Shown: positions 1 through 64,000 of the stretch, piece after piece
Position numbering within the stretch: position 1 is the stretch's first letter
Layout of the letters: each line of letters starts with the position of its first letter
Origin: Eledone cirrhosa
Lineage: Eukaryota
NCBI GenBank assembly: GCA_964016885.1
Contig: OZ024746.1
Span: 50,902,001 to 50,966,000, forward strand
Direction: 5' to 3'
DNA length: 64,000 nt
The notes under the pieces: generated by a model
Told to the model about the DNA's origin: nothing
What the model saw: only the letters and a program-made list of their open reading frames with translations
The model's database searches: none
Made by a program: the position numbers and the translations under genes

Positions 1-241
1 ATGCCACACGTGTGACTGTTGCATACACTTTCCTTTTGCTTTATCTTAGTAGACTGCCAATGTTTTATTTTTATTTTTATTTTTATTTTGTCCTTTAATA
101 TGACTGTAATCTTTGTATGTAAATTACCATGCTATATTATTATAATGGATGTCAACCCACAGTGGGTCAATATATACATATGTTTCTATATGTCTCTTGT
201 GTTGAAAAGGAAGTCAAGTATGTTAAAAATCACTGAATAAT

Positions 242-288
242 TGCTCCGAAGACTCCAAACCGAGGTTTGGAAGAAATAATTGTAAGCA
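242..288 (+). ncRNA. Degenerate minimal type I hammerhead ribozyme (U4C core) in a PLE terminal-repeat fragment
   Basis: TGCT-CCGAAGA-C-TCCAAAC(CGAG)GTTTGGA-A-GAAA-T-AATT-G-TA-AGCA. Stem I TGCT/AGCA, 7-bp stem II, palindromic stem III loop; (TA)n follows downstream. Confidence 0.55.
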
Positions 289-347
289 GATAAATGATTT
301 AAACAGAACTTAGTTTCATGTAATCTCTATATATTTATATATATATA

Positions 348-1447
348 CTAGCAGTAAAGCCCGGCGTTGCTCGGGGTCGCTCAGTAGCTGTGTTAAAGTT
401 ACAATGTTAAGTTTCTTTTTTGGCTTAAAGTCTGTCTGCACGACTGTCTGTCTGCACTCCTAACGAAATTTACAGATACATATATTTTAAATAAACTTAT
501 ATAATTTTTGCTTTTTTTTACGAAATATTTGCTTGTTTTACGTAGTCTTTAAATAGACTTGTTTTCAAGTAAAAATATTGTTTTAAAAGGCTTTTAAATG
601 GAAATGAAGCAAAACGGAAGCTTAGTGTTCGAACTGGTGAATTTTGCAGGTCAAAATTTTGCTGGCTCGACAACTGTTCGTGTATTGTGTTAATGTCATT
701 TTAAACGCTGAGAAAGCCAGCGTAATTTTTTTAATTTTTGCACGCAGAAAATGTAAACAGAACGTAAGACGCTCAATGTAAACAGAACAAAGGGAAATAA
801 CTCGTCACTTACGCTCAAAAATCGATACATTAGATTCGATTTCGTCACATAGGGTGGGTCAATTTGAAATATTTTTTTCCGATGTCTTCGCTAGGGCTCA
901 ATGTAAAAGTATAGCAATTTCGGTGCAATTCCGTCAGAGATTCTAAGAGGAGATGTGTGCCAAAAATCGATAGACAGACAGACAACCACAGCTTTATATA
1001 TATAGAACAAAGGGAAATAACTCGTCACTTACGCTCAAAAATCGATACATTAGATTCAATTTCGTCACATAGGGTGGGTCAATTTGAAATATTTTTTTCC
1101 GATGTCTTCGCTAGGGCTCAATGTACAAGTATAGCAATTTCGGTGCAATTCCGTCAGAGATTCTAAGAGGAGATGTGTGCCAAAAATCGATAGACAGACA
1201 GACAACCACAGCTTTATATATATAGAACAAAGGGAAATAACTCGTCACTTACGCTCAAAAATCGATACATTAGATTCGATTTCGTCACATAGGGTGGGTC
1301 AATTTGAAATATTTTTTTTCCGATGTCTTCGCTAGGGCTCAATGTACAAGTATAGCAATTTCGGTGCAATTCCGTCAGAGATTCTAAGAGGAGATGTGTG
1401 CCAAAAATCGATAGACAGACAGACAACCACAGCTTTATATATATAGA
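348..1447 (-). mobile_element. Non-autonomous Helitron
   Basis: Minus strand starts A|TCTATATATATAAAG...(TGTC)n and ends with hairpin CCCGAGCAACGCCGGG, a short spacer and CTAG|T. These are the canonical Helitron termini at an A|T target. Confidence 0.8.
785..1447. repeat. Three tandem copies of a 220-bp unit (the Helitron 5' end)
   Basis: GAACAAAGGGAAATAACTCG starts at 785, 1005 and 1225; copies are nearly identical. Confidence 0.95.
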
Positions 1448-1448
1448 T

Positions 1449-1468
1449 TATATTTATATATATATATT

Positions 1469-1501
<33 letters not shown>

Positions 1502-1555
1502 TTATATATATATATATTTATATATATATATATTTATATATATATATATTTATAT

Positions 1556-1588
<33 letters not shown>

Positions 1589-1770
1589 AATATATATATA
1601 TATAAATATATATATATAAATATATATATAAATATATAAATATATAAATATATAAATATATAAATATATATATATATAAATATAAATATATAAATATATA
1701 AATATAATCAGAAGATCCCGTTAAGGGTGAAAGCAGCGATTCTTTGCTTAAACTTTAATCTGTTATTTTA

Positions 1771-1831
<61 letters not shown>
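1449..1831. repeat. (TA)n-type microsatellite with an embedded PLE tail fragment (1709-1780) holding a 5'-truncated hammerhead
   Basis: CAGAAGA-TCCC(GTTAA)GGGT-GAAA-GCA..TGC-TT at 1709-1750. The same tail recurs as a fold-back at 29394-29459. Confidence 0.6.
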
Positions 1832-1833
<2 letters not shown>

Positions 1834-1837
1834 AAAA

Positions 1838-2822
1838 AGGAAAATTATTTGGTTCACACCCAGCTTCTCTCTAACTGTCAAAACTAATGTAGGAAGGAAA
1901 TTCCTTGAACTCTTAGATAAACATTTTACTCCTAATCATAGATATTATAAGATATTTAATAGGAACGTAGTTAAGATCAGTTACTCTTTTTGCCCATCTA
2001 TGAAGTCCAAGATCACTAGTTCAAATCATACGAGATCAAATCCAGGATGCAGTTACAGGAAGCCGGATGAATGCTCATTGCAGGGCAAATGTAACACCAA
2101 ATCTGTTGTTTATGAGGCTAAAATAACACCGTTAATCAACAACCAGCCAGCCAGCCAGGAGTGAGCGATATGTCGGCATGATCCAGGACAGGTTGTACTC
2201 ACATGTCGCTTCTTTTAAGCACTCCGAAAAACGAACAACAACAGCCCTCGCAAGTAAGGTGTGGGAATTCAAGGATAATAACATCCCGTACTCTATCGGT
2301 TGGTCTATTTTAGACCATTTGAGGGAGTACCAAAAGGGGCACAGAATTGTTCTTTGTGTACCACAGAAAAATATAGGATTTTGCTAAACTCTAAAGCCAC
2401 TTCTGCTTGCCTGAACTCAATGACCGAGATCTTCAGATGTTGTCCTCATCTGAAATCACATCTGATCTGTAACTGGATTGACATTCCTATGATAACTCAA
2501 CCGCCTTGAACTTCTCTGCTCTTTACTTCTACTACGGTTTTTTTACCTGCTGAATCCACGTTCTGCACTCTTGTATTCTCTTTCTCCCTTATCTCCCCTT
2601 ATATTTAACCTTTTCCTATGTCCTTTTCCCCCTTTCCCCCCCTATATTTTTTGCCTTACCCTTCACATACCATAATGTATGTGTATATATATATGTGTGT
2701 GTATGTGTATATATATGGATAGACCAGGATTTTTTCATTCTGATGATTGAAGGAAACATTTTTTGCTTTTAAGAAACCACTGGTAAATGGAATAATTGCC
2801 TTTTATTGTTTATTAAATAACT
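1838..2822 (+). mobile_element. Penelope-like element (Naiad-like), decayed 3' fragment: GIY-YIG region plus terminal repeat
   Basis: Broken frames give IIWFTP..KFLELLDKHF..YYKIFNRN, GCSYRKPDECSLQGKCNTKSVVYEA, HSEKRTTTALASKVWEFKD and CSLCTTEKYRIL..CCPH; hammerhead at 2736-2789. Confidence 0.85.
2736..2789 (+). ncRNA. Type I hammerhead ribozyme (PLE terminal repeat)
   Basis: CATT-CTGATGA-stem II-GAAA-CC(ACT)GG-TA-AATG. Confidence 0.7.
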
Positions 2823-3311
2823 ATATATATAGATATATATATATAGCCTCAGAAAAGGCTTGAGCTCTGCCGTAGGGTCAGGCTTCTTCCTATGTGTGTG
2901 TATATATATATATATATATGTATATGTATATATACGTTTTTGTATGTGTGTTTGTATTTCTGTGGTTGGGTTTTTGTGTGTGTGTGTGTGTGTATGTATA
3001 TATTTGTATGTGTGTGTGTGTGTGTGTATATGTATAATTGTATTAGGGTGTATGTATGTGCATCATTACATATAGTGATTTGATGAATATTAACCTCAAC
3101 GGGATTTGAGTTCAAATCCCGTCGAGGTTAACTTTGCCTTTCATCCTTACGGGGTCGCTAAAATAAAGTAGCAGTAGTGTACTGGGTAATTGCTGGCCTT
3201 GTGCCAAAAGTAGAAACAATTATATATAGTGATTTGATGAATATTTTCATTGATCTTTTGCTCCATGAACTTGTTGAGTGCTCTAGGTCTGCTATGGGCA
3301 TTTATACCCTT

Positions 3312-4500
<1,189 letters not shown>

Positions 4501-4615
4501 CATGTGTGTTTTTATTTTATTTTTCCTTTCCTTCTTCCTTCTCCAGCCTCAGTTTCATATAGACTGCATTTTTGTTTTTTAAGAATCCAATTCAATAAAT
4601 AGACCAGGATTTTTT

Positions 4616-4669
4616 CATTCTGATGATTGAAAGCAAAATCTTTTGCTTTTAAGAAACCACTGGTAAATG
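4616..4669 (+). ncRNA. Type I hammerhead ribozyme, second copy of the 2736 family
   Basis: CATT-CTGATGA-TTGAAAGCAAAA/TTTTGCTTTTAA (long stem II)-GAAA-CC(ACT)GG-TA-AATG; GUA cleavage triplet. Confidence 0.8.
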
Positions 4670-4853
4670 GAATAATTGCCTTATGTTGTTTATTACATAA
4701 CTATATATATATATTTATATATATATTTATATATATATATGTATATATTTATATATATATTTATATATATATATGCCCACTACTAATTTTCATAGAAAAA
4801 GCATATAACGATATGTGCTTTTACGATTCTCTAGAAAGGCCGGAAGATAGGTA

Positions 4854-4898
4854 AATATTGCTGATGAGATGTAACAACATCGAAACTAGTCCAATATT
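4854..4898 (+). ncRNA. Minimal type I hammerhead ribozyme
   Basis: AATATTG-CTGATGA-GATGT(AACA)ACATC-GAAA-CTAG-TC-CAATATT. 7-bp stem I, 5-bp stem II, palindromic ACTAGT stem III, GUC cleavage after 4891. Confidence 0.92.
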
Positions 4899-5226
4899 CC
4901 TTGTCTGGCTTTCTGGAGAATAGAGGAAAGGTGTTTCCTCGAAAACCAGTATGACTCTAAAAACCGGTTTGTCTGTGTGTTTACATACAGAATAGCTGGA
5001 CACTCACAGTAAAGTGTCCAGTGAAAAACTCGGTACATCTACATATGTACACGTGTGTGTATTCATATGCATACTAGTATTTCAGTATACATATGTGGAT
5101 GTACATTTTTAACTGAATTGTTTAAGCGTCAGTCATACAAAAGTGAGTTACAAACGAAACGAAATTTAATTTCGTTTCGTTATTTGTTTTTATCGTCTCC
5201 GCTGAACCGGTACGTACTCACGCTCT

Positions 5227-5234
5227 ATGCAAAT
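5227..5234 (+). promoter_or_regulatory. Octamer motif ATGCAAAT conserved between retrozyme-like families A and B
   Basis: 100 nt upstream of the hammerhead core. Also at 40348-40355, 46904-46911 and 62548-62555 (minus) and 47292-47299 (plus) in family A. Function is inferred. Confidence 0.45.
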
Positions 5235-5319
5235 TAGTCTGCCCACTACTAATTTTCATAGAAAAAGCATATAACGATATGTGCTTTTACGATTCTCTAG
5301 AAAGGCCGGAAGATAGGTA

Positions 5320-5364
5320 AATATTGCTGATGAGATGTAACAACATCGAAACTAGTCCAATATT
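5320..5364 (+). ncRNA. Minimal type I hammerhead ribozyme (identical second copy)
   Basis: Same sequence as 4854-4898, shifted by 466; predicted cleavage after 5357. Confidence 0.92.
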
Positions 5365-5666
5365 CCTTGTCTGGCTTTCTGGAGAATAGAGGAAAGGTGT
5401 TTCCTCGAAAACCAGTATGACTCTAAAAACCGGTTTGTCTGTTTGTTTACATACAGAATAGCTGGACACTCACACTAAAGTGTCCAGTGAAAAACTCGGT
5501 ACATCTACATATGTACACGTGTGTGTATTCATATGCATACTAGTATTTCAGTATACATATGTGGATGTACATTTTTAACTGAATTGTTTAAGCGTCAGTC
5601 ATACAAAAGTGAGTTACAAACGAAACGAAATTTAATTTCGTTTCGTTATTTGTTTTTATATATATA

Positions 5667-5783
<117 letters not shown>

Positions 5784-6003
5784 TTATATATATATATATT
5801 TATATATAAATGACTGTATATATATATATTTATATATATATATTTATATATAAATGACTGTTGTTTCATGTAAACAAACATTTGTCTCATTCTGACGTCA
5901 CCAGCCCTGTTTTTCCACATGTGCGTTTATTTTAATAACCACGCATGATGTTAAACTAGCCTGCTTTTAAATTCCCTTTTTGGCATATTGGTTACCATGT
6001 TGA

Positions 6004-6085
6004 GCTCTGCTGAGGAACGAAATCCAACCGTGACCATCTCTACTGAAAGTTTTCGTGAAATAGTCTTTTCAAGACTATACAGAGC
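6004..6085 (+). ncRNA. Type I hammerhead ribozyme with full stem III
   Basis: GCTCTG-CTGAGGA-ACGAAA..TTTCGT-GAAA-TAGTCTT(TTC)AAGACTA-TA-CAGAGC. Confidence 0.8.
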
Positions 6086-6421
6086 ATTTGAAGTTGTCCT
6101 AAATTGAAGGTTGAGTACTTTAGACTTTGTTTTATCATATTGATTTTTCCCTGGATTTCTCTAAATTCTGTTGGATAAATCTATATCCTGATTACTTTTG
6201 AATTGAGTCTGAATTATTTTTCCCATATCTTATGTTAACTATTTTCCCATTTTGACGCTATAGTCACATATATGTTATGGAATACTGTTAGCTTCTCGCT
6301 ACAACAATTTCTATACTTTTCATTTATATATATTTATATATATATATATTTATATATATATATTTATTATATATATATATATATTTATTATATATATATA
6401 TATTTATATATATATGTATAA

Positions 6422-6467
<46 letters not shown>

Positions 6468-6558
6468 GTATATATTTATATATGTATATATTTATATATG
6501 TATATATTTATATATATATATATATTTATATATGTATATATTTATATATGTATATATT

Positions 6559-6589
<31 letters not shown>

Positions 6590-6746
6590 GTATATATTTA
6601 TATATGTATATATATATTTATATATGTATATATTTATATATGTATATATTTATATATGTATATATTTATATATCTATATATTTATATATATATATAGATA
6701 TTTATATATATATATATTTATATATATATATATTTATATATATATA

Positions 6747-6787
<41 letters not shown>

Positions 6788-6825
6788 TTATATATATATA
6801 TTTATATATATTTATATATATATTT

Positions 6826-7158
6826 ATAATATTAAATAAATGGAAACTATATTTATAAAACCATATTTATTTCATTATATATATTTCAGGGATATCATAT
6901 TAACAATATGCTATGCCTTCCTCAGACAAAATACAATATAAACAGTTTTATAGATAAATAGATTTGACATACCGTAACAACATCGACTTGTATTTGAAAA
7001 AGTTGAATTGGCAGTGAAAATGCTTTTATATCAGTTATAAATATTTACTAGTTGAATTGGCAGTGAAAATGCTTTTATATCAGTTATAAGTCGAATGCTT
7101 TTATATCAGTTATAAATATTTACTAGTTGTAACCCAACAATTTAAATATAACTTTCCA
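6826..7158 (-). mobile_element. Solo terminal-repeat fragment of the 10598-15021 PLE family with an inverted piece; hammerhead 6868-6933
   Basis: 6826-6995 matches 10690-10860; 7095-7158 is the reverse complement of about 10600-10663; flanked by (TA)n. Confidence 0.85.
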
Positions 7159-7206
7159 TGTATATATATTTATATATATTTATATATATATATATTTATA
7201 TATATT

Positions 7207-7237
<31 letters not shown>

Positions 7238-7238
7238 T

Positions 7239-7275
<37 letters not shown>

Positions 7276-7447
7276 ATTTATATATATATATACATATTTA
7301 TATATTCATCAGAACGAAAAGTTTAAGCAAAGAATATATATATATATACACCCGCCCCCCACTCTCAAGAGCGTGAAACTAATAAACCTTTGTTTGTACT
7401 GCCTCTCTGTTTCTGTTCCAGTTTTCACTATATATATATATATATAT

Positions 7448-7800
7448 AGGAAAAAAAATGAGACCGACGGCAAAGCTCAAGCAATTTCGACGGCTATTTC
7501 TGGACTAAATTAGAATTTTGAGCCTGGTGAATAAATAGCCCAACTTGTCAAGGGGGTACTTCGTTATATGGGAAATGTTAACCAATCCCCTTGACAACTA
7601 GAATCTTCCCATATAAGGAAGTAACCCCTTGACAAGTTCGGCTATTTATTCACCAGGCTAAAAATTCTAATTTCGTCCAGAATAGCCGTCGAAACGGCTT
7701 GAGCTCTGCCGTCGGGGTCATGCTTTTTCCTATTTCCCACTCTACTACGCTAAGTATTGCGTTATGGTCCATCTGGTTCCTTACCACAATTCCTTTGTTA
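7448..7800 (+). mobile_element. PLE-type tail with fold-back (inverted) 5' end
   Basis: 7448-7580 is inverted relative to about 7600-7733. Same family at 2846-2893, 9855-10035 and 52610-52652; more distant relatives at 21365-21548 and 37860-37995. Confidence 0.65.
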
Positions 7801-7803
7801 TAT

Positions 7804-7859
<56 letters not shown>

Positions 7860-7862
<3 letters not shown>

Positions 7863-9380
7863 CAAAAGATGGTTAAAAGAGTTCCATGTATTTTATTATG
7901 CGCATTTCAAAAACAAATATCATCATGCAATAACATTTGTGTTTTCATCAGATAAAATAGGAAGACATGATATGAAGGTTAAAAAACACTTGTGAATAGT
8001 GCAGTTTTAAATCAACATATGAAAAGTAGTTTTAGATTGATGTGTGATATTGGGAAGAAAATTTTTGAGGGGGGTGGGGGGTGGGGGTAGGAAAGGATGA
8101 AAAAGAGGAGGAGATGAGAGTAAAAAGTGGAGGGGGAGGAGTATAATGAGGAAGGATGAGATAGGAGGAGAGATGGGTGATAGAGAGAGAGAGATAGCTT
8201 TTATAACTGAGAAAAATATATTGTTTTACATAGAGAGGTTGAAAAACCGTTGGAAGATAATATATAAATTAAAAGAATTTGAAAATAAATGAAGAGAAAA
8301 ATAATGTTAAGTTAAGGTTTGTATATTGAAGGGTTTAATAATATGTGCGATGAAAAGAAATTGTTAATATGTATTAAGAATAATATTTAAGGGTTTAATA
8401 ATATGTGCGATGGAAAGAAAATGTTAATATGTATTAAGAATAATATTTAAGGGTTTAATAATATGTGCGATGGAAAGAAAATGTTAATATGTATTAAGAA
8501 TAATATTTAAGGGTTTAATAATATGTGCGATGGAAAGAAAATGTTGATATGTATTATTAAAAAAAAGCAATAGTAATGTAAGTAAGGATATATTGTGAAA
8601 GAAGTAGAAGATAGGATGAATAAGTTAGATGAGCATGAAAGGGAGAAAAGAATAATGAATTGAGGATGAATAATCTAACGTCAAAAAAATGTTTATGTTT
8701 ACGAAGGATTTTTTCAAGGTGATATAAGAATATATTGTACTGTGTAATAATTGTTTCTATGTTAGGCACAATGAGAAAAGGTACAGATTAGGGGTTAGAA
8801 ATTAAAAGAAAAAGAAAAGAAAAGGAAAAGGAAGAAAGGGAAGTGATAAATAGGAGTGATATAGAATGAGTAACTAGTATTATATAATGTATAATAAATA
8901 ACTTTGAAATAAGGTAGAAAGATGGGTATATTTTTAAAGAAGTATATATATATATATGTGTGCCTTTGAGAAAAGGATTTTAAATTGATAAAGTATTAGT
9001 TATTAGCTGTATACTTTATGGAATGTTCTGTGGAATTTATGCAAGCAGAGAGAAAACAAGTCAGTGCGTCTATTTATTATAGAATCTAAATTAGATATAA
9101 TGGTAAATTTTTCATTTAAACAGAGATTGCAAGTCTTGGATAGAGAACTGTTCAAGTATGGAGAAGCAGAAGAAACCTTTTTCCAAGAGATGTTATATTT
9201 AATATTTTTGTCTTTCAAGGGCCATATGAGTTCTGAGAGTGCCGTGTTGGTTCTTTTAAGTTGGTATTTAAAAGACGAATGATGATTATAAAGACGAGCT
9301 TTAAAGGAGGTGGAAGTGGAGCCAAAATAGGTGAAGGAATTGGTGTCAGTTATAACTTTACAATAAAACTCACCTCCTAC
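7860..9380 (-). mobile_element. Naiad-like PLE 3' fragment (GIY-YIG, 3' UTR, hammerhead 7891-7957)
   Basis: Minus strand: FTYFGSTSTSFKARLYNHHSSFKY..TALSELIWPLKDKNIKY..CNLCLNEKFTII..CLH. Sister copy at 41255-42930 (+). Hammerhead TTTTAT-CTGATGA..GAAA-T-GCGC-A-TA-ATAAAA. Confidence 0.88.
8329..8557. repeat. 60-bp minisatellite, about 3.8 copies, inside the PLE 3' UTR
   Basis: AAGGGTTTAATAATATGTGCGATGGAAAGAAAATG.. at a 60-bp period. Confidence 0.92.
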
Positions 9381-9806
9381 ATATATATTGACTTGCTTTA
9401 TCGGGAAAATTAATTAATTAAATAACTCCTCGATTCCAACATTTTATGTTAAAATGCTTGAATCTGTGATTGTTCTTGGCCTTCTCTCGTCACTTCCGCC
9501 ATTGCTTTATTTTATTTTACATTCATTTCAATCAATGACAATATTCTTATTTCATTTGTTTATCAATTGTTATCAAACGTATATAAACTAAATTACGATA
9601 TCTTTGTTCTACTTAGCTTTCTATCTGCCTGTCTTCGTACTGCTATTGGGATTTTACTTCGTTGTTATCATTGTTCTTGTCGGAAGTTAGATACATTAGT
9701 AAATATACACAAATAGATAACTATATAACTGACAATGAGTCAGACAGACAGACAGATACAAGAGCAGGCAGCGAGGTAAATAGACAATTAGGTAGGTATA
9801 TGTATG

Positions 9807-9854
<48 letters not shown>

Positions 9855-9858
<4 letters not shown>

Positions 9859-10032
9859 AAAAGATATGACCCCGACGGCAGAGCTCAAGCGGCTATTTCT
9901 AGAAATAGCCGTCGAAACTGCTCGAGCTCTGCCGTCGGGGTTATATCTTTTCCTATTACCCACTCTACTACCCTAAGTATTGAGTACTCTGGTGCGTTAT
10001 GGTCCATCTAATTCCTCACCACAATTCCTTCG

Positions 10033-10035
<3 letters not shown>
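9855..10035 (+). mobile_element. PLE-type tail with palindromic 5' end (centre 9900/9901)
   Basis: TAGGAAAAGATATGACCCCGACGGCAGAGCTC..TTTCT|AGAAA..GAGCTCTGCCGTCGGGGTTATATCTTTTCCTA. Confidence 0.7.
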
Positions 10036-10092
<57 letters not shown>

Positions 10093-10277
10093 CGGTAGAA
10101 CACTGGAAGGTAATATCCGTAGTGGTAGAGCACTCAGTCCATGGGACGAGTTAGGTAGAAGTGGTTACACAACAGTTAGTTCTTCATACCGAGAACAATT
10201 GTTTCACCTTAGCGGATCCGCTAAGGTGAAACAATTGTTCTCGGTATGGCGAACTAACTGTTGTGTAACCACTTCTA
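10093..10277 (-). mobile_element. PLE terminal-repeat fragment with 122-bp palindrome (10156-10277)
   Basis: Near-perfect inverted repeat centred on GGA|TCC. Same family as the hammerhead-bearing repeats at 49313-49450 and 52789-52922. Confidence 0.8.
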
Positions 10278-10395
10278 TATATATATATATATATCACATA
10301 AGAAACATTTCTTATGTGATATTATACTCTGCTCTGTAAGAGCATCGAGTGCTCAAACGGCCTACCGCTTACGGACGCTTTAAGCATCCCACAAC

Positions 10396-10436
<41 letters not shown>

Positions 10437-10514
10437 GACACACAGACAGACACACACATGTACATGCATACATATATAAATCTACCTAATAATCTATCTA
10501 CCTACATATATGTG

Positions 10515-10597
<83 letters not shown>

Positions 10598-10603
<6 letters not shown>

Positions 10604-11148
10604 AAAGTTATATTTAAATTGTTGGGTTACAACTAGTAAATATTTATAACTGATATAAAAGCACTTGACAAATATTTGGTGTATATTTACAATATTAAAT
10701 AAATGGAAACTATATTTATAAAACCATATCTATTTCATCATATATATTTCAGGGATATCATATTAACAATATGCTATGCCTTCCTCAGACAAAATACAAT
10801 ATAAACAGTTTTATAGATAAATAGATTCGACATACCGTAAACAACATCTACTTGCATTTGAGAAGGTTGATTTGGTAGTGACAAAATTGTACACAGAGAG
10901 AAAGAAAGAGAGAGAGAAAAAAGAGAAAAAGAGAGAAAAAAGGAAAGAAAGACAGAAAACGAAGAAAAAGAAAAAGAAGAAATGCATGGAACAAAATAGA
11001 GAGATGGAAAGATAGATAAAGAGAAGAACTTCATGTAAAGAAACAGAAAGAGATATATATATAGAGAGAGGAAATAGAGATAGATACATATATATATATA
11101 GAAAGCTAGGTAGTGGGACGTCTGTTGAATAACGTATCAATGATACAT

Positions 11149-11179
<31 letters not shown>

Positions 11180-14100
11180 GCTCTAGTATTAATGTAAGGG
11201 AGATATATGGAGGGAAAACCAGCTGTTATATAGGGAGAGAAAAAATATAGAGAGAGAAAAAAAGAGAGAGAAAAAATTCAAAAATATGCAGACACAGGCG
11301 AGGCGTAAAAACCTCTGTTTTAATGTAGAGGTATTAGTATTTACAAAACCAGCCTCTACATTGTAAATATCAGTATTCCTGAATGAGATATGTATCCACA
11401 ATGTGTGAAAATTAATGATCTTATGTTTAGTTTTTTTAAAAAAAATTCATATGTTTATGTGATAATTACAAACATCTATGTGAATGTACATGATCAATTC
11501 TGCAAACCCTAAGTTCACGGAAAGTATTCTCAATGCGGTATAAAAATTTAAGTATACATATATGTGTATATAGAGTCAATATTACTATTTCTGTCTCTAC
11601 TCTACAAGATTATCTATCAAGCAAAAATAGAGCAGATTTCAATATACTAATAAAAATAAAAATATATCGGAAACAAAACTAAAATAACAATAATGATAAT
11701 AAGTAATAATAAAATAGAAAACTAAGAAATATTACGAAAGAATATTACATATTAAAAATATTACATATTAAAAAAATATTACATATTAAAAAATTTACAT
11801 ATTAAAAATATTAAAAATAAAAATATTAGGAAATACTACAATAATAATAAAAAAAATAAAATAAACCACAAAGATCAACCCTTCAAAATTAATTGACAAT
11901 ATATTGCCAAGTTCATTATAAACATCAGAGTCGAAAAACAGATAAAGCCAAAAATTATCTATCAAATCGCATCTAGCAAAGATCATTTCAGGAAGTATAG
12001 GATGCCCAATTTGGTCTACATGTGTTCTTATATTTAATATAGAAGTTTATCTAGTGTAACGTTTATTCGAAATATTTGGAGCATCAACTTTTAGGGTAGC
12101 TTAATTTTTCATGAAGAATGTTTAAATAAAAATAAATAAAATAAAAATAAAAAGAATAAAAAGAGAATCAAAGATTTATCGGCTAGTTTCCCATATAATT
12201 ATAAATCAAACTAAATATACTACATTTTAAATTTAAATTTATATTTAAACGTTGAGTTTAATCTATGTTTGCAACAACTGAATAAATTTGTCCGTAGATT
12301 AAGGGAATTTTCAGATTTTAGTATAAAGAATATCTCCTCTGCGCAGAGGTCACATGTCTCAGAGGATGAATTAAAAGGAATCCCTCTTGAGACTATATTC
12401 CAAGCCGTCGAATATCTAACGTTATCTAGCTTAAGTTGCCATAGTACGCCTGATAGTGCCGTTGAAGATTTTTTACTTGGATCTGTGAAAGAATTCTTGC
12501 GGTTATTATAGCGAAGTTTAAATTCCGTCGATGTGGAACCGACGTAGTTAAAAGAATTAGAGTCAGTATTAACATTACAATTGTATACTATATTTTTAAC
12601 TAAGCAGTTGTTATTTAACGGACATTTAGATCTATCTCTACAGTTACATTTGTTAACTTGTATATTATTTATGCTGTTATCACTAGGTTTTAAGTTCCTA
12701 TTATTTATTCTATTGATATTTTGTGCTAAATTTTTGGTGGATGAGTAGGTTAATTTAATTGTATGTCTATTGAAAATTGAGTGATATCTATGTGTTCTAG
12801 GGAAGCGATTATCAAGAGCTTTAAAAAATAGTTTAGCGATGTGGGTTTTAATGTTTAGTGAGAAAGGGGGGGCAAACCAAATTATGTTCCTAGTTCTATT
12901 TCTTTTTTGGCCTTTGGAATTATTGTAATGCTTTCTATTATAGTTGTTAAGGATGTTGCCGTAATTAAAAAAGTTGTTACTTTGTTTAGTTTGTCTATCA
13001 TTATCTATGTACACAATCTTATCAGCATATCCTGCTCTAGCTAATGCTTCATTGTAGTATTGGGCTTTTTCGTCGAAAATCTTTCTATTCGACGAGATCC
13101 TAGAGATACGTTTTTGGACAGAGTTTACTATAGTGTTTTTGACAGATCTGGGGTGGTTAGAGTTAAAGTTTACATAGTTTAAGTTTTCATTCATATTCTA
13201 TGGTTGTTTTCAATTTCTATTTTAAGATTAAAGTAATTAAAAAATTGTGTAATTTGTTTACATTTTCTATTTAGTTCAGAGTTATTATTATCAATAAGTA
13301 AAAGCATGTCGTCTCTATATAAACCTCCGGTAGTACCGGGTATTTTCCTATGTAGCGAATTGATTAAAAATAAACCCACAAGGTCAGTTACCTGGGCTGA
13401 GTCGGATGCTCCCATAGTAATGTCAAAATTGCTATCTCTATCTGCTCTGGTCCATAGTTGGTCATTAAATTATATCAAAGTTTTCCTAGCCGATAATATA
13501 ATATGCATTTCATTGCTAGTTAGGTCAGTATGTTTGAATGCGTAATTTAGTGCCTTATTTAGTAGATTAGGGGTAATAGAAGAATAATAGTTAGCTATAT
13601 CAAGTTGAATAAACTTATTATTATTGTTATATTTAATTTGCTTAAACCACTCAACGACCTCTCCAGTTCCCTTCCACAAGCTCAGGTTAGATAAACAATC
13701 CAAGTTCTTAATTTGCTGTATCACCCTGTCAAGAATGTTTTTGCTTAATTTGCCCAGGTCCGATTTTGATGGTGCGATCAATCTAACTGGCAGGTCATTT
13801 TCAAAACTCCGCTTGTGATCTTTCATATTGATCTTCGGTTTCCTGGGCACGAAAGGTTGTGTTCTGTTCTCAATTTCCAACTCGTGCATTATACAAGATG
13901 CTTCGACATTCATTTTCTCAAGCTCTGCCTTATCTGCTACCTTGTACTTTTTCCTCAGCTCTTTCAGTATGAGGCCATTATACATGTCTTTCTGCACTCC
14001 ATAGAGGTTGTTGGTCTTGTCAGATTTCACCAAGATCTTCTCAGTTTTCTCTAAGCTCTCAATGTTATCCTTAATGCCTTTCAGATATTCCTGGCCTTTG

Positions 14101-15021
14101 AAGTTTCTCTTGAATTTGACCCCTTGTATGATAGAAATTATATCGTTTTCAAAGTCAGATAAAAGTTTGCTAGGGGGTGGATTTCTTTTAGATTTGAAAA
14201 CTTTGTTTAAGTCCGAGACATTTTCGTTTGTATTAGATTTATCAAAGTGGAATGCTCGCCACCTGATTCTCCTTATAAAAGAGTCAGATTTATCTATTAA
14301 TTGTTTTATAAAGTCTTTGTTTCTAGGTAGAGGTATGTCTTTTAGAGAGGAAGTAATCTTAAAGAATTCCATTTTCCAGTTATAATATAAAGCGCTCAAC
14401 AATATTGGAGCAAGATATATGGAAAGTTATATTTAAATTGTTGGGTTACAACTAGTAAATATTTATAACTGATATAAAAGCACTCGACAAATATTTGGAG
14501 TATATTTACAATATTAAATAAATGGAAACTATATTTATAAAACCATATCTATTTCATCATATATATTTCAGGGATATCATATTAACAATATGCTATGCCT
14601 TCCTCAGACAAAATACAATATAAACAGTTTTATAGATAAATAGATTCGACATACCGTAAACAACATCTACTTGCATTTGAGAATGTTGATTTGGTAGTGA
14701 CAAAATTGTACACAGAGAGAAAGAAAAAGAGAGAGAAAAAAGAGAAAAAGAGAGAAAAAAGGAAAGAAAGACAGAAAACGAAGAAAAAGAAAAAGAAGAA
14801 ATGCATGGAACAAAATAGAGAGATGGAAAGATAGATAAAGAGAAGAACTTCATGTAAAGAAACAGAAAGAGATATATATATATAGAGAGAGAGAGGAAAT
14901 AGAGATAGATACATATATATATATAGAAAGCTAGGTAGTGGGACGTCTGTTGAATAACGTATCAATGATACATTTATTTATTTATTTATTTATTTAGCTC
15001 TAGTATTAATGTAAGGGAGAT
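10598..15021 (-). mobile_element. Near full-length Penelope-like element (Naiad-like) with ~600-bp direct terminal repeats
   Basis: Repeats 10598-11203 and 14416-15021 are nearly identical and each holds a hammerhead (10731-10796, 14550-14615); RT-EN ORF between them; 3' end abuts (TA)n. Confidence 0.93.
12220..14402 (-). pseudogene. PLE reverse transcriptase plus GIY-YIG endonuclease ORF, two frameshifts (about 13470 and 13195)
   Basis: QLDIANYYSSI, MGASDSAQVTDLVGLFL, GLYRDDML, IIWFAPPFS, CNCR..CPLNNNC..IVY..YVGST..FKLRYNN, CDLC, CCKH. Confidence 0.92.
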
Positions 15022-15800
15022 AAAATAAAGTAAAATAAAGTACCAGTAATACACTGGAGATAAAATAAAGTACCAGTAATACACTGGTCGATAAAATAAA
15101 GTACCAGTAATACACTGGGATAATTGCTGGCCTTGAGCCAAAAGTAGAAACAATTATTAATATTTGTCAAGGGCGGTGGATTGGCAGTATCGGTAGAGCG
15201 TCGGACACTATGCTTTTCAGCATAGAGTTACGGCCCTTTACGGTCTGAGTTAAAATCCCACCGAGGTTAACTTTTATCCTTACGGGGTCGATAAAATAAA
15301 GAACCAGTGAAATACTGGGGTCGATTTAATCGACATTCCCCTCCCCCAACTTACTGGCCGTGTGCCTATACTAGAAATCATTATTATTATTATTATTATT
15401 TTTGAAGGATGGTGGATTAGCAGAATCGGTAGAGCGTCGGACACCATTCTTCGTGGCATAGAGTTTATAGCCCTTTATGTTCTGTGTTCAAATCCCGTTG
15501 AGGTTACCTTTGCTTTTCATCTTTACGGGGTGGATAAAATAAAGTACCAGTAATTCACTGGGGTCGATCTAATCGACCTACCCCCAAATTGTTGGCCTTG
15601 TGCCTAAATCAGAAACCCTTATTATTACTATTTGTCAAGGGCGGTAGATTGACAGTATCGGTAGAGCGTCGGACACCCTGCTTTGTGGCATAGTTACGGT
15701 CTTTTACGTTCTGACTTCAACTTCCACCAAGGTTAGCTTTGCCTTACTGGGTCGATAAAATAAAGTACCAGTAACACACTGGGGTCGATTTAATCGATTT
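15021..15800 (+). mobile_element. Tandem cluster of about four tRNA-derived SINE copies
   Basis: GGCGGTGGATTGGCAGTATCGGTAGAG (A box)..GAGTTCAAATCC (B box)..GCCTTTCATCCTTACGGGGTCGATAAAATAAAGTACCAG..GGCCTTGTGCC..(ATT)n tail. Confidence 0.85.
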
Positions 15801-16469
15801 TGCTCCTTTCTTTAAATGTCACATTAATCTTAAAAGTTAACTTACATATTAAAAGTTAACTTACATGATCCACATGACAGGTGCAATGTGTCCGAACGTG
15901 GAAGAGTCGAACTCCCACCGTCATCGCCCCATCTCTCTCGCCCTCCCCATCTCTCTGTATAGTCCTGACCACCCTGCAGCCCCTGCGAACAGAATGGAAA
16001 AGGCGTTTCCCCGGAGGATGGTAAGGCAGATGCACTGGAAGAGCCAGCCATTCCATCTCGCGAGGCTCATACCTGCGGCTGGCCAGCTCAGTGCCTATGG
16101 TGGTGAGTGGCCATGTGCCTAAATTAGAAACTATTATTATTTGTCATTACTTGTCCTTTAACCAACTGTTTATTTATCTTTAAATTTGCCGGCGTACTTG
16201 TAGAAAACAAAATAACTATAAGAGTTTTCAGGATGGGCTACTTCGATAAGGAGAGATAAGATATTTCATTAGAGAATAAATACATTTAGCTATTTATGTT
16301 ACCGTATTTATTTCGTTCGGGAATTTATCTTCGTTCAAGTATATGTTTATTTATTTATCTATTCACTTCACTACATTGAAGTGGGAGAGAGAGAGAGAGA
16401 GAGATTCACATACGCAAAAAGAAAAACAGTAAGAGAAGGATTTACTTCGTTTGTGAATATATACATATT

Positions 16470-17129
16470 GTATAACAAAAGTGCAGGGCAATAAAGATAG
16501 ACGGTAGCCACGGAGTAGGCAGACCCAGAAAAACCTGGGACGACCTGATAAATTCCGACCTCACACACTTACACCTCTCCAAGACAATGTCACTGGACCG
16601 AGATCTTTGGCGGTACTCAGTAATAGAGAAGACCCACCTTACCTGAAATACAAAGTAAAACCTACTACAGTCAGTAGGCATCTCTAACAAAACACACCCC
16701 CGTCCCACCACCCCCACCCCATCCACACCGCCCCTTTCAATGTAAAGTTATGTTGGTGCCACAAAATCCAGGCCGAAACAAATGAGATCGTGTAGGTGTC
16801 ACGACAAAAAAACACACAGTCCACGCTGTAATGTGACCGTGTAGGCAACACGGTAAAAACCTCCCAGTCCCACACTGTAAATGTGGTTGGTGTTAGGAAG
16901 GGCATCCAGCTGTAGAAAACCCGCCAGACAGTCCACGCTGTAATGTGGCCGTGTAGGCAACACGGTAAAAACCTCCCAGCCCCACACTGTAAATGTGGTT
17001 GGTGTTAGGAAGGGCATCCAGCTGTAGAAAACCCGCCAGATAGTCCTATGCGAGCAAGACAACCACTCTTGCCTCAAGTGGGAAAACTCCCGTCCAAACC
17101 CATGCAAGCGTGGAACATGGACGTTAAAC

Positions 17130-17165
<36 letters not shown>
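16470..17165 (+). mobile_element. RTE-clade LINE 3' fragment with a 112-bp internal tandem duplication and (GAT)n tail
   Basis: IKIDGSHGVGRPRKTWDDLINSDL..DRDLWR; duplication starts at 16817 and 16929; tail GACGTTAAAC(GAT)n. Confidence 0.75.
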
Positions 17166-18007
17166 ATAAGTCGACGGAACTAGCATGGGTTTCACTGGGT
17201 ACTCAATAGATAATGTTAAGTAAACTTCCAGAGTAGACACATAGTCATTCGCTTCAATACAACACACATAAATAGGTACCTTCAATATTTGCCCGTACTC
17301 GAGTTTCTGCCACACATAATGCAGCAATAGAGTGCACAGCATCTACGGTCTGCATTTATTATGCAACAATGCACAATCGGCGCATATGTCTTCATCAGCG
17401 TGTTTTGCCTAATCAATAACCATTCGATCGACAGAATTCGATTCCTGTCCGCCTCGGCTATGACTGTATGTGACGGACATCACAGTAAAACATTAGCAAC
17501 TGAAATCCCTACATGTCATCACAATATATATATATGTGTGTGTGTGTACACATACACACACATACATACATATATACAAATATATATATATATGAAAATA
17601 AGTTTGATATTCCTGAAGATCATGCTTATTCAGTTCCTCTCTCTGTGAAGAAAACAAAGGGAGACAATAAAAGGCCGACAAGCACGAGTAGAATTCAAGA
17701 GCTCTTTGCTTTAGATTGGAGCGTCTGCCCTACCTATTAATTGCATAGGTGATTTCTTCCCATAACTCCTGTGTGGAGTTGTAGAGGCACCGCCATGCGG
17801 CGTGTCTAGGGCACTTTTAAACCTGACGTAGCCCAACCTTCTCCAGGCCTGAAGAGAGACGATATTTTCTAAAGGGGAAGAATCGATCCCAATACTGGAC
17901 TCGTACTTTTTTTTTATCGACTTTGATCAATGAAAGGCAAATTTGATCTCGGCAGGATTTGAACTGGGACAAATACCGTAAAACATTCTATACTATTTCT
18001 TAACGAC

Positions 18008-18079
<72 letters not shown>

Positions 18080-18095
18080 GTATATGTATTTAATA

Positions 18096-18255
18096 ATTCG
18101 GGAGAAATCATCAGGAAGCCGGGCTTCCTGATGATTTCTCCCGAATGAAACAATTCTAGTCCTCTAGAAGCCATTTCTATATTAAATATTTATACTCTGC
18201 TATGTATTGAGTACCTTACTTACTGTGGTTACCCCCGATTGAACCCGGGATAAAC
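18096..18255 (+). mobile_element. PLE tail with hammerhead (18122-18172) and a perfect 25-bp fold-back
   Basis: ATTCGGGAGAAATCATCAGGAAGCC-G-GGCTTCCTGATGATTTCTCCCGAAT, then GAAA..TA-GAAGCC; stem III degenerate. Related copies at 35590-35720 and 39880-39932. Confidence 0.7.
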
Positions 18256-18256
18256 T

Positions 18257-18287
<31 letters not shown>

Positions 18288-19049
18288 GTACGTATAACAG
18301 TATTAATAATATCATTAACTGGAGTATTAAAACTGGACTGGTACTTTTTTTATCGACCTCGAAAGGATGAACGGCAAAGTTGACCTCGGTGGGATTTGTG
18401 CTCTGAGCGCGCATAAAACATTACCATCTCATATTTATTACATTTAAGGAAAAATTAGTCTAGTTTGGAAAGGAAAATAAATAATTATTTCGGTATGATA
18501 TGCAAAGAAAAAATATCATAAAAAAATTAAAATTTACACCAACCAGATTATCCAAAGTAACACAATATGATAGAATCATTGCCATCTATAACTATTAGTT
18601 ACTCTGAATTCGAATCCTGTTGAGATCAACTTTGTATTTCATCCTTTGAGGATCAATAAATAAAATATTTATTTAGTTCAGTTGGTGTAAAAACTGAATT
18701 CATATGGTCGAAACGAGGGAAGATACAGCATCATTAAGATAAGACAATAAAGTAGAAAATAATTTTCATAACAATATCTACAAAGATATTGATGCGACTA
18801 CCCATGGGTCAATTGACGTTTTCCAAGCTGTAACTGTTTATTTTTCAATATAGAAATAACTAAAAAGAAGGGGAAACAAAAGGAAAGAAAGAATAGGGAA
18901 ATAAAGAAAAAATATAGAAAAAAAAAGAGAAGAGAAAGAAAGAAGAAACAGATCGGGAGGGGGAGGAGATGGCAAGAGCTCTGGTGTTGCAGAAGAGAGG
19001 GGAAGGGGAAAGGGGATTGGGCTTTGGGCCTAGGGCAAGGGGGAAGGAG

Positions 19050-19300
19050 TGCTGTGCCCCGCTGACAAGACGGCAAAAGCATTCCCCCGGTCGATGGCCA
19101 GTGACACCCGCTACAACAGCCACCCAACCTCGTGGGGCTCCCTCCTCAGACGGGCCGCCAACGCTCCGATCTTGCGGAGTAACTCGGCAGTATAGGGTCC
19201 AAGTACACCTGAGGTCTCGACGGTGACTGGTGTGAAGAGGATGCGGCCGGACAAAACCCCGGTATTTGTTTATTTTACGTTCTTCTGTGAGGCGGGCTGT
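19050..19300 (-). mobile_element. CRE-like (restriction-like endonuclease) non-LTR retrotransposon C-terminal fragment
   Basis: With one frameshift and one stop: EERKINKY../ILFTPVTVETSGVLGPYTAELLRKIG..REPHEVGWLL*RVSLAIDRGNAFAVL. Confidence 0.7.
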
Positions 19301-19359
19301 GATGCCGTAACTCTGTGCGTCAAAGCATGATGTCCGACTCTCTATCGATACTCCAATCC

Positions 19360-20105
19360 ACTTATAATAATGGTTTCTGATTTTAGGTACAAGGCCAGCA
19401 ATTTTGGGGGCGGGGAAAGTCGATTAAATCGACCCCAGTTCTCAATGGTGCTTTATTTTATCGACCCCGCAAGGATGAAAGGCAAAGCTAACTTCCGTGG
19501 GATTTGAAATCCGAACGTAAAGGGCCATAACTCTATGCTGCAAACATGGTATCTGACGCTCTACTGATACTGTCAATCCACCGCATCCTTATAAAATAAT
19601 TGTTTCTATTTTTGGCACAAGGCCAGCAATTATCCCAGTACATTCGTCTTGTGACTCTAAACTCCGCCAGTTGCAGACTGCGCATCAGATATTTTTCTCC
19701 ACAAAGTTCGATCACCAGCAGCAGAGTTTAATGAGCAAAGATCAAGTCCAGTCCTTAAGTTGACATTATCAAGCCATCGTTTTGGCTGTCGGCCTCTGCT
19801 TCTCTTACCAGCCAACCTTCCTCTCAGGCATAACCTACTCACACCACGAGTTGACCGAATTGTTTGAGTAGTCTTGACTTGACAATTGATGTAATTGGTC
19901 TAAGTTTGGTCATGTTGAGCAGCTCACTGATACAGATACGGTCGCCTAGCCGCTTGCCAGTCATTACTGGTACTTTATTTCATCGACCCCGTAAGGATGA
20001 AAGGCAAAGTTAACCTCGGCGGGATTTAAACTCAGACCGTAAAGGGCTGTAATCTTTGCTGCAAAGTATGGCGTTTGACTCGCTACCGATACCGCCAACC
20101 CACTT
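19360..20105 (-). mobile_element. SINE copies with an intervening RTE C-terminal fragment (19657-19860)
   Basis: Reverse complement of the SINE consensus at 19360-19600, 19600-19640 and 19960-20105; RTE motif GRLAGKRSRGRQPKRWLDNV..AAGDRTLWR. Confidence 0.8.
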
Positions 20106-20349
20106 ATAATAACACAATAAAATACTTGCTTATACAGGTTTCTGATATATATTTATATATATTATTGTCTATTTATCGTCTATTTATATATATCCAGTTT
20201 CCTGATTTACCTATTTTTTTATATGGCTGAGATCGATAAAGACTCAAGGATTCCATGAAAGGTCGATGGTCTAAGAAGATCTAGATCTCTGATCTAGCAA
20301 ATGGCGAGATTGTCGCCAGTCTTAACACTTAATGCGGGAACATCTAAGT

Positions 20350-20556
20350 CAGGGGTCCCCAAAGCAATCAGTATCGATCACCTAGATATTGATGGGACCA
20401 CGCAAGGAGTCGATTGAACTTTTGGGACAAAACCTGACATTTATATAAGAAATGATAACTCTTAAGATATAATATATATTTATTTATATATATTTTTTTG
20501 TACATTTCTGGTCTGGGTCAATGAGGGTCGATATTATAAACATTTTGGGATCCCTG
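20350..20556. mobile_element. Old hAT-like MITE
   Basis: TIRs CAGGGGTCCCCAAA / TTTGGGATCCCTG; 8-bp TSD not preserved. Confidence 0.5.
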
Positions 20557-21083
20557 GTGTATATATAGTTATCATGCCTCCTGTTATTTTTCACGATTGC
20601 CTTATCCAATGTGTCCTTCCTTTTAAGGAGATTTGACTACTATTTCTAGTGTATATAAACTTGCGTTGTATTGTCAGGTTTCGTTTTAGTTTTAGCTAAG
20701 CTCAGTAACTCTAACCTGTGCTCCATCAGGGATTTTGAATTATTATTTGAAACATGAGAAAACTATTGGGAGAAACGTATTTTTAGTTATTTATCTGGGT
20801 TGATATATATATATATATATATATATACAACACTCAATATCTACTCTCTTTCTCTCTCTCTTTCCACACACATATACACAACCAGACACACACACAGATA
20901 CATACACATGCACAGATACATACACACATACATATATATAATACTAACAAATTTAAAGAAGCAACGTCGGAGGAAACCAGAAACATGCGCCTCACTACCT
21001 GTAGACGAAACTCAGATTCTAAGGAATAAACCCGAGCATTTATTAAATATTAAAGGTTAATTCACACACACACATACACACGC

Positions 21084-21223
<140 letters not shown>

Positions 21224-21364
21224 CAAACATTGACAGGGAATAATTCGTAAAGAGTGTAAGAACACATAGTTACGGAGGTAGCATAAATTTTAATATACTA
21301 TCTCTGTAAGTATGTGTTCTTATACACTTTATAAATTATCCCTTATATACATATATATATATAT

Positions 21365-21546
21365 ATCAGAATGGAGGTTGTAAAAACCAGTTAGACCATT
21401 ACTCGCCAGAGTACTCGATAATTGGGGTAGTAGAGTGGCTAGTATGAAAGATTCAGGACCCTGACGGCTGACCGTCTACTGTTTCAACAGCTAGATCCGG
21501 ATCTAGCTGTTGAAACGGTAGACGGCCAGTCGTCCAGGGCCTGAAT

Positions 21547-21548
<2 letters not shown>
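21365..21548 (-). mobile_element. PLE-type tail with palindrome 21451-21547
   Basis: Centre AGATCC|GGATCT; arms contain the GAAAC(G/A)GTA 3' half of a hammerhead; flanked by (TA)n. Confidence 0.6.
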
Positions 21549-21623
<75 letters not shown>

Positions 21624-22683
21624 CAAGCAGGGAAAAGCGGACGTAAAATGATGATGATGATGATGATGATGATATATATATATAAGAGAGAGAGACGCAC
21701 ACAAATCCACATAAAAAATTGTTTAAAATTAATTCTAAATCTTTATTTCAGAACTGCGGTTTTTTTTCTGCCATGGTATAATTCGATCCTGAAAATGCTG
21801 GCTTGTAAACCGATGTGGAACCTCTATACATTTGTCGACACCACCGCCATCCCTCCCACCACCACCACCACCACCACCACCACCACCACCAACGACGACA
21901 ACAACAAACTCCAATAGAACTCTTACTAAAAGAACCAACAAACAACCGAGAGTTCTCGCACGTTTGAACTGCTAGAAATAACAGCCAAATCTCCATCAGT
22001 AGAATGGAACACACGTTGGAACGGTAGTTCTGGATATACAAAAGCATGGGATGACATTTTGAGTATCTTTGATCATAAGGTTTGCTCGATCAGAGCTGAT
22101 CTGAGGCTCAACAATAACAACAAGAATCAATCAACTAACTAACCAACCAAACAGCCAACCAATCAGAGCAACCGCGACACCGCCACCACCATTAAATGTG
22201 CCAACAGGTAGGCCTTTATTTGGTCAGTCAACATGTCAGAAATAGCAGCCAGATTTCTCTTCAAATCACATTCTACTATGTTATATAGAAAAATAAGGAC
22301 ACTTTTCTCAATGTAGTCTTCAATATACTCTGTTTGAGGAAAACGGGATGGTCACAGCTGGAACAATTAAAACTGATATGCGTCTGAATATCATCATCAA
22401 CAATAATATCATCATCAGTAACAACAACAACAACAACAACCACAACATTAATCACGAGCTCAGCGATAATTTTATTAACAACAACAACAACAACAGCAGC
22501 AGCTAGAACAACAATAACAAAATATCAGTCCATTTTAATTTGATTTCGACTAATCGATATTTCTTCTTCATTCAGTCCAAATGAAATCAATCACTGACAT
22601 TGATAAAGCACGTTGTTGCAGTTATCCGAGCAGAAATACCAAACAAATAAAACCAAACAAAAAAATAAAGAAAACATGAATAG

Positions 22684-22746
<63 letters not shown>

Positions 22747-22938
22747 TTAATAATGATAAATGATTGAGCTTAAAATAGCGAAGAAAGGAAAAGCTAAGTG
22801 AACAAGAAATCTTGTCTGAGTCGCTATAATCCTTTTGTAAATGAGATCCGGAATAGTAACGAATACAATATAACAAAATATAATATAATATTACATACAT
22901 ACATATATACATACATACTGCACGCACACGCACACACG

Positions 22939-23033
<95 letters not shown>

Positions 23034-25724
23034 GTACTTTTTCTTGCGTTTGTACAACTGTTGTGTACCCAATGGCTATAATGTGTGAGTGTATGTACAG
23101 AAAGTATGAGCAAATAAGAGATATATCACCAAATACATAATACGAGAGATGAATTACATTGAATGAGTTGTTAGAAATGATAGAAATTAGAGACAAAAAG
23201 ATCACTCGTAAATATCAGCCATTTTGTTTTTATGAATCATTCACTGTCATTAGTGGAAACTTTATAAAACCTGAGCCGTTTTGAAGAATTCACAATTTTT
23301 GATCGTTGAACGCTATCTTCCATTGCTTAGGAATGAATCAGCAGTCATTGACTGGAGTCTATAGTCATTTATAGATTGACCTTAATTAGTTTTAAATTCA
23401 TGTTATATTGATAAGAAAGACTGTAAAAGATGAAAAAGAAAGCATCTATAAATGATAGCGAATGAAAAACCAACAATAAACAAAAATTAAAAAAAATTGT
23501 CAGATTCAATAGAAAATTTTGAATTATCTAAATTCATTGAAATATCCACATGATATATTAAAAATATCTATATGATATTCCTCCACCAGGAGTTGCAGCC
23601 GTTAGATAGTATCAGCAACGGAAAGACCAATGGAAGCATTATTTCCATGGTCAGATTTGAAGAGTTCCACCCCACTCAGTAAGTGAATGAGGTCTGGGAT
23701 TTTGTCGATCGGTCGATAGATAAAACAAAAATGATATTACTTCAAACGAAAGGGATATTAGATATAAGCAACGGTTTGAGACAGATCCACTGGCGGGTTT
23801 TGAACTACTTGTGTATTGCTTATCAAGAGACCACATTCACGATTGTACTATAAAATAGATTACAACCATCCATCTCTCACAAACTAGATATTTAATGACA
23901 GATATTATAAGGTTTATAGAAGTGTACAAGGATTTCCATCTTAGGATTATTTAAGAATGTAACTACCCCGAATTATTCATTATATTTATTATATAAAATT
24001 AAAAGGACCTTTTCTCAAATATATAACTTGCATAGAACTACAAAAAGACGCACATTGACCACCGAATTAACCTTTAATCTCCGGAATATCAAGAATAAGT
24101 GTACAGTAGAACTGTAAAAGAATCAAGGAACAGTGAACTCGGCAGACGTAGTTATTTTGTAAAGTGCTCACACACTGTGAAACAATCTCGAAGGTTCTCC
24201 ACCCCTACACATTGCATACGAAATAGTTGCTGGTTTTATTTAACCCCTAACATATTTTGACAGACAAGTGAAAATTAACCGAACCATGAATACATCGCAG
24301 CAAAATTCAAAATAACAAATATTAAAGAAAGGAGAAAGGTGCAATCATCATTAGGACAGATTTTGTTTCGAATTTATCTCTAATTTATGTATTGCTACAA
24401 CATGGAAGGCATTTACTATCACCTTGAATTAACTTAATGCATCACCCTCGCCTTTAATCCCACGTTGTCATGATGTTGTGCCAAATATTACACACATCGC
24501 ACACAGTATCACATAACATACACCCGTATCGGTAGCACACCACACACTAAATAACAAAATATATATCCCTCTCTCCTACATATATCATACACTTGCAACA
24601 TACCAGAATAATATACTAGAGAACACACACTGGATTCCACTAAACTGTGTACAGCCCCATCAGCTCTATAATTACAGTCTATACATACTATATATCTATA
24701 CACACAGTCTATACCACTATATATCTATCTACTTTAAAATGCACTGCTACACAACCCGTACAAAGAAACACCACTATATCACAACATTAAACACATGATA
24801 TTATATAAAACACTTTACTCTACAGGAGCCTCTACATGGTTGCTCGACTTGCTAGATACAGCAGGCAAATCCCCAACAAATAACACCCTAACAGATTGAA
24901 AATTGGAAGGAGGTTAGAAAATATAGTCTTAGATACCCTGTGTTTGAATAAAGAACAGGTGAGTCCCGCTCATATTCATACACATTTATATGTGCGAATG
25001 TATACGTATATATATGTATGTATGTATATGGAGATATATATATATGTATATTTAGATGGACATACAAACTGACACATTCACACACATACACACACACACA
25101 CACATACACATATTAATATGGTGCGCAAGTCTATCTTTTCCCATACAGTAATATGTGTATGTACCCACAACATGGATAAGTGGTGGTGGAATGGTTTTGT
25201 GCTGAGGTGGAAGACGTCTATATTTAGCAAAATGAATAATCTGATTTAAAAACAGATCAATATATTCCCAAGCTGTTTCTCTATTGAACGGTATAGATGT
25301 TATACATTACGGCCTGCCTGTCACTGAATCCCAACATATAACTACTACCACACAACAACAACTATTCACCACATTCATACTACCTCAAAACGGCCATAAC
25401 CACTGTCTCACGGTATTTGTAAACATTGGGTCACATCAGTTAAGCACTCTACCACAAAGTAACCACCTCACAAAGCTATAATCTCTACCTCAATATAGTC
25501 ATAATTGCAATCTAGCAACACTACTAACAACTGTCTCACAACAGCTATTATAACAGCTCTATAATCCCTCTACCTCAAATAACATTTCTAATATACACAA
25601 TATCTCTAAACTTTAGAAACTTTCTAAATATTTAACAGCTATAACAGTTTGTATCGGTTATTATTAAAACCTCACAATAACTATTGTTAAGTTATCACTA
25701 TTAGTTCTGTCTTATGACTGTCTA

Positions 25725-25920
25725 GCTATCTGTGCCCCTGGATCACATCACTATCATTAAGATTGAATATATGTGCCCCTGAATCACATCACTATTACTT
25801 CTCTCTTTTATTGTCAAGATTGAATATTTGTGCTCCTATATTACATCACTATTATTAAGATTGAATATCTGTGCTCCTGGAATACATCACAATCATTAAG
25901 ATTGAATATCTGTGCTCCTT
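25725..25920. repeat. Degenerate ~41-bp minisatellite, 4-5 copies
   Basis: TATCTGTGC(C/T)CCTGGATCACATCACTATCATTAAGATTGAA repeated. Confidence 0.8.
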
Positions 25921-27754
25921 GTCGTATAAATAACAGTATCTCTAACCACACAACAAAGAACTATAATCTCAACACTGCATAACAATAATCCAGCTTAAAA
26001 TAATTTTCCAGCCTCAAATTTACTAACTCACTCTCGTTATCCCAGCATTAAAGTAGTTATCACTTCTGTTAAACAACTAGACAATATATATGACAATAGT
26101 AATTTTCTGCTTTACAACTAATATATCTGCCTCACAACAACTATCACTATTCAAAAACCTCCATCACAATCTCATAATATTTGTTTCTGTATTTGTCACA
26201 CAATTTCTGTCTCCTCACAACAGCTGCTACTACTCCTCACGGATTATTAGCGACCAAAAACGTCCAATAACTAGCATAACTTCGCAATAGCTATCGATTA
26301 GCTTCACAACACCTTTCAACATTGCAACACAACAAAATCAATTGCAACAACAATCAATCACTACCTATTAACATTAACCATTTTCCTACCTCACAACATC
26401 ACCGATAACAGTCATAACAAAACATATTATTATCTCACAACTCACTTCTTCACAACAGCACGGCAGCTTCAAAACTGCTAACAACTACCTCACAGTATCA
26501 ACAATAGCCATCACCATACATGCTAAATTGTCCACAAAATATAACAACTTCTGCGCGTCACGAAGATATTATACAGCATATACTTCGACATATGACGTCA
26601 TAACCGCTGTCGTAATAACTAGCGTTACGTATTTTCTTTAATATGACGTCATAAATGACATAAATGGTGGCATATATTGATGGTTATAACATTTGTGTTA
26701 ACCGCGTCACCCTTTTCGTTATATAATCAGTATTTCCGATATATATATAGCTTTCGTTTGAATAACACATTATTTATGTTCAAGATCAAAATAATTCTGG
26801 TATGCTACGCTAGGTCTGGTGTATAATATAATTTCTGATACAAGATATATATTGTGATTACGAAATATTATCAAAGAAAATTTGTGATATGTTTACGAAA
26901 ATAACATTATTTCCAACAGCAACAACACTCACAACTCTCCTAAACGCCAGCGTCACTTTCCACATTACTACATACCACAAATGTTGCAACGTCACAGCCT
27001 ATCACATGTATTACGTTAACGTATTTTATGATCATAAGAAACGTAATTTGGGATTATAATGTTGTATTCATCCTAAATAACGCCATTTTTATTTTACTGC
27101 AACAACAATCACAACTATTTTAAACGTCAACGTCACTGTTTACGCTATCTACTACAAACATTGCAACACTGGGACGTATAACGTGTATTACGCTAACGTC
27201 TTTTCTGATCATAAATAACGTCATTCTGGTTTAGAATGTCGTATGCAACCGCAATAACTATTACACCAATCTCAACGTCATTGCAACTTCAACGCCATTA
27301 CCATAAAGAATTACGTTGCATGTATGTGACGTTAATATTAACGTCATCTATTTACTTCAGCATTTAAGATACAATGTCAACATAATTCAACTGACCAATT
27401 GTATTTAATATCGCGTGATAAAGCCATGTCATAGTATTGCTGTCATAAATAACGTCAAAATCATGTATAACCGCCATTCAAAGTTTCTCTATCTACAATG
27501 CTAAACCGTTAAACGGATTGTTTGTAACACTATAAAGCTGCTTTCTATAAATGGCACACGGCAATGTCAAAATCGTTAGATATCTTACCAAATAACGTTA
27601 AACAACCTGTATATCATTAAACGTTTTAAAATAAAACGTCATATAAAGTCACTTCGGTAAGAAACAGCTATCAAACATCGTTCATGCTACGTTAACAAAC
27701 AATTGAAAATAATAATATAATGAACCAACCGTTGACGCCATATGACCTTTAAAA

Positions 27755-27880
27755 TAACTGTTTCTACTTTTGGTACAAGGCCAGCAATTATCCTAGTGCA
27801 TTACTGGTACTTTACTTTATCGACCCCGTAAGGATAAAAGGCACAGTTAACCCTGGCTGGATTTGAACTCAGACCTTAAA
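27755..27880 (-). mobile_element. tRNA-derived SINE fragment
   Basis: Reverse complement of the short SINE variant. Confidence 0.8.
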
Positions 27881-29005
27881 GCCTTAACATAAGATAATTA
27901 CGTTGAGCCTCTCCATACAAATAAATAAACTGTTATATAACGTTGATAACGACACCAACGTTAACGTAATGGAACAATCACTTAACGGCTAAAGCGTCCA
28001 GGTCATCAAATGCATTAAAACCATTCATATATCATACGACCATAGACGTCAATACTGTAAGCCGTTTGGAGATATTTATATAACGTCACAAACATCAACG
28101 TTACACGTCATTTGTTTAATGTAATTCACTTCAATGTGTTTCAAACATTTTCTACAATAGTAACCCTATAACAATATCTGGCTTAACGTCACTATTGTGT
28201 TGCAATATCTCCATACCGTTGCCCCACTAACGTCATATAGAAAGACTCATTTATATGTTTCTCTACATTGGTATCATATCTACAATACTACTAAAACGCC
28301 ATCTTTGTGACGGTTGTCATAGTAACATCGTTCTCGGCTTTAGTTAACCGTCTCCTTTGTATGTATATATGTAGGGTACGAAGTATAGAGTACGGGCTAT
28401 ATACAGCATAGTGTTGAATGCAGAGTATATACTGAAGATTTCAGGGAATTACGTACCATAGTATACATTCTATGAGTTATAAGAAAAACAAGATACATAC
28501 TATAGGATACGCAATTCGGGGTACATAGTGAGGTGTGGGGTACAAACTAAGTGTACCGTAGTGGGAAAGCACATACTAAGTAAAGCAGGCTATATACCAT
28601 AGAGTACAAACAACAGGATAGTTGCTACTGATTAGAAAAATCCAGCCTATATGCTACAGGGAACCCAATAACAGGTACATTAAATGAATAAAGACATAAA
28701 GTTATGAGATGACTGCGGAAGCTGGTAGAGAGGGTAGCGTGAAGTAAGAAAGGTACGCGTGGGGTAAGGACCAATAGAGTACACGATTGAGCTGGTTTAT
28801 ATAAATGAAAAAATAGATAACACAGTGGACTGAGTGGAGGTTTTAAGGTTGTTGAGTGTATCGACATGCTCAGAGAGTACTGTATTTGAAGGTAGAATGA
28901 AGTACATTCTACTACTTAGAGAGCTGAGGTTTGTAGAACAGGGTGGGTGTGTTGAGTAGAAAAGCGTAGGTAGAAACTGAAGACTCTATTTGACGGGGGT
29001 ACTAA

Positions 29006-29079
<74 letters not shown>

Positions 29080-29128
29080 AGGATATTAAAATAGAATAGT
29101 GCATCTATCTAACTATCTGTCTGTCTGC

Positions 29129-29162
<34 letters not shown>

Positions 29163-29271
29163 ATAAATACACGTCTGTTAATACACACAATATTGCAAAA
29201 CCCCAGAGAAATATACTTACCATAATAATGCCAAAATAAAATAGTATATCATTCTCACTGCCCCCCCCCCC

Positions 29272-29311
<40 letters not shown>

Positions 29312-31557
29312 ATAATAATAAAATTGAAGACTAAAATCCAAAGAGGGCTCGATAAGGAAAATATATATCAAATATATAAGAACCGTAGAGCAAATATTTA
29401 TTAAAATAACAGATTAAAGTTTAAGCAATTAAACTTTAATCTGTTATTTTAATAAATATATATACATATATATATATATAGAGAGGGAGAGCATAAAGTG
29501 CTGGATAGTCAACAATATATTGAGTTAAATGATGCTGTACATTACCCTATTTGATTAATTTGGAACAGTGTTTTATGTAAATCAGAATATTCACATCTAA
29601 AATACCTGCTTAGCGTTGGGGAGACAAATTGTGTTTCTACCTTTTATTGGCCATCCTTTCGAACAAATCGAGATATGAATCGACTTGCTAATCGCTTGGC
29701 TAAGGTAAAAATACGTCCAGAAGACTGAACATTATATAATGATGCCTAAAAAATAACCTAACTGAAATAAGGATTTCATATTATAAATATTTATAAACTG
29801 TATACTAATTAAATGACATAAGAGAAGCCTCCTCGCCACCTCCTAACACAATATAATTAGCTGAAGTAAGTGACATTAAATATACACGCACGTACACAGT
29901 TTCGTAATCAAATGATATGTAATTTGTACGATATGGCGTACTATAGAAGTCATTGACATTAAATATGACATTTTGTAACTAGGCTAGGTCACGTGGTGTT
30001 TGGGACTTTGCGAATTTGATTTGTCAATAGCCGTTACATTTGTTATTAAGCGTTAATAAGTTTCTTTTATCGCTTCTCAGTCTCTATTTTTGTTATTGTT
30101 GCTGTTTTTGCTGTTGTAATAACAGTAATACTAATTAGTATTACTATTGTTAGTATTGTCGTTTTACATCAACCCTAGAATTTCTCACGTATAATTAACT
30201 ACAGATAGGACGAAAGAGTTTATTGTGCAAGAACTCGGCAGCCAAACCAAACCAAACCAAACCAAACAAATCACTGTAACCACTATCACCATTAACAATT
30301 ACGACCAAAACACCATTAATACCGACGACGACCTATACAACCACGGCCATCACCATCACCATCACCACTGCCGCTACAGTCACATGCACCACCACTATCA
30401 CAACCAGCGCTGCCACCACCAGCAGCACCACTGAGAATTAGATACATAGATAAGTTGTAGGATAGATAGGAAGATATAGACATTCATAGAAAATAGGTTG
30501 ACAGATTAAATGATAGATTTTAGTTAAATAGCCATGCAACAACTAAACAGACAAGTTAGGAAATAATCGGATTGACAGCTACGTTTTCCTCTCTCTATAT
30601 ATAATTGTATGTTTGGACATATATATATATGAGAGAGAGAGAAAGGGTATAATCTGTTAGATAAACAGATATAGCTAGGCACATAAAGATAAAAATAAAC
30701 CCTGGTCTTTAATCCTTTGACATGATTTGCATTGAGCAATATTCGTAGATGTCTCCGTCCTGTCAGGTTCTGTTATATAGAATTTCATAAGTCTTGTTTG
30801 AGAAACTAGTGCAGGTTTTGTTATATAGAATTTTGTAAGTCTTGTTTGAGAAACCAGTGCAATAATCTAAGGTGCAACAAATTCCTAATTTTAATATTAA
30901 ATCCACCTCGACATTCCTTCATATACTAGTACAAAGGTACAATTAAATGCTCAGATGAACACAACTAAAAAGCTGTATATCTGAAGTCTTCAAACTTCCC
31001 CTGATTGTTGTGATAAAGAAAAATATAAACTCAAAATTATCTACAATTTTACTATTTAATTAATCTTTAATTTTCGTCGCGCTGCTTTTGTATCGTCATG
31101 TTGAGAAAAAATAAAACAAAAAAAAATTGTAAGAGATACACAGAACATTGTTGATGGCAAACATTGGTTTGTTTGTGAACAGAACGGAAACCATGTTTTA
31201 TTTCTCAAAAGACCGCCATTTGTAAAAGCAACAAATTTACTCCAAATTTGAACAGCGGTTTGACCAAACAATAATCAAAGCTGAAACGAAACTCGTTTTA
31301 AAGAGTCGAATGTTAATCTTGAACAATACCACCACTAACGACAACAGCAACAACCGCAGAAATAATTTGCAATGAATTTGTTTATTTTAAAACCAAAACG
31401 CTCCAAAAATTAAAATGTGCGCATTATATTAATTTATATGAATAATTAAATGTATATATATATGTATATGTCTATATATATGATCGAGGAGGAAACCCTT
31501 CCCCGCCATTACTTTCATTTCTATTTCCTTTACGTTTAAAACTTGTTTAACAGATTT

Positions 31558-31597
<40 letters not shown>

Positions 31598-31667
31598 ACA
31601 ATAGTACTCTATACGAACAAGATTTGCACGATATATTTGATTCGTCGTCAGAGAGAGAGAGAGAGAG

Positions 31668-31731
<64 letters not shown>

Positions 31732-32202
31732 GATGTGACGAACGTGGAACATCAGGCTAAGCATTGTCTATGCAACATGGAGTTTAAAGATAATATAGGA
31801 ACAAAATTGTCATAGGTAACATATCTTAATGCTGATCTTACATTGGACGTCGTCATGTTAAACGTTATCTATGATTACAGAATTAATATATATATATGGA
31901 GTTCAATGATAATATATAAAGCAAAGATACCACACATCTTCCTTTCGATATTCTTAAAATGGAAGCTTGTCACATATTTCATGAGTGAAATTTGCTTTAT
32001 CGCTTTCTTGACAATACAGCAATAATATTTGAACCTTTTCTCATTAATATTGTGTAATATTTTCCATCACTGCCAACTCCTCTCTCTGCTGTGGAAAGCA
32101 TCCAAACGACTATAACTGCTAAAATTTATTTACAAGTTATTTGTATTATCAACAACTATAACAATAACATTTACATAAACTATACACTTCATTTTAAATT
32201 AA

Positions 32203-33390
32203 ATGTTTCTATTGATGCGAAAACGCAAGAGAACGTTAACTATGGTGACTGCAGGCATCATCTTTGCTCTGCCGTCACCATTTTTCATGGTATTTATCTG
32301 TGCTGTTATAACTATTCTTATTTACAGCTGGAAGTTCTTCCAGATCAGCGATGCCATGCCAGTCGCTTATTACAAGGAGTCAGCTCTAGCGACACACATC
32401 AAGAAAAAATGCAGGCAACTTTGTCAGCCGTTTAAGCCAACCTTATGGCTCAGGAACAACCACGTTCAAACCTTGATTTCACCATGGCTGTCCAACCCAC
32501 ATGTGCAATACGAAAGAGAGTATTTACAGATGAGGGACCGCGGTATTGTTTCCCTCGATTGGGCATCGATCCGAGACAGACGTATTCGAGAAACGAACAC
32601 CGTCTTTATTATTATCCCGGATGTGGCTCGTGATGCAACCAGCGTTAGCCGGTTAACAAGACACGCAGCTGACAGAGGTTTTCGTGTGGTCGTCTTCAAC
32701 CGACGAGGTCACGCTAACAGTTTCTTGACTTCCCCTAAACTACAAGGTTTCGGAGACCCGACAGATTTGAGACAAGTGGTCAAATATATCCGGGGAGTTT
32801 ATAGCCGAGCCAATTTGGTGGCGGTAGCGATAGGAACGGGCAGCGGCCTATTACTTTCCTATCTTGGCGAATACGGTTCTTCAGCCCATCTCGCCGCTAG
32901 TGTGTGTGTTTCTGCCTGCTACGAAGCGCAGGAAATGTTAGGGAAAGACTTGAAGAATATATACGACTTTTTCTACCTCCTTAGACAAAAGAAGGCCTTG
33001 AGCTCTCACGTGCCGGCTCTCACCGGTCACTTAGATTTACTGTCATTGTTTAACAGTTGGACATTTCGTGACTTCGACGAGAAGCTGTACTGTAAGATGC
33101 ACGGACACAAATCTATAGAAGAATATTGGGAGCGAAATAACCCGATGAGAGACGCAGATGATATAGCTGTACCACTGATGTGTATCAACAGTCTCGATGA
33201 TCCAATGTTTCCTAAAAGCAATATCCCTTATGATCTGTTTAAATGTTACCCCAACCTATTTCTTGTGGTCACCGAAAAAGGGGGGCACTGCGGTTTCATC
33301 GAGAACTTGACGGCTGCAGTGTCGTGGGCCGAGTGTTTAACAATTCGCTATATCGAGGCTGTGTTGGACGCTCAACTTAAAATAAAATAA
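32203..33390 (+). CDS. ABHD15: Alpha/beta hydrolase domain protein, ABHD15-like (ABHD1/2/3/15 family), single coding exon with N-terminal membrane anchor
   Basis: 395-aa ORF: NNHVQT, YEREYLQMRDRGIVSLDW, VVVFNRRGH, AVAIGTGSGLLLSYLGEYGSS (no GxSxG serine, as I recall for ABHD15), SLDDP and GGHCGF. True start may be the ATG at 32242. Confidence 0.88.
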   Translation: MFLLMRKRKRTLTMVTAGIIFALPSPFFMVFICAVITILIYSWKFFQISDAMPVAYYKESALATHIKKKCRQLCQPFKPTLWLRNNHVQTLISPWLSNPHVQYEREYLQMRDRGIVSLDWASIRDRRIRETNTVFIIIPDVARDATSVSRLTRHAADRGFRVVVFNRRGHANSFLTSPKLQGFGDPTDLRQVVKYIRGVYSRANLVAVAIGTGSGLLLSYLGEYGSSAHLAASVCVSACYEAQEMLGKDLKNIYDFFYLLRQKKALSSHVPALTGHLDLLSLFNSWTFRDFDEKLYCKMHGHKSIEEYWERNNPMRDADDIAVPLMCINSLDDPMFPKSNIPYDLFKCYPNLFLVVTEKGGHCGFIENLTAAVSWAECLTIRYIEAVLDAQLKIK

Positions 33391-33496
33391 CGATTGTTGT
33401 TGTTGTTGTTATTGCTGTTGTTGTTATAATTATTACTATTATTATTATTGTCATTATTGATGTTGTTGTAGTTGTTGTTATCATTGTTATTATTAT

Positions 33497-34140
33497 AGAG
33501 GGCGGGGTAATGACAGTACCGGTAGAGGGTCGGACAATGTACTTTGCAGCATAGAGTTACGGCCCTTTATGATCTGAGTTCAAATCCTGCCGAGGTTAAC
33601 TTTGCCCTTTATCCTTACGGGATCGATAAAATAAAGTAACAGTAATGCACTGGGTAATTGCTGGCCTTGTGCCAAACGTAGAAACAATTATTATAGAGGG
33701 CGGGGGATTGACAGTATCGGTAGAGGGTTGGACAACATACTTTGCAGCATAGAGTTACGGCCCTTTATGATCTGAGTTCAAATGCTGTCGAGGTTAACTT
33801 TGCCGTTTATCCTTATAAGGTCGATAAAATAAAGTACCAGTAACGCACTGGGGTCGATTTCATCGACTTTCCCTTCCCCCCAAATTGTTGGCCTTGTGCC
33901 TATATAAGAAACCATTATTATTATTTCTTCTTTCTCAAGGGCGATGGATTGGCAGTATCGATAGAGGGTCGGACGCCATGTTTTGACGTATAGAGTTACG
34001 GCCCTTTCCATTCTGAGTTCAAATCTCATCGAGGTTAACTTTGCCTTTCATCCTTACGGGGTTGATAAAATAAAGTACCAGTAATGCAAAAGTACCAGTA
34101 ATGCAAAATGTGCCAAAAGTAGAAACAATTATTATTATTT
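33497..34140 (+). mobile_element. Three tandem tRNA-derived SINE copies
   Basis: Starts at about 33497, 33695 and 33938; long and short variants; a further full copy at 34559-34785. Confidence 0.88.
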
Positions 34141-34899
34141 CTTCTTTCTCAGGCTGTCCTTTTGCCGTTTTACTAAACCAAGAGAGCGGGTTATAAGTAA
34201 TGAAATAAAAACTGAGATTATGATCCCACCAGCCTTCTCAAATTTTTAGCTGTTCCTAGGAGTGTTGTTTTATGTACTACCTTTACCTGAAGACCATGTT
34301 TTTCTATACATTAAAAAAAAAGATTTTGGTCAAACAACCAAGAGCACCTAACGCTATTGGTATGACCTCAACCTTTCTTAGGTTCCATATTATTTGGACT
34401 TCAATTCTAAGGTACTGGTATTTATTAACTTTCTCTATATCTTTTGTGTGGATCCACTCATCTACAGGAATGGTAATTCAGTAATTCCACATATTTCTCT
34501 CTTTTTGTCTATCACAACAATATAAGTTCCCCTTATTATTATATTATCACACTGTATAAGGGCGGTGGATTGGCAGTATCGGTAGAGCGTCGGACACCAT
34601 GCTTTGCAGCATAGAGTTACGCCCCTTTATGATCTGAGTTCAAATCCCGTCGAGGTTAACTTTGCCTTTCATCCTTACGGGGTCGATAAAATAAAGCACT
34701 AGTGATGCACTGGGGTCGATTTAATCGGCTTTCCCCTCGCCCCAAATTACTGACCTTGTGCCTATGGTAGAAATCATTATATTATCACACTGTATAGTTA
34801 TGTTCCATAATACCATTAAACCATCACTCTCAACTACTTCCTCTACTTGATGTTATACCACAGTTCATTCCGTTCCAGATGATACTTCCCACAGAGCTT

Positions 34900-35575
34900 T
34901 CAATGGATAATCTTAGCAATTTATCATGTCTCCTCTTGTATTCTATTTGGGCTAATTCTATTTTTATTTCTATGTTCATAGAACATAAGGGTAAATTAGA
35001 GAACATAGAAATAAAAATAAAATCTACACACAGAAAAGACGCAATGTTTAGACAAATCACAGAGGCAATAAACATAAATCAACTCCAACCAAAATTAAAT
35101 AGAAAACATGAGTGGAACAGCAACATCACAACTTACAATTAAGGACAAAATGAAAACACACACGCACATAGAACAAACAACCAACCAGTAACATGTAAAT
35201 AAACAAATAAATAAACGAATATAAACACACAGACACCGGGATGTAACACATGCGCAAACTAAGCACACAACACACATACAAAAACAAGATGGCGTAGGAC
35301 AACAAAGGAGAGGCACAAAAACAAAAAACAAAGAAAAGAATCCCCAGTCACTGAATGTGTGACGAAAGAACTTTGACAATATATAAACAATCATCTGGTT
35401 GTGGAACCAACCAACCAATCGGAAATTTATAAATTTAATTTATAATAAATTGAAGTGAAAGCAACTGGTGCGTGTGTTTCTTATTGGCAACATCACCCTC
35501 CCAAAGTATAACAATATCGGTTTCAACACACGTTTTCAGATAAGGAATCTTGTTAAACAAATTCAGAAACGAAAT
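34900..35575 (+). mobile_element. PLE 3' fragment (GIY-YIG C-terminus plus terminal repeat)
   Basis: HMFIEH-like region then IKIKSTHRKDAMFRQITEAININQLQPKLNRKHEWN. The tail is homologous to 50660-51035, which carries a hammerhead. Confidence 0.65.
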
Positions 35576-35810
35576 ATATATATATATATAGAAATGGCTT
35601 CTACAGGACTAGAACTGCTTCATTCGGGAGAAATCATCAGGGCTTCCTGTATAAATATCTATACTCTGCTATGTATTGAGTACCTTACTTACTGTAGTTA
35701 CCCCCGATTGAACCCGGGAACCCCCCCCCCCATATATATATATATATGTCCCAAGGCTCTGATACCATCAACACTATACACACAGAACTGGCATATCTAA
35801 GAACTGACTA

Positions 35811-35866
35811 ACTGCCTGATGAGGTCATAGCCATTCAATGGCTATCATCGAAATATATGTAGCAGT
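35811..35866 (+). ncRNA. Minimal type I hammerhead ribozyme
   Basis: ACTGC-CTGATGA-GGTCATAGCCAT(TCA)ATGGCTATCATC-GAAA-T-ATAT-G-TA-GCAGT. Confidence 0.88.
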
Positions 35867-35907
35867 AAATAAAGGATTATGAGTTCATGCAATTGACTTA
35901 TGTTTCG

Positions 35908-35959
<52 letters not shown>

Positions 35960-35961
<2 letters not shown>

Positions 35962-36310
35962 AAAGGTAAACAGAAACAACACAATCGGTACAGTATATGG
36001 AAGGTATATATTAGATTAACGCTTGATATAGCAGGAAGAGGGTCTTAACGTTTCGGATGCTAGTCCTTCATCAGAAGAAAGAATGAGAAATAAAATAGAT
36101 TGAGGGGACGAGCGGGATGGAATTGGAAAAAATGTCTTTAGATAGAAATAACAGGTCCATTCATGTTGACATCTCTTGCAAAACTGTTGATGCTGGCGTT
36201 TTGTGTATGATATATTTTAGAAAAGTGGATGATGGAGCGCATCTACCTGAAATGGAAAAAAAAAACGTTTTGTAAAAAGAGCTATACTTGAGCACGTGCG
36301 TAAGCATGTT
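35960..36310 (-). mobile_element. PLE terminal repeat with hammerhead 36043-36078
   Basis: TCTT-CTGATGA-AGGA(CTAGCA)TCC-GAAACGTT-AAGA on the minus strand; sister copy 55280-55620 with hammerhead 55353-55388. Confidence 0.75.
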
Positions 36311-36319
36311 TGTGTGTGT

Positions 36320-37750
36320 ACCAGTAACACACTGGAATAATTACTGGCCTTGTGCCAAATGTAGAAACAATTATTATTAATGGCGGAGGATGGCAGTATC
36401 GGTATAGCGTTGGACACTATTTAGTGGCTAATAATTACCTCCCTTTACGTTTGGAATTCAAATCCCGAGGAGGTTAGCTTTGCCTTTCATCTTTATGGGG
36501 TTGATAAAATAAAGCACCAGTAATGTACAACCCTTCGATCTAATCGACTTCCCCCTTGCCTTCAAATTGCTGGCCTTATGTCTATAGTAAAAGCAATTAT
36601 TATTATTAAAAAATAAAGTATTACGGCCCTTTATGATCTGAGTTATATATATTTATATATATGCGTAGTTTCCAGTAGGTATATTGGTGTTGTACTACAC
36701 TCTGTTAAGTATTATTAGTATGGATTGGCAGTATCGGTAGAGGGTCGGACACCATGCTTTCCAGCATAGTTACGTCTCTTTACCGTCTGAGTTCAAATCC
36801 CGCCGAGGTTAACTTTGCCTTTCATCCTTACGGGGTCGATAAAATAAAGTACCAGTAATACACTGGGATAATTGCTGGCCTTGTGCCAAAAGTAGAAACA
36901 ATTATTACTATTGGCAGTATCGGTAGAGAGTCTGACGCCATGCTTTGCAGCACAGAGTTATGGCCTTTTATGGTCCGAGTTCAAATCTCGTCGAGGTTAA
37001 CTTTGCCTCTGATCCTTACGGGGTCGATTAAATAAAGTACCAGTAATACACTGGGTTAATTGCTGGCCTTGTGCCAAAAGTAGAAACAATTATTACTAAA
37101 CATTTAAGCGCGGTATACATTTGTTAAATAGTAATTCATAGTTATCTGTTCTTTGTCATTTGGACATGTCGTTGTCCCAACACAAATAACTTTGAAATAA
37201 TGGTTTCTTATTTAGGCACAAGGCTAGTAATGTGGGGCGGAGGGGAAAGTCGATTAAATCGACTGCAGTGCGTGACAGGTACTTTATTTTATCGACCCTG
37301 TAAGGATGAAAGGCACAGTTAACCTCGGTGGGATTTGAACTCAGATCATAAAGGGCCGTAACTCTATGCTGCAAAGCATGCCGCCCGACCCTCTACCGAT
37401 ACTGTCAATCCACCGCCCTCAAATAACTTTAAAATAATACTAGAACTTATTCTATATCCCCTGGAAATAGAAAACAGTGACTGAGGCGCCTACGAGGCAT
37501 CGATCTGCATCCGAGAGATGTAGGGTTTGATTTGCTCGATTATTATTATAGGTATTTATAAGGTGGATTGGCAGTATCGGTAGAGGGTCGGACGCCATGC
37601 TTTGCAGCAAAGAGTTACGGCCCTTTATGGTCTGAGTTCAAATCCTGCCGAGGTTAACTTTGCCTTTCATCCTTACGGCATCGATAAAATAAAGTACCAG
37701 TAATGTACTGAAATAATTGCTGGCCTTGTGTCAAATATAGAAACAATTAT
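36320..37750. mobile_element. SINE cluster (about six copies, both orientations)
   Basis: SINE consensus at 36380, 36720, 36910 and 37560 (+) and 37195-37420 (-). Confidence 0.85.
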
Positions 37751-38106
37751 TATAGGCATTTACGTTGGGTTGACCACATTTCAAATTTTATTTATATATC
37801 TAAACATATATACGTCCATATGTACTCACACACACAAACATGTATGTAAATATACATATGGAACTAGCTAATGAAACGGCAGGAACTCAGCCGTTAGGGT
37901 CCCGACTCTTTATAATATATAACATACTCTACAACCCCAGGTATCAAGTACTCTGTTGCGTAATGGTTTAACCTGCTTCAAACTGAATCCATCTATATAT
38001 ATATATATTTTTTTTTTTAAAGTTGAGACAGTAAACAGAAAACAAAAAAAAACGTGGAAGCGAAGAGGCAGTACAAATGTTATTAGTTTCACGCTTGAGA
38101 GTGGAG

Positions 38107-38130
<24 letters not shown>

Positions 38131-38138
<8 letters not shown>

Positions 38139-38683
38139 TTAGAAATTATAAGCTTTCACCGTATTTTTAGACTAAAGAAATTTCTAGCCTGATAGTGGGG
38201 TTTATAACCCTTGGAGAAATGGAAAAAGATGAGTGTTGCCGTACATGGGAGTCGAACCCACATTTTTGGTTATCCAGACCACTGTGCTACCATTACACCA
38301 ATACACATCCCATCTCTTTCCATTCGAATTAGAAGCTATGAACTTAGCAAGTGAATGATAAACAAGCAAATTATAAACGTAAACATGTAAGTATGTTTTT
38401 GAAGCGGTGCGCGAGTTTGAAATTAGAAATTAGTGGTGTAATGGTAGCACAGTGGTCTGGATAACCAAAGATGTGGGTTCGACTCCTATGTACGGCAACA
38501 CTCATCTTTTTCCATTTCTCCGAGGGTTATAAACCCCACTATCAGGCTAGAAATTTCTTTAGTCTAAAAATACGGTGAAAGCTTATAATTTCTAATTTCT
38601 AATTTCAAACTCGCGCACCGCTTCAAAAACATACTTACATGTTTACGTTTATAATTTGCTTGTATATATATATATATATATAC

Positions 38684-38743
<60 letters not shown>

Positions 38744-38930
38744 ATATGTATATATATATATATATACAAGCAAATTATAAACGTAAACATGTAAGTATGT
38801 TTTTGAAGCGGTGCGCGAGTTTGAAATTAGAAATTAGAAATTATAAGCTTTCACCGTATTTTTAGACTAAAGAAATTTCTAGCCTGATAGTGGGGTTTAT
38901 AACCCTCGGAGAAATGGAAAAAGATGAGTG
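38131..38930. mobile_element. 291-bp circularly permuted unit with a tRNA-like module, present as direct and inverted copies around (TA)n
   Basis: ATTAGAAATTAG recurs at 38131 and 38422. tRNA-like TGGTGTAATGG..GGTTCGACTCC at 38434-38495 (+) and 38238-38300 (-). 38497-38663 is inverted relative to 38766-38930. Confidence 0.75.
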
Positions 38931-38941
38931 TATATATATAT

Positions 38942-39571
38942 ACAATATGTTGAAAAGGTAACACTAAAGAGAGATAGTGTGCCATCAATAAAACAGGGAA
39001 AACCACCAGTGTATGGAGTCTATAATCTAAGGAAGGCAGGGTAGACACACAATAATTAAAAATATAAATTAAAATGTATATACGCACCTCTATAACTATA
39101 TAACACACGCATACAAATCCAAAGAGATCTGTTTCGCCAGGAAGTTGTTGACTGAAATGGAATAGCCTATGGTTCATCAGCGCGTGCAAGGCTATACATT
39201 CCAGACAACTCTAAGAGAATCTAAAGCGACTGTCCAGCTACACGCGGCAGAGAGATGTCACAGCGTGTTTAGGGCAGTGAACCAATGGTATCTGAAGGAC
39301 GAGCTGCTAGAAAGATAGACTCCATATACTGGTGGTTTTCCCTGTTTTATTGATGGCACACTATCTCTCTTTAGTGTGTTACCTTTTCAACATATTGTAA
39401 TTTAAAGAGCTCAGGATTCCTTTTCCTTTGAGCACATTATTGACAGGGAATAGCGAGATTCTATGGCTCCATTAATTTATCGTGATATTTCGCTCCTTAT
39501 AACAGTCTTTCCTCTCTTTCTGTTTGGTTGAGTACACTTCTTTGAGTGGTTTTTGGACTGCCCTTTCTAGC

Positions 39572-39575
<4 letters not shown>
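38942..39575. mobile_element. PLE-type terminal repeat with ~80-bp inverted repeat and hammerhead 39106-39186 (-)
   Basis: Arms 38942-39022 / 39314-39398. Minus strand CACGCG-CTGATGA-ACCA..TGGC-GAAA-CAGATC..GATTTG-TA-TGCGTG. Confidence 0.7.
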
Positions 39576-39612
<37 letters not shown>

Positions 39613-39927
39613 ACTCTTGGGGAGCGTCATATTGTAATATTTTTGCCAGAAACAATAACAGAACACACTCACTGTTTGGTTGGTTTTCGCTTCTGCATCT
39701 TTTATATCTCCATAGTTAATTCATTTGGCCATCAATGTGTATCATTATATATATCGTCCGATACCGGTTATTCGACCACCGATTATCTACAATGTAATTA
39801 TGTATTATGATATAAAATGCGTATCATAATTAATTGTAAGTAACATATTATATTTCATAATTAATCACATTGACAGTCGGCTTTCTTGATGATTTCCTGC
39901 GAATGAATTAGATCTAGCCCTGTAAAA

Positions 39928-39989
<62 letters not shown>

Positions 39990-39995
<6 letters not shown>

Positions 39996-41013
39996 AGTAT
40001 GTATGTATGTATGTATACGTACATACATATATGTATACAGACGTACAGTAGTATGTATATATATATACATACATGCACACATATATATATATGCACGTAT
40101 CGGTTTACCGAACATTTATTATAATGCTCGGTTTGTTTGTTTGTAAACAAACAAACAAACAAACAGCCCCAATTACGCCGTACAGTGTTTAGGCAACCAC
40201 GTCACCTTTTTGTTCAACACTGACACAGGAACGATGTACTAGTTTCAAGCTTATTAGCTATCGTCAGCATCTTATACCTTCCTGCCAGATGGTTGAACGT
40301 CTGAAAGTATATTCTTTCCTTATGCATATTAACGGCTGAGCAGCCTAATTTGCATATCGAATGAGATCAGTCGGCTGGGCGCACCGAAAACGATAAATGG
40401 AATAGAATGAAACGAAATTTCATTTCTCACTCTTGGTACGGCACTTACTTAAATGTAACTATGTATGTATGTATACGTACATACATATATGTATACAGAC
40501 GTACAGTAGTATGTATATATATACATACATGCACACATATATATATGCACGTATCGGTTTACCGAACATTTATTATAATGCTCGGTTTGTTTGTTTGTAA
40601 ACAAACAAACAGCCCGAATTACGCCGTACAGTGTTTAGTGACTGATCTCACTCGATATCCAAATTAGGCTGCTCAGTCGTTAATATGCATAAGGAAAGTA
40701 TATACTTTCAGACGTTCAACCATCTGGCAGGAAGGTATACGATGCTGACGATAGCTAATAAGCTTGAAGGTGACGTGGTTGCCTAACAATGTACGGCGTA
40801 ATTCGGGCTGTTTGTTTGTTTACAAACAAACAAACCGAGCATTATAATAAATGTTCGGTAAACCGATACGTGCATATATATATGTGTGCATGTATGTATA
40901 TATATACATACTACTGTACGTCTGTATACATATATGTATACATACATACATACTTACATTTAAGTAAGTGCCGTACTAAGAGTGAGAAATGAAATTTCGT
41001 TTCATTCTATTCC

Positions 41014-41019
<6 letters not shown>
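39990..41019. mobile_element. Retrozyme-like element, family A (~463-bp unit): about 1.4 tandem copies then an inverted copy
   Basis: Head-to-tail junction ..CACTTACTTAAATGTAACTATGTATG.. at about 40445-40470; hammerhead 40231-40271 (-); the inverted copy 40640-41019 has a deletion through its ribozyme. Confidence 0.82.
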
Positions 41020-41053
<34 letters not shown>

Positions 41054-41205
41054 AATTAATATCTAGTAACATATATATAGATACAGATGCATATCAATGC
41101 TAGCAAATATATAGGTTTTGTCTTAGTAACTTTGTGGTTCAATGCATGGGGTTGCAGAACAATAATATGAGAGAGTAAAATAAGAAAATTATTTCTTATT
41201 TTACG

Positions 41206-41254
<49 letters not shown>

Positions 41255-41258
<4 letters not shown>

Positions 41259-42930
41259 GGAGGTGAGTTTTATTGTAGTACTTCGCTAAATGTTCATAAT
41301 CCAACTCTAAATCAAGAAACTATTATTCCTATTATTCCTATCGCAAACAACTTCTCCAATCCAATTCCTTCTATAGATAACACTAGATCACTCATTAATA
41401 ATCTCTCTAATTGCAACTGCCGCATTAAAAATAAATGTCCTCTCAACAACCATTGTCTCGATAAAAACTTAATTTATGAATGTAAAATTATAACTAGCAC
41501 CAATTCCTTCACCTATTTTGGCTCCACTTCCACCTCTTTTAAAGCTCGTCTCTATAATCATCATTCATCTTTCAAATACAAACTTAAAAGAACTAACACT
41601 GCTCTCTCAGAACTCATATGGTCCTTAAAAGACAAAAACATTAAATATACCATCTTTTGGAAGAAGATTTCTTCTGCATCCTCATACTTGAACAGCTCTC
41701 TATCTAAAATCTGTAATCTCTGCCTAAATGAAAAATTTACCATTATCTCTAACCTAGATTCTATAATAAATAGACGCACAGATTTGTTTTCTATCTGCCT
41801 GCATACATTCCATAGAACTTTTCACAAAGTATACAGTTAATATTCAATTCTTTATCAATTTAGAATCTTTTCTCAAAGGCACATATACATACACCTCTTT
41901 AAAATATACCCATCTACCTTACTTTAAAGGGCATTATACACTCTATAATACTTGTTTACTCATTACCCTCATTCTATCTTCACCTTGTAAAATCATAACA
42001 TATACAATATTCATCCGCAATCATTATTATTTTTTCTCTCTATCATAAATCTTTTTAATCTCAATTTCATCCTTAATTTATTATTTTTTTCTCCCCATCA
42101 ACGAACTCATTATTAATACATATTAACTCTTTATTCGCATATATTATCAATTCAACCAATATACAAACTTTAACTTCACATTATTTTTCTCAAATCCTTC
42201 TACACACAAACCTTAATAATTTTTCTCTTCGTTAATTTTGAAATTGCCACAATATATACATTTCTTTTTTTGACGTTAGAATATTCATCCACAATTATTA
42301 TTTTTTTCTCTCTATCTTCATACATAATTTCCCTTCGTTAATTTTCAAATTCCTTTAATTTATACATTATCTTCCAACGGTTCCCAACCTCTCTATGTTA
42401 AAACAATATATCTTTTTCTCAGTTATAAAAACTATCACTTTCTCTCTATCACCCATCTCTCCCTCTCCACCTTCACTCTCATCTCCTCCCCCTTTTTTTC
42501 ATCCCCCCCTCCCTAAATAAAATATTTTTTCCTCGCACATATCCTCCCTTCGTTAATTTTCAAAATTTTAAATTTATACAGTATCTTCCAACGGTTTTCA
42601 ACCTCTCTATGTAAAAAATATATCTCCTCTCAGTTATAAAAACTATCTCTTTCTCTCTATCACCCATCTCTCCCTCTCATCTCCTTCCCTTTTCATCCTT
42701 TCCAACCCCCCCCTCTCTAAATAAAATATTTTTTCCCAATATCACACATCAATCTAAAACCACTTTCCATATGTTGATTTAAAACTGCACTATCCACAAG
42801 TGTTTTTTAGCCTTCATATCATGTTCTCCTGTTTTATCTGATGAAAACACAAATATTATTGCGTGATGATGTTTGTTTTTGAAATGCGCATAATAAAATA
42901 CATGGAACTCCTTTAACCATCTTTTGATCT
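41255..42930 (+). mobile_element. Naiad-like PLE 3' fragment with hammerhead 42832-42898
   Basis: CNCRIKNKCPLNNHCLDKNLIYECKI..TYFGSTSTSFKARLYNH..CNLCLNEK..CLH; sister of 7860-9380. Confidence 0.88.
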
Positions 42931-43064
<134 letters not shown>

Positions 43065-43749
43065 GCAAATGGATAGATATATACACATATAGATTGGTGG
43101 TGAAATATGAAAAACAATGGGTGTATTGACTACTAAGCAGACGAGATAGTTCTGACAGATGAAAACAGGATATCCGGCCAAAGAAAAAGTAGAAATGTAA
43201 AAAGCACAAAAAGCACTACATAGACGTATAGTGGTTCCACATAGCGGGAGATTGTGTTTAAAATAACTTCATAAATTTATCATGGATCATTGCTTGTGAA
43301 AAGTTGCAGAAATATGGCACTGGAAGCCATCTTTCTTTTTTTCTATCTTACTTACTTTTCTTTTATACATACATAAAAACATATATACATATATGGTGGC
43401 TGCCAACTCGTTTTCGAGTACGGCCATTACTTTATATCCGTGTAGGAGAACCACTACCGATGCGCTGAACGAGTGTGACTTTTTAGTCCAGCCAGCGACT
43501 TGAAAACTCTGGTACAAACACTACACTTGTGACAATTATTGACACATAGTGCTGGGCCCATGGTACCATGTGACGACAAGTGCAGAGAGATCTCCAGATA
43601 TAAAGCAATGCCTGTGCCGTGAAGCTTTTATAGTGAGCAAAGGCACTGCACAAAGCCAGTTCCACTCTCTTAACCAAGATGATATTTACCAAAAAGAAGA
43701 ACAAGTCAACATCATTGGATACCATCAGGGTTGCAGGTGTTATATCAGA

Positions 43750-44002
43750 GTTTTCCTTCTCCTAGAATTCTGCCTTGACAAAGGCTAAGGGGTCATCTCT
43801 CCCGGTGATTTTGGATGGCCATTGACTCTTAAGAGCTCCTTTGCCCTTTGACAGGTTTTGTTTTTAGTCCTGCAGGATGTCCAAAGTCACCCTCCTCACC
43901 AAGAAACCTTGGTGGGGTTGCCAGTTTAGTCGCCAACGACTCGACCATGAGACAGGTTGTACTGGGATACATGTTACCAGTAGCACCAACTGGTGACCTG
44001 AC
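43750..44002 (-). mobile_element. LINE (RTE-like) 5' UTR with possible degenerate HDV-like ribozyme
   Basis: Homologous to 63873-64000 (+): GGTCG(A/G)GTC..GGCGACTAAAC(T/C)GGCAA; downstream AGGAGAAGGAAAACTCTGAT. Confidence 0.45.
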
Positions 44003-44104
44003 ATAATATACATATATACATACATACAAACAAGCATACATATACACGTTCACGCACACATGCACCCCCCACACACACGCGCACGCACTCACACACACAG
44101 ACAC

Positions 44105-46020
44105 ACCGAACTGAGTGGTCTCCGTTCATAGCGAGGGAACCGGTTCGTACCTTCCACGCTCACTTCCGGGCCCATACAGGTATCCGCGGCTCCACCGCGT
44201 CGGCTTCCTCGTTTTTCAATGTAGGCGAAGTCCGGTCTCTTCTTAATAAGCCATAGCTAGCAGTTCCTCCAGGATTACTCTGTAGTGTGGTATCTGGGAT
44301 GAGTAATGAAGTCCTAGTCGTGTTGGTCCCGTCGTTGTTTCCTTCCGATGCGTTACTGTCAGCGGTAACGTAATTCATTAGACTGGATATGCACTTAATT
44401 TCCTCTCTGTAACCTGCATTATTTATGCACTTAATTTCCTCTCTGTAACCTACACTATTGAAGGTTTCCTGGCTAGCTGACAGAGAAGAAATCCTACGGG
44501 ATACGCTATTTACTATGGCCCTCTTGACTGACCTGGGATGGCTGGAGTTGGCATTTACGTACTTGAGGCACTCGTTCGGCTTGTGGTACGGTTAGTAGAG
44601 TCCGGATTCTAGATTGAGGGTAACATCTAGGAAGTTGACTATCTTGCTATTATTTTCTATGTCTATGCTGAGGCCTAGGTTTTTGAAAAATCTAATTAAG
44701 CTCTTTCTAGTCCTATTTATCATGCTTTTGCTGTGGTCGAGTAGCGTAAACAACGCTAACCATGGAGGAACTGCTAACCATGGCTTATTAAGAAGGGACC
44801 GAACTTCGCCTACATTGGAAAACGAGGAAGCCGACGCGGTGGAGCCGCGGAGGACATGTGTGGGCCCGGGGATGAGCGTGGAAGGTACGAACCGCTTCCC
44901 TCGCTATGAACGGAGACCACTCAGTTCGGAGTGCTCCGATCGGCATAACCAACCCACGGGCAACGACGAATTCGGGGGCATGGCTCTTCCAGACGTACAC
45001 AGCGACTACGTAACACATACTCTGACGGAACGAGTACAGGGACTGGTGACTACAACAGGAAGCGAACCCGTTCCCGTAATGTCATTTGGTTTAACCCCTC
45101 CTCCTCATTCTGATCCGGTTTACGTAACAACCTAGCGGCCTCTTTCTTCAGGGCTTTGGATAAGCACTTCCATAAGCAGCACCGGTACTACGCCATTTTC
45201 AACAGGCACATGAATGTAGGGTGAATACCAACAACCAAACCTTCACATATATCGGAGCCACGGCTAATAAATTTAAGGAACGCTGGTACAATCACTGCCA
45301 CACCTTTAGGAGAGTTGATAAGAAACACAGCACCGCCCTCTCAGAACTGGTGTGGCGTCTCAAACATGATAACTTAGAATACACCTTGTCATGGTCCAAG
45401 GTAGCCTCAGTCCAACCCTACAGAGGGGGTGGACATGACTCGTGCGATTTGTGTGTCACAGAGATTATGGAAATAATCGAGAGGGGAGCTCGAGTTATCA
45501 ATAAAAGGAGTAACCCCTTCAGCACCTGCCGCCACAGATCATCTGGAACCTTCCTCAAACTGTACGGACTAACAACATAGTTGTACTAGTTGAGGACTAT
45601 TGCAAGCTTGACCGTGGAACCCGGGTGTGACCACACAACAACCCCAGCGTCAGGCGAACCATAGGTATCTTGTTTGCATACCTGGAGTCTCTGTGTTTGC
45701 ACACCTGGAGTCATGTTTCACGTCCCTTGTTCCTTATTCTCTGTTTATATACCTACTGTTGTTTTTTATGTATTTTGTCCCGTTCTTTTATTATTATGTT
45801 CTCTATATGTGTTCTCAATTTCTTATCTGCTTGTTCCTGTCCCTACTTTCGCTTCCTGTAACTCTATTCCATAGTCTAACAGCCCTTTTAATAGTATTGA
45901 TGCCACTGTAGTTAAGACTAAATGCTATTGTGGTTAACCGTTTTTTCTGCACTGTAATTATTGCTAGCCTTGTGCCTTAGAATGATAGACAGGACTGTAT
46001 TAACTGTGCATGTATTTATT
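44105..46020. mobile_element. Rearranged Naiad-like PLE: inverted RT-thumb piece (44270-44755, -) plus linker and GIY-YIG (44760-45580, +) and 3' UTR
   Basis: Minus: IVNFLDVTLNLESG..PYHKPNECLKYVNANSSHP. Plus: TYIGATANKFKERWYNH..STALSELVWRLK..CDLC..CRH. 44105-44270 is inverted relative to 44760-44930. Confidence 0.85.
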
Positions 46021-46825
46021 TATATATATAAATAAATTTATTTATATATATAAATCTATATTTCTATCCCATTTTCGCTTCCTTGTTTCAACGGACTACT
46101 ATTGTGGTTAGTTTATTTTACATGGAAGCGTGGCCTTTTCTTGTTGCCGCTGTCACCGTGGTGGGATCATCACTGGTGTTGTTGTTGTTGTTGGTGGTGG
46201 TGTTACCACGGTCTGGTTCCTGGGTAACGGGTGCTCACTGACATTGGCTTGATACTAATATCATTGATACCACCACTACTACGACGAACGGGGTAAGTGA
46301 TGGGCGGTGTTAATGTTTGTTGCTGTTACTATTGTTGTTGTTGCTATATATAGTCATGGTGATTGATGCCACCAATTCTGTGTATCCACCTACCTCAGAA
46401 CTCCTGTTTATTGCTTTGGTGTTATCGTTGTTATTGTCGACGGGGTGATAACGTCACTACGACTGCTACGGCCTGTATACACGACGCTGGTCTGTGTTTT
46501 TGCTGCTGTTGTTGTTGTTGCTGTAACTGTTTACAGTAGCTGTTGCTTTCGTTGTTGTCAGCAGGGTAGTAATATCACTACGACTGATGCGGCCAGTGTG
46601 GACGGTATTGGTCAGCGTTTTGCTGTTATTGCCGTTATTGTTGTTGTCGTTGTCGTTGTTGTTGTTGTAGTTGTTGTCTATAGTTGGTTGTCAACAAAGT
46701 ATATACCCCACCCTCCCTCAGAGCTCCATTTATTGCTTCCACTGTCTACTGGGCTTTGGCTACACACAGTTTTTTCGTTTTTTTCGTTGATAGTTTTTCC
46801 TAGCAAACAAGACGGCTGGCAAACC

Positions 46826-47424
46826 CTTCAAGCTATCGTCAACAACATATACCTTCCTGCCAGATTGTTGAACGTATATGCATATTAACAGCTGAGAAGC
46901 CCAATTTGCATATCGAGTGGGTTAATCGGCCGGGTGTACCGAAAAGGATAAACGGAAAAAATGAAACGAAATTTCATTTCCCACTCTTAGTACGGCTGTT
47001 ACTTAAATATAAGTATGTACACGTACATACATATATGTATACAGACGTACAGTTGTATATATATATACATACATGCACACATATATATATGTACGTATGG
47101 ATTCACCGAACATTTGTTATAATGCTCGGTGTGTTTGTAAACAAACATCCCGTATTAAGCCGTAGTGTCCAGCAACCGTCGTTGTACATACTTATATTTA
47201 AGTAACAGCCGTACTAAGAGTGGGAAATGAAATTTCGTTTTATTTTTCCGTTTATTGTTTTCGGTGCACCCGGCCGATTAACCCACTCGATATGCAAATT
47301 GGGCTTCTCAGCTGTTAATATGCATATGGTAAGTATATACGTTCAACAATCTGGCAGGAAGGTATACGTTGTTGACGATAGCTAATAAGCTTGAAACTAG
47401 TACAGCGTTCTTTTGTCAGTGTTG
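46826..47424. mobile_element. Diverged retrozyme family A copy as an inverted pair; hammerhead 47367-47407 (C3U variant)
   Basis: Permuted relative to 39990-40460 and reads through the monomer junction; CGTTG-TTGACGA-TAGCTAATAAGCTT-GAAA-CTAG-TA-CAGCG. Confidence 0.8.
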
Positions 47425-49200
47425 GAGTACCCTATACTTGAGTCCTTGAGGGACCATACGCGGCTCGCGAGTTTCGTGGATGAACGTCTGTCCGGGTATA
47501 TGAAGGTAGACTGGTGGTTCAGGAAACGCTCCTTGAATCGGCCCTCCGCCATGCCCACATAGAATTTGACCTCCTGTGGTTCGTTTGGTCGGTTGGAAGT
47601 GACGACAGCTTCATAGATTACAGCTGGTGTGTTGCATTGTTGCTGAAGGGGGCAGGCTTCAGGCTTACGGAAAGAGCACCCTGGTGGGGTGTTGCTCCTA
47701 GGGCTGCTGGTGATGTGGGCCTTCATGTTCTTAGCGCAGGAGTATCCTAGTTTAACTTTATGTCGGTTAAAGATGGAGCGGTATTTATGACCTATGGAGA
47801 AGTGTCTATCTAAGAGGGCTAGACATTTTTTTCCTTCATTGGTTTTAACGTTGAGTGAGAAGGGAGGAGAGAACCAGATAGTTTGTCTATTGATGCGCTT
47901 ACTTTTCTTAATGGTGTTGTTGCTAGTGGGAGAGTAGGTGATAGGTTGTGAGAAGCCGCTGTTAGCCAACGCCGTGTTATAGTAGGGTGCCGCCCTGTCA
48001 AAGAAAGCCTTATTAGAGGAGAGGTTTGAGATTCTAGTACTGATATTATTTACGAAGTTTCTAAAAACAGTGTTAGGGTGGCATGAGTCCTTGTGAATGT
48101 AATTAAGTTTCTCGTTTAGCTTATGGAAGGGTCTGTGGGTGTGTGTGCGAAGGTCTAAATTAATGTCTAAGAAATCTACGCTAGAGACATTAGTGGCTAC
48201 TGTTATCCTAAGGCCTAACTCACTGAGGGTAGAAGCTAAGTCTTTTTTAAACCGGTCGAGGTCGTGACCACTTTTATGGCTCGATAAAGTCAGTCCATCG
48301 TCACGGTATATTCCCGCGTGGAGGTCCGGGAATCTAACACGTAATATGTCTAAGATAAAAAGGCCAACCAAGTCACATACGTCAGCGCTGTCAAACGATC
48401 CTATGGAGACGTCGAACAGGTCTGAAGATGTAGACTTCTTTGCCCAGGCTACTCCGTTGTTGAAGAGGAGGGTTTTCCAGCAGTGAGCGATGATTTCCCT
48501 GTCTAAACCATCGAGGGTGGTATAAGTGGTAGCGAAGTCCAACGCTTTGTTTAACAGGGTCTCTGAGATCGACGGGTAAAAATCGACAATGTCAAACTGT
48601 GTGAACTTCGCTTTCTTGGATTTTAAGGAGTTAAACCACTTAATTACGGAGTCGCTGTTCTCCCACTGGGGCAGATTGGACTTGGTCCTAAGGGTCTTAA
48701 CTATGTTTCTAAGTATGGGCTTACTGACTAGTCCCATATCTGTGCGTGCCGGGTTTATTAGTCTACATGTGGGGTTAGAAGTAAAGTCTACCTTGTGATC
48801 TTTCAGGGTGAGGAACGCCTCCCGCTTAGCTAGAGATTGTAGCTTCTTATCTACCTTAAGGTCGGTGGCGAGTTCCTTGGCTTCTGTATTAATGTCATGG
48901 TAGGCCATAGGGTTAGCTTTCTTATATTTAGGAGTAATAGCGTTATGGGCCAGGTGGCGGAAAGTGGTGTTGTCGACTTCGTAAATATTATTAGTTTTGT
49001 CGGAAAGGACGAAGGTGTTATTAGAAAACCTAAATTTCTTGATATCGTTTCTGAGTTTCGTTTGAAAGGTGTTAGTGTGTTTGCGAAAGGAAATGTTAGC
49101 GACTAAGTCAAGAAGGTCCGTCTCGAAAGGAGCAAGTTCGGTTACCTTAGGAGGGTAGGTTCTCGATTTCGGGTTGAAGGTGTTCCGGACTTTCGCAGTT
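47425..49200 (-). mobile_element. Young Naiad-like PLE ORF (RT plus GIY-YIG), truncated at both ends
   Basis: The frame stays open upstream of the listed ATG to about 49200 (FETDLLDLV..SDKTNNIYEV). QFDIVDFYPSI, GIYRDDGL, FLDINL, VIYEA..FYVGMAEGRFKERFLNH. Lacks the terminal CxxC..CxH. Confidence 0.93.
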
Positions 49201-49312
49201 ATCTCCCTTACACTCCCCGCACGCAGTCTAGTATTGCCTATGTGAAGTGACCGAGTTTCTGCGCATGCGCGCTCGTACGGTTGTCCTTCCTGTTCCTATA
49301 ACCATTCACATC

Positions 49313-49352
49313 CCGAGCTGAAGATCCGCGAAGGTGAAACAATTGTTCTCGG
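49313..49352 (+). ncRNA. Minimal type I hammerhead in an inverted terminal repeat (49200-49450) at the PLE 5' junction
   Basis: CCGAG-CTGAAGA-TCC(GCGAA)GGT-GAAA-C-AATT-G-TT-CTCGG. Confidence 0.8.
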
Positions 49353-49462
49353 TATGGTGAACTAACTGTTGTGTAACCACTTCTACCTAACTCGTCCCTT
49401 GGACTGAGTGCTCTACCACTACGGATATTACCTTCCAGTGTTCCACCACTATATATATATAA

Positions 49463-50188
49463 GCTAAAAAGCTTTCTCCGATATTGTATTTATTTATTTA
49501 CTCTTGGTGCAACAGATTTGAAATTTCCGGTATAAGGTTAGGCTTTCTTTGTTTATTTTTTTATATATGAATATTGATTGTTTCTTATATCTCATTCTGT
49601 TATTTTGCCCGAGAAAATATCTGTGTGTGTCATCAAATGTTGTACACACATAGATATTTTTTCAATTTCCAATTGAGTTCTAGCACGTGGCCTGAATTCC
49701 TTTTAGAGTTCATCGTCATGCGCATGTATTGTTTTTTTTTGGCGGTAATTTACTTCCTCATTTTTGAATCAGTTTGAGCATTTCTTTAGAACTGCTGGAC
49801 TAGCAACCTGACAGATACCTCAGGCACTGATGATGATTATCGCTAAATACTGATGTTGGTTAGATTATCAATATTAGTATTATTGGGGCACCCACTGATG
49901 AATTATAGGAGCCCACTTGAATATATATCTATTGATGGTATACAAGCTCCTACATAAATTGGAATAATTTCACCCAAATTGTAGGAATCCTATAATGAAA
50001 CGAGACGTCCGTCTGGGAAGAGATATATTCGATATGTCTCATATGAAATAATACAGCCAATTTTCCAGGCAATACTTTTAGTTAGCACTCCGAACGCATA
50101 ATTAGGAATTTAATCACTTATTTCCTAATGTTTGTTGAGTGAGTTGGAATTTGGCCGGAGTATCGCTAAAAAGCTTTCTCCGATATTG

Positions 50189-50195
<7 letters not shown>
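49463..50195 (+). mobile_element. 702-bp terminally redundant non-coding unit with hammerhead (retrozyme-like family C)
   Basis: GCTAAAAAGCTTTCTCCGATATTGTATTTAT at 49463 and 50165; (TA)n on both sides. Confidence 0.65.
49891..50017 (+). ncRNA. Type I hammerhead with a large insertion in loop II
   Basis: CCCA-CTGATGA-ATTATAGGA..(77 nt)..TCCTATAAT-GAAA-CG(AGACGTC)CG-TC-TGGG. Confidence 0.85.
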
Positions 50196-50246
<51 letters not shown>

Positions 50247-50490
50247 TTTTATCTGGTGTCAATTGTCTACGGGGATCTTTTTTCCATTGAGGCAATTCTT
50301 GCTGGTTTGTATCTTCTTGGCCAGGTGAGACAGAAGCTATAAAGGTCATATCTATAACATGAGAGGTTGTATAATAAATAGCATTGCAGAGATGTCACTA
50401 CACCCATCAATCAACATAGATTTTATAGTGGTTAAATGTATGGATGTGGTGCCCCTCCATTGACTCCCTTAGGACAATGACTATCTAGAC

Positions 50491-51203
50491 CAGAGGTTCT
50501 CAAAGTGGGCGCTTCCGCCCCATCCCGGGGGGAGGGGGGGGGGGCTGGAGCCTGAGGTGGTGGCGAAGGGGCGGTGGAGATAATATAATAGTATATTGAA
50601 TATCAAATATCAAATGATACAGATTATATATAAATATAGTAAAATATAGTGATAAGTAAATAAACACATAAATAAATAAACACACACACACACGGATATA
50701 ATGCATGAGTAAACTAAGCACATAACACAAAACGCACCAAAACAAGATGGTGTAGGATAGAACAAAGGAGAGACACAAAATAAAAACCTAGTCACTGAGG
50801 AGGTCACAGAATGAGTGACGAAATAGCTTTGACAATATATAAACAACATTCCGGTTATCGAACCAACCAGGCAACCAACCAACCAACCAACCGGAAACTT
50901 ATAATACATTGAAGTGAAAACCAATAGGAGCGTGTGTTTTTATTGGCAACATGACCCTCCCAAAGTATAACAATATCTGTTTCAACACACGTTTTCAGAC
51001 AAGAAATCTCGCAAAACAAATTCAAAAACAAATATATTATATTATTTATTATATATAAATTAAGGATTTTATTTATTATATATTATTTACAATTTGTATG
51101 TAGGCAGGTCTCTCTGGAAATAGGGGTGGGGGCGTTGAGCGTATTGCGTGGCCGTGAGGGGCGGGAGGGGGGTCGATGGGCAAAACAAGTTTGAGAACCT
51201 CTG
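50491..51203. mobile_element. hAT (Charlie-like) MITE containing a nested PLE tail with hammerhead 50791-50833
   Basis: Perfect 14-bp TIR CAGAGGTTCTCAAA and perfect 8-bp TSD ATCTAGAC (50483-50490, 51204-51211). Confidence 0.9.
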
Positions 51204-51211
51204 ATCTAGAC

Positions 51212-52550
51212 AGACATGACTTTAGTTAGAAGCTTCTGTCCCACCAGGCCAGAGAGAGACTAACCAAGAACTATTACCTCAATGGCATAACAATGCATGT
51301 ATCCCTGCAATCCGTCACCAGTTGAGGAAAATGAGTGTTCATGCGATTGAGGCAAGTATAAGAACAATAGTGAAGGGCCACATTTTCAAGTTCAATGACA
51401 AAACATATGTCCAAGAAAAGAGGATGGCCATCGAAGTCAGCATTGCTAGCGACGTAGTCAATTTGTTATGCCATGGTGGGACAGGAGAAAACTTAGAGAA
51501 GGCTTAGTGGGAACTCCTTTGCATTGACTATGTACTTCCGCTACGTAGATGAAGGCACCCCACAGGATGACGTTTAGGTATTAGGGTTCTCTTGCAAGTA
51601 ACAGAAACGGTCGTGCAGGAGAAATAATTAAAGAGCACCGATAGGAATTCAAAGAGAAGAAAACCTGGTCAGTGCTCTACAAGCACACTAAACTAGAACA
51701 TGGTGGCTCTCTGGAAAATATGAAGGTGAAAATTATATCTACATCGAGGGCCGACACAATATTCAAACGGTTAAAGAATCCACCCATATAGCAGAAAGTA
51801 AACCCACCTCCAATAGAAAGAATGAATGGAATAGCAACAATACCACAACCTAGTGAGTGATGACAAATATTACGATACATAGAAATAAATACACAGGGCT
51901 GCGCACAGGCATATAAACAGACCCTTAATAGAAAGCAGTAACAGAATACTAACAATCCCACGACCCAGTGGCGGGTGACAAAAGTCTTACGACACATAGG
52001 AATGGATACACAGGAAAACATAGACAGATACAGCAGTTAACGTAGAGATGTGATTGAGTGTATATACATGCACGCATGTAGATAGATAAGGTCATACGAA
52101 GGCTGGTGAGAAATCGTCAGTGTAAATGATTACTCTATGTATGAAGATAAAGAAGAAAATACAGAGAAACTTACACACATAACCACGTATGCACATACCA
52201 CACATAAACTTGCGGGGACAGCAATATATAAATACACACACATACACACAGAGACACTCACATGCACACAGAGACACACACGCGCTCTCACACAAACATA
52301 CACTTATGCATATGTCCCCATCACACTACAGAAAGACTAGATGAAAATACTACAGCAACATCTAAAAGGAGAGGAGACAGAGAAGGCCAAACTAGTCATT
52401 GAGAAGGTTACAGAATGAATGACAAAAGAGCTTTGACAATTAAACACCCATACGATTACTTAACCAACTGATTAATGGATTAGATACCTGATTAATATTA
52501 AAAACCGAAGCGAAACACTGTGTTTTTATTGACCTTAAAAAATACATACA
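51212..52550 (+). mobile_element. Old decayed PLE (RT, EN tail, terminal repeat)
   Basis: HIFKFNDKTYVQEKRMAIEVSIASDVVNL..MYFRYVDE; degenerate hammerhead near 52395-52437; its tail is copied inverted at 53130-53250. Confidence 0.6.
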
Positions 52551-52566
52551 TCTCTCTCTTTCTCTC

Positions 52567-52608
<42 letters not shown>

Positions 52609-52788
52609 ACGAAGGCTTGAGTTCTGCGGTCGGGGTCATGAACATTTTCCTATATATATATGTAGATAAATCTATGAAAATCATAGGAAAACAGAGTCAA
52701 GATAAATTAATAAAAACAATGAATAAAAACAAAGAACAAGTTCCTTATAATATAAGTAGTAACACAACAGTTAGTTCACCATATCAGT

Positions 52789-52827
52789 CCGAGCTGAAGA
52801 TCCGCAAGGTGAAACAATTGTTCTCGG
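52789..52827 (+). ncRNA. Minimal type I hammerhead flanked by a 30-bp inverted repeat
   Basis: CCGAG-CTGAAGA-TCC(GCAA)GGT-GAAA-C-AATT-G-TT-CTCGG; arms 52754-52783 / 52828-52857. Confidence 0.82.
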
Positions 52828-52931
52828 TATGGTGAACTAACTGTTGTGTTACTACTTCTACCAAACTCGTCGCATGGACTGAGTGCTCTACTACTACGGA
52901 TATAACCCTCCAGTGTCCTACCTTTATATAT

Positions 52932-53062
<131 letters not shown>

Positions 53063-53269
53063 CGTGCGTGTGTGTGTGTGAGAGAGAGATAGTATGTGTG
53101 TGTGTTTGTGTGTATAGCGAGAGAGAAAGAGAGAGATGTATGTATTTGTTAAGGTCAATAAAAACACATTGAGTTTCGGTTTATTATTAGTCAGGTATCT
53201 AATCCATTAATCAGTTGGTTAAGTAACCGGGTGGTTGTTTAATTGTCATATATATATATATATATATAT

Positions 53270-55226
53270 AGTAAAACATTGAACGGGAACAAAATAGAGA
53301 GGCAGTACGAACAAAGTTTATTAGTTTCACTCTTGAGAGTGGGGTGGTGGTGGGAACGACGTTTCGGGCATAAGCCCTTCTTCGGGTGAAAAGTGTATGG
53401 GAAGAGAGTTCCAAGGGTGTGTAGGGGAGTGGTGGAGAGACATATGGAAAAAGAGGGTGAGAGGAAACGGTACAAATGAAATTAAATATAAAAGCATTAT
53501 AAAAATAAAAATAAGCATGAAGTAAAACAGGTGGTGGAAGGGTGTGGGGCGTGTAGGGCTGGTGGCGGGTGGAGTGGGGAGAAGCAGGGGGGTCTCCTAG
53601 CGGGGAGGGCTGAAGGTGGTGTGTGTGTAGGTGTACGTGTGTGTGTGTGTGTGTGTCTGTGTTTATGTGAAAGTAAGAGTTGGGGGAAGAACGGGGTTGC
53701 ATGTTCAGGAAGAGGTGTGTGTGGGGTGGGGTGTAAGTCGGAGTATGTGTGCGTGTGTGGATGGGGAGGGGTCAGAGTGGTGGGGCGAGAGAATTCCGGA
53801 GGCTGAGTGTGTAAATATGTGTTGGTACGCACGTGTGTGTATGGTGTTTATGCGTGTTGTGGATGTAGGTGGCGTGTGGGAAAAAAAATGTTTGAGTATA
53901 TGTCAGTGGATGAGTCCTGAAGGTAGTTCCGTAGAGGATGTGGTGGAATGCTGGGTAATATCCTTGGGATGTGGTGGATTCTAGGGATCGATGTTCACAT
54001 ATGTGTAATCCGTGAAGAGATTTGTCGGAAGAGGGGAGTTGTGGGGTGCGCGCGCAACAGGAAGTGGTCAGAGGGTCAAGGCAGGAGGAGGGTAGTGTGT
54101 CTGTGTGTGCGGGGAGGTGGTCAGAGATAAGGGCATAGCAGCAGTCGGGTAGAATGGTAAGTGAAGAAAGTCGGTGTGTCAGTGTGTGCGGAGGTGCGGT
54201 GGACAGGGGAGAGGATGGGTAGGTGTGAAAGTTGGAGTGAGGAGGTGGTGTGTGTGCATTAGTAGAGGTGTTAGTGGGATGTGTGTGTGTGTGTGAGAAA
54301 GGGTGTGGGTGGAGCGGGGAGAGAAGGGTGTGGGGGCCGGTGGAGGGAGTGTAGTGTACTGGTGTGTGTGTGTGTGTGTTTGGATGAGTGTGTGTGTGGT
54401 GAAGGGGATGTTAGTAGGTGTTAGTATACTGGAGGTGGGGAAAGGGTTGAATGCGGGTGTGAGTGGGGGTCAGTGGTGGTAGGGTGTGTAGAGTTGGTGG
54501 TGTAAGAGGGTGTGTGTGTTCGTGTGCGTAGGGTTGGGGGTGTTAGTGATGTTAGTTGCGTGTAGAGTGGGTGGTGTAATGGTGTAAGTGGGTGTGTGTG
54601 TTCGTGTGCTTGGGGTCGGGGGGTGTTAGTGATGTTAGTTGCGGGGGTGGTGGGTGGATGTGTGGGGGTGAGGGTTAGTGGTGGTAGTATGGTGTGTGTT
54701 TAGTGTGAGCGCGTGTATATATGTACCGGTGTGTGTGTGCGTGTGATAAGGAGAGGGGGGAGAAGAAGGGAGGGATGTTAGTATGTTAGTTGGGGAAGGG
54801 TGGTCGGGTGTGGGGTGGAGGTGTTAGTATTGTTAGTTGTGGGGTGGGTGGTGAAAAGGAGGGGTGTGTTAGTGGTGTTAGTGGTGTTAGTGGTGTTAGT
54901 GGGGGATATGTGTGTGTGTGTGGGGGGGGGGGTAGAAGGCTAAAGGAATAAGGGTAGGGAGTTCAGGCCGGGGGGAGTGTGGGTCTGTAGGGTGAAGATG
55001 GTTCGTTGTTTGACCCTGAGGAGAGTGGCGGGTGTTCCGTGGCATAGGAGTAGGCCACAGACTGTGAGGTGGTGTGCGGAATGTCCAGGGGCACCAAAGT
55101 GGCGGGCGATGGGGGAACTACCACCGAGACGAATATCTCGGAGGTGTTCAGTAAACCGGTCCGCCAGGCGACGTCCAGTCTGTCCAACGTAGGTCGCGTA
55201 GACTAGGTTGGAGGAGGTGCAGCGGA

Positions 55227-55229
<3 letters not shown>
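53270..55229 (-). mobile_element. Neptune-like PLE 3' fragment: GIY-YIG remnant, long C/A-rich 3' UTR, hammerhead-like motif about 53355-53390
   Basis: FRCTSSNLVYA/TYVGQTGRRLADRFTEHLRDI..IARHFGAPGHS..LTVCGL..IFTLQTHTPPGLN; CCGAAGA-AGGGC(TTAT)GCCC-GAAACGTC. Tail fragments also at 7350-7430 and 38030-38105. Confidence 0.8.
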
Positions 55230-55278
<49 letters not shown>

Positions 55279-55799
55279 TTAAAAATCGGAACAGTCGGAA
55301 CAGTATATGGAAGGAATATATTAGGTTAACGCTTGAAATAGCAGGAAGAGGTTCTTAACGTTTCGGACGCTAGTCCTTCATCAGAAAAAAGAATAAGAAA
55401 TTAGATATATTGACGTGTCGGGCGGGATGGAATTGGAAAAAAATGTCTTTAGATAAAAATAACAGGTCCATTCATGTTGACATCTCTTGCAAAACTGTTG
55501 ATGCTGTTGTTTTGTGTATGATATATTTTTTTAGAAAAGTGGATGATGGAGCGCATCTACTTGAAATGGAAAAAAAAAACCGTTTTCTATATAGAGCTAT
55601 ACTTGTGAGCGCGCGTGTGTGTGCGTGCGTGTGCGTATGTACGCATACACGCACATATATGGAAAATTATAATAAAGATTTGAAGATGCATCTAATGTTC
55701 TATATTTACATGCAATGTTAAAGTATACAAAGAAAAGAAATTTGTTCATACAAAATAAATTATAGTTTTTTTAAAGACTTATATAGATGAGTTTACTGA

Positions 55800-57350
55800 A
55801 ATAGTTGTTTCTACTTTTGGCACAAGGCCAGCAATTATCAGTGCATTACTGGTACTTTATTTTATCGACCCCGTAAGAATGAAAGGCAAAGTTAACCTCG
55901 GCGGGATTCGAACTCAGAATGGCAAGGGCCGTAACTCTATACGTCAAAGCATGGCGTCCGACCCTCTACCGATACTGCCAATACTGAAATAGTAATAATT
56001 AATTATTATACTAACCGATTTCGTTATGAGTAGCTTTTCAAAGTTGCATTTTAATTTGTGCTGGTGTTGAATATACTTTACATGTGTTATTTTGTACCAC
56101 TTATATCCATTCCAAATCAAGGGAAGCAATTCTGGTTATACTATGAAAGGAATTACATGCCGCATGCTACTTGCTGACCTAGAACGTGTTTAGGTTCGGT
56201 TTGTATTTAGTCATGAAGTATATTTCCTTATTAATACACTATTGTTCCATTGTTGAATTTCTACATTGATAGAATAGGAAAACGTCGAAATTTGGCAAGG
56301 TTCGTCCCTGTAACTCAGTATACGTTGACTCAGTGGGATTTTTCTTGTGTACAGTTCTAATTTGTTGACAGTATATTGTCATCTTTTGTCAGAGTGTCAG
56401 ATCTGCTTGACCAATGTAGTGTTTATGGTAACCTTTACATGCTATAATATATATTAAATTATATGAGCTACAGGAGAAGTTGTTTTTACCTTAAAATATA
56501 GGTTCTTCTTTGAAATACAATTCGGGACCTCTAATAAATAGCTGCGTACTCCGCCGTTTGGTTGGTTGCATTTATTAACTTCAGGATCTTCATGACCTTC
56601 AGTCCCTTAGTAGAATGGGTAGGTCTGATTGTAAGTGCATATAGATTTCGGTGTTCTTTGAATAGAAAGTCAAAATATAGGATATAACCTTTTTTCTTTC
56701 TTTTGATTTTGTTTCTCGGAGTCTCACCATACCAATTTGTATTGATTTTTGGTTAAATTGAGAGGATAATTCCACTTGGTGAGTATTTTCTCATTTTTCA
56801 TATTCTGTGATTTCTTGTTGGAATTTAGGCTATTCTTATTCTGCATGGCTCAGACTGGTCTACCTAATTATGAGTACTACGTGTGTTAATATAACTTGTT
56901 CTGTTTTGTTTACTATATATTCTACTATGCGTGTGGTATGCTAATATATTGGGTATTAAGTCTTGGAATAGCGGTGGATTAGCAGTATCGGTAGGAACGT
57001 CAGACACCATGCTTTGCAGCATAGAGTTATAGCCCTTTATGTTCTAAGTTCAAATCAGCCGTGGTTAACTTTGCCTTTCATCCTTACGGGATCGATAAAA
57101 TAAAGCACCAGTAATGTACTGGGATAATTCTTGGCCTTGTGCCAAAAGTAGAAATAATTATGTTTTAGATTGGCAGTATCGGTAGAGGTTCGAACGCCAT
57201 GCTTTGCAGCATAGAGTTACACCTCTTTATGTTCTGAGTTCAAATCAGCTGAGGTTAGCTTTGCCTTTCATTCTTACGAGGTTGATAAAACAAAATACTA
57301 GTAATGTACTGGGATAATTGCTGGCCTTGTGCCAGAAGTAGAAACAATTA
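55800..57350. mobile_element. SINE copies at 55800-55982 (-), 56970-57160 (+) and 57165-57350 (+)
   Basis: Match to the SINE consensus. Confidence 0.85.
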
Positions 57351-57796
57351 TGTCTGTGTTCACATGCATCTCTATAGACATGTGTGATCTTGTGTGTGTG
57401 CGTATATATAATATATATAATTAACATATGTAGAATGTCTTGTCTGTTGTAGGTTTTTATACATGTTGTAGGTTTTTATACATGTTGTAGGTTTTTATAC
57501 ATGTGCATGTAACAATGCATGCGTGGTTGTGTAGATACGTGTCTATGTGCATATGTTTGTATGTGTGTGTATGTATGTGTGTGCTTGTGTGTGGGTATAT
57601 GGGCGAACGATTTTTTTTTGTTCTATTAAACAATTACTTTAGCAGGATTTATTAAATTATGCAGGGGAATTAACTGTGTTAGTATACAATAATGTATGAG
57701 AAGAGTTGTTTCCCTTAGATGTCGGCTCACCGAGAGCAACGCTGAAACGAGGAATTGTCAACACGTAGCGAGGTGCTTTGGCACTGCATATATTAT

Positions 57797-57862
<66 letters not shown>

Positions 57863-57928
57863 GGAATAGAATGAAACGAAATTTCATTTCTCACTCTTAG
57901 TACGGCACTTACTTAAATGTATGTATGT

Positions 57929-60900
57929 GTTTTCTCTTTCTCTTAATTTCGAGTATATTTTTTTGACCGGCCACCTTCCTGGTGGCAAGGTTGTAAAAGA
58001 AAAGAAATTGTCATCCCTTGAATCGCAAGAATGTTTTGCATATTTTGAAGGTGCCAGCTATCGCAGCCATTTGTAGACTATGAATTAGGGAGCTGCGCTT
58101 TTTGTCCGCAAATCCAAGTTCGGTCATACTTTGGTCCAAGAGGGTTGGTATATAACCCGTAGCACCAATAATGATGGGTATGAAGCTAAAGGTGTATCTT
58201 GGATACTGGATTTGTAAGCTCCTCATCAATGGTCCGTAGATGTCCTCCTTCTCCTGTATTTTTCTGACAACGTTTACATCAAGTGGGCAGCTGATCTCCA
58301 CAACAGAACACGTTTTCAATGTGTGGTCCCAAACTACAATATCAGGCCGGTTGTGCTTTAATTTGGTGGCTGTTTTTATTTTCAGGTTCCACCAGTATTC
58401 CTTAGTGCCATCTGTCTCAATATATTCTTCCTCGTTTGTTGTTAATTTTGTTTTCCGAAGTGCGTTCCAGATGGTTCTAGCTATCCCATCGTGTCTCATG
58501 GGGAGGTAGTAGCGAGATGACATTCTTTCGCAGCTGGCAACAATGTGGCTTACATCCTCGATCTTTGTTTTACATAGCCTACATTTATTGTCAGCTGCTG
58601 GCCCTCCTCTTTTGTGCAGCAGATATTTGGTAGGGAGTTCTTGTTCCTGTATTGCATAGAGATATCCCTCAAGGTGTGATGTCATAAACTTGTCGGAACT
58701 CCATGCCAGGCTTTTTGAGTGGTTTATCCCCTCTATGGTCTGTGTTTTACGTCTCAAGTATCCATGCACAACTTTCTCTGTAAATTGGTCAATTTTTTTT
58801 TCTTGTTTGAACATTGAATAGGATCTTCCGATTTCTCTGGGTGAGAGATTTATATCAGGCTTTATTCCATATCTCTCCTCCAGATCAGTCGCTATTCTAA
58901 TGATATTTCTTTTTTCATGCTCATAAACCTGAGCAAGATGGTCGCCAACCTTTTTCCTCTGTTGAAGGTGTTGCTTCAGTGTTACTATCCGGGTCTCATA
59001 TGTTGTTAATATTGATTTTAGACCCCGGCCACCTTCCTTGCGTGAGAAGTATAGCCTATCCACATCACCATTGATGTTAAAGTTCCCAGTAACACTGAGA
59101 AGTTTTCGAGTTCTAACATCCATCTCACTTAGTTCTTGCAATGACCAGTTCAGTAGGCCAAATGTTGGCGTTAGAATTGGCACAGCATAGGTATTGTGGG
59201 CAATGTATTTGTTGTATGCTGACAGTTCTGATGACCATATTTTTTTTACTCTTCTGAGGTATTCAGTTCTGGTTCTCTCCTTATTTATGGGTCCATCATA
59301 TCTGACATTCTCATCCTGTCCAAGATATCTGTAGTTGTCACCTGACTGCAGAGGTTGTATTGTCAGGCCGTTCATATCTAGATTTCTAGAGGAGGGCACA
59401 GCTCTTCCACGTTTTACTGCCAAATATGCACACTTGGACTCACCAAATTTCATTTTGATGTCGGTTGAAAATTGTGTAATGAGGTCCAATTGTTTCTTGA
59501 TGTCATTGATATTTGGCCCATACAACTTCAGGTCATCAACAAAGAAAAGATGGGAGATACTTCTGGGCCCACTTCTTTGTCCACCTTGTTTCCTGAGTAG
59601 GTAAGATAGTGGATTCAGTGAGAGAACGAAGAGTAGTACTGACAAGCTATCACCCTGAAAGATGCCCTTCTGGTAATGTATCCTATCAGTCTTAACCTGC
59701 TCCTTCTCACCTCTAAGGATCAAATTGGTGTACCAGTTCTTGGTCAGGCGTTCAACAGCAGCTACTAATGGTTGTGGGACTTTAGCTAACTGTAAAGCCT
59801 TAATAATCCACCCATGAGGTACACTATCAAATGCTTTTTGATAGTCCAGCCACACGACAGTCATGTTTCTGCGATTCTTTGTTGTTTTTTCCTGAATCAT
59901 TTTGTTAGTTAGTAGGTGATCTATGCAACCCTACACCTCCCTCTTTCCACCAGCTTGCTCAGGTGTTATGATGTTGTTGGTAGCATAGTGATCCTGTAAG
60001 AACAGGTTAAGGCACCCAGTATATAATTTATACATGATGTTTTGGCAGGCAATTGGGCGGTAATTTTTAGCAAGGGTGGTTTGGCTATTTTTGGGAATGA
60101 GGAGAGTAGTGGCAGTTGATAACCATCTGGGCAGTTCTTGTGTGCCCTTAATGGTTTCTGTAAACAGCCGTATGAGATCTTGCCGATAGAAAAGGAAATT
60201 CTTCAACCAGTATCCTGTAATGAGGTCTGGGCCTGGCGATTTCCTATTCGACATTTTCTGTAGAGCTGTTTCCAGTATTGACCCATCTATGTCATATTGT
60301 TTTGTCTGGACATGTTGGCAGTAGTCCTGTTCCAGTTGTTTTAGCCAATTAGCTTGTCTGTTGAATCCGTCATCCGTTTCCCATACAGATCTCCAGTAGT
60401 TCTCAACCTGTTCTTTTGAAGGGGTGTCGTTTACAGGGATTGAGCTTTTGCCACCGAAGCTGCGATAAACTGATTTAGGATCTCTGGCAAACAATCTATT
60501 TAGCACTTGTCGTTTATGGGCTGTTGACTTATATTTTAGTCTTTCTGTTGTAGCTGTGAGTTGTTGTTTCAACTGGTGTAATTTGGAGTTCAAAGTTTTA
60601 AATTTGGTATCTCCAAATCGTCTCTCTAACTTTTTCTTTAGGTCTTCCTGGTGTCGTGTGAAGTTTCTCTCTATGTTGCATTTCATAACGACTGCGATGT
60701 GTGAGATACTTCGTCTCAGGGACAAAATTTTGGTTTTTAAATTTCGCATCCACGCTGGTTCAGGCTTTCTGTTTGTATCTTGATTGCGTGGTTTTAGATG
60801 TGTGTTATATGATAGCAATGTGACAGCTGAAACATATAACAAAACATTGAGCGTTTCAAATGTCGTTTCTACACCTTTAGATCGTATAGCCTTCAGATAA

Positions 60901-62152
60901 TTGCCAGCTATTTCGTTCACCGCTTCCAATTCCAATTTAGTGGGTTCTTTACTGACTCTAGTGTTGTATGGTCTGTCACTCACATTAAGGCTGTGTATCT
61001 CTTGAAACATATCGTTCCATATCACTTGTAGGGTGCCCACAAGTTTTTGGTGCTCTGTTTGTTCAGTAGAGTCATGAATTGCAGCCTCGTTGTTGATGTG
61101 GTGACAATTACTACTAGAGTCAGCTGACCTTTCTCGCTGTTCTTCAGTGGAAGTGGGATGGATTTCAGCAAAATTGTTGGTGAGCTGTTCACTGTTAGAT
61201 TTAGCTGGCCATTCTCTTTGTCTGTCAGTGGAGGTGGGGTGGTTGTCTACAAGGGCTGTATTTGTAGTATCACTCGATTCCGTTAGATGTATCAATTTAC
61301 ATCTAATGATACGTTTTGCCTGTTCATTTAGATGCTTTGGAGAAAAGTCTAATTCTGGGTGTTTGGAGTTCCATAAAGTTTTTAGCCTTTGCATAAAACC
61401 GAACTTTTGGGGTTCAGATTGTTTGTATGCTTCATATAATTCTTTGTTAAGCTCGTAGCTCCACTGTATACAACGGTTGTAATTGCGATTTGGTCGAAGG
61501 AGACTTGTACTTTTTGCCATAATGAGTTCGTCTATTCACTAATATTTTGTATTTATTTTTTTTTAAATAGTCGATAATCTTCTTTAAAAGTTACGACAAA
61601 GTTCTGTCAGAATCAAATTTAAAGTTATTCACAGCTTGGGTAATATTTCTTTTCAGTTAGTTTTTAATTCTACAACTGTGTTTTAAACGTTGTTCTTGAA
61701 TCGTTTGAATCGAGAACAAAACGAACCGTTACTTAGTATATTCCTTTACGAATGTAATATAATATAACAACGCTGTATTTATATGTTAAAGTTTATGTAT
61801 CATTCATATAAATAGGTGTTCTACAACATATTCACAACATTCACAGTCTGAATCGAAAACGTTACTTTATATTTCTTTATAAATGTAATATAACAACGCT
61901 GCATTTATATGTTAAAGTATATGTATCGTTCATATATCATAAGTGTATGTATCGTTCATATAAATAGGTGTTTTACAACACACTTACAGTTCAAACACTT
62001 ATGTAGAATTATTGTATGTAATCTTACCGCGTAATGTAGCTCAACTTTTTCCAATATATGGTATGTTGCCTTCATGTAAGCCGTAATTACACACGTCCGA
62101 TTATCGGACACTGACCACAACGGTCGCCATTATGTATGATCTTCTTTAAAAG
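57929..62152 (-). mobile_element. Apparently full-length R4/Dong-clade non-LTR retrotransposon inserted in (CATA)n
   Basis: About 630-nt 5' UTR, single ORF, about 80-nt 3' UTR; ATGTATGT repeats on both flanks. Confidence 0.88.
58011..61520 (-). pseudogene. RT plus CCHC knuckle plus restriction-like endonuclease ORF with one in-frame stop (59931-59933)
   Basis: The 529-aa and 629-aa ORFs share a frame (GGKREV*GCIDHLL). KSPGPD, YRPIAC, WLDYQKAFDSVPH, GIFQGDSLS, LFFVDDLKLY, CRLC..H..C, RHD, RPDIV..VEISCP..EK. Confidence 0.93.
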
Positions 62153-63587
<1,435 letters not shown>

Positions 63588-63689
63588 ATATATATGTATA
63601 TATATGTATATATATGTATATATATATATAAATACATATATTATTCAAAATATTAATAAATGAATACGTTCACATAATCAAAATATATG

Positions 63690-63751
63690 TTTTATTATAT
63701 ATATTTCGGAGGTACTGTGCTGTTTTTTCAGTACGCCCTCATCAGATAAAA
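63690..63751 (-). ncRNA. Minimal type I hammerhead ribozyme
   Basis: TTTTAT-CTGATGA-GGGCGTACTG..CAGTACCTCC-GAAA-T-ATAT-A-TA-ATAAAA. Confidence 0.82.
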
Positions 63752-64000
63752 TATATGAATTGATAACTGTCTTGATGGTTCAATTCCAGTCTTGGTAGTG
63801 ATTTATTACAACAAATCTCAATATTTATATACACAAATAATAACATGATAAACTTAAATATGATGAAGAAGAGGATGGTCGGGTCCTCGGCGACTAAACC
63901 GGCAATCCCACCTAGTTTACTTGGTGAGGATGGTGATTTTGGACACCCTGCAGGACAAAAAACAAAACCTGACAAAGAGCGGAAGAACTCATAAGAGTCA

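Follow-up and report, generated by a model that had tools for sequence, protein, structure and literature searches.

The stretch of DNA analysed here, 64,000 nt from the octopod Eledone cirrhosa (the window; GenBank assembly GCA_964016885.1, contig OZ024746.1, positions 50,902,001 to 50,966,000 of the forward strand), contains a short tandem array embedded in a (TA)n microsatellite. At 4774-5659, Tandem Repeats Finder gives a head-to-tail repeat with a period of 466 nt, 1.9 copies and 99% matches, and units 1 and 2 show 2 mismatches over the 420 positions that they have in common. The two nearly identical units described in an earlier note on this DNA are therefore confirmed, and so are its (TA)n flanks (4702-4774 and 5657-5852), which are, in addition, the target site of the insertion. 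A variant at unit position 342 is present in both window units and missing from 178 of the 179 full units compared. The features of the locus are the following:

4702..4773, no strand: left-hand portion of the target site, a (TA)n microsatellite; the element is truncated here at an arbitrary point of its 5' end, and no inverted arm can be seen
4774..5239, + strand: complete repeat unit of 466 nt, numbered from 4774 as unit position 1, 37% GC
4828..4920, + strand: type I hammerhead 1 with extended helix I, predicted cut after C4891; its parts, all on the + strand, are helix I (4855-4860/4892-4897), core CUGAUGA (4861-4867), helix II (4868-4881), GAAA (4882-4885) and palindromic helix III (4885-4890)
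4892..5357, + strand: predicted self-cleaved monomer and circle of 466 nt, highly folded, no Met-ORF longer than 56 aa
5033..5104, + strand: long hairpin, directly 5' of the putative priming site B
5119..5124, also 5585-5590, + strand: site B (unit 346/351), second fixed 3' end of the family, internal in the window copy
5120..5193, again 5586-5659, + strand: stretch of 69-74 nt (the 'tail') that separates site B from site A and includes the 13-bp hairpin 5153-5181
5227..5234, + strand: ATGCAAAT motif, kept in the 466-nt family and in 9 of 15 sister-family units
5240..5659, + strand: second unit, positions 1-420, stopping at the fixed 3' end 'A' of the family
5294..5386, + strand: type I hammerhead 2, identical to hammerhead 1, predicted cut after C5357
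5660..5852, no strand: right-hand portion of the (TA)n microsatellite target site, directly beside end A
39990-41020, 46830-47424, 57826-57928 and 62209-62960: copies of a sister family, with units of about 420-540 nt

The absence of an ORF had been noted before and is borne out, the longest Met-ORF on the 466-nt circle being 56 aa. Folding of the monomer 4892-5357 yields -159.3 kcal/mol (z -9.6, 0 of 100 shuffles equally good), and 68% of the nucleotides are paired in the predicted fold of the unit as a circle. The internal hairpins reported earlier, including a 13-bp stem, were located at 4996-5021, 5033-5104 (with one G-U pair) and 5153-5181. Matches to miRNA families were discarded, as they are far below the gathering scores and reflect TA-rich hairpins. 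A snRNA-type promoter in the unit, an idea prompted by the octamer ATGCAAAT and by newt satellite 2 (in passages of PMC2220036), was dropped after comparison with U2: no exact copy of the octamer occurs within 330 nt in the upstream regions of U2 in this genome, and a single one of 24 comparisons gave p 0.04. Contigs of four sequencing runs, of unspecified kind, span the unit, and in one of the runs loose ends of (TA)n follow 5124 and 5193. A closed contig of 495 nt from one run was considered as evidence for a circle and is uninformative, because a tandem array would assemble in the same way.

GUC is found at 4889-4891 and 5355-5357, from which the predicted monomer 4892-5357 of 466 nt follows; the cuts after 4891 and 5357 proposed in the earlier note coincide with these positions, cleavage itself being predicted. 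The Rfam profile HH9 matches both units with 38.9 bits and E 5.4e-8 each (4843-4914 and 5309-5380). These scores are below the HH9 gathering score of 52, for which reason a default Rfam scan misses the two motifs. The motif had also been called a minimal type I hammerhead. Type I and the palindromic helix III stand, whereas 'minimal' does not, since the motif is canonical by the definition of PMC4209133. It has a helix I of 6 bp plus an internal loop, a short helix II of 5 bp and a palindromic helix III of 1-2 bp. The hammerheads of Penelope-like elements (PLEs) are, in contrast, mostly minimal, and those of PLE pLTRs are described in the passages concerned as having no helix III, a helix II of 7-8 bp and a helix I of 4-5 bp (PMC4209133), a set of dimensions that the 466-nt unit does not share.

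Just 1 of the 17 core columns varies, compared with 93 variable columns out of 466 overall; at this column, core position 17, C is present in 60 loci and U in 32, with A in the sister family. Helix II shows a switch from A-U to U-A in 28 of 92 loci. Over 18 distinct sequences, 97.5% of the stem cells pair, two-sided changes occur in 11 of 22 pairs, and the covariation far exceeds that of slid controls, the covarying changes representing few independent events because most of them stem from one split between the two families. From the alignments, the invariant core and the compensatory changes appear to indicate selection on RNA structure, and the ribozyme core together with the covarying stems argues that cleavage is presumably selected. 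In ViennaRNA predictions the catalytic core is slightly misfolded, and no inter-unit pairing of helix III appears in the 1.9-mer.

A duplication unique to this locus, which the earlier note would have counted against its reading, is not what was found. The 3.0-Gb genome contains 2,200 exact junctions of end A with (TA)n (0 in the control), 356 + 355 exact junctions of end B, and 1,633 exact hammerhead cores of the 466-nt family; the unit itself gave at least 290 matches, with 40 of 314 candidate places scored. There are from 1 to 16+ head-to-tail units per arm, with no coding spacer, and the unit length of 466 nt lies within what is given for the tandem repeats of retrozymes (~150-450 bp, up to 972 in vertebrate surveys). 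It is a young family in an octopod genome. The sister family is ~64% identical to the 466-nt unit, is homologous to it across nearly the whole unit and has a similar branched fold. It also has homologous ends, six inverted loci with both ends called being A/B and one ambiguous. With its 24,469 exact hammerhead cores, it suggests that ribozyme-bearing repeats are a sizeable and still active part of the octopod genome. The sister copies in the window have a GUA cut site and U-U at the base of helix II. Those at 39990-41020 and 62209-62960 are mirror-image arrays in (TA)n, and both arms of the inverted copy at 62.2-62.96 kb seem B-like at their end.

For the study of insertion anatomy, 38 top-scoring loci, 60 position-ordered loci from the first A-end matches on contig C1 and the window were examined. 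L186 (a duplicate of L185) was dropped from the counts of variants, ends, duplications and cross-arm comparisons, L151 (too short) from the array-variant counts, L057 (two insertions merged) from the cross-arm variant tests, and L069-L070 for their overlap with L038. The arrays terminate at one of two places, end A at unit position 420 and end B at 346/351. A hairpin lies immediately 5' of each, (TA)n nearly always adjoins both, and the 5' ends are scattered. Mirror-image arrays make up 65 of the 102 clusters. Two internal 3' ends combined with an inverted 5'-truncated arm, as looked for in PLE-mobilised sequences, are present in 59 of these 65, which are A/B; none is A/A, none is B/B, and the other 6 have a damaged or cut end. 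The remaining, non-inverted clusters comprise 26 A-only, 9 B-only and 2 others. The A/B rule also applies to 24 of the 25 inverted arrays in the set not selected by ends, and a tiny inverted B stub, judged by eye, accompanies 11 of the 26 loci classed as A-only. The copy in the window is of the A-only kind, its start at 4774 being an arbitrary 5' truncation and its end at 5659 the fixed 3' end of the family. Target duplications of 13 bp (L058), 12 bp (L065) and at least 40 bp (L199) were observed, longer than the 4 bp that such duplications exceed in retrozymes when present; they are visible only off the pure microsatellite and unresolvable in (TA)n, the window copy included. The retrotransposition in trans that the earlier note proposed thus gains direct support, unforeseen in that note, from the two fixed internal 3' ends, the A/B pairing and the target duplications. 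There is also an enrichment of 5' ends at unit 361-390 (window 5134-5163), at the 13-bp hairpin, with 24 of 158 against ~10 expected, which may reflect either stalling of the reverse transcriptase (RT) or alignment ambiguity caused by the palindrome.

By analogy, the two fixed ends and the A/B rule match the two-start-site 'tail' geometry of Penelope-like RT. According to PMC11167929, the PLE RT uses two internal start sites, the interval between which is the tail, and purified PLE protein acts on AT-rich DNA by cutting and extending both of its strands. PLE insertions are described as partial tandems truncated at the 5' end, which frequently have an inverted arm, and a tail at just one end (bioRxiv 10.1101/2021.04.23.441226). 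Our family shares with PLEs, as presented in passages of these two sources, the two internal RT starts, the one-end tail, the cutting and extension of both strands, the AT-rich or (TA)n targets, the 5' truncation, the partial tandems and the inverted 5' arm. It differs from PLEs in having no ORF and in having arms that reach many units, and its tail measures 69-74 nt compared with the 30-40 bp usually cited for PLEs (bioRxiv 10.1101/2021.04.23.441226).

The locus is thus one of many copies of a family whose hammerhead is conserved, whose 3' ends lie at two fixed internal sites and whose 5' ends are random; its mirror-image arms pair A with B, and each array is uniform inside. We think it rather probable that the window copy is a 5'-truncated insertion of a non-LTR retrozyme, with a PLE enzyme likely acting in trans at (TA)n and a template that is probably a circular RNA. 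In the mechanism that we propose, tandem arrays would be transcribed and the transcripts cut by the hammerhead, probably aided by dimer pairing of the palindromic helix III, after which a host ligase would close 466-nt circles. A PLE RT/GIY-YIG protein would then cut both strands of an AT-rich target; one DNA end would prime at A and the other at B, immediately downstream of a hairpin in both cases. Each RT would circuit its template for a random distance (median ~500 nt, up to >7 kb), and the two cDNAs would be joined head to head, or one arm would be tiny or absent, as in the window. About even, in our opinion, are the chances of a more specific proposal, in which the arrays would be a fossil record of rolling-circle reverse transcription by a PLE on a ribozyme-made circle. 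Both ends of one DNA break would be primed at two fixed sites of the circle, each mirror array would record two independent RT runs, a few arrays would record dimer circles, and the 466-nt circle would be a minimal cargo, unrelated in sequence, for insertion at (TA)n by a PLE protein.

The genome does contain endonuclease-bearing autonomous PLEs, with RT and GIY-YIG ORFs, several of them with long open frames, and several autonomous families here likewise end at two sites in (TA)n. A search for Hydra-like PLEs gave 77,504 candidate places, of which 70 were scored, and a GIY-YIG search gave 10,597 candidates, of which 150 were scored, with Neptune-like and Poseidon-like families among these. 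The three clade names are presumed from motifs and do not come from a tree. No homology to the unit was found in 149 PLE 3' regions, a small candidate sample, and the Hydra-like, Neptune-like and Poseidon-like termini sampled showed neither homology to the 466-nt unit nor a partner with related ends. Other ACTAGT hammerhead matches, tried as a partner, were family variants or isolated motifs without a linked PLE ORF. Degenerate motifs of hammerhead type, with a TTGA.. core and an ACCGGT palindrome, occur in the 3' regions of the Neptune-like families of L131-L149, which also have two 3' ends in (TA)n and tails about 35-70 nt long.

At the 60 position-ordered A-end loci the sequence continues into further units and never into a protein-coding ORF. 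The attachment of all copies to a PLE ORF, which the earlier note named as an objection, is thus seen at 0 of 60 loci, and the unit does not flank an RT/GIY-YIG ORF as the terminal repeat of an autonomous PLE does. Since none of these 60 loci lies within a protein-coding element, we classify the family as a non-LTR retrozyme, and since there is neither an ORF in the 60 loci nor a homologous region among the 149 PLE 3' regions, as a non-autonomous element. PLE fragments in the neighbourhood of arrays appear to have inserted separately into the same (TA)n, L056 being the sole ambiguous case. At this locus (2367-6013) the 5' end of the array is fused, on the same strand and without (TA)n, to the end of a Hydra-like ORF plus a partial 3' UTR, and the inverted arm is the long end of that Hydra-like family. 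The fusion could be a template switch or a target deletion, and it is only a lead because L172 and L203 show neighbouring insertions deleting each other's ends.

It might still be argued that the unit is the pLTR of an unsampled autonomous Penelope-like element and that the arrays are its truncated by-products. PLE pLTRs bear hammerheads and the same end structure (bioRxiv 10.1101/2021.04.23.441226; PMC4209133), Xenopus retrozymes derive from pLTRs according to bioRxiv 10.64898/2026.07.22.740005, and only 150 of the 10,597 GIY-YIG and 70 of the 77,504 Hydra-like candidates were scored. We nevertheless judge this improbable: the 60 A-end loci lead into further units instead of an ORF, up to 16+ units follow head to tail without a coding spacer, homology to the sister family covers almost the entire unit, with a similar fold, and the PLE terminal repeats seen here bear different hammerheads. 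Satellites and Helitron/Helentron-like elements can likewise have tandem units, hairpins and flanking microsatellites, which counts in favour of a repeat formed at the DNA level (a satellite or a Helitron/Helentron-like rolling-circle element) with an incidental hammerhead. This we regard as very improbable, since the fixed 3' and random 5' ends, the A/B arms and the target duplications fit target-primed reverse transcription, and the invariant catalytic core with its compensatory changes points to selection on RNA structure.

The form of the template is a finer matter. Within 5 nt of the cut site (unit 119) there are 4 of 158 5' ends, with 3.7 expected, and stops at the cut site number 3 in 149 passages, with 2.1 expected and an upper bound of 5%; in the position-ordered sample, 46 of the 59 A arms and 30 of the 35 B arms extend past the site. 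Reverse transcription of a cleaved linear RNA would halt at unit 119, so the lack of an excess there leaves a ligated circle or an uncleaved multimer as the template. In the 70 loci with at least three units, 463 variant calls are fixed within the array, 43 are shared but unfixed and 273 are singletons. Eighteen fixed variants are private to one locus, 9 of them on both arms (a small sample, from 70 loci), and the cross-arm distance of 0.0066 is close to the same-arm distance of 0.0054. Such internally uniform arrays would fit a bottleneck of one unit. Derived variants common to both arms and unfixed were seen in 4 of 54 inverted loci (L047, L051, L053 and L062), a pattern that needs multimeric templates or later conversion; in L171, the fifth locus with a cross-arm derived variant, it is fixed in 8 of 9 units. 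The register test between arms with derived alleles was not significant (p 0.11). In L051, L053 and L068 the variants alternate every second unit along one arm, possibly as a trace of dimer templates.

The same element and the same two-site PLE priming could also operate on a linear template, a long multimer that is transcribed from arrays already present and stays uncleaved, with lengthening and homogenisation at the DNA level and a ribozyme that serves another step or rarely acts. Hammerhead mutants leave PLE insertion in vitro unaffected, the hammerhead being dispensable and unprocessed RNA being used (PMC11167929), and 8 of 9 Xenopus retrozyme dimers are reported without cleavage (bioRxiv 10.64898/2026.07.22.740005). 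Uncleaved RNA likewise yields no stop at the cut site and would account for the mixed arrays with variants on both arms at 4 of 54 inverted loci, long arrays carry locus-private variants in at least two units as a sign of later unequal exchange, and the weak helix III predicts slow cleavage of the monomer. Even so, we consider this route doubtful. Every subfamily would require long and uniform arrays as its source: different subfamilies have arrays of 13-18 units that are identical or nearly so (L040, L170 and L189). In addition, subfamily-diagnostic variants, up to 34 per locus, almost never mix within arrays. A functional dimeric ribozyme in such RNA should yield 5' ends at unit 119, where there is no pile-up, and the conserved core and covarying stems argue for selected cleavage. 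We therefore infer circularisation of the 466-nt RNA and hold a circle to be about twice as likely as a linear multimer.

Judged from DNA, the 466-nt family has every testable property of a metazoan non-LTR retrozyme, with self-cleavage and circles being predicted, and the interpretation given in the earlier note is supported. The retrozymes of PMC7229834 are likewise non-coding tandems of low GC and stable fold in which every unit carries a single canonical type I hammerhead. In its architecture the window motif seems to resemble most that of axolotl HHR_Amex1, which, like newt satellite 2, has a one-pair helix III under a palindromic tetraloop, as here, and which cleaves well only as a dimer (PMC7229834). 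The unit is longer here (466 nt versus 170-400 nt) and the host is an octopod; the main text of PMC7229834 names no octopods and mentions neither fixed two-site ends nor inverted arms. Expression and circles were shown for the retrozymes of that work, whereas the present family is known from DNA sequence alone. Xenopus and other vertebrate retrozymes, as presented in bioRxiv 10.64898/2026.07.22.740005, are also proposed to be non-autonomous PLE derivatives and range from monomers to multimers. Their link to PLEs consists in co-occurrence and pLTR homology, with tandems arising by a proposed local DNA amplification, whereas the link here is the insertion anatomy, with no homologous pLTR among the 149 PLE 3' regions.

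Several elements of this picture have been put forward already: the PLE ancestry of retrozymes (bioRxiv 10.64898/2026.07.22.740005), rolling-circle copying (PMC7229834; PMC4209133) and non-LTR retrozymes as circRNA templates for PLE RT (PMC7229834). In the literature covered, mostly outside subscription journals and repeat databases and with supplements that may list cephalopod families, no octopod retrozyme was found, and, in the same body of work, no fixed two-site ends or A/B inverted arrays of retrozymes; the same is true of passages of PMC7761336, PMC8490949 and PMC2220036. The copying of animal retrozymes into DNA is stated as unresolved in bioRxiv 10.64898/2026.07.22.740005 and PMC7229834, where the connection to PLEs is drawn from co-occurrence and homology and the circular template is put forward as a hypothesis. 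We think that the value of the present family lies in its insertion traces, which tie retrozymes to PLE chemistry. In thousands of young insertions, the ends name two RT start sites within a few bases and the lengths measure processivity, so that both the PLE link and the circular template become testable in the published PLE in vitro system.

Elsewhere in the window, a Hydra-like Penelope ORF with an open frame of 632 aa and no Pfam hit lies at 47397-49295 on the - strand; it has an inverted upstream terminal repeat that carries a hammerhead of its own at 49318-49350, and its 3' end abuts a sister-family copy. Hammerhead-like motifs gave 30 pattern matches in the window versus 3.3 expected, among them those at 2740, 4620, 18128, 35816, 36038, 52794, 55348, 63279 and 63713, which are probably remains of PLE terminal repeats. 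At 784-1447, three tandem 220-bp units without a hammerhead pattern match end against (TA)n, with an end that we take to resemble Helitron/Helentron-type repeats. An inverted pair of tRNA-like sequences (38240-38304, - strand, and 38434-38489, + strand) probably represents SINE heads, and 58011-61535 (- strand) holds a broken LINE-type reverse transcriptase ORF, in pieces in two frames, with an RVT_1 hit. Finally, a single-exon ABHD15-like hydrolase gene at 32203-33390 (+ strand) points to an octopod host, since its product shares 90% identity with a protein of Octopus and 86% with one of Argonauta.

Follow-up and report, generated by a model that had tools for sequence, protein, structure and literature searches.

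Introduction

The promoter of newt satellite 2, a hammerhead repeat, reportedly contains an octamer and a PSE. It was assigned to the snRNA type and to Pol II (Coats, Zhang and Epstein 1994, as cited in PMC2220036). A 2020 review (PMC7761336) presents retrozymes as strongly expressed, an unusual trait among retroelements, and the model that it gives holds them to be promoterless and dependent on read-through. Circularisation of their RNA is ascribed to RtcB in PMC7229834. The internal-promoter cases of newt and schistosome, both from the 1990s, have stayed isolated, whereas in the genome studied here about ten lineages keep parts of the host snRNA promoters at fixed spacing. In the literature searched, which included few subscription papers, we found nothing on these repeat families or their promoter grammar, on cephalopod retrozymes, on octamers in retrozymes or on the octamer position in mollusc U6 genes, part of which may be contained in the 1994 newt paper or in the supplement of PMC7229834. 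No cephalopod retrozyme appears in the text of PMC7229834 consulted.

In the present work, the window denotes the whole stretch of DNA analyzed, namely 64,000 nucleotides (positions 50902001-50966000 of contig OZ024746.1) of the 3.0-Gb genome of Eledone cirrhosa. A preliminary description of this window had claimed that two divergent families of hammerhead repeats, A and B, conserve an octamer cassette upstream of the ribozyme and that each unit carries its own snRNA-like promoter. Here, these repeats are compared with the promoters of the host's own small RNA genes and with further ribozyme families of the same genome.

Materials and Methods

Host promoters were taken from the U1, U2, U4, U5, U12, U6, U6atac, MRP and tRNA-Sec genes of the genome itself. 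The Pol III type-3 set comprised seven promoters (three U6, U6atac, MRP and two tRNA-Sec) and the Pol II snRNA set fifteen (U1, U2, U4, U5 and U12); they were drawn from loci L058, L059, L061, L116, L123, L385 and L386, and L031-L048 and L364-L384. Duplicate or near-duplicate cluster copies were left out of the counts, as were 14 dispersed U6 matches and five of the six U6atac matches without upstream elements, which are likely retrocopies (one left-out match, L101, has an octamer at -275). Two U6 copies with an insertion-displaced promoter, two U2 genes whose core reads TCAAT (L114, L115) and RNase P were also left out.

Families C to H were found with octamer-based patterns and family Y was first found by a ribozyme-only pattern. 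A reverse pattern made of core, TATA and ribozyme, with no octamer term, gave 1,997 matches vs 43, and 21 of its loci were inspected. Variation in family A was followed on 51 ribozyme-anchored sequences, 32 of which reach the octamer region. Monomers were folded as circles and compared with 25 shuffles each.

Results

Repeats of the window and their ribozymes

The features of the window are collected in Table 1. The family B array is flanked by (TA)n tracts at 4702-4774 and 5657-5852, and its first unit starts directly downstream of the octamer. Each of the three family A loci includes an inverted part. The words quoted in the preliminary description were found as claimed: TTTATCGT, TATGCAAATTAG and GCATATAACG in B, and TTTATCGT and TATGCAAATTAG on the minus strand in A, at 62597/62556 and at 40397/40356. 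Upstream of the octamer there is a T-rich stretch with TTTATCGT and AATTTCGTTTC (5189-5196 and 5170-5180 in B; 62597 in A).

Table 1. Positions of the repeats, of their parts and of a neighbouring Penelope-like frame, in window coordinates
Feature	Positions	Strand	Basis or remark
Family B retrozyme array, 1.9 units x 466 nt	4774-5659	+	Tandem period 466, 99% matches
Hammerhead, first B unit; predicted cleavage after 4891	4843-4914	+	
TTTATCGT block, common to A and B	5189-5196	+	Sequence; low variation in A
Predicted hairpin in B, octamer as 5' arm	5225-5262	+	
TATGCAAATTAG in B; octamer proper 5227-5234	5226-5237	+	Extended form as in host U6, U6atac, MRP and tRNA-Sec
Position of the Pol II snRNA core in B, reading CCACT (host YCAGY)	5243-5247	+	Weak match, score -2.1, p=0.25
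GCATATAACG in B	5267-5276	+	Sequence
TATA box in B; 43 nt after octamer start, 27 nt after core position	5270-5274	+	
Predicted transcription start in B (TATA +29/+30), 58 nt upstream of the cleavage site	5299-5300	+	Inferred from host spacing
Type I hammerhead, second B unit; core 5327-5357	5309-5380	+	Rfam HH9
Predicted cleavage, second B unit	after GUC at 5357	+	
Family A insertion with inverted part; octamer 40355-40348, hammerhead core from 40267	40000-41010	-	
Inverted pair of A copies, ATGCAAATTGG subfamily; octamers 47292 (+) and 46911 (-)	46790-47424		Abuts Penelope-like ORF
Penelope-like RT + GIY-YIG frame, 632 aa, DKT and YRDD motifs	47397-49295	-	GIY-YIG/RT look-alikes
Family A unit	62180-62642	-	Octamer 62555-62548, core TCAGC 62539-62535, TATA from 62513, predicted start 62483, hammerhead core 62467-62437
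Inverted partial A copy, joined to the A unit 62180-62642	62646-62950	+	Arms 62268-62528 / 62646-62906, 98%

The ribozymes of both families have the CUGAnGA/GAAA/UH core, three helices and the open helix I of type I hammerheads. The Rfam HH9 match to the B hammerheads (E 3.9e-08, 38.9 bits) stays under the gathering score of 52, and no Rfam hammerhead reaches the gathering score within the window. As had been announced, the ACTAGT stem III is present in A and B alike, and stems I and II differ between the families yet pair (6-7/7 and 4/5 pairs in A; 7/7 and 5/5 in B). The common unit size of about 463-466 nt did not hold: B monomers measure 461-469 nt (33 distinct monomers) and A monomers 422-538 nt (16 distinct monomers). 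Some B copies carry GUU at the cleavage site. By analogy with amphibian hammerhead motifs, for which dimeric cleavage is described (PMC7761336), the one-pair helix III suggests that the A and B ribozymes would cleave as dimers.

Genome-wide, the CTGAnGA..GAAACTAGT core gave 40,667 matches vs 25 for the reversed control, and the octamer and ACTAGT at the spacing of family B gave 7,659 vs 6. Arrays reach at least about 32 units among the matches listed. The units are short, low in GC and tandem, with one type I hammerhead each and no long ORF (coding capacity being judged from unit size and sequence). Among 60 loci, 34 distinct insertions were seen whole; inversion was found in 16 of them and a flanking microsatellite in 29, for a window background of 8.5%. 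When folded as circles, monomers are predicted to be far more stable than their shuffles in A (z -9.7), B (z -15.4), Y (z -8.1) and C (z -2.7). By every DNA-level feature tested, A and B are non-LTR retrozymes, their expression and cleavage being predictions. Identity with Penelope pseudo-LTRs was considered and rejected: both families occur as free tandem monomers and do not form the end of an element with a Penelope ORF. In a collection of contigs of unknown kind, one of 495 nt runs back into its own start; it fits a circle or a collapsed tandem and was set aside as no evidence of expression, and summed depth was likewise not taken as a measure of expression. One B copy lies inside a U1 cluster spacer (L041:182), and copies of A/B and Y sometimes adjoin (L482).

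On the basis of insertion anatomy, we propose that a Penelope-like element of the kind found in the window mobilises the repeats. Its 632-aa frame, the 3' end of which is cut off at an A copy, gave no match in Pfam and PDB sequence searches; the DKT motif has been described for the Hydra clade. An end repeat containing a minimal hammerhead (ACAATTGT stem III) occurs twice on the plus strand, at 49238-49460 and 52780-52925, and fragments of a second Penelope-like element span 43829-45580, including a GIY-YIG frame at 45176-45580 (+). Penelope-like matches were found near a minority of loci, and these belong to divergent families at differing positions.

Other CTGAnGA..GAAA motifs of the window, all on the minus strand and in repeated elements (6876-6925, 10741-10788, 14560-14607, 36038-36074 and 55348-55384), are possibly minimal hammerheads of Penelope ends. 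The window also contains many copies, partly tandem, of a tRNA-derived SINE-like family (3103-3230, 15086-15790, 33489-34780, 36449-37778 and 56968-57358), which look similar to octopus SINEs, and an inverted pair of tRNA-like matches (Rfam RF00005) at 38240-38304 (-) and 38434-38489 (+).

Promoter grammar of the host

In all seven type-3 promoters, the octamer is present in the form ATG(C/G)(A/T)AAT(T/G)AG at -76 to -79, and TATA at -30/-31. No octamer was found within -100 in the 15 Pol II snRNA promoters. All 15 carry YCAGY at -55 to -58, with AATT(A) 32-34 nt upstream of it; at that position, YCAG was seen in none of the seven Pol III promoters. A TATA-like word near -30 is found in the Pol II snRNA promoters also, and the presence of TATA in both classes is unlike the situation in vertebrates. 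A further element, TTAYYTCCC, lies near -260 to -290 in most U1/U2 genes and in all three U6 genes, and the 3' box of the host snRNA genes resembles AAAWYAGA. None of the host promoters examined combines the octamer with the Pol II core.

In this host, the octamer is a proximal element which marks the Pol III type-3 class. It had been presented beforehand as the motif of snRNA distal elements, and its position and class in the genes counted above contradict this. The extended octamer word resembles the Oct-1 consensus. In vertebrates, the distal element is located at -170 to -250 (PMC9652321). A model with a distal octamer was rejected for the repeats as well, since their octamer lies about 72 nt before the predicted start and host Pol II snRNA genes have instead TTAYYTCCC near -260.

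The single RNase P RNA gene (L122:1200-1500) has no octamer and contains AAATCAGT and two TTAYYTCCC sites; it may be of the Pol II type, with a core-TATA spacing that fits imperfectly. In two copies of the U6 cluster (L064, L065), a SINE-like insertion moves the octamer about 190 nt from the gene.

The cassette upstream of the ribozyme

The preliminary description had called for a comparison of the 80-100 nt between octamer and ribozyme with the host promoters, and this comparison brought out a core and a TATA at host-like spacing. The order is octamer, YCAS 16 nt on, and TATA 26-27 nt after YCAS. Counted from the octamer start, the core word at 16 nt reads TCAGC in A, CCACT in B and TCACC in C, and its CA is invariant across six lineages. 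From YCAS to TATA, the distance is 26-27 nt in A, B, C, D, E, G, H, I and Y and 26-28 nt in F, which is the host Pol II spacing. The full word YCAGY stands 24-29 nt before TATA in A, D, E, G, H, I, C2 and Y, with one mismatch in B, C and F. As most families share ancestry, their agreement is not independent.

An octamer-ribozyme pattern without a TATA term gave 49 distinct matches, of which 37 have TATAW at 38-50 (with a peak at 42-43 and a background of 17%) and 40 have CA at 17-18. The 21 loci inspected for the reverse pattern were distributed between family Y (five), loci without a convincing ribozyme by eye (eight) and other ribozyme-like loci (eight). Among these last eight, ATGCAAAT stands exactly 16 nt before the core in four, is degenerate in three and is lacking in one; the new family I is among the loci with ATGCAAAT. 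In the older ribozyme lineages I, C2, F and G (L513, L514; L510-L512; L196-L199), the octamer is present and the spacing varies.

Family Y (L423, L419-L443, L479-L508) has a 316-nt unit and about 2,000 copies. It carries no octamer, and its AATT, AATCAGY and TATA are at host Pol II spacing, with 33 nt from AATT to the core. Over the whole unit, the highest Pol II score falls at the expected place and was reached by none of 100 shuffles, at a value of 12.9 vs 23-30 in host Pol II genes. Taken alone, the core is a short and weak signal: when only core and TATA were scored over whole units, the value was reached by 29/100 shuffles in A, 6/100 in B, 7/100 in C and 4/100 in Y, and the best site in B falls elsewhere in the unit.

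Several host elements are reduced or missing in the repeats. The AATTA block scores from -12.7 to 0.2 in families A to H, vs 4.0-9.8 in host genes, and is partial only in Y; no distal TTAYYTCCC element was found in those monomers of A, B, C and Y that were tested. For the host 3' box, the sense strands of 51 monomers gave 7.0 at best, vs 10.3-17.9 in 13 host genes, and read-through to the next ribozyme is therefore predicted.

Pol II or Pol III

The octamer could also belong to a U6-like Pol III type-3 promoter with a shortened octamer-TATA distance, T runs of five or six upstream of the octamer acting as leaky terminators and read-through yielding full monomers. A matrix built from five host Pol III promoters places its best site at the octamer in both A and B (0/500 shuffles reach the score in either), and the TATGCAAATTAG 12-mer scores 19.3-19.4, within the range of the host Pol III sites (16.9-19.4). 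The 8 nt that follow the 12-mer also fit the host Pol III extension (p=0.010 in B, p=0.036 in A), whereas the Pol II core of B gives p=0.25. Many A monomers, as well as B and C, have T5-T10 runs at a distance of 40-60 nt on the upstream side of the octamer, and a Pol III promoter has been attributed to the schistosome hammerhead satellite (as cited in PMC2220036).

However, the octamer-TATA distance is 42-43 nt in A, B, C, E, H and I, against 46-48 nt in all seven host type-3 genes. Families F and G, both degraded, do show 47-48 nt, and even there TCAG keeps 26-28 nt to TATA in spite of the longer distance. Strict Pol III composite scores are 11-15 in the repeats vs 24-28 in the host, family Y is entirely without octamer, and the T5/T6 runs inside the monomers would have to be crossed; T-run depletion on the sense strand, tried as a Pol III test, gave no signal. 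Taken together, a Pol III type-3 promoter appears unlikely.

Conservation and folding of the octamer block

The 12-mer TATGCAAATTAG is the longest exact word common to one A and one B monomer, the longest common ribozyme word being 9 nt; the octamer also forms part of the longest word shared by A and C and of the second-longest shared by B and C. In family A, the claim that the octamer is conserved above its flanks stood in part. Its minor-allele frequency is 0.028 vs 0.105 and 0.167 in the flanks, about equal to that of the ribozyme core (0.030), and the octamer is intact in 24 of the 32 sequences; but equally low variation is seen in 9 of the 108 other windows of nine columns, so that conservation within family A does not single it out. 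In 13 of the 32 sequences, the difference lies just after the octamer and defines the TTGG subfamily, ATGCAAATTGG, which has spread widely though it is unlike any host promoter.

These data bear on the possibility that the cassette is kept at the RNA level, for the folding of the circle or for recognition by a Penelope RT or a host protein, while transcription comes by read-through from outside promoters. The circles fold far above their shuffles, and octamer and TATA lie within predicted hairpins in A, B, C and E. The blocks TTTATCGT and AATTTCGTTTC are likewise common to A and B, and retrozymes seem promoterless according to the 2020 review (PMC7761336), where read-through from outside is proposed. 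Against this, the 3' arm of the octamer hairpin differs from lineage to lineage, its 5' arm retaining the host promoter word; lineages with a weak hairpin (-5.2 kcal/mol in C2, -1.7 kcal/mol in I) have preserved the octamer, TATA is kept at 42-43 although it is in a loop in A and in a stem in B, and the three motifs keep a host-like spacing.

Other ribozyme repeats of the genome, mostly resembling Penelope ends, are without the cassette. Family X, the only family among the 30 loci examined from the Rfam RF00163 genome search (L334-L363), showed no octamer within 130 nt in any of them, and 16 non-Y matches of the ribozyme pattern had neither octamer nor core and TATA upstream. Maintenance at the RNA level alone is thus quite unlikely. 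Family X, which is single or inverted with a T-rich upstream region, is likely a Penelope 3' end.

A bidirectional promoter using the 3' arm of the hairpin was also considered and rejected; the antisense site in B scores 9.9 and, by eye, has no TATA at the right distance. A metagenome scan for octamer and ribozyme gave 121 sites in 118 loci, with two structured ribozymes, neither of which has TATA at 38-50, and none of the sites was convincing.

Discussion

The last 130 nt or so before the cleavage site form a cassette that matches parts of host snRNA promoters, namely octamer, YCAS core and TATA. That this cassette has some promoter function is very probable. The earlier proposal of an snRNA-like promoter in each unit is borne out as far as the match with host snRNA and type-3 promoters and the occurrence in further families are concerned, and has to be amended for the octamer, which is not a distal-element motif. 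The proposal of an old self-cleaving lineage is consistent with the further families that bear the cassette.

Concerning its type, we consider it fairly probable that the cassette works as a promoter of the Pol II snRNA type that has borrowed a proximal octamer; its predicted target is the next tandem unit. The hybrid model of octamer and core was fitted after the data had been seen, and the octamer dominates its score; the focal family B, which is very young, has the weakest core and spreads nonetheless. Octamer+TATA promoters exist in immunoglobulin and histone H2B genes, and the spread of B despite its weak core would suit a generic Pol II minimal promoter of this mRNA type, with no need of SNAPc and an incidental CA, but the invariance of that CA in six lineages and the snRNA core without octamer of family Y make such a promoter very improbable.

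For the Pol II snRNA-type promoter, the following mechanism can be proposed. An Oct/POU factor bound to the octamer would help SNAPc onto the core, the octamer taking the place of two elements that are missing from the octamer-bearing units, distal TTAYYTCCC and the AATTA block. Initiation by Pol II would fall about 30 nt past TATA, which is 47-60 nt upstream of the cut and not beyond the outer part of stem I. With no 3' box, it would read through the unit into the next ribozyme, and two cuts would free a monomer whose 3' end holds the promoter and which RtcB would close into a circle. A Penelope-like RT/endonuclease would then copy this circle, giving tandem arrays that are often 5'-inverted. 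The promoter in the 3' end of a unit would in this way serve the next ribozyme and unit, not its own, and each copy likely drives transcription of its neighbour. Tandem copying would place a promoter upstream of each unit, in the manner of an LTR, so that the cassette would be under selection.

More tentatively, an old radiation of retrozymes may have made a chimeric internal promoter that is seen in no host gene here, joining a proximal octamer of the Pol III class to the core and spacing of Pol II snRNA genes in the 3' end of the circle, with each unit switching on the next. Its lineages might even swap promoter modules, family Y having a pure U1/U5-type grammar.

The promoter reading yields exact start sites that can be tested and would account for the need of tandem copies. 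If the chimeric reading is true, around 40,000 potential genes for circular RNA, driven by Oct/SNAPc, would be present in the genome, and the families would constitute a natural mutagenesis series for the choice of Pol II or Pol III by snRNA promoters. The host grammar, in which the Pol III genes have the proximal octamer and the two classes share TATA but not the core, should be useful for expressing U6-driven guide RNA or circular RNA in this animal group.

Comparison with known systems

The repeats share many features with the non-LTR retrozymes of coral, mussel and axolotl, as described in PMC7229834: low-GC tandem units of a few hundred bp with a type I ribozyme and no ORF, a strongly self-paired circle and a proposed mobilisation by Penelope. 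The one-pair helix III with palindromic tetraloop of axolotl HHR_Amex1 is also that of A and B, and the U-U at the base of helix II of HHR_Amex2 is found in family A (both PMC7229834). The units studied here are at the upper range of retrozyme size (466 nt in B, up to 538 nt in A) and carry the cassette, whereas for the metazoan retrozymes the main account in PMC7229834 describes no promoter.

Penelope-like elements likewise have hammerheads and tandem and 5'-inverted insertions, and a microsatellite bias is reported for Naiad/Chlamys (10.1101/2021.04.23.441226), as in the present repeats. They differ in encoding protein, of which the repeats encode none, and the repeats of this genome whose ribozymes resemble Penelope-like ends are without the cassette.

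Compared with the host genes, the repeats have in common with the Pol III type-3 promoters a proximal TATGCAAATKAG site followed by TATA; in the latter, however, octamer and TATA are 46-48 nt apart and there is no YCAGY, whereas most repeats show 42-43 nt and a core. With the host Pol II snRNA promoters they share the YCAGY-like core 26-27 nt before TATA and a predicted purine start. These host genes have no proximal octamer and possess a 3' box and, mostly, TTAYYTCCC near -260, while the octamer-bearing repeats are without AATTA.

Finally, newt satellite 2 is also a hammerhead tandem repeat with an internal promoter of the snRNA type, used by Pol II (PMC2220036). Its promoter follows the PSE/octamer grammar of vertebrates, whereas the repeats described here match the differing grammar of their own host, with an octamer that comes from its Pol III class.

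Follow-up and report, generated by a model that had tools for sequence, protein, structure and literature searches.

A dispersed non-coding repeat family with an internal tRNA-like module and the insertion signature of Penelope-like retrotransposons (PLEs)

We find that a tandem unit located within a 64,000-nt window (the whole stretch of DNA that was analysed) of an animal genome is a confirmed member of a dispersed non-coding family, which occupies thousands of TA-repeat sites and whose units of 260-290 nt fall into four subfamilies, A to D. Taken together, our observations lead us to believe that this is probably a ribozyme-free family that carries an internal tRNA, that depends for its mobility on a PLE acting in trans at (TA)n targets, and whose RNA is folded and methylated in the manner of a tRNA.

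Organization of the locus

Followed in the direction of the tRNA, the locus proceeds from copy 1 to an inverted copy 2, a TA tract and copy 3, and the terminal redundancy, inverted copy and tail-to-tail copies noticed in the original prediction are all borne out. Copy 1 (38131-38433, minus strand) belongs to subfamily A and comprises a whole 291-nt unit plus 12 nt. Its tandem period of 291 nt is marked by a 12-nt repeat (38131-38142 and 38422-38433), which is in part an internal 7-nt repeat, and exceeds the typical subfamily-A unit of 290 nt by one extra A. The 3' end of this copy is the first of two fixed family ends (end 1, at 38131) and meets an (AT)n target tract (38107-38132), an equal junction being present in 27 of 105 sampled copies.

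Copy 2 (38434-38663, plus strand) is the inverted partner. It is 5'-truncated at tRNA position 8, such that its tRNA-like module (38434-38497, plus strand) is without positions 1-7, and the inverted arms formed with copy 1 (38131-38303 and 38431-38603) are 98% identical. Its 3' end is the second fixed end (end 2), which lies 60 nt past end 1 and creates a PLE-type tail. Folding and subfamily comparison reveal a hairpin at 38570-38622 (plus strand) that holds end 1 in its loop, exhibits one double-sided change between subfamilies, and might be a candidate RT-binding site. Copies 2 and 3 lie tail-to-tail across a common (TA)n target tract (38663-38766) and stop at the same terminal base. Copy 3 (38766-38931, minus strand) likewise has end 2 as its 3' end, is 5'-truncated just behind the tRNA, and is bordered by (AT)n on its 5' side as well, up to 38942. 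The locus therefore probably records two insertions: copies 1 and 2 as one inverted event, and copy 3 as a separate arrival at the same TA tract.

Two further features are evident nearby. An element with terminal inverted repeats of ~65 nt, recognized by eye at ~38943-39398, adjoins copy 3, and a cluster of a different repeat, SINE-like and ~190 nt long, occupies 36500-37760 in both orientations.

The repeat family and its subfamilies

Exact 21- to 27-mers searched against the 3.0-Gb assembly, whose SINEs would seem to be of an octopod type, returned 1006 matches for subfamily A, 1668 for B, 50 for C and 348 for D, where these figures are motif counts rather than copy numbers, and a 24-mer from the tRNA returned 1017 exact matches. 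Because family motifs give at least 1000 exact genome-wide matches, compared with 0 for reversed control patterns, the family is not a product of chance. Unit lengths are 290 nt for A, ~261 nt for B, ~272 nt for C and 265-287 nt for D (three tandems). A DNA similarity search was also conducted, in which 40 of 1800 candidates were scored and 150 matches listed. Subfamily A is the youngest, and 39 whole A units are 97.4% alike, although these were taken from the best matches and constitute a biased sample.

Between subfamilies, the tRNA is the best-conserved part of the unit (83-97%, versus 61-84% for the 3' part). Variants are shared by tandem units at a rate of 32% (raised by one shared deletion), by inverted partners at 12%, and between loci at 3%, figures that give no evidence for circles and do not separate a rolling-circle from a tandem template. 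A subfamily-C array on contig C4 (~61.01 Mb; locus L281) holds 10 units plus a partial unit that are 95-100% alike, and is a candidate source locus.

A search of prokaryote genomes gave 0 matches, and an exact 25-mer had 0 matches in viral contigs. A looser pattern recovered 27 tRNAs from viral contigs (L252-L278), mostly Trp(CCA) by eye. These have a 17-nt D arm in common with the module, but the pattern was self-chosen and thus provides no evidence for viral tRNAs as the origin. A host source tRNA was also sought with a D-arm pattern and set aside: among its 18 matches, those examined or recognizable were family variants, and one of the 18 led to subfamily D.

The tRNA-like module and the question of Pol III transcription

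In copy 1, ARAGORN reports a tRNA at 38237-38309 (minus strand) with anticodon GGA and U37, and the Rfam tRNA scores are 37.3 and 34 bits relative to a cut-off of 29. As had been proposed, this tRNA-like part is internal and caps a long stem (fold z -2.7), whose 5' arm (38309-38325, minus strand) and 3' arm (38216-38233, minus strand) have 97% of cells paired and 0 double-sided changes. The cloverleaf is complete in subfamilies B, C and D, each with 7/7 acceptor pairs; subfamily A forms 5/7, having lost pairs 1-2. Across the subfamily alignment 91.9% of cells are paired, but covariation is weak since there is a single double-sided change. Anticodon GGA and U37 are common to A-C, and D carries GGC together with a non-canonical T-loop without A58. 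This non-canonical anticodon loop and unstable identity (U37; GGA versus GGC) indicate that the module is not a working cytosolic tRNA.

The segment at 38290-38300 (minus strand) of copy 1 is the A box, as judged by the box consensus. The B box and T-loop (38248-38258, minus strand) include the GUUCRA motif as given in bioRxiv 10.1101/202747, with A58 at 38252. Both boxes are present in A-C, and Pol III transcription of the family is plausible. Three observations speak against the Pol III-driven RNA of the original prediction. First, subfamily D has spread with a broken B box. Second, although both boxes are intact in subfamily A, a single chain out of 36 ends at the head of the tRNA there. 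Third, the tRNA is followed at a distance of 15 nt by a T5 run (38223-38227 in copy 1, within the 3' stem arm), a potential Pol III terminator that is present in 256 of 301 occurrences (with repeated counting of overlapping loci), such that Pol III transcripts would have to leak past it to form multimers. This run also departs from the SINE2 definition, which calls for a body free of Pol III terminators. Cassandra elements, each of whose LTRs is described as retaining a Pol III promoter together with a terminator (PMC7215508, PMC10886601), are a precedent for such read-through. On balance, we are slightly doubtful that a Pol III start is the main use of the module. In read contigs of unrecorded run type, depth (one value per contig, possibly reflecting the source sample) is higher 3' of the T-loop, a difference on which we place no weight.

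Two fixed 3' ends and the PLE signature

Copy ends were collected from 79 subfamily-A loci on contig C1, taken in list order behind the first 100 listed matches so as to avoid a bias to long copies, and from three loci provided by the DNA similarity search. Among 133 chains, 105 stop at one of the two fixed 3' ends (27 at end 1 and 78 at end 2), and the remaining 28, which represent odd ends, internal deletions and some B copies, were excluded from the end counts. TA repeats, as microsatellite targets, follow 94 of these 105 ends, and an inverted partner is present at the 5' side in 62 of the 105 copies. Every inverted pair sampled (23/23) combines end 1 with end 2. Pairs of end 1 with end 1 were not samplable in this collection, whereas pairs of end 2 with end 2 were, and none was seen among the 23. 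The 5' ends are variable, so that copies form incomplete, pLTR-like tandems truncated at differing points, and 17 of the 105 copies are longer than one unit, which requires a template longer than one unit. The gathered copies support the permuted tandem unit of the original prediction, as well as its template of more than unit length.

The polarity of these ends is fixed by an autonomous element of the same genome. Locus L098 (2886-8195) contains an intact PLE encoding an 857-aa protein with RT and GIY-YIG domains and with the same two-ended, TA-flanked architecture, which establishes that the fixed ends of the family are 3' ends. Its inverted copy spans 2267 bp and is 100% identical, indicating a very recent insertion. 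The two fixed ends of our family are separated by 60 nt, compared with 30-40 nt in the literature and ~48 nt in L098.

The two-ended, inverted, TA-flanked pattern is a PLE signature and matches the architecture of pLTR, inverted copy and tail described in PMC8557442. According to the in vitro work presented in PMC11167929, both target strands are cut by a PLE and reverse transcription is initiated from a pair of neighbouring internal sites that bound the tail, and the two fixed ends fit such an insertion route. We therefore regard it as very likely that the family is mobilised by a PLE, as was originally surmised.

A different reading, that this is a standard SINE with a tRNA head, or else a satellite that became tandem after insertion, could draw on the A and B boxes, on a cluster of B and C copies that begin near the tRNA edge (see below) and on the subfamily-C array of 10 units plus a partial unit. 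Copies that begin at the tRNA head had been named beforehand as the mark of a SINE, and only 1 of 105 subfamily-A copies starts there, while 35 of the 36 chains that reach this point run past it. Together with the two fixed ends and the rule obeyed by inverted pairs, these counts refute the SINE or satellite reading, which we consider extremely improbable.

Truncation at the T-loop and at the tRNA edge

A feature absent from the original prediction is a hot spot of 5' truncation in the T-loop. In subfamily A, unit positions 181-190 are reached by 76 chains, 30 of which break off within them, compared with fractions of 0-0.13 in all other 10-nt bins, where the hot-spot bins were chosen post hoc after the data had been seen. 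These unit positions correspond to tRNA 57-66, and in copy 1 the family-wide hot spot (tRNA 59-68) maps to 38242-38251 (minus strand). Four junctions fall exactly at 59, which is the base after A58. Stops at tRNA positions 57-68 number 31/71 in A, 10/18 in B, 11/24 in C (11/19 if the array is counted once) and 4/23 in D. Subfamily D, which is without A58, thus differs from pooled A-C (Fisher p=0.0096, with C as 11/19).

We infer that the hot spot fits a block of reverse transcription by m1A58. This modification is reported to stop retroviral RT (PMC8599865), and the account in bioRxiv 10.1101/202747 states that TRMT6/61A methylates GUUCRA loops outside of tRNAs and that m1A truncations can land on neighbouring bases. 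Folding and methylation of the RNA in tRNA fashion would be a likely explanation for frequent T-loop stops, and whether A58 methylation itself is the cause appears to us to be evenly balanced. Read-through A copies exhibit no excess of substitutions at A58 (2/90), most hot-spot junctions are located not at 59 but at 62-65, within a CATG palindrome or AT microhomology, and subfamily D may use another RT, all of which count against methylation.

The same observations give some weight to an account in which the element remains PLE-dependent, but where a stable tRNA core, the palindrome and AT microhomology create the hot spot without any modification. This account is attractive because the majority of junctions fall on the CATG palindrome or on an ATG beside (AT)n, because there is no mismatch excess at A58, and because D copies still stop inside the tRNA (14/23 at positions 12-65, with stops along its entire length, in a small sample). 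However, few chains stop at an 8-nt palindrome at unit positions 105-112 (3 of 35) or at the foot of the long stem (3 of 94). Moreover, subfamily D keeps the CATG/GTAC microhomology palindrome and yet has a weaker hot spot whose focus is lost, and four junctions lie precisely at 59. We view this modification-free account as a credible possibility, though one with a less than even chance of being correct.

A second cluster of 5' ends is present in subfamilies B and C, where 13 of 33 tRNA-holding chains begin between -7 and +12 relative to the first base of the tRNA. The corresponding figures for A are 0/13 in the same sample and 1/36 in the tail sample, and for D 2/11, only at position 12. The B and C cluster is compatible both with initiation by Pol III and with cleavage by RNase P, the two being inseparable here. 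If RNase P (and Z) were to excise tRNAs from multimers to generate unit-length or circular RNA, then the tRNA would replace a hammerhead, and this would agree with the restriction of the cluster to the subfamilies that have a full acceptor as well as a canonical T-loop and with the several copies that begin at or beside G1. Conversely, several B and C ends are 3-7 nt upstream of G1, the youngest subfamily, A, no longer forms the outer pairs of the acceptor, leader and trailer are base-paired with each other, tandem units within loci are non-identical (the 32% variant sharing noted above), and PLEs in this genome are mostly without a hammerhead. Processing by RNase P and Z is therefore improbable in our estimation.

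Searches for self-cleaving ribozymes

No intact hammerhead had been seen in the unit initially, and wider searches uphold this. Rfam searches of four multimeric loci with E values up to 10 gave no ribozyme and recovered the control at window positions 4843 and 5309. A genome-wide hammerhead core pattern had 6 matches, of which 0 are in the family, and a structural hammerhead descriptor applied to A-C gave 0 matches and recovered 2 of 4 control motif types. A loose covariant-core scan of A-D, which recovered all controls, produced scattered matches, none of which is a hammerhead by eye. In sum, neither strand of the unit yielded a hammerhead. Consensus descriptors for HDV, twister and pistol ribozymes (run with no positive control) gave 0 matches.

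Two stretches were considered as hammerhead remnants, one with GAAA and a palindrome on the sense strand and one with CUGAUAG on the antisense strand, and both were rejected since neither is conserved across subfamilies. The proposal that the unit hides an unrecognized or decayed self-cleaving ribozyme gains something from subfamily A, whose GAAA plus short palindrome is identical to the 3' half of a real minimal hammerhead that belongs to another family of the genome. However, the CUGANGA box ahead of GAAA is found in no family copy, GAAA is altered in C and D, and the Rfam and covariant-core results point in the same direction. A concealed ribozyme, which the original prediction had entertained, is thus very improbable.

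The view that the tRNA stands in place of a hammerhead proves unnecessary. A Pfam GIY-YIG search yielded 10596 candidates, of which 150 were scored and 30 loci examined, and a canonical hammerhead core precedes the first TA tract in 1 of these 30. Given that sampled autonomous PLEs are mostly without a hammerhead, and that the motif is described as dispensable for PLE insertion in vitro (PMC11167929), there is no need to regard the tRNA as a substitute for a ribozyme.

The control used above is a true retrozyme located at window positions 4774-5659, where a 466-nt tandem (1.9 copies) between TA tracts carries a type I hammerhead per unit (Rfam HH9, E 3e-8). Cores that resemble a hammerhead and lie within repeated sequence, identified by regex only, are also present at window positions 36074, 40267, 55384, 62467 (minus) and 62707 (plus). 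At 784-1447, a 220-nt tandem of three copies that are 99% alike lies beside a TA tract and may be another PLE-dependent element; a pattern scan of this tandem for the exact hammerhead core found none.

Proposed mechanism and relation to known elements

We propose that RNA would be produced from tandem source copies, with Pol III starting at the tRNA (~7 nt ahead) and reading through a leaky T5 run, or alternatively by read-through transcription from outside. A host enzyme of the TRMT6/61A type might then methylate A58. Both strands of a (TA)n site would be cut and two cDNAs would begin at end 1 and end 2, where the genomic pattern is observed and the PLE enzyme is our supposition. The cDNAs would stop randomly or at the T-loop, and short microhomology would allow them to be joined to one another, yielding inversions, or else to the TA tract, in keeping with the observed genomic pattern. 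Copies that run past the tRNA demand templates longer than a unit, and internal starts on a multimeric template are sufficient to create the apparent permutation, making self-cleavage unnecessary.

Animal non-LTR retrozymes are the closest relatives in form. As described (PMC7229834; bioRxiv 10.64898/2026.07.22.740005), they share with our family non-coding tandem units of ~300 nt, a range from monomers to multimers, and a proposed dependence on PLEs. Our family has the short tandem non-coding units but no type I hammerhead per unit and includes an internal tRNA module, and circles of its RNA are hypothetical. Non-autonomous PLEs without a hammerhead, such as the Chlamys-dependent MRC1 type and the Naiad architecture, are depicted in PMC8557442 with pLTR-like tandems, an inverted 5'-truncated copy, a tail at one end, microsatellite targets and no canonical hammerhead. 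In contrast to these elements, our family has a full tRNA fold and little 3' likeness to the sampled autonomous partners. The Schistosoma SM-alpha and Sj-alpha elements (PMC6765202) are comparable in that a Pol III promoter inside tandem units is said to transcribe the next unit, but they carry an active hammerhead, and PLE-type ends do not figure in that description. TRIMp3 elements, including Helenus, whose LTR contains a tRNA, and the 5S-bearing Cassandra and Ajax, are similar in placing a small-RNA gene copy in a terminal repeat, and Cassandra is reported to form arrays (PMC10886601, PMC7215508). However, TRIMp3 elements depend on LTR retrotransposons (PBS, PPT, 5-bp TSD), hallmarks that were not apparent in our sampled copies, and although our family likewise has its tRNA inside the repeat, its 5' ends are variable and TA-flanked, with no LTR-internal-LTR layout, fixed 5' ends or 5-bp TSD.

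In searches of published papers, we found no PLE-mobilised, tRNA-bearing, ribozyme-free element. Curated repeat libraries, such as the one behind PMC13282606, may hold the family under another label, and its probable classification in a repeat library would be as a SINE. We see it as the PLE counterpart of tRNA- and 5S-bearing TRIMs. The pairing of end 1 with end 2 offers in-genome support for the two-start, both-strand insertion model derived in vitro, and a 290-nt template makes RNA recognition, tail formation and inversion directly testable. If the hot spot does reflect m1A58, then 5'-truncation maps could be used to read out RNA modifications of retroelements, with subfamily D serving as a natural control.

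A broader hypothesis holds that these elements exemplify an undescribed, recurrent class of ribozyme-free tandem PLE parasites that mimic tRNAs and are started, cut and methylated by host tRNA enzymes. We rate this as rather unlikely. If true, m1A58 would be a fossil RT stop preserved in thousands of copies, recording RNA modification on a retroelement template, and the tRNA would serve these elements as the hammerhead serves retrozymes.

Autonomous PLEs of the genome

One observation against trans-mobilisation by a PLE of this genome as the best explanation is that 30 of 10596 GIY-YIG loci, together with L098, yielded no partner that has a long 3' stretch in common with A, B or C. Likewise, 20 tail-only loci inspected with 4.5 kb of upstream sequence were all short truncated copies, with no partner element. 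One lead has emerged from sequence likeness: end 2 of subfamily D resembles end 1 of the commonest sampled autonomous family over ~11 nt at the junction, which is a lead only.

Loci L101-L129 represent several abundant autonomous families with long 3' UTRs and two TA-flanked ends but without a canonical hammerhead, and in one of these families the tail contains a run of (AT)n. The 3' part of the L098 PLE contains a hammerhead-like core with a U4C change. Loci L097-L100 (L098 at ~270-2410) also include a ~1.85-kb PLE-like family without a long ORF, which has fixed ends flanked by TA and, close to them, hammerhead motifs on each of the two strands, an ambisense arrangement of ribozymes that is reminiscent of viroid-like RNAs.
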